Source: Pseudovirgaria hyperparasitica
Lineage: Eukaryota
DNA length: 64,000 bases
Strand: one strand, 5' to 3'
Assembly: GCA_010093815.1 (NCBI GenBank)
Contig: ML996568.1
Numbering within the stretch: position 1 is the first letter of the stretch; each line of letters begins with the position of its first letter. The position numbers were made by a program, and so were the translations under genes. Below are positions 1-64,000 of this stretch, one piece after another. The notes under the pieces were generated by a model. It worked only from the letters and a program-made list of their open reading frames with translations, had not been told where the DNA came from and made no database searches.

Positions 1-318
1 CAGACCAGTCGAGTTATACTGTATGTGGAATGGCGGCATCCACTCCCGACCGTCCAAGGATGCGCGCACGAATCAGAGGGGGTCCTGGTGTTGAAGCGGT
101 GCCACTGGAAGAAACGTGCATGTGCGTGTCTGTCGGTGATCTTTGGTCTTCTAGCCTCCCAAGAAGCTCTCGAATCTCTCTTCCCACAGCCCTGATTATC
201 TGACTCTCTTTTCCTCAATCCTTCTGACTCCAACCGCCGAATACTCCACCTGTCCTATTCCAATACACCACCCAGCTATACTGTCGTCGAAGCGCAGCTT
301 TCCGACTCTGCAAGAAAC

Positions 319-478
319 GTGAGTTTAGGCTTGCATCATTCCACCCATACTCTTCCGCATACCGCCCAACCCCTCCTCTTACGTCCCTTGGAAGCATCGA
401 ATGCAAACCACGCCAGTAGCCGTCGCGATAGAGAGTTGACTCATGATACGACGCTGACCGAGGTGTCCATGTACCTAG
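319..478 (+). promoter_or_regulatory. Putative 5'-UTR intron of yap1 containing three upstream AUGs
   Basis: Donor GTGAGT at 319, branch GCTGAC ~453, acceptor CTAG ending 478; ATGs at 401, 443 and 469 all lie inside it. Confidence 0.5.
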
Positions 479-646
479 GAACTCCTCAATCGCATTCATC
501 ACATTTCTCAGGTTCCGCTCAGGCCTATTCTCGCCTCGCGATACGTTCTGTTCCTTCGGAAGCCTCGACCGGCACAACGCGCCTTCTCGCCCGTTGGGCC
601 AAGCCAAACCCTATATAACTTTCGTAGAAGAGCACCAGCCACTGTT

Positions 647-2974
647 ATGGCAAACTCTAACAACCAGTTCTACGGTCCGGGCAGCCTCTCTCCTGACCAA
701 GAGCATCTGTTGATGGCTGCCTTGAACTCGAATAACCCGAATCCGCAAAACGACTATAAGTCGAATCAAGATTTTGAAAACAACAACGATGGGACTTTTG
801 ACCCCAATCAGCAATTCCCCATAGATGGCGTTAACCCCGCGTTCTTTCAAGGTCAGCCGAATGGCATGAATTTCAGCACATTCGACAATATCGAAGAAAG
901 CCCATACGTGGACTTTCTCGATGGTGACACAAGCTTCGACTTCGATGCAAGTCTTAATAATGGAGATGCTATGATCGGTGGACTTCCCGGTAGCAGCACC
1001 TCTCCTGAAGCTTATGATCATGACAATACCGAGAAACGAAAGAGTCCAGAAGATGACGCTGAAGATCCTGATGGGGGGGGCAAGAGAAGAGAGTCTGACG
1101 ACAAAACGGCCAAGAAGCCCGGAAGGAAACCTCTGACTTCCGAACCGACAACAGTATGTCTTTTTTACTGGTGCTTCCCATCAAATTCTCACATATTTGC
1201 AGAAACGCAAAGCTCAAAATAGAGCTGCTCAGCGTGCTTTCCGTGAACGTAAGGAGAAGCACTTGCACGATCTCGAGACCAAGGTTGCGGAACTAGAGAA
1301 AGTGTCCGATGCGACCAGTCATGAGAACGGCCTGCTCAAAGCTCAGGTTCAAAGATTACAGACTGAATTGCGAGAGTACAGAAAGCGTCTGTCCCTCAAT
1401 AGCTCCGGCGTGAATCATTCTCTTACGGGGCACAACGTATCATTTCTGTCGGGCATGGGAGGCGGCAATAACTTCCAATTCGATTTTCCACGTTTTGGTG
1501 GTCTTCCTGGCGCGCATATGCTCAGCACAGGGGCAATGAGTGCGGCCAAAGGCTTGTCGAATAGTCCTTCCTCTGCGCGCTCTAGCGTCGGAAACAGCAT
1601 ACACGTGAACAGTGGCATTGCTCAGCGACAGAACAGCAATGGTAGCGTTCAGAGTCCACGGACCCAATCAACTGGCGTTGCCTCACCAGACAGCAATGTC
1701 TCCTCCCAAGAAGTCCGTGCGGGGCAGCAGTCACAGTCGAATGCGCGCAGTCCCCCTCTTTATAACGGAGCGAGTACTCCGGTCGTCGATATTGGCCATG
1801 TTCTCAGTACCAATTCCAATGTCAATCGCGAGCGTACCGGCAGCTCTTCAGCACAATCGCGTGTATTCCAATTCAACAGCGGCGCCAACTCTTCAACCGA
1901 TTCCCCTTCTGCCTCTTCAGTTTCTCAATACGGTGGCGCCAACTCGTCATGCGACACTTCTCCTGAGCCATCCTATAACTCACCCATGACCGGAAAGGCG
2001 GACGCTCCTGATGGATACGTTTGTCATGGCAATTCCGAAGGTGAGGTTACCTTCTGCGAGAAGCTCAACATGGCCTGTGGCAACCCGCGAAATCCAATCC
2101 CTCGAGCGAAGTCTAACGCCAAACTAGCAAACCCCGTGGTTGAGCATTCCACCCATGTAAACGATAGCTCTGCTCTTGACATCTTGACGAACCAAAACGG
2201 CGGGCAGTTTGACCCCACCCTCTTTGGCGATTATCGGGATCCACAGGCGGCTATCGTAGGCGACGGAGACTTCACCGGGGGCTTCTTCGATGATGCTTTC
2301 AACTTTGGTTCGTATGGCAGCCCATTTGCGTCTTTCGGAGGCGATGGTATTACTCCTGCAACCTCCAGTAAAGCCAATCCAATCTCAGAGATCGAAAAGA
2401 TCCAAGATGGTGTTGAAGACGAAGTCGTACCGGGCGAGGATCCAGGCAAGTTCTTGAACTGTCATAAAATATGGTACGTCTTTCTTTTCTTCTATTCATC
2501 TCTTATTACTATCTCCTTTCTGCGATCTACGCGTCCCGCCCCTACCTGCAGACCAATATCCTCTGTTGTTGTGTTTCAAAAAAGTTCGTATGGCTCGCTG
2601 TCCGATTTCATCGCGAAAGAAGGTAGCCGACTGCGACGGTGATGAGCTTGCTATGTGTATACTGTAACGTGTATTTGAATTGAGCACAAAGGCATGAAAT
2701 GCCGCCATATCGGTTGCAGAACGAGGAGCGTTGAGAGACTGCGCTCTCCTTTGCAGCATGTCGCGAAGTTGGTGATAATGCCAAGAGAATGTTACTGACA
2801 CCAAACAGGGACAAATTGGCGCAACGATCTGACTTCAAGGACGGTACAATTGATATCGATAATCTTTGCTCGGAGTTGCGAGCAAAGGCACGCTGCTCTG
2901 AGAGTGGAGTTGTGGTTGATGATCAGGATGTTGAAGCTGCGCTGAAGCGTCTGCCCGCCGCAGACCGTGCGTGA
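647..2974 (+). CDS. yap1: AP-1-like redox-sensing bZIP transcription factor (Yap1/Pap1/NapA family); exons ~647-1153, 1203-2473, 2809-2974
   Basis: Basic region KKPGRKPLTSEPTT|KRKAQNRAAQRAFRERKEKHL plus leucine zipper; n-CRD (SSCDTSPEP...YVCHG...TFCEKLNMACGN); c-CRD (FLNCHKIW|DKL...IDIDNLCSELRAKARCSESG). Introns GTATGT 1154..AG 1202 and GTACGT 2474..AG 2808 keep the frame. Confidence 0.95.
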
Positions 2975-5900
2975 GAGACAACCCCGGCCACCCGCACGGC
3001 GTTAACGACGACTGCGCTGCGTGAAATCATTGGGCAGCCACGGCGCATCAAAGGATGATTGAAATGTATTGGGAAATTCAGGCGCAAGGAATATAGGTGC
3101 CAGCTAGCAAACATGCGCTGCATCATGTCTTCGGAATATCATGCACATTGTGGGTGTCTGTTTGCCAGTCAAACTGACTACGAACGACGTTTACGATCGA
3201 TCCGTATCGGAATCTACGCTCTTTGGGATACCTATAGGTAACGACTATGGATGGAATGGTTGTATGTATAATGAAGCTTGCGAGGCCTCCACTCTCTCTG
3301 CAGTGCCCCTGAGCATCCTGAGAAGTTGAAGTCGAGCACTCGATTTTAGATAGCAATATGCCGGTTACCAGTAGTCTTATTTTCTGCATTGACCCTCCCG
3401 TCAACTCGATGTTGCTAGGCTTGGCGCGAATTCTCCTTTGCTGCCTCGCTTCACCTTTTTTCCTCTCTCCCTCAACTCTCCCGATCCACCACTTCAGCAT
3501 CACAAACCCCCCTCTTCATCTCCAAAGCTCATTCAATCTTCTTGCCTTTCTCCTGATGACCATATCCTCCATCCTATCTGGCTAGCTGCTTTTCCACAGC
3601 TGCAATGTATCAGAGTGACGGCTTTTGGCTATCTTCCCTTGGCCCTGAAAAAGTCTTCAATACTGACTTCAGCCCAACACCATCTTCTTCGCTTTGATCA
3701 TTGAGCTCTGGTGGTAGCATCATAGCCAGTGTCTGAATCGTAAGTCTATCTCATCCGGACTTGATTGCCAACATCAATGGCAAAGATCTACTCCGCCTTC
3801 ACACACCCCGTCAAGACCTTCCACTGCAACCTCAAGCAGCACCTACCCATCACTACTTCCTTCACGATCGAATCTACTATCATCATGCTTCTAGTCTCTG
3901 TCAGCTCCCATGACACTTATACTGGAAAGGTACTGATGAGTTCCTTGCAACCAGTCAGTGCCGCTGCCGGTGAGTGTTTGACTTTAGCTCAACACATCAC
4001 GTAGCCACAACTTCAGCAAAGATGCATAACGATCTTGAAGGCAAGTCTGCCATTACAAGAAGCAGAAAGGTAAGCTTCTTCCTCTTCTCTCTAACGCTCT
4101 CCTTATTCCTACACTTCAGCACCTTGCTGTTGCTAGATCTTCAGCATCATAAAAGATGCCAACCCTTGTCACCATCACTACAAGCTCGGCACATATCGCC
4201 AGCATCACTTTGTAGATTTATCACTGTCCCTACAAGACTCTCTTGATATCTATCATGGGATTGCTGTACTACTTACTAGGCTTGTGAGTCTCAATGGCCT
4301 CGGCTGACAACCTCACTCCTGACGAAAGTGCACGAGGCTGAAACAGGCCTCTAGCACTTCAGCTTCATGATACAAAGTGTTTCTCCTTCTTGGAACAATT
4401 CGAGGGTATTGGTTAACCTTCACACAGGCTCGCTGTCTGGCTCGGATGGTGCGCAGACGGCAACCACGCCGGCGGTTACAGACAATTTATACAGAAGACT
4501 TCACGCTGAAGCTGCAGCTGCAGCTGTCGCTGAGCAGGATCGATCAGCAGAACATTATAAAGTAGAGTAAGTAGGTTTCCATCCTCACTTCAGAACCCAA
4601 GGAAATCAGGCTGACCTACTTTGAATGGCAGATTCGTAGTGTTAATCAAAGACCTCCTTTTGCCGCGCCAGGTTCTGTTCTGGAGAAGACGTGGTGTTTG
4701 ATACCTTTGCATGGTGACTTCTGACACATGATAGAATATTTGGATGGCCGTCTCGGCTTGCACGTCAGCTCCGTGAGCACCACCTACTCATGCTCGCAAT
4801 AGCAAGCACAGATCTGGCGATCGATCCGTCACCAGTGTATATCCACACTACCGCCGGTTCCTCCCGGCAGAAGAGCTCTAGTGTTTACTATTGCTTGGTG
4901 TCTCACATCTACCATGGCTTGGCTTCTTTCGCATAGCAGGCATGGGACTGCTACCGTTCACTATCTGCAGCGACCTGAGCATGTCCGAAAACTGCTCTGA
5001 GTGTGCTCAGCACGACTCGGACACACACGGGAGGTCAATATGTTAGTAAGTATCCCTGCTCTTCAAAATTACACGCCCATAGGCCTCGGGATGATGAAAA
5101 CACCGCACTGAGAGCAAATTTGGAGGTCCTCCACTAGAAGATGTTGCCAGAGTGTCACAAGTGACGAAGCCGTCGTATTGCACGCTCTGGTTTCGTCCTT
5201 TTTGTCACAGCAGCATTGCATGGGGTTATCGAGAACCAATGATTTATTCATTCATCTATGCCAATCTGACTTTCCCCTTACGATATTATCTTTATACACA
5301 TCTTGATCATTACGAAAAACAATGGACTAATTTTGTGTGGCAGATATACACTCATACTGGCGTGGTAAGATCACACTGTCAATGAACCCCAAGCTGTCGA
5401 CCACCAGGCATTCCACTCTGCAGCACGCATGTTACAATTGCATCCTCAGCAGAAACATTGACAACAAGGTACGGCGAGATGGCCAAAGAGAGCATCATCT
5501 AGCTCCAGAAAGATCACATATCATCTGTTATGTCCAGAGAGCGTCCAGTTTGAGACGACATATTCGCCCGCATTCATGCAGCACAAATCGTTGTTCCCAT
5601 AACGATGAGCTACCTCTATGGCTGCCTGCGTGCTTTTACAAGATCGCCGACGCGAGCTCGCTTCACATCACTCGAGTGTACGACCTTCTTGGTCGAATCA
5701 TACATTCTGCCAGTCCTCAGTTACCATTGACGACTTGGCGCTGCTTCGTTACGACGAAAGTACTGTCAGTACCTACTTCCCAGACTACGAAGTTCCTAGA
5801 AGAAACAGTGCAACTTCTCCTAAGTTGAGTCTGGATTCTCTGTTTGCCTGAGACTCCAAATCTACCATGGATCCCCCAGCAGACAGTGCTTGCTGCGGTA

Positions 5901-8900
5901 AGTTCTGTGAATCATAGCTTCTCAGGCTCACATCAATTCAATGGATGATATGGTGCTGCTGCACATCACGCAAGTGTATATGACCGTCCTGGTCATTCCC
6001 ATTTGGATAGAGGATCCTGAAAACATGCCGTCGCCTTAGCTCCGACAGTGATGAAGAGGACCGGCTTCCGCTCCAATCTCTGGAATGATCAGATGCTCAC
6101 TTTGGATGATACATCTGTCTGCTGTCAGTAGCGGGTAATTCCAGAGCTTGGAGTGGAAGCTGATCTTCTTCTGGGCACCTGTTTTCCTTCCCATTGCACT
6201 GTACAGAGCTGGCTAGCGACATCGCTAGAACTTCCAAGTGCTGGCGGAGCCGCGTTTAACCAATCTTCAAGCAAGGACACACAATAGATGTGCTCATCCA
6301 GCTCCTGCTCGACTCATCTTTTCTATGACTCAGATCAGGAGCTGGTGACCTCTCTCCGGATGAGAGTCCTTCTAGCTGTGTTTGCCGTTCCTGAGTGGTC
6401 CCTTTTCATCGAAGCTTCTTCATATTGTAAGCCCTCAAAGAAACTCTTTCTGATCCTATTCTAAAAACCATCCAGTATGTCATGACGCAAGTCTTCTTCG
6501 AAGATAACCCGCATAGCTGCCCTTTGCCATTTGTCTTCTTGGTCTCGATGGGACTGGGAGGCCAAGCCAGACCTCGCGGAATGGCTACGACAGTCGTTCT
6601 TGGAACGAGCTTGGCTGATTCCTCGCTCTGCCAGGGTTTCAGCCAAGCTGACTGGTCCTGGCTGGCGGTAGGAGCGTGGCTTGTTTAAGACGCATTATTC
6701 TCACCGGATAGACAGCGTCGATTCACCGTCGGCTGGGACCAATGCCGTATGATCGTCGTTTATGCCTTTGACGAAGTTAACAAAGCATCAAATGAAGAAG
6801 ACTTGTCTTGATCTCGAGCGAGATTCAAGTAGCTCTCGTAAAGCTACATGCTGCATTTTTGACTGACGAGCGTCGTGCCAGAAACAATGTCTGCATCATA
6901 AGGAATCAAGAGCGGGAATGTCAGCTCCAAACAAGAGTAAACTCACCACCATGGGTATAAGAGTATGTTCTAAAGATCTCCAGCAAATGGCATGTCAGAC
7001 TCATCTCGAAAAGTAGACTCGGACACATCCAGGATCTTTCACTTACACGTCTAAGCATGTGAGGAGACCTGGGCAAGTTATCAAACTGCCCTGATCGTGC
7101 CAGCCATGCTTGTTCGTACAATGCAACTCATCATCTCCGTGACCATCTTTGGCAGGCAGTCATGCTTCGAGTACCTAGATATGTGAGTATTTGTTTCCTC
7201 AACTTTGCTATACCTCACTAATGGTGTCCTCTTAGTGAGTTCGGAGCAAGCAACATCTACTATCAGTGTGCTGTGAAGTCTCCGCATGATACTTGCAGGG
7301 ATTAGTGCCACCAAATTATCCTAATACATACATGCAGCCGGGACGACTGCTTCAGTACCCCTTTACAGGGATGAAAACCCGGTCCAGCTCTGGATCTGGA
7401 CCTACCAAGACAACATCGCTGCCATCGAATAAATAGATTGCATGAAGCCACTTCGTGACTTACAAGGGTCAAAGCATGTTGAGGAGCTCGATCGGCAACA
7501 AGTGGTGGTCCGGGAGCGGTATTCAGATCAACGAGACTAATTACCAGCCACGGACCATGTTCTCGAGGACTCTTAACACCGGATGCCGCTTTTGGAGACT
7601 GCTTACCGTCTGCACAGCCCGGTTACCTCGCAGGGCAGGAAAAACGCGTTTGGACAAAACGTATGGAGAGCGCGCATAGACTGTGTGTGAATGGACTTGC
7701 GAAAGCGAGGGCTAGAGTCAGAGTCAATTCAAACATTTATTGCTAGTAGTGAAGTTCAGACCGTCTTAGCACAGAGAGCCGTAGCATTCAATCTCATGCC
7801 AAAAACCTATTACACAGCCAGAAACGTTTTGGTAATACGCTCTTCCCGTTCAGGAGTGTACCAAATATTGTTGGTGATGTCGCGTATGTGCCAACAGTCG
7901 GAATCCAAAAATTCGGTACAGCTGAATGATCGATATTTCAAATTCATACGTGGTGGGTCCCAGTATAACACGTGAAGGCTCTCATGTATCGACGGAACGG
8001 GGACTGTCAAGCAACTACGGAACGCAATGACCTGGCTTCCCAGCAACCTTATCCATATTCCTCGTAGGATTTACTGTACTTCGATTACGTCTTTCGCTTG
8101 GAGGGCCGGTCGACCGATCTGCGAACCACAACATTAGACTACGCTCAATTACAAGTACCCGCCCCTATGGGTCAGCCCTTCCAGGAGTGTTTCGCCTCAC
8201 AACGTGGCTAGCTAGGGCTATGCTCCTCCTACAAATCCTAGCACGCATCATGCGCATATACTAACCTCTTTCTTGGGAATTTGTCAAATTCTTATAGGTA
8301 GTTCTACGCATATGACCCGTTCTGAGAGTTGTGCAGAGAAAGGTATAGATGGATGGGCAGGTACCTCATCTACTAGGGATTTCTTAAGCTCTTTGTAACG
8401 TCTGGTTCTAAGTAAGTCTCGCCAAAGCATTGGTGGAATTGGCACACCTGGTATCCCTCAATACAACGCTCGTATTTCGTTTATTGGGCGCAGGAGAGTA
8501 CTCATTTAGGGTGAGCAGCAATCTGAAGAAGAGTAGGACTAGCCTGGCCTTTCTTCTACGATTCCTATTAACCAGACCGTCTAGTCCGATCAGATGGGCG
8601 ATAAGCAGTCGCCTCTGGTACTCTAACACCCCCGACTGCCATTTCGAGCTAGATCCGACCAAGTTTCGAACCTCTGCATCCTTTACAGCCTATGATAGAC
8701 AACGGAAAGATCACATCGGCTAGTCAGAGGCTACATGGATGGTATAAGCTAGACCGCGCCGGTCTGGGTCGTCTACCCGTATGGGTCCATCCTGGGCACC
8801 TAGTTTCACGGGATGCTTTAGCACGGTACGCAACGGGCCTCATCTATAGTCTTTGCCATCCCGCCAGTAAGCTTTTTTGAGGCTGACAACTGCAACATTG

Positions 8901-9762
8901 CTGGTAGTTACCATTGTGGCGCGTGGTGAGGCCTCCCATCGGTGGCACTTGCGATCAATGACATTCAATGCAGATCTGATGAGATCCAAGGCGCATATGA
9001 AAAGGAGGTATGCATTGTAATTACAGATATATCTCTATTCAATAGTCTAAGGCTGAGGACTGCATGGACCTCCTATGTTTTTGATCGAAAGGCGCACGAT
9101 TTTTTGCCAGAAGTGAGGGTGCAAAGTTGCAAACCCGAATCCGGATCCGAAGCTTCTGGAAGAAATGGACAGTTGCCAATAATTGGACCCGGCTAATTGG
9201 TCCAAGCGCTCTAGATAGATGTAATTAAGGTATCTAGTTGGAATGTCGCGCCTAACATGAAAAAAGTAACCTGTGATCGAAAGCGTGCTTTGCAAGCTAT
9301 ATCATGCACGACGATATACTCCTAATAGAGGGATCTTTAATTAGCGTCTTGCCTTTACCCAACGAAGTCAGGTCGGGGCGGCTGAACCTTATTTCTCCCC
9401 TTGGTATTATGTAGATAGACAATGCGTGTCGGGCACGATGACAGCGCCAATTCCTGCTTAGCGAAATGGGCTCCTAACAACCGTGTACTTTCGCGCATAT
9501 TGTCTGAACGACCTGCTTCTCAAACATTGATTGGTTATTTGGCAAGTGCTTTCTTTTTTTCTTCTTGTCACTCGACTGCATACGAAAACCACAGGGTTAT
9601 GTCACGCTACAGTTGTCAGTTACCGGTATACTCCCTTATCTTGCCAGTACTCATTTTACCTAGGCTTGACCATCCTAAATCCTTTTAAAGATGGATCTCT
9701 CTACTTCTGTCAAATGATCTGGGTAGAGACCGCACCTCATTCACAGTGAAGAGGTAGGAGAT

Positions 9763-10703
9763 ATGTCTTCTGCGGGTTCGAAACGGACATATGCTCGTCC
9801 AATACCCGAAAATATATGGGAACAGAAAAAAAAGCTTATCTCTGACTTATACTGCAGCAGCGAGATAAAATATAAGGACATAGTGCTTGCTATGAATAGT
9901 AAACACGGTTTTGAGGCTACGTGAGTTTAACATAACCCTAAGCTGGAGGTTCTGGCAGACGGGCAGATCTGACACATAACAGAATCGACCAGTACCGCAA
10001 ACAATTTAAAAAATGGGGCTGGAAAAGAAGGGCTGAATATAGCATTGGCGACTCTAATGGCCCTGAGGATTCTGAGGACCCTACGGAATCTGAGAACCCT
10101 GGCGACGAGGATCATGATGGCTGTGATCATACAACACCACACCCACCTGCTGCCATAATTAGCGACTACCAGTCATTCGAGACCAGCCAAGAGGTCATAA
10201 ATAACTACAATGCCTCTAGCGAACAACACCGGAGTGACGAGATATCGTGGGACCAACTTGAGGACCTTTACTTTTCCACGTTGGGAGTTGGAGCTGGAAT
10301 AAGTAGCCTCATGACCAATGCAGTCGATCCTCCTGGCACAAGCACGATCGACCCGCGCAGACTAGACACGCCTGAACATAGTAACATAGAGCGACACTCT
10401 GTTCTCTACACTACTGATAGTCCCTGGATTAGCCTTGCTGCTCTCCGCCACAGCTCGATGGCAGTCACTGCGGATGAATGCAGACATAATAGCATAGCAG
10501 ATCGACGAACCTCTTTTCTGGCATCGTCATGGACCTCATCGGGCATAAGAACCATGAGATCAGCGGCAGAGCGGGCAGCGAAAGAGCAGGCAGCCAAAGC
10601 TCGACCCGGTGATGTCCCAGTGTCATCAGAGCTAGGATCAAGCTTCGATGCCTCACAGGGATCGGCATGTTGTCTTAGTACGATGTATGACATTATTGAC
10701 TGA
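9763..10703 (+). CDS. Clr5-domain protein; exons 9763-9920 and 9983-10703
   Basis: Manual translation MSSAGSKRTYARPIPENIWEQKKKLISDLYCSSEIKYKDIVLAMNSKHGFEAT|IDQYRKQFKKWGWKRR fits the Clr5 pattern W..hk..I..LY....l..vm..m...ygF.a...qYk..lkkWg. Intron GTGAGT 9921..CTGAC..AG 9982 joins in frame to ORF 10281-10703. Confidence 0.75.
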
Positions 10704-13700
10704 GGCTTGTTGATTCCAGAATTGTATAGATTGCCATGTGCTCAGCGGGTAAGATTTGAAAACTAGACTTTGGAAATTTCGAGAAGTGCTCTTTCGTGGT
10801 AATACCATGCGGGCACAACCGAAGTAGGTTGAAGGCGCTATTTTAGACTCCATTAAGGTCGCGAAAAGTTGTTTGTTTGTAACTATATATTGTAACTCGC
10901 GCATATAAGCTGATAGAATTTAATTCATTCATTCGATAGCGCGAAGATAAACTGACATCCTGGTGACCCAAATAGAGTTATATACCTATTAACATTGCAC
11001 CATGGTCTTCTGAGTCTCGATGAATTATTTTGAGTTCCTCTCTTCATGAAGTAGATGAGTACTTCTCCCCTAAAACTATTCATAATGTTATGCCTGTGGG
11101 AAGGTTACGACGTTTTGTTAACCCCCAAACGTCATCCAAACCTCATTTTATACATGAATCTTGAATAGGATATCATGGAAATCTATGTTACCATGGTATC
11201 ATACATTCCTAAAATATTTCAATTTTATTTAGAAGTCTATGAGTGGCTAATATCATAGTAATAAAGGATCATGCTTAAAGTCATAATGAACCAACAACTT
11301 TCATGATCTCCATAAGAGCACACCGTCTGACGATGTGGAGTTTTCATTGAATCTTTTATGATCTGTTGAGGATTATCATACGATATCTCGAAATGTAGAT
11401 AGGTATCGTAGTATCCAAGTAGTAGGAACTGGCTTCAAACATTGTGTCCCATGGTGCATTTTGAGCATTCCCATATAACTCACTCGCGGTACCAGTAGCG
11501 AGGGACAAGAGCTCTGTAGTGTATGAGTACAATATGATACCCTGTAATCGTTAAGTTCATACGGATAACAGAGGGCCAAGCCATAGAATATGGCCGCACA
11601 GCTTAGTTCCCTCTGTTGGTGATACAACCATTACTACTGCTCTCGTCTTCAATATATTTGTCAACCTAGTTATGATCATCGCTTTGGGTCCTTCGGTCTG
11701 ACATTCGTAGAGTCCTGTTGCGTCTATTCGCTCTCTAAAATTATAGAACAGCCGTCTGTCTTCCATACACTCTGCATACTTAGTCTAGCATTCTCTAGTG
11801 CCACATAGCGGTATATTAGTCACTCTTAACAGCATCCATGATACCGTTCTCTTCCAACTAATAGATCTCATCATCCCTATACTAAAGCTAGAGAACCTGA
11901 TGTATGTTCCGGTACTTTACAGCAGATAGGCTCTTACCTGGTCCAAATGTTGAATATATATACACAAGTAGGGCTCTGTTCTTAGGTTCCTTGCTTTAGC
12001 CATGAGTTTGCTTTTCATGGATCTTACAGGCACAAGATCTGGTGAATGTGAGCTTTGAGGCTGTCCCCAAGATCTTCATTCTATGACGGCACAAATTTCA
12101 ATCTTAAGGTAAGACCTATGAGCTGTCCGATAGCACCAACCATAGTCTATTCTACCTTGTAAAGATAGTATCTACTGGCATATTTTCACCGAAGGCGTTG
12201 GGTCTCTGCGCTCTCATTCTCTAAGCACTACTTTTACCGTAAGTAACCTGCATAGCACACTTTACCTGGAGTTGAAAGGTGTACCCAACACGCATCATAT
12301 CACTCCTCAAGGCGCAGTCTAAAGTTTGCAAGGATATGAGTCTCTTGGCAATGCGGCGCGTACGCATGACTCCATTTATGACGTCGGATGGCTGCTCTAT
12401 GAACTCATACTGCACCGTCTGAAGTGGGCGTTTGCTAGGATAATCTCTGTGGATAACCCCTTCACGCTTGATTGTGCCGCTTTTCGTGACAGCGTAGGAT
12501 AAATCATGAAAGACAGCATTTGGCATATAGGTGTACATATTAAAGACCATGTCAAAGATCGACAGAAGTAGGGGAGTGGTACTGATGAAAGATGTATAGC
12601 ATTATCGGTAATTATAGTCGTGTAATGATCCGGATCTTAATTCCATACACCGAGAACAATGTGTAAGATGTTTAGAAAGACAAAGAGGATAACTGCAACT
12701 ATAAGATTATCGGAGACCTGTCGCCGTGCAATGGTGAAGATGCCCAGATGCAGGCATCATCATTGTGTAAGGGAGCGGTTCAACTGATGATAATGAGATT
12801 AGAAATGCTCACGGTGTAGCAAAGTCGTGTTTCGCAGCGACGGGATGCTTATATGTGTTGTGAGCTGTCACAATGTCTGTGAAAGATAGTCCATTAGATC
12901 GACTTTCAGGGACGAAACACAAAGGAGACTAGCCAACTCTGACATAACGGTTCGTTGCTATGAGAGAAGAGACTTGACACCACGCACCTTTAGACATCAC
13001 CGTCGTTCATTTCAATTCCGTTATGCTAGTGAGAATAAGATGGCATCCACCTCACTACACCTATCAACTATGGTGTCTTGTTCCGGATCTGAAGCATTTC
13101 AGACATCCTATCACCATGCAAAGTGACAGCAGGGTAACGAGGATTTTGCCAGACATCTTGAGAAAAGCCTGGGAGCTGACAGAAGCTGATTGGGATTGAA
13201 TTGGTCTGATTGAAACTGATAAATATGGAATGTGCTTGGCACGAGAGTTCAAGGTTTGTATGTGCCGATTGACGTGTGCGCTCACAGCAGATTACGGCAC
13301 TAGCAATGACTCAGATTGAATTAAGACAAAATACTACGGATCACACGAGCTTGTAGGTGTGAATGAACACACTTACTTATAATAAAATGATTCAGAGTTT
13401 GACTCAGGGAAATACGGCGTGATGAGGACAAATTCATGAGGTTTGCGCAGGCCAATGACGACATATCATGAGATGAAATATGCTGCAGGGGTTGTAGCAA
13501 CGGTCCTGTGTGTAAGATACCGCTCAGCCTCTCGGAAGGATTAGCGACCCTGGTCGAATGCATCGTAGCAATCGTGGAAACTGGTCCGATCGTGCGGGGA
13601 TCGAGATGGTCTGATGTGCAAAAGGGAGCGCACGGACCGATATAAACGGCCCGTTCAGGGACTCCCATGTTGAATTGGGTACAAAGGCTGCTCGGTCCGT

Positions 13701-14205
13701 CCAAAGCACCCACTCGCGCCTCACTTCCGTGGAACCCTTATCGTACAATTTACGTGACCTCTACGGAACGGAACGAAGTTGGGAAGCTTAACGACCCCCT
13801 GATGTCTGGTTACAATGTATTCACCATTTCCGGATGTAGCAAAGCACATGATGCCACTACTACCTACTTCTGTTATTATCACTTGTTCATATGAATGAAA
13901 TTCTACTATAATCTGATGTTGTCAATAACGTGCTAATTCGGCGACGTGGCGAAGCTACCTCAGTTGGGTTGTAGTTTTACATGGGTGAGCCTGTGTTGTA
14001 TACATGACCCTAGTCCCATAAAAATACTTTGCGGCGCTGAGAGGACCCGATACTGCCTCCACATGCGTCATTGGGATTTACTCTTATACTATAAATAAGC
14101 GTTGTCAGCCCTTCAAAGCTGTACACACACTCGAGACTAAATTTTCCAGTGTCGAGTTGCCAAACAGAACTAAGCTCTGGATATAGGGGGCAAATTTTCA
14201 ACATA

Positions 14206-14940
14206 ATGACTTCCTCATATCATCCGAACTCGCTAGGTGGCGAGGACGCCCGGTCCAAGCACTTCTCCCAAAGCGACACATACTATGACAGCAGATACGA
14301 CTCCTCTCCGCGTGCCGCATCCTCCGATTACCCTCGAAGCTACTATCCAGCACACCGTGGGCGTTCTAGACGCCGAAGACCAAGTTCCATTATATCCAGT
14401 GATTCTTCATCAGATTCTCCCTCTCCACTGCGTACCCGGTCACGGTCACGCCGTCGGCACCACAGGCCAAGATCTGTCTCCAGACGCCGCCACACTGAAG
14501 ATGTCGCCACCAAAGAAGAAAAGTCTTGGTACAACAAGAAATCTTTGTGGACCGGGCTCGCAACCATCGCTACTATCGCCTCCCTTGTGCCATCCGCAAT
14601 GGCGGTGAAGCAGACTGGGCGCTCAGCACGAGCGACGGAGAAAAGTGCTGCGGCAGTGACCAAAAGTGCTCGAGCGACATTGCAGAGTGCCAATGCTACG
14701 AAGATGAGTGCCGGTGCCTCCATGCTAGGTGCCAGAGCGGCTATCAACAGTGGCGTTGCACAAGGCCATATGGACTTCGATGGACGGTAAGTACAACAAT
14801 CAGTTGCTAAGTCAACACATACTGACTCACTCAACAGATACACTGGTCCTGCGACTCATATGAGTGCCAGGAAGGCGATTGACAACGGAGGGTATCCACC
14901 ACCTCTTCAAAGGGCTGTTGGCATGACACGCCTTTCATGA
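14206..14940 (+). CDS. Hypothetical protein: Arg/Ser-rich N-terminus, one hydrophobic segment, Ala/Ser heptad repeats; exons 14206-14786, 14838-14940
   Basis: ATG at 14206 downstream of TATAAATA (~14090); intron GTAAGT 14787..ACTGAC..CAG 14837 gives in-frame ...DGR|YTGPATHMSARK...TRLS*. Confidence 0.7.
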
Positions 14941-16181
14941 AGCGTTTCGACAATCTCATGGTAGCATGTGATGACCTATGTATCATGACTCTTGATGTTT
15001 TCCCCCATCCAAGAATGGCATGTTCCATTCCCTCGGCGTCGTGTTCGACTGTGAGCAATATCTACGATCAACCTGTGGACCGAACCACGGTGATGACGAA
15101 TTTCTTATCCAAATATTTCCGTTATGGTGTAGAAATTGATAAATGTGGTACTACTGAAATGATTGAAAGCCCAACATGAATACTGGTGTGTCCTAAGTTG
15201 CTATGAGTAGAAGCTGGGGGATATCAGAGCTAATGAAGTTGCTATAGGTATGCAGCTTGATGTCATACGTTGCCGATCAATTTTCCAGCGTCCATTTCCA
15301 ACGTCAGCGCTGGCTGAGCTTGTCCTATGTTCTTTTCTTTTCATCCTCATTCCATGATATAAAAGCAGCTCAGACAAGATGATTCCAAGCTCGGATATGG
15401 TCTTGCTAGAAGTGCCCTACAAAATTAAGGTGTGAGTTTTGTCGCCACGTAAAGGCTTAGCTCGCTTCGTCGAATTTCGAACTAGTGGATCCTCGATGCA
15501 GGATCGAGCTCGAGACTACAATATACAAGTAACAGCGCATGTGACCTAGACCGTGTCTTGGGCCAATGATGATTGATATCATATTACAGTACAAGCGAGG
15601 AATCCGTACAAACATGTCGGCTACGTCCGGCGGAGTGATATGTCGTACGTCTCTGGTGGACATGGACCTCAATGCGACTCTCACTGGACGTCCAAATGAG
15701 TTACTCGATACTAAAGATGTTGTAGAGCTAATACTTTACCAATGAAACGTATTCAGTTCACGTCGAAGATGTTTCTTCATACGTATGTTGGGTTCAAACT
15801 TACGCAATGCATCGAAACATGAGGATAGACGAGTGTTGAGCAACGATAGAGGCGGTCCAATCAAAGTTGAGATTTCGATAATCTATAACAATCAGGTCTT
15901 CTGGGTCTCTTCCATGCTTCACTCATTGGATTTCCTCTTGAGAAATTAATCAAGTTGGCATTGATGACTTTTCATCTCCTATGCCGTGGGCAATATCTGA
16001 TATTCACCTAGGATTGAGTCATGGAACAAAGAACTATAGTGCTTTCACCTCAATATCAATCCACTAAGCTACAAAGGGTCTAGATTGTCTCATCTGGTTT
16101 CTCCAACTTGTAAACAGATTCACCTTAAATAACGTGGGCATTAAACGCCGAACTGAACGCCGCAGTCATCGCTTACTCGAG

Positions 16182-16221
16182 TCACTTCACCTCGCTCACT
16201 TCACCTCGCTCACTTCACCTC
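16182..16221. repeat. 14-bp tandem repeat TCACTTCACCTCGC, ~3 copies
   Basis: Directly visible: tcacttcacctcgc tcacttcacctcgc tcacttcacctc. Confidence 0.9.
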
Positions 16222-16578
16222 TCAACAGGTAGCGCATCCTAGAGTTCTTTCCATTTCGTCGACGAAAACTCCAAATTCAACCTATTTTCCACGTCACGTC
16301 TGCCGAGTGCAGTACTCAGTGGGTGCTTATTGTCTACCGAAACGTTTACGATAGAGCCGTCTAAAGTGGAGCACCCACTGATTACTGCACTCGGCATCTG
16401 GTAGCTGAAAATTTGACGATTATGTCCCCGCCGCGAGCCCCGGCACTGACAACGTAGGCTTCCTTTGGTTGTCCCCTTCATATCCTCAAAACTACTTCTA
16501 GCAATTAATTCGGGAGATATTACCACTTCAAAAGATAAAAAATGTCAAAAACGTGTGTCCAGAAAAGAGCTTTAATCT

Positions 16579-19537
16579 TTGGACCTCGACCAGATTATAC
16601 CAACCTCTCGTCGATCACAATCTCGCACGATCAGCTCATCGGCCCTGACTGCCGAACCAACCGATCCGCCCATAGTTTCATCCGTCGCCGAGAACAGTCT
16701 GATCAAAAAAGTCTCTGGAAACTCTAGGCTGACCCGGTCTCCAACACCACAAACGAGAATCTTCAACGTCCCTGGCGGATTTTCAGCCAACTATTCTCCA
16801 GACAGTCCGTTATCTGAGTTGAAAACCTCATCACGGGGCAACAACAAGAATTTTATCGAAATCGAAGTCGTCCACCCCACTATACAGGTCAACCCATTGC
16901 CAACGCTGTTAGGGTACATCGGATTCAGATGGAACAAGGAGAAGCTCGGTGTTATTGACATGGTAAACCTCGGAACTTTGTTGCAGCTCCGACACCTTGG
17001 GCTTGGAGATACAAGCAAAGCTGGTTTATTGAACCAGACAGATCAACATGGCGAAGTGAAGAAGCTTGGTGCCATGATCATGTACCAGGATGGCTATCAC
17101 GTTCCTATCGAAGCCTCTGAGTTTCACTGGAACTTTGGGTAGATAACCGACAGTTATTCTATCGCCAAAGCGAGAACTCCATTGACGCAGCTCGCAACAA
17201 AAATGGTGAGCTCACACGTCAAGGCGCTGCCAGGGGTTGCATTTCGAACAGATGGGAAGATGTCTGACTTAGGATGAGTGAACCTAAGTTACTTAGAGGA
17301 AGCACTGGTGGTAGCGGCCGCATCAAAAAAGTTCATATCAAGATTTCGAAGAGTGGCCTGACGTGTCGATCGACATGGATCGATCACAGAACATCATGAG
17401 GACGTCTACGGGAGATCTGATTATCCCATCAAATGACCACAGGCACACAGGCAGGCCCTACTTGCTGTGTCTTTACGGTGGCAAACGGTTTAGGAAGCCG
17501 TTACATGTCAGCTACAATCTCAACAATGACAATACCTCTCGAGATCGTTAGACCCTGACATCTAGTTCGGAAGAAACAAGGGTGATAACAAAGATATGGT
17601 TTGCAGCAATGAAGATCTCTGAGGAGCTTCAGCGTCAGGATCCAGTGAAGCAACGTACTACGCTTCTTCTGTATCATTTTGATGAAGCAGATGATGTTTA
17701 GGAGGCAGCTTCACACCTATCAGAAGCATTTGCGGGAATGCTTTGGCAGCATTTGCAATCGCAAAGGGATGAAGCGTCTCAGAAGAAATTGTTTTGCTGT
17801 CGTGCATCTGACCACAGTAAGTCAGTCGGCCATAGCTTAAGCATATGGAGGAGTACTGAGCAAGATTCAAGATGTCTCCGTCATTCGAGGTTGTTTCAAT
17901 TCATTGTTGAGCTCTGTACCTCAAAAGTCATGGGATCACCCCGGAAGTTCGGCCTCCGCCCAACGGTAGCTGAGGAACAGCCGCAGCGCCTCGCTGTTTC
18001 CATGAAAGTGGAGGTCTCAGGTGCCTTGGGACTCTTATGCGCAAAACATGGCTAGGCTTCTCGAAGCTAGCCTTCTGAATTACAGCACGACTCAGTGTCT
18101 CCGACTTCAGTATGTGATGCCACGAGAAGACGTTGGGATTGGATGTCTACCATTCAATTGACGAAGCTCTTTTGTATCTCAATAACGCACTACTATCGTT
18201 TGAAGCCACTCATTCCTGCAATCAATTTTGTCCACACTCTCCGGAACAAGAGCTATTCTTGTGTGACCACGCGGTTATCTCGCTATTGTTGATCATGCTA
18301 GATCAACTACACAGCACGAATCCGGCCAACTTTCCAATAAAACTACGCAATGAGCTGATAAGTTTTGCGATGGTCAAAATTCAGCAGATGCCACGAGGTA
18401 TCCGGGTAAAGGCGGTGAACGATAAAGGGGCATATGAAGTGTCGTTCCTTGTTGTTGCGAGCATAGAGGGGAGAGACAATGATGACAGGTCTGGCGTACG
18501 GATTCGATTACACGGGTATCTATGCAGATTTGATCGCAAGAAGCACATTTACGAGCGTAGTACGTTAGCGAAACGCCGTTCAGCTTTTCAAAGTTAACAA
18601 CAATATAGAGGACGACCAGGAGGTACAGGGACAAATAGAAGTGGACGCAAGGACGGTTATCAATGTTCGTTGGAGTCGTGGGCCATGGTGACGATGCCGT
18701 TGGAGTCGTGGAGACATGGTTACGATGCCGTTGGAGTCGTGGAAACATGGTGACGATGCCGTTCATTACAAAGAGAATGATGATGATGATGATCGCCATG
18801 GAGTCGTGGAGACATGGTGACGATGCCGTTCATTACAGAAAGTTGATGATGATGATCGCCATGGAATCATCTACACGATTTACCAGAACAAATCTTTTTA
18901 AGAACGCTTCACAGCGTCAAGTTCAGTCGCCAAGGCCTATAGGTAGATCCTTTCGACCGATCGTCAATGGAGCGTCACCAGACTTCCCTCAAAATCGCAC
19001 GGACAAACATCACTCTGTGCGAATGCTCCAGCAAGGTGGTGTCATACTCGATCACTCGAGTTAAGTTTGAAGACCTAGACCCTAGCCAGGAATACTGGCC
19101 ATCCATCTGTAGAGATAAGGTCGGTGCATTTTATGGTGTTTATTGCAAAGCACTAGCTCCTGCAGAGGACTCCTTGGTGACTCCTTATGATCTCATAAAT
19201 GAGGTCTTTGCGAGGACCTACCATTCCATTCCAGCTCGTAATCGGGGGAATCTTGGGACTGCTGAGCAACAGCTTAGTATGTAACAGCCTGTCTATCACC
19301 CATGATCCTATGCTAACAGCGTATACAGAGATCGGTAAGCGCATAGATACACAGATTCTTCAAGATCGTCTAGGCTTCCCACACCGCTTTGAATGGTTCA
19401 AGGGAGAGAGCGCAGATGAACGTGATAAGAACAAGCACGTTCAACGTCGTTGGCTATGGAACAGACGCATTCGGAGACGACTTGCCACAGGCACAGGTCG
19501 CAGAGTTGGCGAGAAGTGCAACAATGACAAAGATTGA
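16579..19537 (+). pseudogene. Disrupted gene for a GHKL (HATPase_c-like) ATPase-domain protein
   Basis: VIDMVNLGTLLQLRHLGLGDTSK...DQHGEVKKLGAMIMYQDGY resembles GHKL G1/G2 boxes (N.G...L.LG.TSK....GQ.GEG.K). Protein-like sequence continues across frameshifts (RWEDV; DFEEWPDVSID...TSTGDLII...NTSRDR*...KIW...DDV*...LWQHL; FLCDHAV; FEDLDPSQEYWP). In-frame TAGs at 17140, 17549 and 17699; introns near 17818 and 19277-19329. Confidence 0.55.
18669..18868. repeat. Compound tandem repeat: ~31-bp unit (GTTGGAGTCGTGGARACATGGTGACGATGCC) x3, merging into a ~65-bp unit x2 with (GAT)n tracts
   Basis: Units directly visible; the same core recurs at ~18800-18828. Confidence 0.9.
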
Positions 19538-20633
19538 AGAGAGACGTCTCGCAGCCCGCAAGCGCCGTCGGAACTGATAGCAGGCTGATAGAATTGTCAG
19601 TCAAGATCACAGCGTACGACAATGAAAATTGCGAATTGGTTTGAATGATTGGGGACTCAGTTCTGGATTTTTGGGAACTTGATCGTAGGTTTCTATTAAC
19701 AAGGCTGTTGTTCTCTTTATAAACACCGAAAGTTTGCGTCAAGAGGTCCACCAGAAGTATTAATCTATTAAAAGTGAGAAAACTAGCCTAGATATATGTC
19801 TAGGCACGCCCACTCAGAGGTATAGCTTGGAATATAATCATTAGGGTGTGTACTCAAACCACTTTTAGTTAAATAGTAGTGATAATAGGTTAATATTCCA
19901 AAGTAGATGGACTATGAATGTGTTCCTAAGTGGAATTCTGCTTTCTGAAATGTTCAAAGAGTGGCAATACACAGGCATCATCACTCATTGCAGGTTTCTG
20001 TACCACAAAGTCATCACTTTGTTCGACTATGAGAGTGAAGTCACATGTGACCAAGGAGAGAATGCCTTATTCCCTGGGTTCATCGCAGCAGATCTATCAA
20101 CCATGACCTTACTTGAGCATATATTTCCTAAGATCCTTCGTGGTCTTCTGCCTAATTCTACACATGCACCTTGGATCGCCCGAATGATTCGAAGGATGTC
20201 AGTATGGATTATTGACTCTACAAGATACGTCTTGGGTAAGTTTGTGTGCTCCGCTGGCTATCGTTAGAATCGCTAACATATCCAGTGCATGAAAACCATA
20301 CTCTATACTCAAGGGAACTACAGCTGCTCCTATAGGTAAATTAGGATCAATTACGGGTCGCTAGAGGTTTTATATTGGGGCTATAACTACTATCGTTACC
20401 TTGTGGTTAGCTGCATACAGGCGATGATGAGTACAAACGCACGCGACTAGATTACGGTCCACCTCTGAGAGACTGGCAGAATAATAGAGCTTAGGAGTTC
20501 CCTCGCGGCTCGGTGAGACTAGGTAGCGAGAGATATTATGCCATACTATTGGGCGAGCATGCAGAATCGTTTTGATTCGTAGTAAACCTGACTCTATCCA
20601 AGTCCCAGGTGAAGAACAAGTTGTTTGTACCCC

Positions 20634-21640
20634 TTAGTGCGTATACTTAAAGAACGGATTTCTGCGGTCGCTGAGATCCGCAAAAGCCATCTGCTCTCTC
20701 AAGGCCTCCCTATCCGCCTCGCCCATTGCCTCCAGAGTCCTCTCATTGACCCTGTTAAGATGATCATTATATAACCTCAGCCCGATGATTACTACTATTA
20801 GCGCAGACAGTGTCGCCATTACACTCACCTTGCCACTACTGTAGCCCGGCGCCTCATCGTCCTGAAACGTCTGTGTACCTAGAATGTTGCCTATGCAGAA
20901 TCCGACAAGTGTCAGTGCGTATGTGACAACTTTTTTGGAGTGTCCAGCGATGTTACTCGCGTTCCACGCAAGGCTCAGCATGAATGCTGCGCCAAATGTC
21001 CCACTAAGGATACTTCCTGCAAGCAGTGCAGGTTTGTTCAGGGGTGTTCCGTCTTCAGCGACGAAGCCGTACATGAGGCCTGCAGCGAGGATGGTGGGCA
21101 GTATACAGACGAGCATGGTAATACTGCGGTCACCCCATTTGTCGCTGAGGTAACCTGTGAGTAGGACGAAAACAATACCGACAGCACCCTGGGGGATATC
21201 GAAGATCAGGGCTTGTTGGTTTGTGTAGCCAAAAGTTGTGAGCAGGATATTGTTAAAGATGGAGAGGCCGCCGTTGGGGATGCTAGAGAGGAGGGTGGAG
21301 ATGAAAATGAGCCAAACGCGGATGTCGGTGAATGCTTCAAGTATCTGATCTTTTTTAATCACGGCGTTTTGAGTGCCACTTAAGTCATCAGCCACGTTTC
21401 TCTACACATCCAAGAGCCCTAGACTCACCTTTGATTCTCCTTTACTCGTAACAGCGCAGCCACTTTCTCGGACTCCGTGAACCGTCTTGCCTTAACCGGG
21501 CTATCAGGCAATAAATGGCAAACCAACCCACCAACGATGATGGTGAGGAGGCCAATGCAAAGGAAGAATATCCTCCAGGTTGCAAATCTCGATGTAGCGT
21601 GACTGATACCCCAAGCTACCAGACCACCAAAGATTAGATG
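20634..21640 (-). pseudogene. MFS transporter, Dal5/allantoate permease (ACS) family; apparently lacks the N-terminal part
   Basis: IFGGLVAWGISHA...TWRIFFLCIGLLT...LPDSPVKARRFT...RVKENQ|SGTQN...QILEAFTD...IPNGGLS...WNASNIAGHSKK...GNILGTQTF...APGY...FADLSDRRNPFFKYTH. Intron 21379-21428 on minus strand. No recognisable TM1-4 coding sequence upstream of ~21640. Confidence 0.7.
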
Positions 21641-22443
21641 TGATTGTACAGGGGCGATGGGCGTTGAAGTATCCGCTGCGTTCATGATTCCGATGTGCTG
21701 GATTGGTCACGTGCGGCGAGTGAATACAAATTCTCAAACATCTTCGGGTGGTAGCTGGGCTTCTTGTTTCTATAGGTAAAGTGCCGGCCAGGGTGTACAT
21801 CATTGCCTGATAGGGATCCTGGTCGTGTGGACTAGATCTCCAGAAATGATAAATTTCCCGGCTATCATGTTCACGTTATCTGAATCCCTGTGCCGCACGA
21901 CTGGTAGTGGCATCGGCAAGAATACCGGGTCCCTCCAATGAGCTCTAATGAGATAAACGATCCTCAACGGTTAGCTTAAAGGAGCACGCCAGAAAAGAGT
22001 AGCTGGATTGATCAATAGCTTATAGATGCAGCCAAGCGTTGACAAAACTTATCCATATTATTCACTCGTCATTATTGGGAACCGATGATCGACTCGCCAA
22101 TGGGCGTTTGGCTTACGTGGGGTTTGATACATGCGGTATGATGCTTTGCCGGATATGTTAAGATAGGATCTGTATTCAGGTGTTTGGCCTTGAGCTGGCT
22201 CGGCTTCACCATTAGAGAAGGCTAGATTGAGACGTCTGAGCTTATCAGTATGGGTCGCAGCCTGTAATTATTTTGTACTGACAAATAGTGCGATATGCGA
22301 ATAGATAGATATACAGAGCATTCGTTGGGTATCTAGCAAGGTTTAACATGATGGTACAATGTGACCAAAAGAATTACAGATGAGACAGTCGCCACACGAA
22401 GAAAGTACCGCCATGCGACCCAGCTGTCCTGAATCTGCACATT

Positions 22444-23210
22444 TTACTCATTCCACTCTGTTCTCCCAAGTCTGATAATATCAGACTGACCCACAAGCCA
22501 AGTACCTTTCTCAGTCTTCTTTCCCTCGAGACATTGCATCCCTGCGTGAACCGCAGCTTTTGCAATAACGTCAGCATCTTGCGCCCAGAAATCCTTCATA
22601 CCATCTCCAAACTTGCCAGCAGCTCTTGCAATATGTCTGATGGCCGCCTCAGCAGGCCTGCTATCCGTCCGGTCTCCCACGATCAGTCCCGGCCTGAGAA
22701 TGACGGTGTGCTCAAACTCCAATGCCTTGATATCCTCTTCCAATTGTCCTTTCATCTTCGGGTAGAACATCATGCTATTGGTATTTGCACCTGATGTCGA
22801 GATGAGAACGTATACTTTCACGCCTGCCTCTTTTGCAGCCTTTGCGAGCTCTAGATTTAGATCGTGGTCAACTTTGTATTGTGCATCTGTGCTACCGGCT
22901 TGTGCACGCGTCGTGCCAAGGCCGGAGAAGAGCACGACAGGCTTGCTCTGGCGCGGGAAGAGCGATGGCCATGTGTGGGTATCGGCGGAGAGCAGAGGGG
23001 TGAGCTTGGGGGATTGTTGAGGAAGGTCGCGGCGAGTATATGCACTGACTTTTGTGGTCGATGTAGAGGTAATGAGAGTGGACAAAATGTGTGAGCCCTA
23101 TATAAAAGCGGTCAGGATGTCTGATGATGACGAACGCTTTTGTTTTGTAGGCTAGAGCTTGGAAGGCTTACAACCAGGCCAGTGCTTCCAGCAACGACAG
23201 CTTCAATCAT
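22444..23210 (-). CDS. Fmp52/TIP30(CC3)-like NAD(P)-binding protein; intron 23098-23171
   Basis: MIEAVVAGSTGLV|GSHILSTL Rossmann motif; FSGLGTTRAQAGS..AQYKVDHDLN; YPKMKGQLEE; ILRPGLIVGDR. Confidence 0.9.
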
Positions 23211-23429
23211 AATGAAGTGAGACTGGTTATGATTGGGATGCTATAAAGTTTGGGAAATTTAAAAGGCAAGTTTCACTTATTACACAGAGGCTGTGCGGTT
23301 GTGCCCAGGTGAGAAAGCTTGGATTGTATCATAATTGCTAGGGTTTCAGGGAGTGTAGAAATGCTAGTCCTAATTGGGCTACGAACAGTGCCCAGGTCAA
23401 CCAACCTTTGTGACCTCCTTTATCGGTTA

Positions 23430-25082
23430 TCAGTCGTCAAGCTTGAAGCCTCCCGGGCATCTTCTCTGGAAGAGACCTGCATAGTCATATTTCTTTGACG
23501 TCTTTTTCAAGAAAGCCACATTGGCCTCTCCATAACCCGCAATTGGCTTGTCCCAAGGCAACGCGTAATTGAGGTAGACGTACGGGTGATCGACCTCCAT
23601 CTCGACACACTTGGCCTTGGCCTTGGTGTAAAGGTCTTTCAAGCTCGCGTTGATCCTCTCATCGTCTGCTTTGTTGGCCCAAGAAACACCAAGTAATGCG
23701 TTAACAATATCTGGAGCATTGTCAAGCCCAAGTACGTTGCCACCTTGTTTCGCGCCCTTCGAGGTGATAGCTTTTGGTATCGGCTGATATGTTACGGCTC
23801 CAAAAAGGCCTTCAACATCACTAACAGTCTTTTGCCACTCATCACAAAGCTCGAAAAAAGCTTTCATGTATGCAGCACTGTTGATGTAGCTTAAAGTCGA
23901 GAAGTAATATCTTCCTTGCATGGCAACCTCTGTACTAGCAGCAATCTCCTCTGTCAAAGGCGCCAAAGTACTAATCCTTGTGGTATTGAGCAGCTGTGGC
24001 AGGGATGTGAGACCTCTGTATACGGGTGGATTTTCCTCAGGCTTGGTGTAGATGACGTTCGAAGAGTGTACCCAAGGTGATGACGTATTCGAGAATCCGT
24101 AGGTGGTTATCAAAGATGCATACTCATCGTAACCATCGCTCGCGGCAAATCCCTCGAAGAATTCATTGATCTTGTCCATCTGGCTGACATCTGTTATGAC
24201 AGTACCACCCCAAAGCTCGCCTTGCTCGAAAATGCTCACGTCAAAGCGAGTAACAATACCGAAATTGTTGGAACCGCCCTTCAGAGCCTTGAACAAATCC
24301 GCGTTCTTGTCTTTGTTGGCATCGAGGATAACACCAGGTGCAACGACTACTTGGAAGTTTACAACATTGTCGCATGAGAATCCTTTCCGCGGAGAGAAAT
24401 ACGAGATGCCCCCTACTGCCCTCAGCTCTGTTCATGATCGTGGGATTGGATTCTGCTTACCTCCAAGGATCAAACCACCTGCACCTACGGGAGCCACGCG
24501 CCCACCGACCATAGCAAGTCCAACAGCGTCGAGTTTGGGGTAAATGTTTCTCCATCTGTTCCCAGGCCCTATGGACGCAGTCTTTCGATCTGACGCAATG
24601 TCGACCTGATTGAGACTCTGTAGATCGAATGTCACACCTTCGTCGATGTTCGCAGCACCACCCCATGGTGTATGTCTACGTTTGTCAGTAGATCACCAGA
24701 CCACCATACACTTCTGGACTTACCCTCCGCTACGCACAGCGAAGTTGCAGTCCGTGATACCTAGCTTGTCTCCAACACTCAAGATAAGGACACCAACAGC
24801 CACATCATTTGCTGAAGAAGGAGATACAATGCATGTTGGTGTGAGGTCCACTTCTTGCATCGACCAGAAGGATTGCTGAGACGTCGCGTAGAGCGCATTG
24901 TCAGGAAACAGAACCTTTCCAGGAAGAAACTGGTCCATGACGTTGCAGCATGATTTGGACTGCTTCAACAAGGTTTCGGCGAATTCCGCAGAAGGGTTAT
25001 CTCGAGCGACGACTTTCGTGATAGATGCAGCATGGGCTGTCCATCCAACCAAGGAACTCGCGATGATCGAGGAGAAATGCAT
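23430..25082 (-). CDS. Secreted FAD-linked oxidoreductase (BBE/VAO-PCMH type); introns 24676-24723 and 24413-24460
   Basis: Signal-peptide-like MHFSSIIASSLVGWTAHA; PTCIVSPSSANDV...FAVRSGG|HTPW (flavinylation His); VGGRVAPVGAGGLILGG|GIS; FKALKGGSNNFGIVTRF; YLNYA...PGGFKL. Confidence 0.9.
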
Positions 25083-26182
25083 CTTGCAGGAAAAGATAGG
25101 TAGAAGAAGAATACGTTCGCGCGGCTGGCACTATGTTGGAAAAGTCCACATCAAGAATGATAAATTTATAGGTAGGCCCCCGGCGTTACTCTTCCGGCCT
25201 TCACATACTACATGCCTGCCTAAAACGATAGTGGAAAAGCACCACCTTGGCCCGAACACCATGCTATGACACGCCAATTCCCCTATGGTCTGTGTTGTAG
25301 ACAAAACGGTGCATGCCCGTAACTCCAGCCTCATGTGCATGTGCGTCCGCGCCGCTTGTAGGTCATCTATGTGGTGAAGTCTAAAGATGCTAATTTCGGT
25401 CGGCAACAACCAACATGATTCTTCACCAATGCACATTGGACTGTTCAACATCGTGTACACTGTAGGTTGGACCAGATAGTTTCATCCATACAGAGAACAC
25501 GAGTCGACGCGTGACTCGTTCTGCGTGTGCAAGCCGTGATTTGAAAGTTGTGAACCGTAACCGTGTCGTGCAAAATCCTAAAACTTTGGAATAGCTCTCA
25601 AGCTCTGGTCACGATAGCAATGTTGAAGCTCGCATACATTGCCTCTTCGCGACACGGCGGCACAAAAGTTTAACGGGTATCTTAGGGTGTAGTAGGAGCG
25701 ACCGTTTATCGGCATCCGAAAGATCCGGTATTGAACACTTACTCGTCCGTAAGACTAATGATGTGACTGATTGTGCTCGAGCATTCACTATCCCGCGCGT
25801 ATTCCTTATGGTAGTTATTTATGCACGTGTGTATTCTCTGCATGCTGCGGCACGCGGAAGCAACCTTTACCGACATGGATGTACTTGCGTGCCTAAACTG
25901 TGCCACTGGATCCATGTGGTAATTACATGGCTGACGAAGGCCTGCGAAACGATGTCTCACAAATGAAGAGCTAGTGTGCAAGGCGCACGTACCGTATGGA
26001 TATACTGATGCCTCAGGCCACAAACAAGCAAAGCTACAGGCATGACGTCAATTCACCATCATATCGGGATTACACTGGGCTAAGGCCAAGCTTCAATTCG
26101 ATAGGCATCTCCACTTCAATTTCTTTTGCAGTGTATTACCTTTGATACACGCAAATCCAACCATAATTCATATCACACCACG

Positions 26183-26682
26183 ATGTCCTTCATCGCACGC
26201 ACCCTACGCATTCCAATGCGCCTCTCCGTCCAGCGTCCAACACGAGCACAACTCACCCTAGTCCGTCCATTCCAGTCCTCCACCGCCGTACTCGCGAGCA
26301 AGAAAGACGACCTGATGGACAAAGACAGTATGCAGACTGACTCCTCCGAATATTCAAAAACAGGATCCGATAGTGGAGCAGCCGACGAGAGCGCGGCTTT
26401 CGATCCGAGTACAACCAGACCTGAGACGGAGGAGGCACAGGCCGAAAAGGAACATGGCAAGGTAGTGGCACTCTTAATGGGTGATCAAGGAGATTCTCAT
26501 GTTCTACGAGGTACTGATTTCCACAGGATTCATCGTTGAACGTCAGTCCGGCCAATCATGAAGCGAGTCAACCGGGAGACCCAAGTGATAATGGCGCAGA
26601 AGGCTCAAAGAGGGAGAGCAGTGGGCAAGAAAGTTCGAGGGGGAAGACGAGTGGAGGTCGGAATAGGGCCAAGAATGACTAG
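26183..26682 (+). CDS. Small conserved-looking fungal protein with a mitochondrial-type presequence; exons 26183-26461, 26527-26682
   Basis: Arg-rich, acid-free N-terminus (MSFIARTLRIPMRLSVQRPTR), then DKDSMQTDSSEYSKTGSD...AAFDPSTTRPETE...|DSSLNVSPANHEAS. GT 26462..ACTGAT..CAG 26526. Confidence 0.75.
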
Positions 26683-28607
26683 GAGCAGGAGACTCAAAAT
26701 GAGGGCTGATATCAAGCAGTGGGAGTTATGATATTGGTATAGGACCGAGCGATAAGGAGGTTTAGCGTTCGGAGTTCTCCATGGGAGGTGTACTATCATA
26801 CATATCAAGCATACTAACCCACGGTACCATAGCAAAGTGCGTAATCAAGGGTGATTAACTATACTGCGTGTCAAACCTTGGCTGACAGACGAGGAGTGAG
26901 ACATCAGCGACATTGGTAGCCTCATCCTCCATGAAAGCTCTAATTCAAGGGCTCTTTAATCGATTAGCCTTACTCCGAGTACAATACCAATAACTGTTAT
27001 ATATACACTGCTCGGCGAGCAATAAGGAGCCTTGTGCTTCTTCCGCATCTGTGCTCGATACAGACACTACAGGGTCAGTCACTATAGGCGTCAAAATTGA
27101 CAAGCTAGCATAGATACAGTGTGAAAATTTTAATTCTATAAACTCGTGATATAACAGCATATAACATCTCTTTGATCTTGGGTTTACTGTGTTTGTCCGG
27201 TGTAGTAGCCGGAGCTTTGAAAGAGGCTAGTTTGCAAACAAGGACGGCTAACAGCGGAGTTATCACGGAACGGCCCGCTCCTCCCACTTCGGACCAAGCT
27301 CCGGCTGTTTAATGTCGTTCTCAGTTCGCACTTTCCCCGAGCTCGACAGTTATCTACCATCACATTACTCACTCCTCAGGCTCGAAAACATCACCCCAAA
27401 GATATGCTTCGTCTAAATTACACGACAGTTAAATGCCCTAAGCGCATCTTTCGCTCCCATCATCAAGACGACAACGATTCGAATTCTAGCGCAGCGATCC
27501 CGCTAGCTAGCTCAGGACAAGGTTCCGTCCGATGCGGCCCTATCGTCACCAAACTCCCGTATTGCCGTGAACCATGCCAGTTTTTGATCGTCATCGTGTT
27601 TTCCGTAATCGATCGCTCACCTTGGGTGTTTCTATTATGGATAGTCATAGTAGCGTACCTTACGACGCAAAGAATAAACACAACGCTATCTAGATTTATC
27701 TCAACCCACGTGAATTAAGAACCCTCGAGGGGTCTAACCAGCTAGCACTGCCAGAAATAGAGTTCGACAATTACATATGCATATGGCTACCGTTTGATGG
27801 CAAAGCCCACATGCAACGCCAACCCCTCAAGCGGTGTCAGATCCTAGGCACAGTCAGCATGCTTCGTGTGGCAATCTAGACGGATCACATGGGACATTTA
27901 ATCCGCAAATCCTAGAATCATCTTAATTCTGTATTGAGAGTGGACGTGCAACTCAACATCCTATGCCTCGAACAGTGATACATTCCATTCTTAGTCTTAG
28001 GAGGTCACGATGATAGAAAGAGCTAGAGGAATCTAATTTAACGGACGGCTAGTTCGGAATCGCTTTCATGGTTCATCTGATAGAAACATCAGCATCGTGT
28101 TCACCGCGCGCTTCATGCAAACATTCGATATAACAGGTATTCCTATCATTGAATACTGTCGTCTCAAGCTGTATGACTCCAAGTTTCACACTCATAATAA
28201 GGCATTGCTGGGTTCATTCGAGGGCCCTGAGACTACTCAAGCTCTATTTACTTCTGGTGCGAGATAATAAATAGCTAATCTTTCGAAGCGTACAGACTTT
28301 GCTCAATTGGCGGGTAATGAACTGGTGCCTGTTATGAATATAAGATTGCTATGTTGGGAATATGGATAGTCAGAATTGCAAAAAGGTAAGGCAAGAAGTC
28401 TAGTGTCATCTCTGGAAGATACATACGTGTTTTTATAGTATGGTAGCTATATTTGCGAGCTTTAAAAAGGAGAAACGATAACTTCTACCCATCATGTTGG
28501 ATGCCTCAGTGTCACCTCTCTTTAGAGGCACACGCTATATTGACCTTATGTATTTCTCTTCGGGCTGTATCACGATATTCAATCTGTTTACGCTATCTTA
28601 AACTCGT

Positions 28608-31600
28608 TCAGATGTGCAACTGCCTCAATTCTGCTTCCAAATCGTCTGCACGACGAACTCCTGCCACAGCCTGATGATTCTGGCCGCCGATTCTTGCGCC
28701 GCAAGTTGGACAACGTGCTTCCTCCATGGGCATACCACATTCGCCGATACTGAAAGGATGTCCGTTGACACACGAGTACCAATGTCCAGTGCCTCGGAGC
28801 TCGCCAGCCATGGCTTTGAGGACTTCTCGTCGCTCCTTAGCGGATAGTGGAGCATTGAAGAAGCCGCTCGCCAGAGCTTTTTCACAAGCATCAATCTCGG
28901 ACGGCAGGAAGTGGGTCACACTGTTTGGAATGGCTTTGCAGAGGTCGCGAGCTTTAGCAATGTGTCGTTTTCCTTTTTCATCGAAAATTTTGTATTTATC
29001 TTCGTTCTTACATCGAGACCGTTCAAGGGCGATAAGATTCGTGATGAATATATGTCCTTCCGTCTGGCGGACAGGGTCCTTGGCAGTAGCAGCGTCATTG
29101 ATCAAGCGCCGACATTCTGCACGATTTTGAGACAGGTCGATCGCAATCTGCGTGCTCGCTTTACTACCCAGTGCTTTCGTAATCATAGTGAGATAATCCG
29201 ACATGATCGCGATCTCGCACCGGAACTGTAAAGCGACACCTTGAAGTCGATATGTACTAGTAACGACGCTGTTATCCAGGTGAAAGGCCTCTTCAGAATT
29301 GCTACCGTTCAGGCGTCTTCTAGCTTCGACGACCTCGCACATACGCGCGAATGGCATCTCGTTCTCTTTTGATTGCTTCACGTACTTCAAAATGTTCTTA
29401 TGACAACTAAACAAGGCGTCATATCTGGTACAATCTTTTGCTCCAGCTTTGATGGTAGAGATCTGTGACGACATACTATCTTTGAGCTTACAGTGCTCTG
29501 TAACGTGCTGCAGCTGTAGCTGCGACTTAGCCGCTGGAAGCTTCTCTAGCTCGTCATTCAGTTTCTCTGCAACGGAAACATACGTCTGTCGGGCCAAAGT
29601 GCTGAATCTTTTTGATGCTTCGTCAAGATGAGCTCTGCGTACAATGCGACCGTACCGGCACAGCGCACGGAGAGAGCCTCGGCACTTTGGACAAGTCTTC
29701 AATTCCGCGCTCGAGAATGGAGCAGCCGATGCCTTGATAGCCGTGAAAGACCCATCGACGCTGGTATCATAATGTCGACCCATGTCCATGTAACCATCCA
29801 TGCTTGTCAAAGTAATGATGTGACCGCAGGCCGGAAAGACGCACGGCTCCTCGTCGAGATTGATATCCCTATATGTTAGCCCTTCAATATAGTCGACAGT
29901 CATGTCTTGTACAGCTTGCGGTGCGCATATCTGACACATTGTAGCTTTAGGACAGGCTTCCCCACAGACAGATGGGCCTGTACATGTGTTAGCTCGTGTA
30001 TTCCGAATATCAATAGAAAGCCCCAAGACTTACACTGATGACCGCATTGCAGCTTACTCTCACATCGCTTGGAGCAGGGTAACCAGTTACATGGAGCGGC
30101 GCATGGTGCTGTGCAGCTGCTATGAGGACATCGAGAGGCGCAAACTTCTTCTGCGCAAGGAATGCAAGGCTCACAGCATCGTCGCTGGCATTGTGAGTGA
30201 CTACATTGGACCTGACATGGTAGAGGGCAAGGAGAGCAGTCTTTTCCAGGATGACATGTCTCTTCGCAATTATGCTCACATGTAGCAAATGCGCGACCAC
30301 AGGGCTGTTTGCAAAGCCCGTGATTGATGGCGACGGGCTTATCCTCCTTTTTGATCCGGCAGGCACTACATTTTCTCCGGCAATTATGACCGCACTCCAG
30401 ACTTTTGTTGCATGCATGATCGCATTTGAAGGTTAAAGTGGTCACGTCTTCATGGCAAGGTACCTCAAGAACATGGTCACAGCCTGGAACTGTTTTCCGA
30501 ACCTTTGTCTTGCACAACACTCTCTTCGGATCCTGGACCTCCCAGCACAAGAGCTCGGTCTTATGGTGACCACAAGGTAGTTCAATATCAAGCCCTATCA
30601 ATTTGGTCAAGCATTTTTTATCACATTGTTGGTAGCACGGCTTTCGGCACGGATGAGTGCAACCTGCTTTGATCCTCAGACATGGCTCGAGGCACCTGAC
30701 AACTTCATGCATGAGCTCACTGTGACACTTTGAAGGACAAGCATGGCCGCACGCAAGTCTTTGGATGCAGCGCAGCGTGCAACCACCTTCGGGTGATAAT
30801 TTCAAGAAGTCATCAGGTGTCTTGACTGCCATGAGGTCTTCAGGGTGTCTTGGGCACCTGAGTTCTAACTGTGGCCCGATCTGATTTTCGGACTCGAGCA
30901 TGCCAACGACATCTCGCCACATCGCAATGGAACCACTGGTGTCGGAATCCCCAATGATATACATGCCATGCTGAGCGCGAGAGAGAAGGACATTGATCCG
31001 ATTAGAGGTCTTCAAGAAGCCACACTTTCTTTCCGGGTTGCTTCGGACTAGGGATACTACAACCACTTTGGCTTCCTCTCCCTGGAAATTGTCCACTGTT
31101 GCCACGCGCAAGGCACATAGCAAGGTCGTCTTTGCAATCTGAGTGGAAGAATCTGCTTCCTCCGTCGAAAGACCTGCCTTTTCAATCTCATCCTGATCGC
31201 GATCGCCCAGCGCGACTACAAATGCTTGAGACTGTGATAGTCGGCTCCGTAGAAGCATTAGTTGTCCAAGGTAAGGCGTCAGAACCGCGATTTCATCTGC
31301 CTGGTATGCTCCTTGTTTTACCAAATGAGTTACCAAACCTGCCACCATCTCGACTTCAAATGCATTTGTCTTTGACGTCGCATTCATATCCTCACTTGTA
31401 ACAGCATCCTCAGGAACTCGATGGTCGAACCAGTACAGCCTGTTTCTCATGCCAGCGACAGGTTCGTAAGCTTTCACAGAATCGTCATCTTTCAAGGCTG
31501 GATACAGCGTGTTCCTAATTAATCTGGAAATAGATGGATCCATTCGGCGCTGCGTTTCGATCGTACTGAAAGGCAAGCGAGTAGCTGGTATACCATCAGG

Positions 31601-34600
31601 TGGTGCGACAAGTCGTTCGAATAGAGACATGTCAAGCGAGTACTGCTTTCCACGAGGACTCTCCTGTGATAGCTCGTAGTTTTGAACTTGTGGACGCAAT
31701 TGAAAATGATCGCCAATAAGTAGAATGTGTTCCACAGATGGCAGCATTGCAGTCAGGACATGAGCCTCGAGTACCTCTGCGGCTTCCTCGACGCATAGAA
31801 CCTTCGCTCGAAGACGGCGAAAAAGATCTAAATTGCGAGCCATACCTGATGTCGTGACGCCAATAATTTTTGCGTCTTGGAGACAACGAAGATCTAGCTG
31901 CTCTCGAATCTTTCTATGGCTCGCTTTGGCCTTTTGGTGTGCAGCGATGGAGGTGGCGATTTCCTGGCGTAAGAACGCTGCTGAACGCTCAGTCCAGTGT
32001 TTGTGCAACTTCTTTCGTTCCTGCTTCGACATACTCCATACATCGGCTTTTTCCAGGTCGTTCAGAGAACGTGCCTGGTTACCATTTCCGCCATAGTCTT
32101 TAGCTCCCAGCCAGAACACCATCGGCCCTTTCGACTGAACACCTTGCGTCTCCCAGCCCTCTTCATCCTTGTGTGTGAACAACTGAGAGTGATGCGGACG
32201 GTTGTGGTGCCACAGATAATCTCTAATACTGGATGTTCCACCAAGCTTTGAGAGTCGACTCAGACATTGATTGACTTTTTCCTGATGGGTTTCAAGGCTT
32301 TCATAAAGGCTAAAACGCCGCTTGCTCTCCTCCTTTGTAGGCTCGACACATTTTGAGACGACCCGAAGGTTGACCTCGGCAAGACGTGTCGATTTGGATC
32401 TTGATCCAATCCGTATTATATTTTTAATTTCATGGTCAAGAAGATGTTCAAGCAACTGATCGAGAGCATGATTTGTGTAGCAAACACATATTATAGGGCC
32501 TAGATTAGCCTGATGCTGATTCGCAAGAAGCACACGGAGTGCTGCAACTCCAAGGAAGGATTTTCCACAGCCTGGAGGTCCCTGTGTAATGCCGATACTT
32601 CGAGTAAGCAAGTTTAAAAGAGCGGTGGCTTGGGCTTTATCCAACTGAGTATGAGAGTACACATCCTTCACACTTAAGGGCTGGTCTAGAGATAATACAA
32701 GCGGCTCAGTGGAGTCCTTGGTAAGACAACTGAGATCAAACTTGAAATGAGGCTCAGCAGCGTATGCCGGCGGCGGAACGTTATAAGTACCCCGTGTCGG
32801 AATTGAATTTGGCACCAGCATGTTGGCAAATGGAATTTCACCTCTCTGGCTTAGTACCTGCAGTGCTTTGAGGGTTGGCAGGAATGACGCAAGTAGAATG
32901 CCGGGGAACTCAACGAGCTCTATTGCCTGAGGCGCGGCCTTGCTGAGACTGTCAAGCGCGCTTCGAAAGCTCTCGCCATCCTCTGCAACGAGAGTAAGGT
33001 TGACGACAGCCTTTTTCTTGTCCTTTCTGTCCTGCGATACCGCCGGGAGCTGCGAAGTGAACTTCTTACCATTCGATTCTGTTGTCTTTCGGGGACCATA
33101 AACGGAACAAAAAGTGGCCACCCCTTCCCCATCCAGAAGGCAAACCAGGGCATCTGCGTTTAATCGCTTACTGGATGCCCACCATTTGTCCCGCTCTTTC
33201 AATGGCATTTTAATGATGTTGGGTGCCTGCTCAAAAGAAATTTCAAGTACAGGACCGGCAAACATGTCGCAATTGATGCTCTGAACGCAGATGTTACGCC
33301 ATCTGTGAAGACGTAGGCCATTCCGACTTGACGCTGACTTGTTTTTGGTGTTTCGTGCTTTCGCGAGATGTTGTATGGCATCGCTTAGTTGCCCGACGGT
33401 ATCTTTGCGCAACAGTCGGAAATGTCTGTCAAGCAAACCCTTTACACCAGGCACATGCCATGTGGAGCTATCGAGTAGAGGGAGGTAGTCCTGACGCTCA
33501 GACATGATCTCTTGGGTAGTAGGCATGATTTCTATCTTCGAGATGTCGACGAAATCGTTGTCATGTCTTGGTCCCAACTCTGACAATTCTCCTGGCATGT
33601 CGCGTGTGAGTTCGAAAGTTGCTCGCTGATTCGGGATGCTCACTGAAACCTGCAGGTCGGGAATTTCCGACGCGATTTCAAACCGTTGCAACAGTCGTTC
33701 CCGGAAGATTTGGATATGCGGCGACAAGACCGCACCCTCGCGTTGGAGATTCAAGTCAATGTAATCCGAAAGCTTTTTCACCAACATTTTGATATTGTCG
33801 TCGATAGCCAAGGTCTGGTTGAAGTCTGCAGCCTTACTGAGAACCTCCACGCAAATTCGTAGAATTTTGCGGGTATCTCCGACTGAAGTAGTTTCCCGTT
33901 CGTTCGACTTGGAGACAATGATATCAATTACGAGCCTGAAAATTGCTTGTAATCTTCGCCCATTGGGACCGTATACTGCCGTATATATGCGTTGGGTATC
34001 AGGCTCTAACATGACGAAGGCATCGACATTTGGGTGAGTGATAGTTTCGAAGAAAGGAGTGAGGACGTAGGTAAAATAATCTGCTGCTTTAGTTTTAGAC
34101 GTGAGTGTTGGGACATTTTCTCCCAAGTCTTTAATCCATAAAAGGCCCCCATCGCTGGCGAGTCCAGCGATGACTTTCTGTAGTACATCCGGGTCATCAG
34201 CGTACGACAGGTCTCTTGCCTCTTGATAGAACTGTTTGAGCTCGTCGAATCGAAGGTAGGATGGAGTCCCTGAGCTGGAACGACATTGGTACGTCCAGGA
34301 GGCCAATTTCTTCTCTATTGGTGAGGATGACTCCTTCTTCGTCGGAGCCTTCTTACTTCGCGATTCTAGGGGTGCGCGGTGTCCGACAGCACCATGTGAA
34401 TACCGACAGTTATTTCTGCTGCATGTGCCACTCTTCTTAAATTCGTAGCATTCTTTGATATTCGTACCAGCCTTGCTGTTGGGCACCGAACTGGCAGAAT
34501 TAGAACTGGCAGCTCCGTGCCTGTAAGGGCATCTCTTTTTACTACATGTTCCACGTCTCTTGAATTCGTGACACTCCCCACTCGATACGTTCGGTTCGTA

Positions 34601-34612
34601 ACCTCGTTGCAT
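28608..34612 (-). CDS. ZNFX1-type (NFX1 zinc finger, Upf1-like SF1) RNA helicase with two N-terminal CCCH fingers and a C-terminal RZ finger; intron 29978-30033
   Basis: CHEFKRRGTC..RCPYRH and CYEFKKSGTC..NCRYSH; GPRHDNDFVDI..I.IMPT; Walker A QGPPGCGKS; CYTNHALDQ; VEEAAEVLE; LIGDHFQLRP; TVDNFQGEE; NRINVLLSRA; Cys/His NFX1 repeats; GHWYSCVNGHPFSIGECGMPMEEARCPTCGARIGG. Confidence 0.93.
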
Positions 34613-35071
34613 TGCTGGAGGTACGTGATATGGTTGCGTCTGGGGCCAATCGGAATACTTGTAATATATGCCCTAGAGCTATGGTTCCTTTCCACGGATG
34701 ATGTGTGAAGTAAGACTCTTGCTATATCGAAATTGTTATAGAATGTCAGGTACAGGCCGACGCCCAAGAGGTAAACGAGATAATTGAAGATGGGAACGAG
34801 AATTCCAGCTAAGCGAGAACGAAGACAAAGTAGCAAGGCACTTGGTACGTAACACAAGCAGCGGGGCGTTTTGAAGGCTGCTATAAAGCATAAACAGCGA
34901 GTGAGCTATTGGTCACATTCAATACAACGAAGCTTGCCCACATCCAATAGTAGGTGTGTTCACGGCGATTTAGCGCTGTTCAATCTGCGTTACCACCTGG
35001 AGATGAGCATGCGCCATGACCTGTCATACAAGATATATGGATGGGAATGTTGCCGTTGCTTTCCCATTTGC

Positions 35072-36274
35072 CTACCGCGAGCGACCCCCGCCGATATCTT
35101 GTCCAAGCTGTTGATACCGCTGCATTAGCCACCCAGCTTATTTTACTCCACAAGAAGGACTCACCCTATATGCACTGATTTTCTCCCAATTGATCTTCTG
35201 CCTTGTGACAGGCAGCTGTCTTCGCAAGCCCTTGAAAGCCCCCTCACTCAGTTGCACAAACGCTCTGTTCAAATCCTCTTGGTAATGCTTCTCGGCGCCT
35301 GCAATTTGTCGAATGATCTCTGACGCATTGCTTGACGAGACAGATAGCGAGAATGGCTTAGAAGTCAGTAAGCGCACATTACCGTCTTCGTAGTAGTGTA
35401 CATCGACGTGCACTTTGCCGGTAAGTGTAGATGTCGATGGGTTAAACTGATAGACGGAACGCCAGCGGCCATTCCTTTATCATATCAGCTTTATAGATCG
35501 AAGTTATGGCGGGCTTGTGGGTGATACCAGAAGTTGTTCGGGCTGTATTTGTTTGCTACTAGGGCAATAGCTACGGCGGAATCGTTTTCAATTGGGTATA
35601 CGCCATAGGATGAAGCTGGATAGTGCTCCTGTGCATGCGTAGATAACGACTTCAGCAGCGATTTCCTGTAACATCGTCAGCGTTCTCCTTGCGGGTACAT
35701 TAGATATGCCTACGCTAAGTCTGCCTGAGCACCTTCAAGCATGTATGATTGAGCCCCAGAAGCTATCTGCGCAAAGTCAGCCAACCTAATAAGTCATATA
35801 ATATCTTCAGTCACGCACTTGTGTCGCATGATCAAATTGGAAGCTCGTCTGACTCTCCACATCGAAATATCTACCATTCCCTAGCTCATTGAACTCGCTA
35901 ACAAGGACCTGTTATCGCGTGAGCCACGCATGTTCCAAACTCCATTCTCTTAGATAGACCTCTCTACTAGACCCCGGAAGTTTCACAGTCGCGAACTGCT
36001 CCTCGTTATATTTCTTGTATGCTGGTTCGAGTTGCCGGACGACGCCTTCGTCTCCAACAATGGTCGAAAGGGCTACGCGGCTGTCAGCTCCACCTTTCTA
36101 GCGATTGAGAGAGACTCCAGGCATGGAGTCATACCGTTAATGACGTTCGCGAGCTATACAGAGGTCAGTTATCGTATACACGATTGTCTAGGAGAACAGG
36201 ATCGCGGCGCGACCTACCTCGCCAGGAGGCGCTGATGCCACGAAGGACGATAGAACATCCGTGTTTGACACCAT
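35072..36274 (-). CDS. cap1: F-actin capping protein subunit alpha (multi-exon)
   Basis: MVSNTDVLSSFVASAPPGE; ANKYSPNNFW/NGRWRS; HVDVHYYEDGNVRL; LSEGAFKGLRRQLPVTRQKINWEKISAYR|LGQDIGGGRSR*. Confidence 0.92.
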
Positions 36275-36683
36275 ATTAAATGCTGCACAGGTCAAAAGAG
36301 AGAAGGAAAAGTATGATTCCGATGTACCTAAATTGTCCTCGCCTTCAATTGCGACACAACCAACGGCTCCAATGGAGCGGCGGGGGGTGTGGGTCCTTCA
36401 ACCTCTTGGCGCTACCATCGTTCGAAGATCATCATCCCTGCCTGTCTACTGTAAGCTATCTATTAACGGCGGCTTCTGGCATCGCCCGCACTGCGACAGA
36501 TATCGATTTGCTCTCTGTATTTACGCGATTGTGATATCTCATATTCCCCAAATCTGCTTATATCAGGGAATGAAGTCATTCATGAATAGTACATAAGTTC
36601 GTTACTAATGTAGTCCTAACTCCTGAAACACCACGCTCAAAGAATAAGCCAAATTGAGCAATATGATAACTCAGGGATCCATC

Positions 36684-38768
36684 TCATTCAATGCTCATCT
36701 TCATGAGACCATCATTGGTATCAGTCATCCCTTGAAGTCCAATTCTCTTCGGGCCTACAACAGGAGTCATACTCGCCAGACTTCCCCCGCTCCCTGAACG
36801 CTCTCCGTTCGCATGACCGCACACCGAACCCTCTCGGCTCAGTCTGGGATTATTCCAGGTGCCTTCGCGCTGGCTTGGGGATTGTGATAGGATTGGGCTA
36901 TTCTGTACACTCACACCAGGGGATACAGCGCGTCGTTTTATTGAGTTGATGTCTAGGTCGTCGTCTCTTCGCCTTTTGTTAGACTTCTTCAGTCCTTCTG
37001 CCGCCGTTGGCGGATATGCCTGCGGTGTTCCGCTACGAGAGGCAGAGCTATGAGTGCCATTCTCGTACCCTCGTGCTGAGGCCGACGACGCCGCGGGAGA
37101 GTCCATACTAACATCGTCACTGAGTGCGGACGAACTGCCGCGTGGGAGGTAGGCAGGCGGTGGGGTATATGAATGTATCTCGTTGCTCCATGAGGTTCGC
37201 GAGCCTGGGAAACTTGAATTTGTAGCCCCGAAAGCTCCAAATAAGCCCTTATTGCTGGGTGCAGAGGCGCTTTCTAGCCCCATACCAGCATCCTCAGGTA
37301 TGTCTTCGAGCGACTCTGCAACTCCCGAGGCTGGAATCAGCGATGGCGACGAGTGGGCTGTACTCGGCTGTAAGTCATAGTCTGCATCGCTTTCGCGGAC
37401 TTGTCTTATGATCTCCGCTTCTCTGCGGGCTTCGCTATCTATTGGGGCATATTCTTCGAACAGTTCATTCTTGATCCGTCCGAATTGTCTGGACTTTGGC
37501 TACTCGGCATTAGTGTCTCGTGTATAAATCCTTGTACAGACTCGACCTACGAGTAAATTCGCCCGTCTGGAGACTACCCGTCGAACAACTCCCGGGGTAG
37601 TTGGCACAGGCGGGCCAGTCTCATCCCCACTGTCGTTTCCCGACGAGATGTGTAAATCATTTGTGTGTAAAGATAGACTCTCACGTCTCGAGTTCGACTT
37701 CCGCATGACGGCCTCTCGAACAAAGTAACCTCCGCCACCTTCTGTATTCCGGCCCTGTGGTGGCGATGCTGGGCCCGGGCTAGCGAGCGAAGTCCTTCCA
37801 TTAGCACTACTAGATCCTTTTCTGCTCTTAGCTTTCCTGAGCCTCGCTCTGTGTATGCTCATGAAGTTTGGTGGGCCAGATGGTACAAAAGGATTCGCCC
37901 AGCCTCCAGGACTGTGGCCCGACGTCGCTGTAGATCCAAAGGGTGAAGGTATGTTGTGGTTCGACTTGACTACTTGCGGCGTCATGAGTACTGGGTCATC
38001 GACGTCGTCTGTGTATAACATGGCATCTTCCATCTCAGATTCGCTGCTCGAGGAATCGTCAATTCCCAGCATATTGACACTACCAACAGAGCTTGAGGTC
38101 ATAGTTTTCTCCAGACCCACGTTATTCCACGCAGCATTCGCCCCTCCACTTGGTGAGTCCATTGTTATAAAGGAGCTTGTCCGAGATTTACGGGGTATCA
38201 CGAGTCCTTTCTGTGTTATCGTAGGGGACGAATCAGGCGAGGACTGCTCCGCAAGGGTAGAGTGATGAAGATTCGTGCACGCTCGTGAGAACTCTGCACC
38301 TCGGGAACGGCGTGGGAGAAGGTGCAGAGGTGAGGCGTATGTAAGGGTACGGTCCAACTGAGGCGATAGAGGTGCCCGTGTTTGGGTATTTAAGACTGAC
38401 GTTGGCATGCTAGAATCCCGAGGTGGCATCTGAAGTGACAAGCCACGCGAGAGGAGTTCTGGCCTTCTTGGGGTCTTCGGGCCTGATATAATTGTATGGT
38501 CATCTTTTGACTCTTTCTTCGGCTCGCGAAACTTTGGAGATGGTGATAGCTGAGGGAGAGATTCCGAGAAGGAGCGGCTCTTCGAAGGAGAATTAGCCGG
38601 CGTGCGATTCGGATTATTGTGGTTCGGTACCATGTCGCTAGGATGGCTCTTGTCCATTCGCGCGCTCGAGTCTGGCAGTTGCGATGTTATCTGGCTGGCG
38701 ATGATGGCGCTCATGGTGGTAGCGTGGATCGGATCAACTGGACCATTGGAAGTGAAGCTTGAAGACAT
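36684..38768 (-). CDS. Ser/Pro-rich conserved hypothetical protein; intron 37500-37550
   Basis: Two long ORFs joined in frame (RRANLL|PKSRQFGRIK); motifs RGLSLQMP, LPRRSRGAEFSRACTNLHHSTLAE, KRRAVSPG, GMTDTNDGLMKMSIE. Confidence 0.85.
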
Positions 38769-39120
38769 TTAGAAGCCTATTCAGCACCATAGTATGTATT
38801 AGGAGCTGGAACTGCAGTTGTTGAAGTTGGACTAGGATGAGCGTGTGTTTGTAAGACACGCATCAAGCGCGATGATGTTAGTGCTCCCGAGCAAGGTCTT
38901 GGGGCGTCAAACAGCCCCGCGTAGATCCATCCATACTATCCATTAATACCAGGAGGGGGTACGATGGAATATACTGATTATATCGTATCAAGAGGCGGCC
39001 ACTTACTTGACAGGACCTGCTTGCGACTACACAACACATTTGGCATACAGTTTTATCTTAGGACTACATCCTTTACAGAACACTCACGGTCCCGTATACG
39101 AACAGTTTTCCCGATTGAGC

Positions 39121-40926
39121 TCACTCACTGCACACAATACCTCTAACATGCTTGACATCGTCCCAGCTAGCTTCCCAAATGGTGCTCATGACGAATTCTG
39201 GCTGCCTCTCGACGACTCTTATTTTCCCGATACATCTGCACATCTGTTTCTGATCCACTGCTGAGGCTTGCAAATGCAGCGCATTGAACTTGGAAAGCTC
39301 TGTCTCTTTGCGCACATCGTGCACTGATCTCAAGTATGGCGGTCTGTCGTGGAATAAGTCACACAGAACAAACTTCTGTGCATTGTTATCTCCTTCAGAG
39401 GCGCTTAAAATCCTTGCATAGAGCTCGATGACGATTCCTTGATTACAGCGCATTGCGCGTAGGCCCTCGTTTATAGCCTCTCCCACCCGAAAGCAAGTTC
39501 GAGATAGTGTGTCTTTCGATAGTCCGATGATTGGCGACCGGTCTCTCACTGACATTGGGAAAGGAGGCCTAACAAAAGGTCGGAGCCGATCTGAGGCCTC
39601 TTCTTCTGTGTGCGGAAGTCTCATAATTGCTATCCCATCTTCGTACCTCCTGTCGTCGAGACTACTCAGTTCATCATTGAGAACTTCGCTCGGCTCAGAG
39701 TCTCTAATGATACCATTCCTGGACTTTCTGTCATCACTCTCACCGTCGTCAAACGCATCTATCTGGAGCGACCAGTCTATTTCATGGGTTCCCTTGGGGC
39801 TAGAAGGTGGCTGTGACGCCAAGCTTAAATAGCCCATTAATGATGTATCAATGTCATCGAAAACATCTGACTCGAAACCTGTCTCGGTGGTGAGGTCTTC
39901 AATGCAAGGCTCATGTGGGTCTAGATTCTCGATTTGTTCGTCAGATTCAAGCTCATTGAACTCGAAGTAGCCAGAGTTAAGGAAGTCAGAAGTAAGGAAA
40001 GAATCACTCTGCTGAATTAGCATATGGAGCTCGTGATTTTCTTCCGTGGCATTCGTCATGGACGTCGTGTCGATCGCTGACGGACTCATAATGTTGATAG
40101 CTAGCAAGTCCGAATCTGATGATGTATCAGAATCAGTGAACATATCTGGGACTTCATGTGAAGTTGCGATAGGCACCGTCTCGATAACAATCGCAGCTTT
40201 GGTAGTGGACTGCTTTTGGTCGGATCGGACAACTGGGACATTGGGATTAGAAGATGGAGATAAATTGCTATTCTTGACGATTTCTAAGATTAGACGTTCT
40301 GTCCGGCTTGCGCATCCGGTCGAACTGGGAACTAGCTGCCCTATGCCTCTCTGTCGATCGTAAGCAGTAAACCCGTGAATGGTCTGTGATTTCAGTGCAT
40401 CTTGCGAGGTTAGTGGCGCGACGAGCGATACTGCGTCTGTCAAGTCATGCCTAGATGCTATCTTCGTGGACAGAGTCGAAGGTATCGTTGCGAATCGTAC
40501 AAGCTCTGTGGCAGTATTAAAGTCTGCCGGAGCAGTGAGTGGATGGAGACTCGGAGTGCTTTGATACATATGTAATGGCGGACTGGATTTATTAGGAGTC
40601 TTCTTCGGTTTGGTGATTTTGAAAACCCTGGTCACAGGTTGCGAGTGGTTATCACTGGGTATTCTCGTTGCACGCTTCTTTGTCAATGCCTTGATCTCTG
40701 GAGATTTCTGAAGACTTGGATTCGTCGATCCAGAATGCACTCGGATGCGCTTGCGTCGAGCTTGAGCCGCATATGAGCCTGTCGTCTCACATACGTGTTG
40801 TGGGCTCCTCTTTGGCTCAAACAGGAAAGGATGATCTAACGGTTGAGAGATTTCGACTGCGCGATTGTCACTGTCAATAAAACTTGTCTTCCCCAGTGTA
40901 ACATTGATCGGCGTGAATGAAGACAT
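39121..40926 (-). CDS. Hypothetical protein: disordered N-terminal region and globular C-terminal domain (possibly OB-fold-like)
   Basis: 601-aa ORF; C-terminal block RPFVRPPFPMSVRDRSPIIGLS..TCFRVGEA...IELYARI...FVLCDLFHDRPPYL...CRCIGK...IWEASWDDV. Confidence 0.75.
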   Translation of the reverse strand: MSSFTPINVTLGKTSFIDSDNRAVEISQPLDHPFLFEPKRSPQHVCETTGSYAAQARRKRIRVHSGSTNPSLQKSPEIKALTKKRATRIPSDNHSQPVTRVFKITKPKKTPNKSSPPLHMYQSTPSLHPLTAPADFNTATELVRFATIPSTLSTKIASRHDLTDAVSLVAPLTSQDALKSQTIHGFTAYDRQRGIGQLVPSSTGCASRTERLILEIVKNSNLSPSSNPNVPVVRSDQKQSTTKAAIVIETVPIATSHEVPDMFTDSDTSSDSDLLAINIMSPSAIDTTSMTNATEENHELHMLIQQSDSFLTSDFLNSGYFEFNELESDEQIENLDPHEPCIEDLTTETGFESDVFDDIDTSLMGYLSLASQPPSSPKGTHEIDWSLQIDAFDDGESDDRKSRNGIIRDSEPSEVLNDELSSLDDRRYEDGIAIMRLPHTEEEASDRLRPFVRPPFPMSVRDRSPIIGLSKDTLSRTCFRVGEAINEGLRAMRCNQGIVIELYARILSASEGDNNAQKFVLCDLFHDRPPYLRSVHDVRKETELSKFNALHLQASAVDQKQMCRCIGKIRVVERQPEFVMSTIWEASWDDVKHVRGIVCSE

Positions 40927-41652
40927 CGGAGGTGTGGTGCTTCAGGTTCGCGGACGGTGTACTGGCTTTAGATATAAAAGGTCATCATCAGCGATAAATT
41001 GTCATGGAACCAAAGCCAGGTCAGATCTGAAGATGGAAGCCATTCAAGTTGCAGTTGCCGAAATTCGACCGAGTGGGGTCATGCCAGTCCTGTGACGTTT
41101 CTGGTGATTGGACCCACCATCCATCCCTCATAGCTCTTTGTCTCTTCTCATAGTCAATCACAATATACACAACCAAGACCCCATCCAATACATTCAACAT
41201 ATCCTCATTATTGGCCACTGCAACTGATCGTGCGCTTTGAGCCTGCTTTCAACTTTGGACCCTGTCTCTTCCAAGCTAGGGTTGATTGCTTGGACCGGAG
41301 CACCTCCGAAGCCACTTGCAGCCTGCCGTTCACCCGTACATGATAAATTGATACAGCAAACTCCTGTCAGTAACTTATCGAAAGAGTTATACCATCCTTT
41401 GGTGCATGCCAGTTCACCGCAAAAGCACTGTTAAGACGTGTTTCTCACACAAAGGACGTACGTGAAATATGCATTCGTATCTCACCCCCGCTGCTGAGTC
41501 ATCCACTATTCATTCTCGGCTCTCGAGTAGAAAGAATGTGTTATGGTCCATGCATGATATAGCCAGAGCAATAAGGCTTACGTACTGGCATGTCTGACTG
41601 ACCTAAGAGCCTGAACAGTCATCGAACTCTCTGAACATCATCACTGGCGAAC

Positions 41653-43059
41653 ATGTTCAGTACTCAGGTGAGCACGCAGCGGGTTTTACTTCTGTGTTGC
41701 CTGGATATAACTTCATCTCCAGTCTCTGACGTGTCCTCCAGCATCCGTATTCCGCAGTTACAGTCCAAATAGACCGATTGACAAGTGAGCAATACGAAGA
41801 AGATGACATCTCAGGCATCGTCGACCTTATCGAAGTGATTCGCATACAAGCCTCAGGTCCTACGGAGGCTGCGAGAGCTATTCGCAAGAAACTGCATGTC
41901 AGTATCCATGGCGCTCTGAATTAAACTAATCTAGATTAGCAAATATGGAGACGTGCATCGACAACTGCGGGCTCTCACCATACTTGATGGTCTGATCCAA
42001 AATGCTGGAAGTAGGTTCCAACGAACATTTGCCGACGAACCTCTTCTAGAACGTCTTCGTGTCATGGCTCGGGATGATATGATTGACAAGGCTGTGAAGG
42101 ACAAGTGTAACCTTCTGTTTCGACAATGGGCTGTCGCATACAAAGGAACACAGGGATTATCAGGCATCGCGACAGTATACAAGCAATTACCCCAGAAGAA
42201 ACGTCCAACGGTAGACTCATCTCGGGTCATTCGTGAAAACAATAGGGAAGCCGAGAGAGAAGAAGAGCCAGAGCAGGTGACACAGCACCGCCGTAACACC
42301 AGCAGCAAAAGCAATCCTGCGACCTCCCAGGGATCTGGCAGTCGACCAAATGCAGCAACTCTGGGCCCCTCGACTCCTGCAAGCTCATCCATCTTCAAGA
42401 GAGACAAGAAATCCAAAGGGAAGCCATTCAACTTGGAACGGGAAAAACCACAACTACTTGAGACCATCGCTTCTGCCTCGGTAGCAAGCACCAACCTTCT
42501 GAATGGCCTTCAGCTTGTGAACCGCGAGCAAAGTCGTGTCAGCGAGAATGCTGAATGTGTAAAGCGCTTTGAACTTTGCAAGCGTATACGTCGACAGGTT
42601 CTGCGATACATTCAACTCATCGAGACTAACGAGCAATGGCTAGGCGGTCTCCTCAATGCCAACGACGAGCTTGTCAAAGCCTTGATGGCATTTGAGATCA
42701 TGGACAAGAGCATTGATGACGATAGCGATAGTGACACTGAGGCCGCGATCACACAGTCTAATATGGTATCCAGTTCTCCAAAGACCCCACACGAGGCTAT
42801 GGCAGGACTCAATATCAGGGACGAGGACGCTCCACCTAAGCCTCCTCGACCAACACATCTTGGTATGCCTCCAGTTCCGCAGTTCGCTGGTGCTGGTAAG
42901 CAAAGGCTTGAAGACAGCGAGCCAGAAGATGACGATGAAGACCCGTTTGGCGACCAGAATGCAGTCAAGACGCCGTACATTGAAAATGACCAAATGACCT
43001 GGTAAGATCCTCTGAATGGCTGTAGCAGCATCGCTAATTCTTGCAGGCGCGACGTTTAA
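41653..43059 (+). CDS. lsb5: VHS/GAT-domain endocytic adaptor (Lsb5-like); introns 41668-41741, 41894-41939 (GC-AG), 43002-43046
   Basis: MFSTQ|HPYSAVTVQIDRLTSEQYEEDD...GPTEAARAIRKKL|KYGDVHRQLRALTILDGLIQNAG; GAT region RRQVLRYIQL...LLNANDELVKAL; C-terminal DPFGD motif. Confidence 0.88.
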
Positions 43060-44697
43060 GTACATTCGCTTTCTAGGCTTCATAGATCATTCTAAGGCCC
43101 TATGCTCATACCTACGAATAACGTGCCCATCATATCATGTCTATCTTGTGATCTTCTCTAGTGCACGATGCATTTCTAAGCCAATCACCATAAAACGGAT
43201 TGTAGGTCAGAAACTATGTACCTGGACATCGTTCTCACAGGACGAGTAAGTACACCAATTCCTGCCAACCAAGTCTCCGTATTTGTCACTCAGCACCTGA
43301 TCATGACGTTCCAGCACTTGTAAACACAGAGGGCTATTGCACGTTCATTTCTATCCATGTTACTTGTCTCTCGGGTCAAAGACCCGACCGGTATGCGTAA
43401 TCCTCCTTCCACATGTTGGTACCCTGATGCGCGAGGAACCCAACGGTCCATTGAGTCTCCACAGTGACAATTTGACACGATCCGGAAGTAAACCAACGCA
43501 TAACCAACGCAGTGGGAACATACTCGCTGGTCACCAGATGGAGTGCTATGTTTCCACCATAAAGCAAAGATATGGAGAGCTTCGGTGCCTGTTAGATGTG
43601 GGGACTAATATGTGCTTCAAGAACAAAAACTTTACTAACTCAACACTGAATCCTTCTATAAACAACAAACACAACACTACCTGCAGATAAGAGGAATGAG
43701 ATGGTGACGATATTGATGTGAACCTCAATGATGACTGGACCTATGATCTACGTCCTGTTGGAATATGCCAACAGCAAGCCACATGTATCGATCCATTCAT
43801 TCGAAATTGCTTATCGTTGAGCTTGTACCTATCTGAATGTATGCGATTAGTCGGAAAAAGTGCTTGAGAGTAGCATGGATACTCAAAAAACCGTGCTCTT
43901 TGGGTGAGAGAAATGCGATACACCGAACACGGAGCCACCGAAATCAGCGTTCTAAGCTAGAATCTCTACTTTCAAGGTGGCCTGGAACGGCAAACATTGT
44001 ACAATGGAGCTTGAAGAATTGCTTCCCAACCAAAAAACATAGCTATTTTCGTCAATCTCCAAGTTGAAAGAACTTCTAAAGGTAGAGCTAGGAACCGCAA
44101 AAATCGTACTTCTCAGCTAAGGAAACCGCTTCAACGTGAACAGGAGTCAGCTAGAATTAGTAGCGCAGAACATACTAATCGCTTTCTAGCCATGTGGAGG
44201 CTGTAATATATAGTTGTTATGTGTATTAAGGTGTGCTGATTGGGTACTGTGTACGAAGATCTTGAACGCCTCAACGTCGAGGACATCATATAAATGTGTC
44301 GGGTGTAAGTTACACAGATTCTAAAGGTTGGTTAATTGCTTTATTCTGAATCCGAATTGTGTATATAGATAGTTTCTGGTAGAAGTAACTCCTATTGCGT
44401 AGACCATAGGCCACGTTTGTGCATGTCTCGAAGTTTGAAGTCACCGAACGGTGAACAGGACACGCTGTTTTCAAGTACATCGATCGTAAGAAGCAGTGCT
44501 ATGGTCAAATCTGGATATAGAATCGGATGGACAGATGGCAATGCTAGCACATAGAAAGTCACCAGGAAGCACGATTCACGAAGTTCATCTTGACGCGCAA
44601 CCAGTATTCCATTCAATTGGTATCATTAAACCTGCTTATCCAGCCACCCGAGAACGCCATGCCCCATGCTTTGACCCCGATTTCTCCCACCCAAAGA

Positions 44698-45290
44698 TCA
44701 CACAAACGCGCTGCCGTCCGGCATGACAAAGCCGGACTCGGCAAAGTCCTCGCGCAAGTGCGCCACCATGCCCTCGACCTTGCTGCGCTGCTTGTCGAGC
44801 AGCGCGGCCTCCCTGCCAGATGCGCCGGAAAGAGGGTATCTTGGGGCACCGGCGACCTCTGGGGTCACCTTCCACATGGCCTTGCGGCCTGGTGGCGCAA
44901 CGCCCTCCATGACAAGAATTAGCCCCTTCTGGACACTACAGGCGAAGATGTTGGCGTCCTCCGCCTCGATCGTGAGATTTTCGAGCTCCGGGCCACTGAT
45001 GCTGGCGTCGGAGTCTTCAGTCGGATTTGGGTGTGAAGCACCCTGCTGGACAAGGTAGCTCCTGTCGTTCCAGACCATTGAGACGATGGCGGCGCGGCTA
45101 CGGAGAGCTTTGATATCCTCCACTGGAGTGTTGTAGGCGATGAGAGTGCCGTTTGGCGACATGACGCTTTCGATGATGTTAGCAGTGCCGCTCAGTCGAC
45201 AAAATCATCGACGACTTACAAGATGACAGGCGAATATATCTCGTGGGCATTCCGAGAGAGAAAGTCACTGAGCGCCTTGATCTCGAGCAT
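44698..45290 (-). CDS. Roadblock/LAMTOR2-like protein (candidate Ragulator/EGO subunit); one intron ~45167-45219
   Basis: MLEIKALSDFLSRN...PVIF|VMSPNGTLIAY...LRSRAAIVSMVWNDR parallels the LAMTOR2 pattern ML.pKAL..vLSq...lL.n.eG.LLAY...a...AAIas.iW..y. Confidence 0.6.
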
Positions 45291-46152
45291 GGCTACGGGG
45301 ACCTGGCAGTCGTTAGCTTTAGGTGTTTCGATTGAAATTGACTTGCTTATCAACACCCGTGACCAGGGTGTTGTGTAGAAACTGCATTGATAATTACAGG
45401 ATACTTTGATCGATGGAAGAAGTCATAGACCTTATCTTCCAGGTCGTTGAAGCCTTCATGAACAGCGTGAAAGAATCGTCGAATATGTGCGGTGACCATT
45501 TCGAAGAAAAACGACTTACGAGCTGAGTCTTGTTGAATAACTTGTAATAGCTCAATCGAGCTGCCAGGGAAGCTGGTCTTGGTGTATTGAGCTGTTGAAG
45601 TCTTGGAGAGTGAGTGTCAACGCAAGAGTATGAATCTCAGGCTTTGATTCGATGAGTGTACGGGCATGTAAGTTTTGGACGCGGTATCTAACAATTGACG
45701 CACAGCAAAGAAGTTTGTTGTTGAAAGTTGAGTTTGAGGTTCGCGGTTTATCTTCACTTTAAAGATCTCGAGCTCGAGCAACAATAGCAACACTAGTGCT
45801 AGCGCGAAAGCCTGGACTTTGCGCTAGTCCTGTCCTGTCAAGAGTGGCTGATGCTCTAGTCACGTGAACAGAAACTCGTGGCGTGAGCACCGAGATGAAG
45901 AGGCGTCGAGAAAGTTTGAGATCTAAGTGCAAGTACACGGATGCTGCTAGTCGCGATATTTCTGTCCTTGCAAGATCCCATCTAATTGATGATGTTGGTG
46001 ATTAATCTCTCAGATGAAGCCAGAATGACCTCCACTTGCCCGGCCGAACCTAGCTCTCGACTGCACGTCATACGTCGCAGACGAAGCAACCCCTCTTATG
46101 ATTGAGATACGCCTTCAAGAGTTCATGATCAAGTCTTTCTATCTGGGCGCAC

Positions 46153-47380
46153 ATGATATCTTCCAGATTGCTGAGACTCACGCACATTAGCACCTTACGC
46201 CCACGAACCCCATACAGGTTTTCTAAAATCGCATATTTCGCAACCATGGCGACCGACCTCAGCAAGTACAAGTTCAACCACTCCATGTACGCCGCACACT
46301 GCCCGAGTCACCATAGCGATGCACTAATCCGATCATTAGGATACGGGTGAAGGACCCAGTAGAGTCAGTCAAATTCTACGAGTTTCTTGGCATGAAGCTC
46401 ATCGACAAGTCCTCACACCCCGACGCCAAGTTCGACCTTTATTTCCTTGCATACGATTCGCCTGGCGCTCTATCCCACGGCGCTCATCGCTCGAATCGCG
46501 AGGGCATTGTTGAGCTCACGCACAACTATGGCACTGAAAACGATACAGACTACAAGGTTGCAACCGGCAACAGCGAGCCAGGCAAAGGTTTTGGCCATCT
46601 GTGTATCTCGGTAGACAACATACAGGCTGCATGCAAGCGTATAGAAGATGCTGGGTACAAGTTTCAGAAGAAGTTGACAGATGGGTAGGTCATCACTCTA
46701 CCTAATGTTCAAGATGGTTCTATGCTCATGGATGCACCTTTCTAGGCGCATGCACAATATTGCTTTCGTTCTCGACCCCAATGGCTACTGGATCGAGATC
46801 ATCGCAATGAATGACGTCGAAGCGACTGAGAATGTGAAAGAGACAGACGTTAACACTTACCGTATGAACCATACTATGATTCGGGTAAAGGATATCGAAA
46901 AAAGTCTAGATTTCTATCAAGACGTCATGGGGATGAAGCTTTTGAAGCAGAACGACTTCAAGGAGGCTGGCTTCAGCCTTTACTTTCTGGCTTACGGCTC
47001 CGGTGCAGGCAGCAATGCCAGTGCCGTGAACCCTAGAGTTAATGCCGAAGGTATTCTTGAATTGACTTACAACCACGGAAGCGAGAAGGACGACAGTGTC
47101 AAGTACCACAGCGGTAATACAGAGCCCCAAGGCTTCGGGCATATTGCTGTTTCTGTTGATGATATTGAAGCTGCATGCCAACGTTTCGAAGACAAGAAGG
47201 TCAATTTCAAAAAGCGTCTGACAGACGGTCGCATGAAATCGATTGCCTTCATATTGGGTAAGCCAATGAAAACAACTCGTATTTGTCTGTGACGGGAATG
47301 CTAATGGCGATGCAGACCCTGATGGCTACTGGATCGAGATCATCCCGAACCAAACCTTGAAGCCTCGCGCTAATGCATGA
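46153..47380 (+). CDS. glo1: Glyoxalase I (lactoylglutathione lyase), two-domain fungal type; introns 46287-46339, 46685-46745, 47258-47315
   Basis: Duplicated VOC motifs NHSM|IRVKDP and NHTMIRVKD, ELTHNYGTE and ELTYNHGSE, GFGHLCISVD and GFGHIAVSVD, DPNGYWIE and DPDGYWIE. Confidence 0.95.
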
Positions 47381-48026
47381 GTGCACTCGAGCCTCTTCAG
47401 CATTCGTCATATGATGTATAAGATAGTGACAGTGATAGCAACTGCAACATCAATGAATCAGTTCAGGCTCTCAGAGTACATGAATCATGATCGACAATGT
47501 AATCGTCTGTTTCTTTCCTCACTGCACCTAACAGGTGAAATAAAGACTATAGAAACAGGGGCTTCTAGTGTGGGGTCAAGTATGATAGTGTGTGGGTCGT
47601 GGGGAAGACTTGATGCGGGGTATTGTGGGTAGCTGGCTTGATGCAATCATGTCACTGGAGGGTACCTATTCACTCCATTCCATTTATAGCTTAGCCTCGA
47701 CACTTTGGCACAACCTCGTCCGCTCATACCTGTGTCTGGCGTAAGATGCATGAGTAATTCTGCTGTGGCAGTTTTGTGGTCGTGGTGCGCGCCGCCGATT
47801 GCGGAGAACGAAGACTGCTATGTCGCTTGTCGATACTTACTCGTGTCATGCTGCTGCTGGGTCAAGTACCTAGACGTATCCTATTGTAGTACCCGACAGG
47901 TCTTTGGGTACCTTCCTGACACGTCGTTGTTTTACCTGCCTACCGGGTACTTAACTGAACCCCGTGACGTCTTGTACATTCTCTCGTCTCTCATCCTTTC
48001 ATCTTTCCTTGGCCGTTCAATTAAAC

Positions 48027-49918
48027 ATGGCTATCCCTATTCTCGAGAACAGAGATGCCATCGCTGATAGACCAAAGGTCTTGATCCCCGAGAAGGTCTC
48101 ACCAGATGGACTTGCATTACTCCAGGCCACTTGTGAAGTCCACGAGAAGAAAGGGCTATCACCAGAGCAGCTTCTCGATATCATTGGCGAGTATCAGGCT
48201 CTCATTGTACGTTCTGAGACCAAAGTTACGGCTCAGGTCCTGGTAGCTGGTAAGAAGCTCAAAGTGGTTGCAAGGGCAGGTGTTGGGTATGCTATTCATG
48301 AACCGCTCTCGATACTACATACTGATCAATCGCAGTGTGGATAATGTCGACGTGAAAGCTGCAACTACGCAGGGGATTATTGTCGTGAACTCGCCGTCGG
48401 GAAACATAAATGCTGCTGCAGAACACACGATAGCTTGTACGCGATCCAACTATTGAACTCCCTCCAAGCTTTCCTGATCACATGATATAGTGATGATGGC
48501 CGTTGCTCGAAATATCGGTGATGCATCAGCGAGCATAAAGAACGGGAAGTGGGAGAGAAGTCGGTTGACAGGCGTGGAAGCCAAAGGGAAAACGTTAGGA
48601 ATTATCGGTCTAGGCAAAGGTACACTTTATATTCATTTTCAAGTACGTCACTGCTAATTGGTTCTCAGTTGGTCTCACTGTTGCTCGTATTGCCAATGGC
48701 ATAGGTATGTCTCTAATGGCGTACGATCCATATGCGAATACTTCTTTGGCCGCAGCAGCTTCAGTCACACTTGTATCTAGCATGGCCGACCTGTTACCTG
48801 CATCGGACTTCCTGACTATCCACACGCCTCTCATTGCTTCAACAAAAGGCATGATTGGTGCAGCAGAACTCGCGACCATGAAGCCTACATCCCGCATTCT
48901 GAACGTGGCCAGAGGAGGCATGATTGACGAAGACGCCCTCGTAAAAGCCCTTGACGACGGTACGATAGCTGGAGCGGGTATCGATGTCTTCACTTCTGAG
49001 CCACCCGAGGCAGACTCTTCGGCCTCAAGGCTGATCGCACATCCAAAAGTAGTTGCGACTCCCCACTTGGGCGCTTCAACGAAAGAGGCACAGGAGAACG
49101 TATCGATAGATGTGTGCGAGCAAGTCATCCACATTCTAGCCGGTCAGCTCCCAAGAAGTGCAGTCAACGCTCCGATCATCCTGCCCGAAGAATTCCGCAC
49201 CCTCCAACCATTCGTCACCCTAGTCGAGAAAATGGGTTCTCTCTACACACAGCACTTCAGTTCCTCCAAGATCGTCGCTAATCAGTACCGCACGACATTC
49301 GATCTCATCTACGAGGGTGCTCTCGCATCAATAAACAACACAAAGCCCCTATACGCCGCTCTCGTCAAAGGGCTTCTCGGCCCCATCAGCTCCGCCAATG
49401 ACGTCAACGTCAACATCGTGAATGCCGAGCTCATCACCAAGGAACGCGGCATTCTGATCAACGAGTCGCGCAGCAGAGAAGACCTCGAAGGAAAGGGCTA
49501 CACCAGCTCCGTCACGCTACGTGCGCGCCTCACCCGCTCGACATCGCAAGCACGCACCGGATTCTCCGAACCGCCGGCTGTCGAACAGGTCATCCAAGGC
49601 TTTGCAACCGGCGAGACGGTGTACATCTCCCGCCTAGACCGATTCACAGCGAATTTCATCCCACAAGGCACGCTGCTGTTCTGTCGCAACTACGACCAAG
49701 CCGGAAAGATTGGTTTCGTGGGCAGTCACCTCGGCGCTAATGGTGTGAATATCGATTTCATGAGTGTTGCACCCCTTGCTGAAGATCTGTTGTCGCCATC
49801 GGAGGGTCCCAAGGAGGCATTGATGATTCTCGGCGTTAATGGCCCGATTACTGAGGAGATTGTCAAGGGCCTGATTGATCCCAGGGGTGTGATGGAAGCG
49901 CGCATTGTGCATCTTTGA
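48027..49918 (+). CDS. serA: D-3-phosphoglycerate dehydrogenase, long (type I-like) form; 3 introns
   Basis: ALIVRSETKVT, VVARAGVG|VDNVD, NINAAAEHT, TLGIIGLGKVG, LTIHTPL, LNVARGG, IDVFTSEP, TPHLGAST; C-terminal NIVNA (ASB-like) and NYDQAGKIG..GSHLG..GVNI (ACT-like). Confidence 0.9.
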
Positions 49919-50280
49919 GCATGTTTCGAGAGACCATATTATGGGTTTGCGAGCAATATGGAAACACAGTTCATATATTAGGTCATTCAAAACCACTAAG
50001 TTCAACAACGCTAGGACGGAGTCTGGCAGCTTCAACATAATACAGGCAATATATGGGCGCTCGAGAAGTCATCTTGAATGAATCAAACTGCCTCTTGTCT
50101 TTTGCACTATGATAATTATAATATTTGGGTCGAGTACTAATCACACAGTAAGTCTAACACATCATTGCTTCAAAAAATGCTTTGATTCGGATGGCAACGT
50201 CCTTTTTGTTTCTTCTGTATTGAAGCAAAGAAGAAAGTCTATGTATTTCCAAGCTTGAGAAAACACATTCCAGGCAGCAG

Positions 50281-51566
50281 CTACTCCATCTCAAAATAAT
50301 ACCTACCCGCCGCAACCTTCCCGCCCAACTCCCCATCATCACTCCAACTCACACACACCATCCCATTCCCAAAATCGCTCGCCCAGTCATGCGGATAAAG
50401 ACAATACAAATGATCACTCTTGGGCATAATCTTTGGCCCATGCCCAATCTCATGAATATCATACGGCCCCTCAATCCGCTCCGCCGCACCGACATAAAAG
50501 TCGCCACTCATAAACTTGTTGACGCCAAACCAGACAAACGGCTTGCCGGCCGGGCCGTGGTCCGGCATGTAGAGGATGCCGCCCTGGGACATGCCCGCGA
50601 TGACGTCTTCGAGGTCGGCGTTGGGGTCTTGGAAGTCCTTGACCCAGGATGCTCCGCCCTTGGCGAAGAATTCGTAGGAGCTGCGCTGCGTGAAGTCTGC
50701 GTTTATGGGCACGCGCGCGAGTTTGTTGCCGAGTTCGTTGCCGAGGGAGCCGAAGCCGTAGACGTAGCCGTCGGTGTGTGGGTAGGCTGTGATGCTGAAG
50801 AAGCGTGGCTCGTGTTCCTATGGACGTTTGTCAGTTCTGTCGTCTTCAGGAGAAGTAAAGAGCTGGAAATATCTCTGGTCCATGCAATCACTCCCAGTAA
50901 AGAAAAATACGGTTGATGGGTAGGACCACATACCCCGAAAACCATATTTTCCCCATCCACTCTCTCACAAGTCAGCGTCCCATCGTCCTTGGCAAGCACT
51001 TTTGCCACACCCATGCCAAAACACTTCGTCGCCGCCGCACCCTCGGTCCGGATCTTATCAAACCACAGCCACCCGCCATCCTCCCTCTCCACCACGCCTC
51101 CAAAAACCCAATTCACAAGCCTTCGATTATCCTTCTTCCCCTCCTCACACTCCTGCGCCTCCGCTGGCGTATGCGGCACAAAGTTGTCCGTCAACATCTT
51201 GCCATCCCAATAGTGGCTCTTCGTCGGGTCCGATGGGTCCGGGATCGACGCAATGGTGTTATTGGCCACACCCTTGAAATCATCGCTGTGGTCGAAGCAG
51301 AATGTGTCACCAAACATGTAGTATAGGCGACCATTGAAGCGTATAGATCGCCCGCCATCACGATTGATCTTGCGATTGGATGTGTCGCGAACTTCTCCAA
51401 GAACGGTTGGCGGTTGGAGGAGTTTGGGGGGCCAGACCATGCGAGTACCGGATTGCTGGGGGATGGGAGGGGGAGGGGCATTGTGGTGCTGGCCAGGGAA
51501 GTATTTTTGCTGGGCCTGGGAGGAGTAGGTATCCAGTTTGGACTTGAGTTTGTCGAAGATAGGCAT
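50281..51566 (-). CDS. DUF4185-like / five-bladed beta-propeller hypothetical protein; intron 50818-50933
   Basis: RDGGRS...LYYMFGDTF, GMGVA, EPRF, DGYVYGFG, MSQGGI, YCLYPH; ORFs joined by GTATGT..CTGAC..TAG. Confidence 0.65.
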
Positions 51567-52320
51567 CGTGGGTGGTAGATGGTTTATATGTTCAAGATTG
51601 AGTGGTGAACGAAGTGCAGCAGTGGAGTCTTAAGTATGGAAACCCGGGCTTTGAGGCCATGACGTGGTTGGAGCTCTAGGCTTTATATTAGCGATGACAC
51701 TAGGATCTTTGGTAGAAGCTAACTCTCTGTGCTCGTTGACTGGCGAACGAGATGACTGTAGAGAGAGACAGAGTGTCTGGTGAAGGAGGTAGTGTGTATA
51801 GTCTGTTGATGATAATACTAGGAAGCATTTTTCAAACAAAGCATCAAAAGAACGATATGTGGTGGCACATGCTCGGTTCGACCATTGACAGCCTGAGGTT
51901 CTTTGTTCCAAGTTTACTGGAACAGGTAGGTGTGGCAAGCTTGTCGCGCTAACTACTTATAGACTTCCAATAACATGGGTAGCTACTTGCCTATTTCGGC
52001 ATCCAGAGCTCAGGCCGAAAAAGGCAGCAACGCTGTAGGTGCTGCATTGTATAAGGTTATGCCATTTAGTTTGGCATAGTGCCCTTGTTGGAGCCACAGA
52101 TCTTGGGCCATTACTAGTTGTTAAGGAAGAGTGTTGTCATGTTGGAGCATAGCTTAGTGTTGGGCTCGCTTAGAAGAGTGACTGGTTGGAGTGAAAGGTA
52201 ACAGGTACCCAATATGTGTTGACTCGGGGGGAGGATCGTTCACCTGGAAACTCGCAGTACATAAACGCTATCGTTGGCTTGCCCTAGCAACATGTCCAAC
52301 AACCTCTCATACATCTCAAG

Positions 52321-52998
52321 ATGACTACTATCACACGCTGGGACTGTTCCCAAGGTCCGCCAGGACAATCCCAAAGCTGCATCAGCACCAATGTTGAGCA
52401 ATACCAGCCGCTCCTGAACCATCTTGTCGAGGAGCGTCTGATGCGAGATACAAACGGCAACAACAATCCCCCACCACCGTGGCCTTACGGGGTAAGTGTT
52501 CATGTCACATATCCGAAAGAAGAAAAGCGTTCATTCCTCGCGTTGGGTAGTTTTTTCGAAGAAAACCACAAGGAAAATTTCAGCAAAGATACAGGCTGGG
52601 TGGACGAACGTTCGATTGGTGTGTATTGCGCATGTGGCGACGGCTGGTATGCAAAAGTTACAATATGGACTTGGCCGCCTGGTCAGATAGAGATTCCCAA
52701 GCTATCGCTGACAGATGTCGACTTTAAGAGGTTGGTCGAGTGGGATCCGTCGAGTCCAATCCTCGACACGGAGGAGTTAGAGACACAAGTCAAGCCTCGG
52801 AGTCCAGTCTTGAATACTCATGACTCAGGACTGCGAGCTGAGTCGATCCGCAACTTATTCACTGAGGCTGAACTTGCTCACATGGCCACTATGCACGATG
52901 ATATTCTTGCCGAGTCCGCCAATATGGGTCCTGAAGACTATGAGATTCTGGCCGGTTGCGCGAACATTTCTCTCGATTCCACGGCCGAAGCAGAGTGA
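52321..52998 (+). CDS. Hypothetical protein (225 aa), no recognised family
   Basis: Uninterrupted ATG-initiated ORF with protein-like composition; 3' end overlaps the convergent hydrolase ORF. Confidence 0.45.
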   Translation: MTTITRWDCSQGPPGQSQSCISTNVEQYQPLLNHLVEERLMRDTNGNNNPPPPWPYGVSVHVTYPKEEKRSFLALGSFFEENHKENFSKDTGWVDERSIGVYCACGDGWYAKVTIWTWPPGQIEIPKLSLTDVDFKRLVEWDPSSPILDTEELETQVKPRSPVLNTHDSGLRAESIRNLFTEAELAHMATMHDDILAESANMGPEDYEILAGCANISLDSTAEAE

Positions 52999-53960
52999 TG
53001 CAAGCTGTTCTTCCGATATCGAAGCTGTTCGAGAACCCACTTCACCTCTTTCGCGACAAGCTGTGGTCTGCGAATGGGCATGTCATGGCCATAACAATCG
53101 ATGACGACGTACCTACTGTTGCGGGATAGGCGAAGCTGAGCGGCCTTGATCTGATCATCGAAGATGCGATAGGAGTCAATGAATTTCTGTGCTCTTTCCC
53201 TTTCCTCTTTCGTGCCATTGCCCATCTTCACGCCATGCTCGTAGATGACTTTATAGTCTTTGTCGGCGGCATTGCATTTGATCACGCTGAGTGGTTTGTC
53301 GGCCATGACCTGTCGCTGCATCTCTTGTCGTTGTGCCAGCCATGTTCCGCTCCCGCGATTATCTTCTGCCCCGGCACCTTGGGTGGTTCTGCTTATGGCT
53401 TTGATTATGGCAGCCCACTCGTTGTCAGAAAGATGCGATTCTTCTTTGAGGTGAGTAACTTCGGCGAAGTCTACATTGGTGCCAATGACCTTGAGCTCCT
53501 CACATGGAACTGACGGATAAAGTTCAAACATCAGCTCTGTAGCAGAGTCGATGAGTACGGCACCAGCGACCGTGTTAGGATATAACTCTAGGAATGATCG
53601 AGCTACGATTGATCCGTAAGAGTGTGAGACAATGATGTATGGTGGCTCAACATTGACAGCGCGCATCAACGCCCGCAGTTCTTGGGCACTACGCTGTGTA
53701 GTCACCCACTCATCTGGCCCTCGATCGCTATTGTTGTAGCCTGCTCGGTCATAGAAATAGGTCCTAGTGAATTCAGATAGATTTTCCTGTAGTCGCATAT
53801 ATACTATAGACGGCGCGCCACCGCCTGTGAAGTATATTATGACAGGCTGACCATGCTTCCTAGGTGGACCAGACGTGGACAAGAATAGCTTGTACGAGCC
53901 CACCGAAATGAAGTCGCTCTTCGTTGAAGTCTCCCAAGGGTTTTCACTTCGGACGACCAT
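52938..53960 (-). CDS. Alpha/beta-fold hydrolase
   Basis: YFTGGG oxyanion region, YDRAGYNNSD, nucleophile elbow PPYIIVSHSYG, VAGAVLIDS, catalytic His in YGHDMPIRRP. Confidence 0.88.
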   Translation of the reverse strand: MVVRSENPWETSTKSDFISVGSYKLFLSTSGPPRKHGQPVIIYFTGGGAPSIVYMRLQENLSEFTRTYFYDRAGYNNSDRGPDEWVTTQRSAQELRALMRAVNVEPPYIIVSHSYGSIVARSFLELYPNTVAGAVLIDSATELMFELYPSVPCEELKVIGTNVDFAEVTHLKEESHLSDNEWAAIIKAISRTTQGAGAEDNRGSGTWLAQRQEMQRQVMADKPLSVIKCNAADKDYKVIYEHGVKMGNGTKEERERAQKFIDSYRIFDDQIKAAQLRLSRNSRYVVIDCYGHDMPIRRPQLVAKEVKWVLEQLRYRKNSLHHSASAVESREMFAQPARIS

Positions 53961-54156
53961 ATCGGCTCTCGTTATATGTCACCAAAGCGTGTTTTGCGGG
54001 ATGCTTGTGTTCTATCAGCCGGACGTTCGAGATTCTATCGAAATGTGCAGCAACTGAGGGGTAGTAGCAGGGGACTCGGAAAGGCGTCGGTTGTCTCGAG
54101 ATTAGCCACAATTCTATTGGGAGGCATCATATCTGACATTCTTGGCCACACCGAAA

Positions 54157-55359
54157 TCATTGGTCAAATAGAATACCAGCTGCTAGTTCAACGTTGTTTT
54201 CTGTTGCACTGAGAGCTTGTATCGCATCGGCGCGACTGAACCCCAGCTCGACCAAGGTTAACACATCTTCTTCTCTCCATGGGTGAGGCGTATGGACTGG
54301 CTGTATCTCGACTACACTCCGTATCGTCTGACCAATGGCCTTGACCCAATCCCATGGGTTTTTGCCGGCCATGTCAGGGTCGTTTTCTCCTGAGTTGAAG
54401 TACTCCCAACCCATGACACCACCAAACCCGCGGTGACGACTACGTAGAGTCCTGAAGACTTCCAAGAGCTTCGCAAGAGGGACACTCCCAGATCCGTTTC
54501 GTGATGTCGTCACGACTCCTAGAACAACCTTGTCCGCTGGCCATCCCGCCGCGATGATCGCATCGTACCACTGTGGCTGCGAAGCATCTCCCCATCCACA
54601 ATACAGCTGTGCATTCAACCACGATATCCTCGAGCCAATCTCGCTCCCAAATAGCTCAGGATAGGAGAAACCGCTTAGATGCTTTAGTGTAGGCTCGGTG
54701 CAAGCAGCTTTGCCGTTCGGCACAGGCGTGCTGTGGTCGAAATGGTAGGGGCGCACAGGGAGGAGGGGATTTTTAATCGTTTCTGGAAGTAACGCGGTAC
54801 ATGTCGGCGCATACGTAAGGAGGAAGTCTTTGCCAAACACGGAATCGAGTCGGCGCATGGTACGCATAGGCGTCGCTAGTGGAACCTCTTCTTCAATGTC
54901 GAGATCGAGGCCAGACAGTCCGTGTCTCTTGATAAGATCAATTACCGGTTCAAAGTAGGCATTGAACTAAAGCAGGTACTATAAGTATCATTCAAAACCG
55001 TGTTATAGAGAGCGTACTTCTTCTTCACTTCCACTCAACCGCTCCCAACTTCCCTTGGCTGCACCACCAACCATGATTGACACTTTGACGCCAGCACCAA
55101 GCAGCCATCCTACTTCAGCCCAAAGGGTATCGAACTTGGGATGATCTGGCGGATCATCATTGAGTGAGATGTTCCCGGGACCCTGATTGATGTGGAGCGC
55201 AGCGAGAATGACGTGCGTGACGCCGGTGTTCTGTGTGATTAGGGGAAGTAACGAGATTGGATTGCCTTCAGGAGTATGATGAGTCTGCGCATAGAGAACG
55301 AGACGAGGAGGGGTTGAAGACACAGGGAGAAGTCCTGACGATTGGGCTACAGGAGGCAT
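54157..55359 (-). CDS. GH18 endo-beta-N-acetylglucosaminidase-like protein (EndoT/Eng18 type) with C-terminal UBA domain; intron 54967-55017
   Basis: RLVLYAQTHH...PISLLPLIT..TGVTHVILAALHIN..ISLNDDPPDHPKFDTLW...GVKVSIMVGGAAKGSW; catalytic GLDLDIEE; QLYCGWG; GGVMGWEYFN; tail EEDVLTLVELGFSRADAIQALSATENNVELAAGILFDQ. Confidence 0.85.
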
Positions 55360-55816
55360 CTTCAATATCTTCTTATAACCCGACTGGGATGACCCCGAGC
55401 TGAGTCTTCCAATATTCAATCGCGGGGTATCAGAATCACCCGTTTCGTACTAGCGTCGAGGGGCAAGACGCGAGACGAGTACGCGTTCATGTGAGATCTC
55501 CCAGCATCAGACGCAAGGTGTTAGACAGTCGAGTAGTACAGATGTAAGAGAACGTTCCAATGTTTTACTTGCCGGTCCAGCCATCTCCACTACGAATAAT
55601 AAAGCGTTTACATGTATCCCAAGCCAGCGAGCCGCCAGGTCACCTGTCACTTGCCCAAACGCCAAACCACAATACCCAATATGCCCGTACATCAGAACCT
55701 AACCGTCTAGAAGAGGGCCAGCAACTTGATATTTTATCGTCAACGTCATTTTCAATTCAGGCTTTGGCGCTCGAGGTATATTTCATATCAAGCAAGGCCT
55801 TCTCAGAATCTCGTTC

Positions 55817-56966
55817 TTAGCGCAGTCCGTTCTGTCTGCCAGCCCAGATGTGGCTCTTGCCGTCAAAGTAATCATGCAGAAGTGCTTGCTTTGCGGATAT
55901 TCTCTGGGATGGGTCGTAGAATAGCATACCATGGAGGAGATCAATAGCATCGTCGTCCATTCCAGGCACAGTTTCCTCGAGACTAGCTGCGGCCCATTTT
56001 GGGAATGAGGCTTTGAAATCTGGGAATGTGCTCACACCTGGCCAGTCGTGCTCTGTTGGTGTGCCCATTGTACTGTCTTTCAATCAGCTTTAGCAAGAGG
56101 TTGTCATTGTAAATTTAGCCTACCGGAAAATCTTGAAAATTTCATCGATTTCCGAATCACCCGGGAAGAGAGGCTTTCGGGTTACCATCTCCGCGAATAT
56201 GCAGCCTACAGACCACATGTCGACTCCAGTAGAGTACTGACGGCCTCCGAGCAAGATCTCAGGGGCACGGTACCACAACGTGACGACCTGGACTAATTGT
56301 TAGTAACAAGCCATGTCATTCTATGGAACATGTACCTCGTGGGTGTACGTCCTCAATGGTACACCAAAAGCCCGAGCAAGACCAAAGTCCGCAAGCTTGA
56401 GGTTGCCTTCCTTATCAATCAAGAGATTCTGGGGCTTCAGGTCGCGGTGCAGCACACGGTGCGCATGACAGTACTTTACTCCAAGAACCAATTGACTCAT
56501 GAACCGTTTCACCATGTCTGGCCCCAGTCCAAGACTTTGGAGAGCACTCCCTTGAGAATCTTGAGGGAGTGCTTTTCCGCGGCCACCCTGGGATACAGGG
56601 AGTGCTTCCATATACTTCTTCAAATCGCAATCGAGAAACTCGAAAACGAGGTATAGCTTGTGGCCGTCGGCGTGAACGATGTTGAGGAGCCGCACGATGT
56701 TGGGGTCGTTCATCTCTTTGAGAAGTGATATTTCCCGAATTGCGGTGCTGGGTACACCTTCATCTTCTGCTTCGAGTCTTATCTTCTTCAACGCAACGAT
56801 GGGACGATCGGGTCTGGTGAGATCTCTCGCTTTGTACACGACACCGTATGTTCCTGTGATTGGCTCATCAGTACATAACTTCTGGTTCGAGTGAGCGATG
56901 CTGAGCAATCGCGCATGCGAAGACTTTACCCTCGCCAACCTTCTCCATTTTCTGATAGTTCTCCAT
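55817..56966 (-). CDS. cdc28: Cyclin-dependent kinase Cdk1 (Cdc28/Cdc2/NimX), multi-exon
   Basis: [90 protein letters not shown]. Confidence 0.97.
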
Positions 56967-57381
56967 GATGAGGGTGTAGCTCTCGGTTTGTTATCAGTTC
57001 CCAGTATATCCGAAGATCGACAGTTAGCGAACCGCGGGGTTCAAATACGGCGGGGCGCGCAAGAAAGCGAGGTTGAGGTTTTGAATGCCAAAGCTGAGCG
57101 TGTACGTGAGATCAAATGGTCATGGAGACTGTGGAGGGTTCATTGGTTAGTATGCGTCCGGGGAAAAGAAAGAAGGCGTTGCGTCGCACTATGCAGAAGC
57201 TGAGATGTTGTGGAAAAACAGCAAACGGTAAGTACCTAAACATGGTTGGCGGGCGTTCCTGGGCTAAAAGGCTTGGCACTGCGCGCGTTGGTGTCGCGCT
57301 GAAACGTGACCTGTCAAAATAAAATTCCGCCCGGTCCTTGTAAAGTAACGAACTGAACGTCAAGCCTCAGCTACCTTCATC

Positions 57382-58603
57382 ATGGACGCTCTGTCTGGTC
57401 TGGATGCTCACCAGAAGCCCCCGGAAGACATCCGGCTGGTCTATAAGTCATACCAGAAGATGAAAGTGGCGGCGTTAGATTGGGATGAAAACCTGCTAGA
57501 CTTTAAGAGAGAATTATCAAAAACGCATAAAAGCAAGGTCAAAGTCTTGCACACACTAGACTATGAACATCTTCAAGGTATCTTCCAACAGTTCACCGGA
57601 GAAGTGGTGGATGTCAGTAATCGAGCCTGCGAAAAGAAGGCAACGATTCCAGCTTCGATACCGGTGTATGAACACGATGACTGTCCAGGTAAGGATATTT
57701 GAACGAGGCTGGTACTGCTGCAATTTTCTGATCATCGCCTTTTCACGATGGAGAGCGGCTGTTCGACTTCGGACGTACTTCAAGCGCTACACCAGTCTTA
57801 CCTAGCCTTGCGCCTGACACTACACAGGCTTACGCATAATTCCATCCGCAATCCCATTGAGTACTCAAAGAGTTCTCCTGGACCGGCTGCTCCATCGAGA
57901 TCTCGTGAATCCAAGGCACATGACCAACGTGCATCTACATCACCACCTCATACAACCAGCGTCTGGTCAGTCTTTTTTCTCACTTCCACCGGAGCCTGTG
58001 CCAGTGTACAGACCAAAAGACCCGGCGGTCCATGGGCCCCTCACGCTCGAATCGCTTCTGAACCGAAAACTTCGATGGGTCACTCTGGGAGGCCAGTATG
58101 ACTGGACCAGGAAGAGATATCCCACATCTGAGCCTCCACCATTCCCTGATGATATCGCTCGCCTGCTACGCGGGCTATGTCCAGACATATTACCTGAGGC
58201 GGCAATCTGTAACCTCTACACCCCAGGTGATACATTGAGCCTACATCGCGATGTCAGTGAGCAATGTGCTGCGCCTCTACTGAGTCTGAGCATTGGTTGT
58301 GATGCAATATTCATCCTGAGTGCCCTGAAAGATAGGGGCACCCCAATGGAGACAACTTATCCACCTGCCACGATCAAATTGCATTCAGGCGATATTGTTG
58401 TGATGTCTGGGCCTTCTCGCTTTGCCTGGCATGGCATTCCCAAGGTCATTGCAGATACGTGTCCAGAAGCCCTGAGCGAATGGCCGTCATTTGAATGTGA
58501 CAGCACATCAAGTATAGGTGTCCGCCCTTTCTCGCAGTGGTCTGGCTGGTTGAAACGGAAGCGTATCAATCTAAATGTAAGGCAGATGTTTGCCGGTGAA
58601 TAG
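57382..58603 (+). CDS. AlkB-family 2OG-Fe(II) dioxygenase (ALKBH1-like); intron 57689-57827
   Basis: KLRWVTLGGQYDW, PEAAICNLYTPGDTLSLHRDVSE (HxD), LHSGDIVVMSGPSRFAWHGIP, KRINLNVRQ. Confidence 0.92.
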
Positions 58604-58935
58604 CAAAACAACGCGCCCCGATACCGGGGAGTCTCGATCATCAACTGTATTTCTAAGCGTCTTTCCACGTAGGCTGCCCGTGTGACCGAGTTGACAGCAT
58701 CGCCAGGGTAGCAAAGTGAGGAAGAAAAACATCTACCTTGCAGGGATGGGATCCCTTTGCCTTCTTTGCCTTGTGGTTCGCCTCACATCCAGGGCCGGTC
58801 AGCATTCTCCAAGCGGGTGTAGACTTCACGATATGTTGTGCATTTAGTTATCTTCGAGAAACTTATAGGAAAGTGCCCGCTCTTGAACTGGTCCAGGCCT
58901 CTGAAAGCATCACAGATATCCTTGACTAAGCACAA

Positions 58936-60526
58936 ATGGACATGTTCTCCCCAAACGATTACCATTCTCATCAAGCTCGCAACGATGGCGGCAACACACC
59001 CCAATTTCTTCAGGTTCCATATTCTTACGCTCAGTATCATGATACCAGCAATCCTCCAAGCTACGCAATGCAGTGGTCACATTTGGACGGCTCGAATGTA
59101 CCTCCCGAACAACCTGCTTATACGCACGCACAGAGCTCCAGCTTCCCACCTCACGAGGGCCTGCAATACGTCACCGATGCATCCGACGCTGGCAGTTATG
59201 CTGGCTTGGCGTTGTCACCAGGAGATAACAATAGCGTGTGAGTGCCCAATCTACTTTGTCCGCAAGTACAGAGGCGAATCCCCAAGGCTTCGCAAACACA
59301 TATGGAAGGTATTTTAGAGACGTCAACGTTCAATGTTGGGCCCGTATCAGCTAACCGAGCTTAAACCATGGTCATGGGTCTATCCGAAGTCACCCCATTT
59401 CCATACATACCGCGAAGGAAAGCATTGGTTTTTCCGCCCCAGAGATACAATACAATTCCTCTTTTTCTTCTTCATATTTGGGAACGACCAACCAGTTCAA
59501 CGGTTGATGTCTGTATACTGACACGCTGCCAAACAGTGGTGGAAGGGGCATGAGGCTGACAGGTTTCCGCAGTGTGCTCTTTTAAGGATGACATCCGGAT
59601 AATAATGGACCGTAGGGCCTTTGGACCGTTGGACTTCTGGATCTATGGCGTGGACTTCTGGACGCATGATGTTTTCTTCCATTGTGACTGGGATGCTTAC
59701 TGGACCTCTTGAACTGAACTGGAAATTGCCAAAGGACAAAGCTGGTCTATTGGCTCCCTTTGATCGTCCCTTGATAGGCGACAGAATTTTTATATGACAC
59801 ACTGCTTACAAGTTCCTGCCTTTGCTACCTGGTGCTGGATCCCCGGTCTTTGAAATATCGTGGCAATTCCAGCTACTTTCTCTATCCCGTCCGCCATATA
59901 GAGTCAGTTGCGACTAAGCGCCGCATGTCTTGGACGAATCCCTACCAAAACCCGACAGCGGTGTTGTTCACTCGCTTCACTCTCGCATTTCACAGACAGA
60001 CCGCATATCTAGGCGATCTTTGGACTACACGACCCTCGTTTGAATACCCACCACCTTCCTTGCTTGGGACCGCTCCCAGCCATTTTTGGGCATGACCTCT
60101 CATGCAAACACACCATTTCCGTCAGGCCTTTTGAAAATTGGAATTGGTCGATACGATCCCTCGAACCTCAACTAAGACGTCTCTCTTAGAAGCAACATTC
60201 AGTCAGCGATCTCTGTTATTGCATACGTCAACTCCGACTACTCCTTCTCATGCGCCCTCGCCGGCTGCGAGGGTATCAGCTTCAAGCGTGTCGCCGACCT
60301 CAAACGACATCATGAATCGCATCACCAGCAGAGCCAACAATTCTGGTGTCGAGTTTCGACGTGTCGCCGAAGTCGCAAGGAGAGTCATTGTCAAAGCGAT
60401 GGTCTGTCCGGAAAGGCATTCAAGCGCAAGGACAAGCGTGATGAGCATGAGGAGAAGGTTCATGGGATAATGTCGTCTCGGCGCACGTCTCGACACGTAT
60501 CTCGTCTCAGCGCATCATCCAGGTGA
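58936..60526 (+). CDS. C2H2 zinc-finger protein; probable exons 58936-59237 and 60190-60526
   Basis: Manual translation of 60190-60526: FSCALAGCEGISFKRVADLKRHHESHH...FWCRVSTCRRS...KAFKRKDKRDEHEEKVH. Donor GTGAGT 59238 (phase 2) matches acceptor TAG ending 60189. The exon join is inferred. Confidence 0.7.
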
Positions 60527-62497
60527 GTCAATTCTACCATCATCTTTTGATAAATTCCTGACGATGACGCAGCAACACGCCGTTGACCAGCTATTATGCT
60601 CCTGAGATCACGCAGGCGCCCCCCGAATTCTATTAGATAATCCCTTCTCGGGATTATTCTTGTAAGCATGTTCGGTCGGCCAAGAGTCTGCTTTTCTGCA
60701 CTTTAGATGTCTGGTATTATTAGTTCTTTGATGGTCTCTGGCCTGCATGGGTAGTTCTGGCGCTCGTACATTTTTATGCTTTCGCTGTATGGCTCTTTTC
60801 GGTATATAGACCCTTCTCTTTATTTTCTTGGCCTTCCCGGAGTACCCCGTCAGATCGCATTTTCTGCGACCTATCGCGTCTTATTCATCTTTTCCCGTGA
60901 AGCATGCCAATGCTATGAACTTGTGTTTTCTTCTTCCATCATTCTTTCAACATCTTCCGTATATAACAACATTGTACGGCGGTGTCAAGTGTCATTATAT
61001 CAAGCATTCTTCCCTATTTGTGCATGTGTTCTGGTGGCTCAACAGTGCTCCTCATCCTGACCCATCAAAATGCTAGCCGCTTTCATTTGATTGGCAGATC
61101 CGATGCCACTGTGATATCCTTCTCTTCTCTGTGCCTCCTCTATTTCGGTACTCCTGACAGCCACTCTCACTCTTACGGTACTTTCGAATGCAACTTCGTG
61201 TATGCTCAGCAGACGGTCTGGAAATATTCTGGCTTGCGATCCTGGTCGAAACTGGGAGCTGTCAGAGAGAGTCAGAACCTTCCACTCAGAAGGGTTTCTA
61301 GGGCCAGGGTATGGTCACTGTCGGATGGAGAACAGTCGCGCTATTGCCCATCTCTCTCCACTCCTAGTAGTGCTCGTCATCTTCTCGGGTGTTGCGTTGC
61401 TACGGCTTGTATCTCCTTTCTGGTCCTTCCATGAAACCTTTTGTTTGGAAGAGGACGTCCTAGAGTATGAGATAACTCGTAGAGATGATGAACTTCCGTG
61501 GCATATGTCTCATATAACTGCTCAGGAGGGAGGGGGAGTGTAAGTTGGGTTTCACAGGACCGTAGACCATAGTGCTGGATGTCGTCTAATTCATGTTTAA
61601 CTGTGAATACGCGCAGTGTTCAAAGTGAAGGGACTTGACTATTTCACGTTGTGGTGAGGATGGATGGATATATTTCCTCCCAAGACGACTTGCCATACGT
61701 TGGTGAGCAATAAGACATTTCAAAGTTACGTTGGGCGCATATGATCCGACAAGCCCTGACCTGTGACTTTAGATCTTCTGTCTTTTGCCTGATAAGCCTT
61801 TGGACTTTCATGTCTCGTTTTTCTTGACTTTTGATCCATGGTTTCCTCCATGTCTGGTTAATCAGTTCCAGAGAGAAGCTTCGACAATGCTTGGTGATTC
61901 AGCGTTGCGTCTAAGCGAGACATATCACAGCACAGAGTTGGCACATCTGCTGGATCGTAGTCATTCACTCGTGACTAATGAAGCACCGGGCTATCGCATG
62001 CCTCAGATGATCGTAGCTAGACGAGCGGATAGCCGGATATAAGACTCTCCCGTTGGACCTCATATGACGTTCCTGTTAGTCACACAGTAGTTTTATATTC
62101 ACAATGAGTGTATGTGATAGCACAGTGAAGGTCAATCAAGGGATATCGGCTCCATTCTGCATGGGTCATCATGATAGGGGGTCATACTGCAAACAGGGGG
62201 CTTGCTTTCGATTGTTCACTTCCGGTTCTCCTGTCAAAGGACAATCTTCTGTCTTCCATATCTCTTCCCGAGATTTCTTGCTTCTACACAACTCTCGATT
62301 ACGCATCTCCCAAGCATACAAAGAGCATTGATTCTCCTCTAAACCGCAGCTTTTCCAAATTCAGAGGCTCTCAGACAACTTGACACTGTCTACCAATCTG
62401 TAAGAAACACAGTTCCCCCACGTTACCTACCCGAGATCTAACGTTCTCAAGTCCACTCATCACACATCTACATCGTAGCCACAAAAATCAGCATACC

Positions 62498-63346
62498 ATG
62501 TCCGATTCCACCCCAACCAAGAAGTCCTCAACCACCTCCTTCTTCACAAACGCATCCTCAGAATTCACCGCCACCCCGCTGAAAACCCAGCCCTCCAGCA
62601 GACCGACAAAGAAGCACCCCTCCAATCCCTCCATCTCAACAGACAGCTCCAGCAACTGGGACGGCGAGCGATTCTCCCTCCACGCCCCCGACGGCGGCCC
62701 ACCCCAACACCCACCCACCAGCCAACCCCCTCTCCCCCAAACCCACACCACAGAAACCATCCTCACCCCCTGCTCCTCCTCCCTCCCCAAAACCACCACC
62801 ATGTGCCCAAACACCCGCAAACCCCCCATCTTCTGCTGCCCCGCCCTCACCCTCCACCGCTCCGACCCAGACACCACCCTCAACAAACCCCTCCTCTCCC
62901 CCGACGCCTCCTCCTTCCTCGCCCACGCAGGCGCACACCTCGTCCCAGACCGCGTCCCGCGCAGCACCGGCCTCATCATCCAGCGCAACGCCCACTCCGT
63001 CAAGCCGCTGCTGGCCAGCGAATCGAAGCGACGACCGGTGGAATCGCCGGGCGCGCCGCAGCGCTTCGTCAAGGAAGCTGTGGGCGCGGCGGCAGGGCGG
63101 TGGGTGGAGGTGACGCAGGTAGAGTGGGCCGGGCTGGGGATGGAGATGCTGGGGACGACGGCGGAGGTGCAGTGTGAGGCGCATCAGGAGGCGTGGGAGT
63201 TGACGGTGTTTGGGCGGCCTGGGGAGGAGGAAGGGGTTGGTGGTGTGGGGGTGAGTAGTCGGTCGAGTTCGGAGGAGTCGAGTGAGATTGATCCGGATGA
63301 GGTGGTGGATACGAGTTATTTGACGAGGAGGCCGGTGGGTGGGTAG
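62498..63346 (+). CDS. Hypothetical protein (282 aa), Ser/Thr/Pro-rich N-terminus and acidic C-terminus
   Basis: Long ATG-initiated ORF in ACCATG context after a pyrimidine-rich leader; no family recognised. Confidence 0.65.
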   Translation: MSDSTPTKKSSTTSFFTNASSEFTATPLKTQPSSRPTKKHPSNPSISTDSSSNWDGERFSLHAPDGGPPQHPPTSQPPLPQTHTTETILTPCSSSLPKTTTMCPNTRKPPIFCCPALTLHRSDPDTTLNKPLLSPDASSFLAHAGAHLVPDRVPRSTGLIIQRNAHSVKPLLASESKRRPVESPGAPQRFVKEAVGAAAGRWVEVTQVEWAGLGMEMLGTTAEVQCEAHQEAWELTVFGRPGEEEGVGGVGVSSRSSSEESSEIDPDEVVDTSYLTRRPVGG

Positions 63347-64000
63347 GTAGGGGGTTTGGCTAGTGGGTGAGAGGGGGGGTGGTGGTGCGGTGTTGTTTGG
63401 GGGATGAAGAGGTCTGGGGAGGGGGAGAGGGTTTGTTGTTTGTATATTAGATAGAGAGTCTGTTCAATGAGAGGTCATGAGGTGTCATTTCTAGCGATAG
63501 CCGGTGGAGCTTCCTTTGGTTCTACTGCGCTGTGATTATCGTGCTGTCTGTGAATGTAGCATGGAGAAGTCTGTAATGTTGCTATATATAGTATAGTATT
63601 CATAGCTATGACAGGAGAAACTGCTATATCTAGTCTATTGTAAAGGACTCGTATGTTGTATAAGCCTTAGCAGTCTTGATAAGCTATAATCTCTAAGCAA
63701 AAAATTATAACGTATCATCACCTATACCATCTGGTTTGTAATACTATATCCCTCTACCTTTGTCGAAGAAACACCTGGTGCACCTAGGCCAAATCGGGAC
63801 GTATTCCAGTAACAAGGTAATTCATTGATCCAATCAATTGCACGTACGTTAGCTGTCGTTCTTGATCGACAATATCTTCTAATTGCAACGGGAATAGGTT
63901 CGCGTCGACGGGAGTCTTCCAGCCATTATAGTCTTACATTCCGAACCTGCGAAGAACCTTTAAAGCATGTCCTTTTTGGGAGAGTTGAATTTGCCCTTCT

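Follow-up and report, generated by a model that had tools for sequence, protein, structure and literature searches.

Introduction

Cytosolic ENGases of the GH18 family have been linked to ERAD in filamentous ascomycetes, a connection on which the first-pass annotation of the present locus drew and which is indeed in print (bioRxiv 10.64898/2026.03.25.714127; PMC3346758). Two such enzymes are Eng18B of Trichoderma atroviride and gh18-10 of Neurospora crassa. Eng18B is described as signal-less, and the GH18 module is the only one that SMART finds in it (PMC3346758). For gh18-10, a recent preprint reports that the enzyme removes glycans from RNase B and can stand in for Png1 in the yeast RTL ERAD assay, and that its deletion broadly alters stress tolerance, sexual development and the transcriptome; N. 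crassa PNG1 is reported there to lack catalytic activity and to be uncoupled from rad23 genetically, and PNGase to be inactive in many filamentous ascomycetes (bioRxiv 10.64898/2026.03.25.714127). A secreted relative, Endo T (Eng18A) of Trichoderma reesei (4AC1), is processed at both its N- and C-terminus and sheds 43-46 C-terminal residues (PMC3408457), and no UBA is reported for it.

Coupling of a cytosolic deglycosylase to adaptors of the ubiquitin system, through which the enzyme meets ERAD substrates, is described for yeast Png1-Rad23 and for animal NGLY1, which has a PUB domain, with HR23B/p97. Png1 and NGLY1 are amidases of the transglutaminase fold; they take off the entire glycan and bind their UBA protein non-covalently. 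Any likeness to a GH18 enzyme is one of shared logic and not of ancestry. Enzymes that combine a catalytic domain with a UBA of their own, by which they engage ubiquitylated proteins, are also known, such as the aspartyl protease Ddi1/Mud1 and the deubiquitinases USP5 and USP13, whose chemistry is on polypeptide or on ubiquitin. In the openly searchable literature, we found neither a glycosidase with a UBA nor a paper joining ENGase or GH18 and UBA; a UBA-fused cytosolic GH18 ENGase is therefore undescribed in that literature, although the kind of enzyme is itself known. A genome survey of fungal deglycosylating enzymes was reportedly published by Tzelepis, Karlsson and Suzuki in 2017. Here we describe a gene in a 64,000-nt stretch of the Pseudovirgaria hyperparasitica genome (hereafter the window) in which a GH18 barrel and a UBA are encoded in one polypeptide.

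Results

Gene structure and predicted location

The GH18-UBA gene lies on the minus strand at 55359..54157, with its ATG at 55359-55357 and its TGA at 54159-54157, the very ends that had been assigned to it in the first-pass annotation. It has two exons, and once a 51-nt intron is taken out its product is 383 aa long (114 + 269 codons) and 100% identical to the database protein P0003, whose title reads only "glycoside hydrolase [Pseudovirgaria hyperparasitica]". Exon 1 (55018..55359, minus strand), as defined by translation and by the match to residues 1-114 of P0003, holds codons 1-114 and starts from the ATG at 55359; it encodes a Pro/Ser-rich N-terminal stretch of 18 residues and then barrel strands β1-β3. 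Exon 2 (54157..54966, minus strand) holds codons 115-383 and the TGA, and is a single open reading frame (P0001) with the catalytic motif and the UBA. The phase 0 intron between them (54967..55017, minus strand; 51 nt) has GT..AG borders (GTACGC...TTTAG) in the sequence; it had gone unmentioned in the first-pass annotation. Contigs from X1 and X2, two public sequencing runs of one sample and study whose kind is not on record, jump from 54966 to 55018 and so omit exactly 54967-55017, and the same contigs also omit three GT..AG introns in the adjacent kinase gene. Since they skip introns in both genes, these contigs look RNA-derived, which in turn supports the splice at 54967-55017.

Wrong merging of neighbours does occur in this family, in which 16 gene models of 707-769 aa fuse a kinase to GH18 and UBA, and the fusion described here could in principle be two genes wrongly joined in gene prediction or assembly. 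However, DLDIEE and the UBA lie inside one unbroken 269-codon exon, so that the fusion is not an artefact of the gene model. Moreover, this exon is matched without differences by contigs of both runs, and the same architecture recurs in 120/120 of the best relatives listed. We consider the probability of an artefact to be practically negligible, and the single-polypeptide arrangement that had been proposed from the letters stands.

The N-terminus, MPPVAQSSGLLPVSSTPPRLVLYAQT, shows no hydrophobic run; its first 18 residues are rich in Pro and Ser, and in the AF2 model barrel strand β1 begins at residue 19. Upstream, an in-frame stop is found at 55452-55450 with no ATG before the annotated one, and a contig of X1 runs joint-free from 55018 to 56072. 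We found neither a signal peptide or transmembrane segment at the N-terminus, as judged by eye and with a simple hydropathy heuristic, nor a coding exon further upstream; the earlier claim that the protein has no hydrophobic leader is in line with these observations.

The catalytic barrel

Residues 18-329 form a GH18 (β/α)8 barrel (54322..55308, minus strand, with the intron inside), as delimited by PF00704, AF2 and Foldseek. The full protein scores 38.4 bits against PF00704 (GH18), for which the curated cut-off is 29.6, and each exon on its own scores under that cut-off. The AF2 model, built on a 109-row alignment, reached a pLDDT of 91.5 and a pTM of 0.85, with the barrel mostly at 94-98. 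The catalytic motif D135-L-D137-I-E139-E140 (54889..54906, minus strand) supplies the GH18 D-x-E, at the end of strand β4, as D137 and E139, the counterparts of D129 and E131 in Endo T (PMC3408457), and the same D-x-E motif is present in Eng18B and gh18-10, both of which are likewise signal-less GH18 barrels. Residues D135, L136, D137, E139 and E140 were invariant across the 109 aligned sequences, and Ser132 occupies the position of the first Asp in the longer DxxDxDxE motif of chitinases.

Foldseek returned at least 500 GH18 matches at E<=0.001. The best of them was A. fumigatus 'ChiC', 2Y8V (E 2.6e-30, 42% identity, TMt 0.89), and Endo T, 4AC1, with which the protein has its fold and catalytic Asp/Glu pair in common, matched at E 3e-28 (38% identity, TMt 0.92), whereas ordinary chitinases matched at E 2.6e-12 or weaker with 12-20% identity. 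A sequence search of the PDB with exon 2 likewise found 2Y8V at E 1.9e-36 and 4AC1 at E 1.2e-25, making 2Y8V the best solved relative by both sequence and fold and bearing out the Endo T/Eng18-like assignment, with intact DLDIEE, of the first-pass annotation. The 290-residue solved chain of 2Y8V stops at the barrel end, without a UBA, whereas the present protein continues into one. The barrel also carries a lineage-specific insert (residues 174-210; 54679..54789, minus strand; pLDDT 71-85), which is missing from the alignments to 2Y8V and 4AC1 and from the Trichoderma-type protein; among 99 UBA-bearing relatives this segment is 8-43 residues long, with a median of 31.

In both sequence and fold, characterised B5 ENGases lie nearer to the protein than chitinases do. 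It might nevertheless be an intracellular chitinase or chitin-oligomer hydrolase without N-glycan activity, as the two enzyme types have GH18 chemistry in common, relatives are titled 'chitinase' or 'class III chitinase', and 2Y8V itself is titled 'chitinase ChiC'. Yet such database names are assigned automatically, and the Endo T-like matches lie at E values of about 1e-28 to 1e-30 as against 1e-12 or weaker for characterised chitinases. Furthermore, the ENGase activity of Endo T is proven, and the enzyme reportedly does not degrade chitin (PMC3408457), and ENGase activity is described as demonstrated for the Eng18B/gh18-10 type, which falls in the sister clade. We therefore regard a chitinase as very improbable. 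No transglutaminase domain was found in the protein with Pfam or Foldseek, and it is not a Png1-type PNGase.

The C-terminal UBA

A variable linker (residues 330-343; 54280..54321, minus strand; pLDDT 67-81) connects the barrel to a UBA domain (residues 344-383; 54160..54279, minus strand), which is composed of helices 346-354, 359-368 and 373-382 with an L355-G356-F357 loop. PF00627 (UBA) gave 40.3 bits with exon 2 and 39.4 bits with the full protein (E 3e-10 to 5e-10), well over its cut-off of 22.4, and UBA_7 (PF22562) gave 24.5-25.1 bits, under its cut-off of 27. The tail folded alone (pLDDT 81.8) adopted the same three helices as in the full-length AF2 model. Together, the Pfam match and the three-helix bundle confirm the UBA that had been read by eye from the tail. 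Superposition on solved UBAs gave an rmsd of 0.3-1.3 Å over 34-40 columns: with Foldseek, 0.3 Å for Mud1, 0.6 Å over 37 columns for USP5 UBA2 (46% identity), 0.7 Å for the hHR23A UBA (43% identity) and 1.2 Å for the Ddi1 UBA (38% identity). The Foldseek E-values of the tail are just 0.05-0.9, weak because the domain is short, and the matches listed are nearly all UBA domains. Sequence matches of the tail in the PDB were the UBAs of USP5, Ddi1 and USP13. The UBAs nearest to the tail thus belong to enzymes that, like this one, have a catalytic domain and their own UBA, although the chemistry predicted here would be on glycans.

The UBA and the barrel are conserved to the same degree. In 99 full-length rows, chosen for possessing the tail, the mean frequency of the top residue was 0.70 in the UBA, 0.68-0.76 in the barrel and 0.41 in the linker, and in relatives the distance from barrel to UBA ranges from 15 to 94 residues. 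The hallmark of a UBA is a hydrophobic Gly-Phe/Tyr loop after helix 1 together with a hydrophobic end of helix 3. Both are present here as L355-G356-F357 and L380-F381, kept in 90-99 of the 99 relatives, and we take these residues to be the canonical ubiquitin-contacting ones of loop 1 and helix 3. Individually, G356, A365 and L366 are found in 99/99 of the UBA-bearing relatives, L352 and L380 in 98/99, F381 in 96/99 and F357 in 94/99, a pattern of purifying conservation at the UBA surface. One deviation is N371, in the loop preceding helix 3, which is Gly in 98/99 relatives. Ubiquitin affinity varies widely among UBA domains, and some have other partners. A search of the 64,000-nt window with three short motifs found no ubiquitin gene.

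Distribution of the fusion

A family-specific tail profile was matched by 120/120 of the best relatives listed, 98/120 of which also have a precomputed Pfam match of the UBA family, and a search from a Venturia member brought 51/56 additional proteins that match the profile. Every named UBA-bearing relative among the matches listed is a Dothideomycete, an assignment for which three lineages were checked and the others follow established classification, only part of the relatives being named. The GH18-UBA fusion thus seems to be class-wide in Dothideomycetes, among the matches listed. In the Eng18B/gh18-10-type Sordariomycete relatives, on the other hand, a UBA was found in 0/120 of those listed, by precomputed Pfam or by the tail profile at E<=10, and the 8 Sordariomycete tails inspected end in an acidic ...F(D/E)Y(Y/H)S(D/E)G... 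motif. Compared with these relatives, the present protein has both the UBA and the 174-210 insert. A Trichoderma gamsii protein that, at 337 aa, has the size of Eng18B aligns to it with 44% identity (E 7e-93), and the alignment ends at residue 346, where the UBA starts; Trichoderma proteins were typed as Eng18B by length and motif positions, not by accession (PMC3346758).

In a FastTree phylogeny of 102 rows the protein falls in a Dothideomycete clade with support of 97; a quick IQ-TREE run on 66 rows supported this clade at 91 (37 rows) and at 98 in a 28-row subset. In both trees, whose deeper forks are weakly supported and whose rows include no labelled chitinase outgroup, the signal-less UBA clade adjoins a Sordariomycete clade (97) that includes the Eng18B/gh18-10 type. 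Among Dothideomycetes the protein thus probably corresponds to Eng18B of Trichoderma and gh18-10 of Neurospora, as judged from alignments and trees. A candidate second UBA lineage, based on Venturia P0130, which lies outside the main UBA clade in the FastTree phylogeny, was rejected: P0130 is from a Dothideomycete and joins the clade under the mixture model of the IQ-TREE run. The database names of relatives are 'chitinase', 'class III chitinase' and even 'cyclin-dependent kinase', so the mislabelling as chitinase that the first-pass annotation foresaw does occur.

Six proteins, P0136, P0149, P0156, P0157, P0214 and P0221, picked by tail-profile match or by eye, carry degenerate tails whose homology to the Dothideomycete tail is supported by hhalign (98.5%, E 1.7e-15). 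None of the six tails passes the Pfam UBA model (the best, P0214, has E 0.11), and in P0136, P0156 and P0157 the degenerate homologous tail is combined with a signal-peptide-like N-terminus. All six nest within the Dothideomycete-type clade of the mixture-model tree (supports 85-99). The tail profile found no match in the signal-peptide-bearing P0150, P0174 and P0180 of the Sordariomycete clade, and on inspection the tail of P0150 is not UBA-like. We had also considered that all B5 ENGases descend from a form with a UBA tail, of which the 43-46 residues cleaved from Endo T would be a relic. This idea was dropped, because the degenerate tails nest in the Dothideomycete-type clade and P0150, P0174 and P0180 have no tail match; a search by the mature N-terminus found no Endo T precursor among the fetched proteins.

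Outside the cell, the degenerate tail of the relatives with signal-peptide-like N-termini cannot meet ubiquitin, and the module may therefore have another role, for example in folding. These relatives count in favour of an alternative in which the protein is a cytosolic ENGase whose UBA is not aimed at ubiquitylated substrates and acts in cis or on another partner (proteasome protection, dimerisation, auto-regulation or UBL docking). The C-terminal UBA of Rad23, for instance, has been reported to shield that protein from proteasomal degradation. The C-terminal position and long flexible linker of the present UBA recall the shuttle factors Rad23, Ddi1 and Dsk2, and gh18-10 is reported to function in ERAD with no UBA. 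On the other side, the highly kept L355/G356/F357 and L380/F381 are canonical ubiquitin contacts, and the nearest structures are ubiquitin-binding UBAs, some of them solved with ubiquitin (Cbl-b, EDD). We hold this alternative to be unlikely, while giving it real weight.

Discussion

With moderate confidence, we favour the reading that the protein is a cytosolic GH18 subgroup B5 ENGase which is joined by a flexible, length-variable linker to a C-terminal UBA and may be guided by ubiquitin on ERAD substrates. The enzyme would cut the chitobiose core of high-mannose N-glycans on misfolded glycoproteins that have been retrotranslocated, and, being a GH18 glycosidase, it would leave one GlcNAc on Asn where Png1 and NGLY1 take the whole glycan. 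Its UBA, carried on the same chain, could bind the ubiquitin chains of the substrate or, at the stage of Cdc48 and the proteasome, a ubiquitin-like domain, and the enzyme would thereby be concentrated where ERAD substrates emerge. One polypeptide may in this way do the work of yeast Png1 plus the UBA protein Rad23. Several observations count against the favoured reading, namely the N371 deviation, the degenerate tails on signal-peptide-like relatives and the name chitinase chosen by the depositors of 2Y8V. Moreover, gh18-10 can take over from Png1 in the yeast ERAD reporter without having a UBA, so that the UBA is an addition and not a requirement of the pathway.

A different possibility is that the enzyme acts mainly on free oligosaccharides or on specific regulatory glycoproteins and not on bulk ERAD clients, with the UBA as a link between the ubiquitin system and the enzyme's abundance or location. 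In animals, the main substrates of cytosolic ENGase are free glycans that PNGase has released, and the broad changes in stress tolerance, sexual development and transcriptome that are reported upon gh18-10 deletion would also fit. However, many filamentous ascomycetes are reported to have an inactive PNGase, which should make free glycans with a chitobiose core scarce, and gh18-10 is reported to work on RNase B, a glycoprotein, as well as on the RTL reporter (bioRxiv 10.64898/2026.03.25.714127). We find this possibility decidedly improbable.

To return to the ubiquitin-guided ENGase, a bolder form of it can be hypothesised, to which we give some credence while doubting it overall. Dothideomycetes may have hard-wired ubiquitin recognition into their ERAD deglycosylase, with a UBA that binds polyubiquitin on glycoproteins after their retrotranslocation and a single polypeptide that replaces both the lost catalysis of Png1 and the Rad23 adaptor; the degenerate tails of signal-peptide-bearing relatives would then be fossils of duplicates redirected to secretion. 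If true, no glycosidase directed by ubiquitin would have been known before this one. As a reagent, a ubiquitin-tethered ENGase might in addition mark ubiquitylated glycoproteins, and correcting the present labels (chitinase, glycoside hydrolase, cyclin-dependent kinase) would be useful in practice. How filamentous ascomycetes that lack an active PNGase deglycosylate ERAD substrates is a question of current interest, taken up in the 2026 preprint on gh18-10. A class-wide conserved, covalently attached UBA would be a concrete and cheaply testable answer to how a cytosolic GH18 ENGase finds its substrates, in a class that includes major crop pathogens and model species such as Zymoseptoria, Parastagonospora, Alternaria, Venturia and Aureobasidium.

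Gene structure and transcript support

The gene lies on the minus strand and comprises exon 1 (55359-55018, from the ATG, 114 codons), a phase-0 intron of 51 nt (55017-54967, GTACGC...TTTAG) and exon 2 (54966 to the TGA at 54159-54157, 269 codons). Its spliced 383-aa product has the same sequence as the database protein P0003, labelled merely "glycoside hydrolase [Pseudovirgaria hyperparasitica]" in NCBI and UniRef; a taxonomy check places the species in the Dothideomycetes, order Acrospermales. Contigs from two public runs of unrecorded kind (X1 and X2), which derive from a single sample and study, matched the region with zero mismatches and precisely left out 54967-55017, and they also omitted three GT..AG stretches of the adjacent kinase gene. 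Skipped GT..AG stretches are an RNA-derived pattern, which supports the splice site and not an expression level. Since the UBA domain and the catalytic motif sit within one unbroken exon, the fusion does not depend on the choice of gene model. The GH18-UBA architecture itself is near certain.

Directly upstream, also on the minus strand, is a CDK1/cdc2-type kinase gene (55817-57040; Pfam Pkinase, 123.7 bits for one exon), whose three introns skipped by the contigs are at 56073-56123, 56286-56333 and 56853-56928. Sixteen database models of 707-769 aa from other Dothideomycetes fuse kinase, GH18 and UBA, and several stand-alone GH18-UBA proteins (300-415 aa) carry the name "cyclin-dependent kinase". 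Contig X1 is unbroken and without a joint across 55018-56072, so that the kinase stop codon is retained and no exon is spliced onto the enzyme gene from upstream; in run X2 the two genes are on separate contigs. The gene pair looks conserved, and the merged models look like annotation artefacts that have been propagated, with no true fusion to the kinase. Two more ORFs flank the pair: downstream of the enzyme gene, an alpha/beta-hydrolase-fold protein (52941-53978, minus strand; PF00561, 44.1 bits), and, on the plus strand upstream of the kinase, a 2OG-Fe(II) oxygenase (57818-58600; PF13532, 108.8 bits). Neither shows an obvious connection to the enzyme.

A GH18 barrel of the cytosolic ENGase type

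The first 18 residues are rich in proline and serine and, by inspection and in the model, barrel strand 1 begins at residue 19. An in-frame stop lies 90 nt 5' of the ATG with no ATG between them, and the same start, MPP..P..PR(L/I)(I/V).Y.QTHH, is found in relatives from two fungal classes. The lack of a hydrophobic leader proposed in the first-pass annotation is thus borne out, and the sequence predicts a cytosolic-type enzyme with no signal peptide.

The full protein scored 38.4 bits against PF00704 (GH18; Pfam cut-off 29.6), and the D-x-E pair of the family, D137/E139 inside DLDIEE, is invariant across a 109-sequence alignment. The AlphaFold2 model built on that alignment (full protein, pTM 0.85, mean pLDDT 91.5) shows residues 19-329 as a (β/α)8 barrel, followed by a linker of low model confidence at residues 330-345. 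The best Foldseek match was A. fumigatus 2Y8V (E 2.6e-30, 42% identity) and the second was the ENGase Endo T (4AC1; E 3e-28, TMt 0.92, 38% identity), with ordinary chitinases at E 2.6e-12 or weaker and 12-20% identity; a PDB sequence search agreed with this order. The Endo T/Eng18-like assignment with an intact active-site motif therefore stands: by every criterion testable on sequence and fold, the protein belongs to GH18 and to the B5 ENGase group, its enzyme specificity being predicted. After the APTCTALLP strand it carries a barrel insert of ~35 residues (54679-54789, minus strand; residues 174-210) that is lacking in Endo T, 2Y8V and the Trichoderma-type protein, with lower model confidence at about residues 181-215. 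Most Dothideomycete relatives have the insert, with a segment length of 8-43 residues (median 31), and it may reshape the substrate cleft.

A conserved C-terminal UBA domain

The tail signature, too, was recognised by its profile, with UBA (PF00627; Pfam cut-off 22.4) scoring 39.4 bits in the full protein and 40.3 bits in exon 2 alone. AlphaFold2 placed three helices at residues 346-354, 359-368 and 373-382, and the last 54 residues modelled in isolation (pLDDT 81.8) superposed in Foldseek on UBA2 of USP5 (0.6 Å over 37 columns, 46% identity), on a UBA of hHR23A (0.7 Å, 43% identity) and on that of Ddi1 (1.2 Å, 38% identity), as well as on the UBAs of Mud1, Cbl-b and EDD. The E-values of these matches were just 0.05-0.9, as is usual for a domain of 40 residues, yet almost all matches listed were UBA domains. 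The tail thus belongs to the UBA family, and its ubiquitin binding is putative.

Conservation was measured over 99 full-length relatives picked for having the tail, so that its presence is given by construction and conservation alone is informative. On average, the commonest residue at a position reached a frequency of 0.70 in the UBA; the two barrel segments stood at 0.76 and 0.68, the linker at 0.41 and the insert at 0.37. The barrel-to-UBA spacing spanned 15-94 residues. The loop after helix 1 (L355 in 90/99, G356 in 99/99, F357 in 94/99) and the end of helix 3 (L380 in 98/99, F381 in 96/99) hold what we take to be the ubiquitin-contact positions of canonical UBAs. At residue 371 (54196-54198), in the loop before helix 3, our protein has Asn and is the sole exception, Gly being present in 98/99.

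Distribution of the fusion

Searching with exon 2 returned 538 proteins at E≤0.001. Among the best 120, a precomputed UBA-family Pfam match was present in 98, all 120 matched a profile built from the family's own tails, and the named proteins, names being available for part of the rows, were Dothideomycetes without exception (Pleosporales, Botryosphaeriales, Dothideales, Mycosphaerellales, Mytilinidiales, Patellariales, Trypetheliales, Venturiales and Coniosporium). Three lineages were verified in taxonomy, and the placement of the others is presumably that of standard classification. The adjoining clade, sampled with the query P0129, is Sordariomycete (Trichoderma, Metarhizium, Fusarium, Colletotrichum, Chaetomium); none of its 120 listed proteins had a UBA in precomputed Pfam, and none matched our tail profile even at E≤10. 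The restriction to Dothideomycetes thus holds among the matches listed in these best-120 sets. Alignment with a 337-aa Trichoderma gamsii protein (44% identity, E 7e-93) stops at residue 346, where the UBA starts.

Among 1.84 billion cluster representatives, 696 relatives reached E≤0.001. The Pfam scan covered 94 of the 150 listed, excluding 8 entries under 200 aa and all ranked below P0221; the UBA cut-off was reached by 13/94, two further were sub-threshold, and the remainder bear other additions (ankyrin repeats, ricin-B lectin, F5/8-C domains). P0130, considered as a separate UBA lineage, was rejected as such, being from Venturia effusa. Of the further proteins found with it, 51/56 have the tail, and the five unmatched by the tail profile (P0272, P0273, P0297, P0298 from Microthyrium, and P0300) may be truncated models or genuine losses.

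Barrel-only trees, which are unrooted and weak at the deeper forks, put our protein within a UBA-bearing, signal-less clade (support 97 in FastTree on 102 rows; in a quick IQ-TREE run under a mixture model on 66 rows, 91 for a group of 37 rows and 98 for a subset of 28) beside the Sordariomycete Eng18B-type clade (97).

The UBA-less Sordariomycete ENGases of Eng18B type have a tail feature of their own. In 8/8 tails inspected among the 120 listed (P0331, P0334, P0343, P0351, P0372, P0381, P0400, P0416), an acidic C-terminal motif, roughly (D/E)(P/A)D...(P)xxF(D/E/Q)Y(Y/H)S(D/E)G plus acidic residues, is conserved. It could be a short docking signal with a job analogous to that of the UBA, and is unmentioned in the accessible text of the Eng18B paper (PMC3346758).

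Proposed role of the UBA domain

The analysis shows a GH18 enzyme of cytosolic type, akin to Endo T and Eng18, whose active site is intact and to which a flexible linker joins a well-conserved UBA; this is compatible with a ubiquitin-guided deglycosylase. According to the available part of a preprint, N. crassa gh18-10 deglycosylated RNase B and, in the RTL assay of ERAD in yeast, substituted for Png1, and N. crassa PNG1 has no catalytic activity and is genetically uncoupled from rad23 (bioRxiv 10.64898/2026.03.25.714127). Our protein lies outside the Png1/NGLY1 family, and the analogy is limited to working logic. The UBA would raise the local enzyme concentration on ubiquitylated clients or, alternatively, at a UBL-bearing station, e.g. 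Cdc48 or proteasome complexes.

Three observations weigh against this role. In the same portion of the preprint, the UBA-less gh18-10 is already functional in the ERAD reporter (bioRxiv 10.64898/2026.03.25.714127); our protein carries the N371 substitution; and a degenerate tail is kept by relatives with signal-peptide-like N-termini of classical kind (P0136, P0156 and P0157, also P0149, P0214 and P0221). The tails of these relatives share ancestry with the UBA tail of the Dothideomycete proteins (hhalign 98.5%, E 1.7e-15), but they do not pass Pfam UBA, and in them the Phe of the Gly-Phe loop is substituted. The group, assigned to Ascomycota in the Atlas, is nested in the Dothideomycete-type clade of the mixture-model tree (supports 85-99) and may represent secreted duplicates with a decaying UBA. 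The main rival, which we consider rather unlikely, has the UBA acting on behalf of the enzyme itself, in stability, oligomerisation or docking on a UBL protein, and not in substrate recognition.

T. atroviride Eng18B is described, in the part of the paper available, as signal-less with GH18 the sole module detected (PMC3346758), and the Trichoderma relatives, at 337-339 aa, have the length reported for it. The words ubiquitin and UBA are absent from the accessible text of both the gh18-10 preprint and the Eng18B paper (PMC3346758), and in the openly searchable, non-subscription literature we found no paper that connects UBA domains to enzymes of the GH18 or ENGase type. The domain pair is already visible in public domain annotations, with two relatives named "UBA domain-containing protein", so what is new is the recognition of what this pairing implies. 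Taken as a whole, the reading of an ENGase that its UBA would concentrate either on ubiquitylated clients or around a UBL-bearing station is, in our judgement, slightly favoured.
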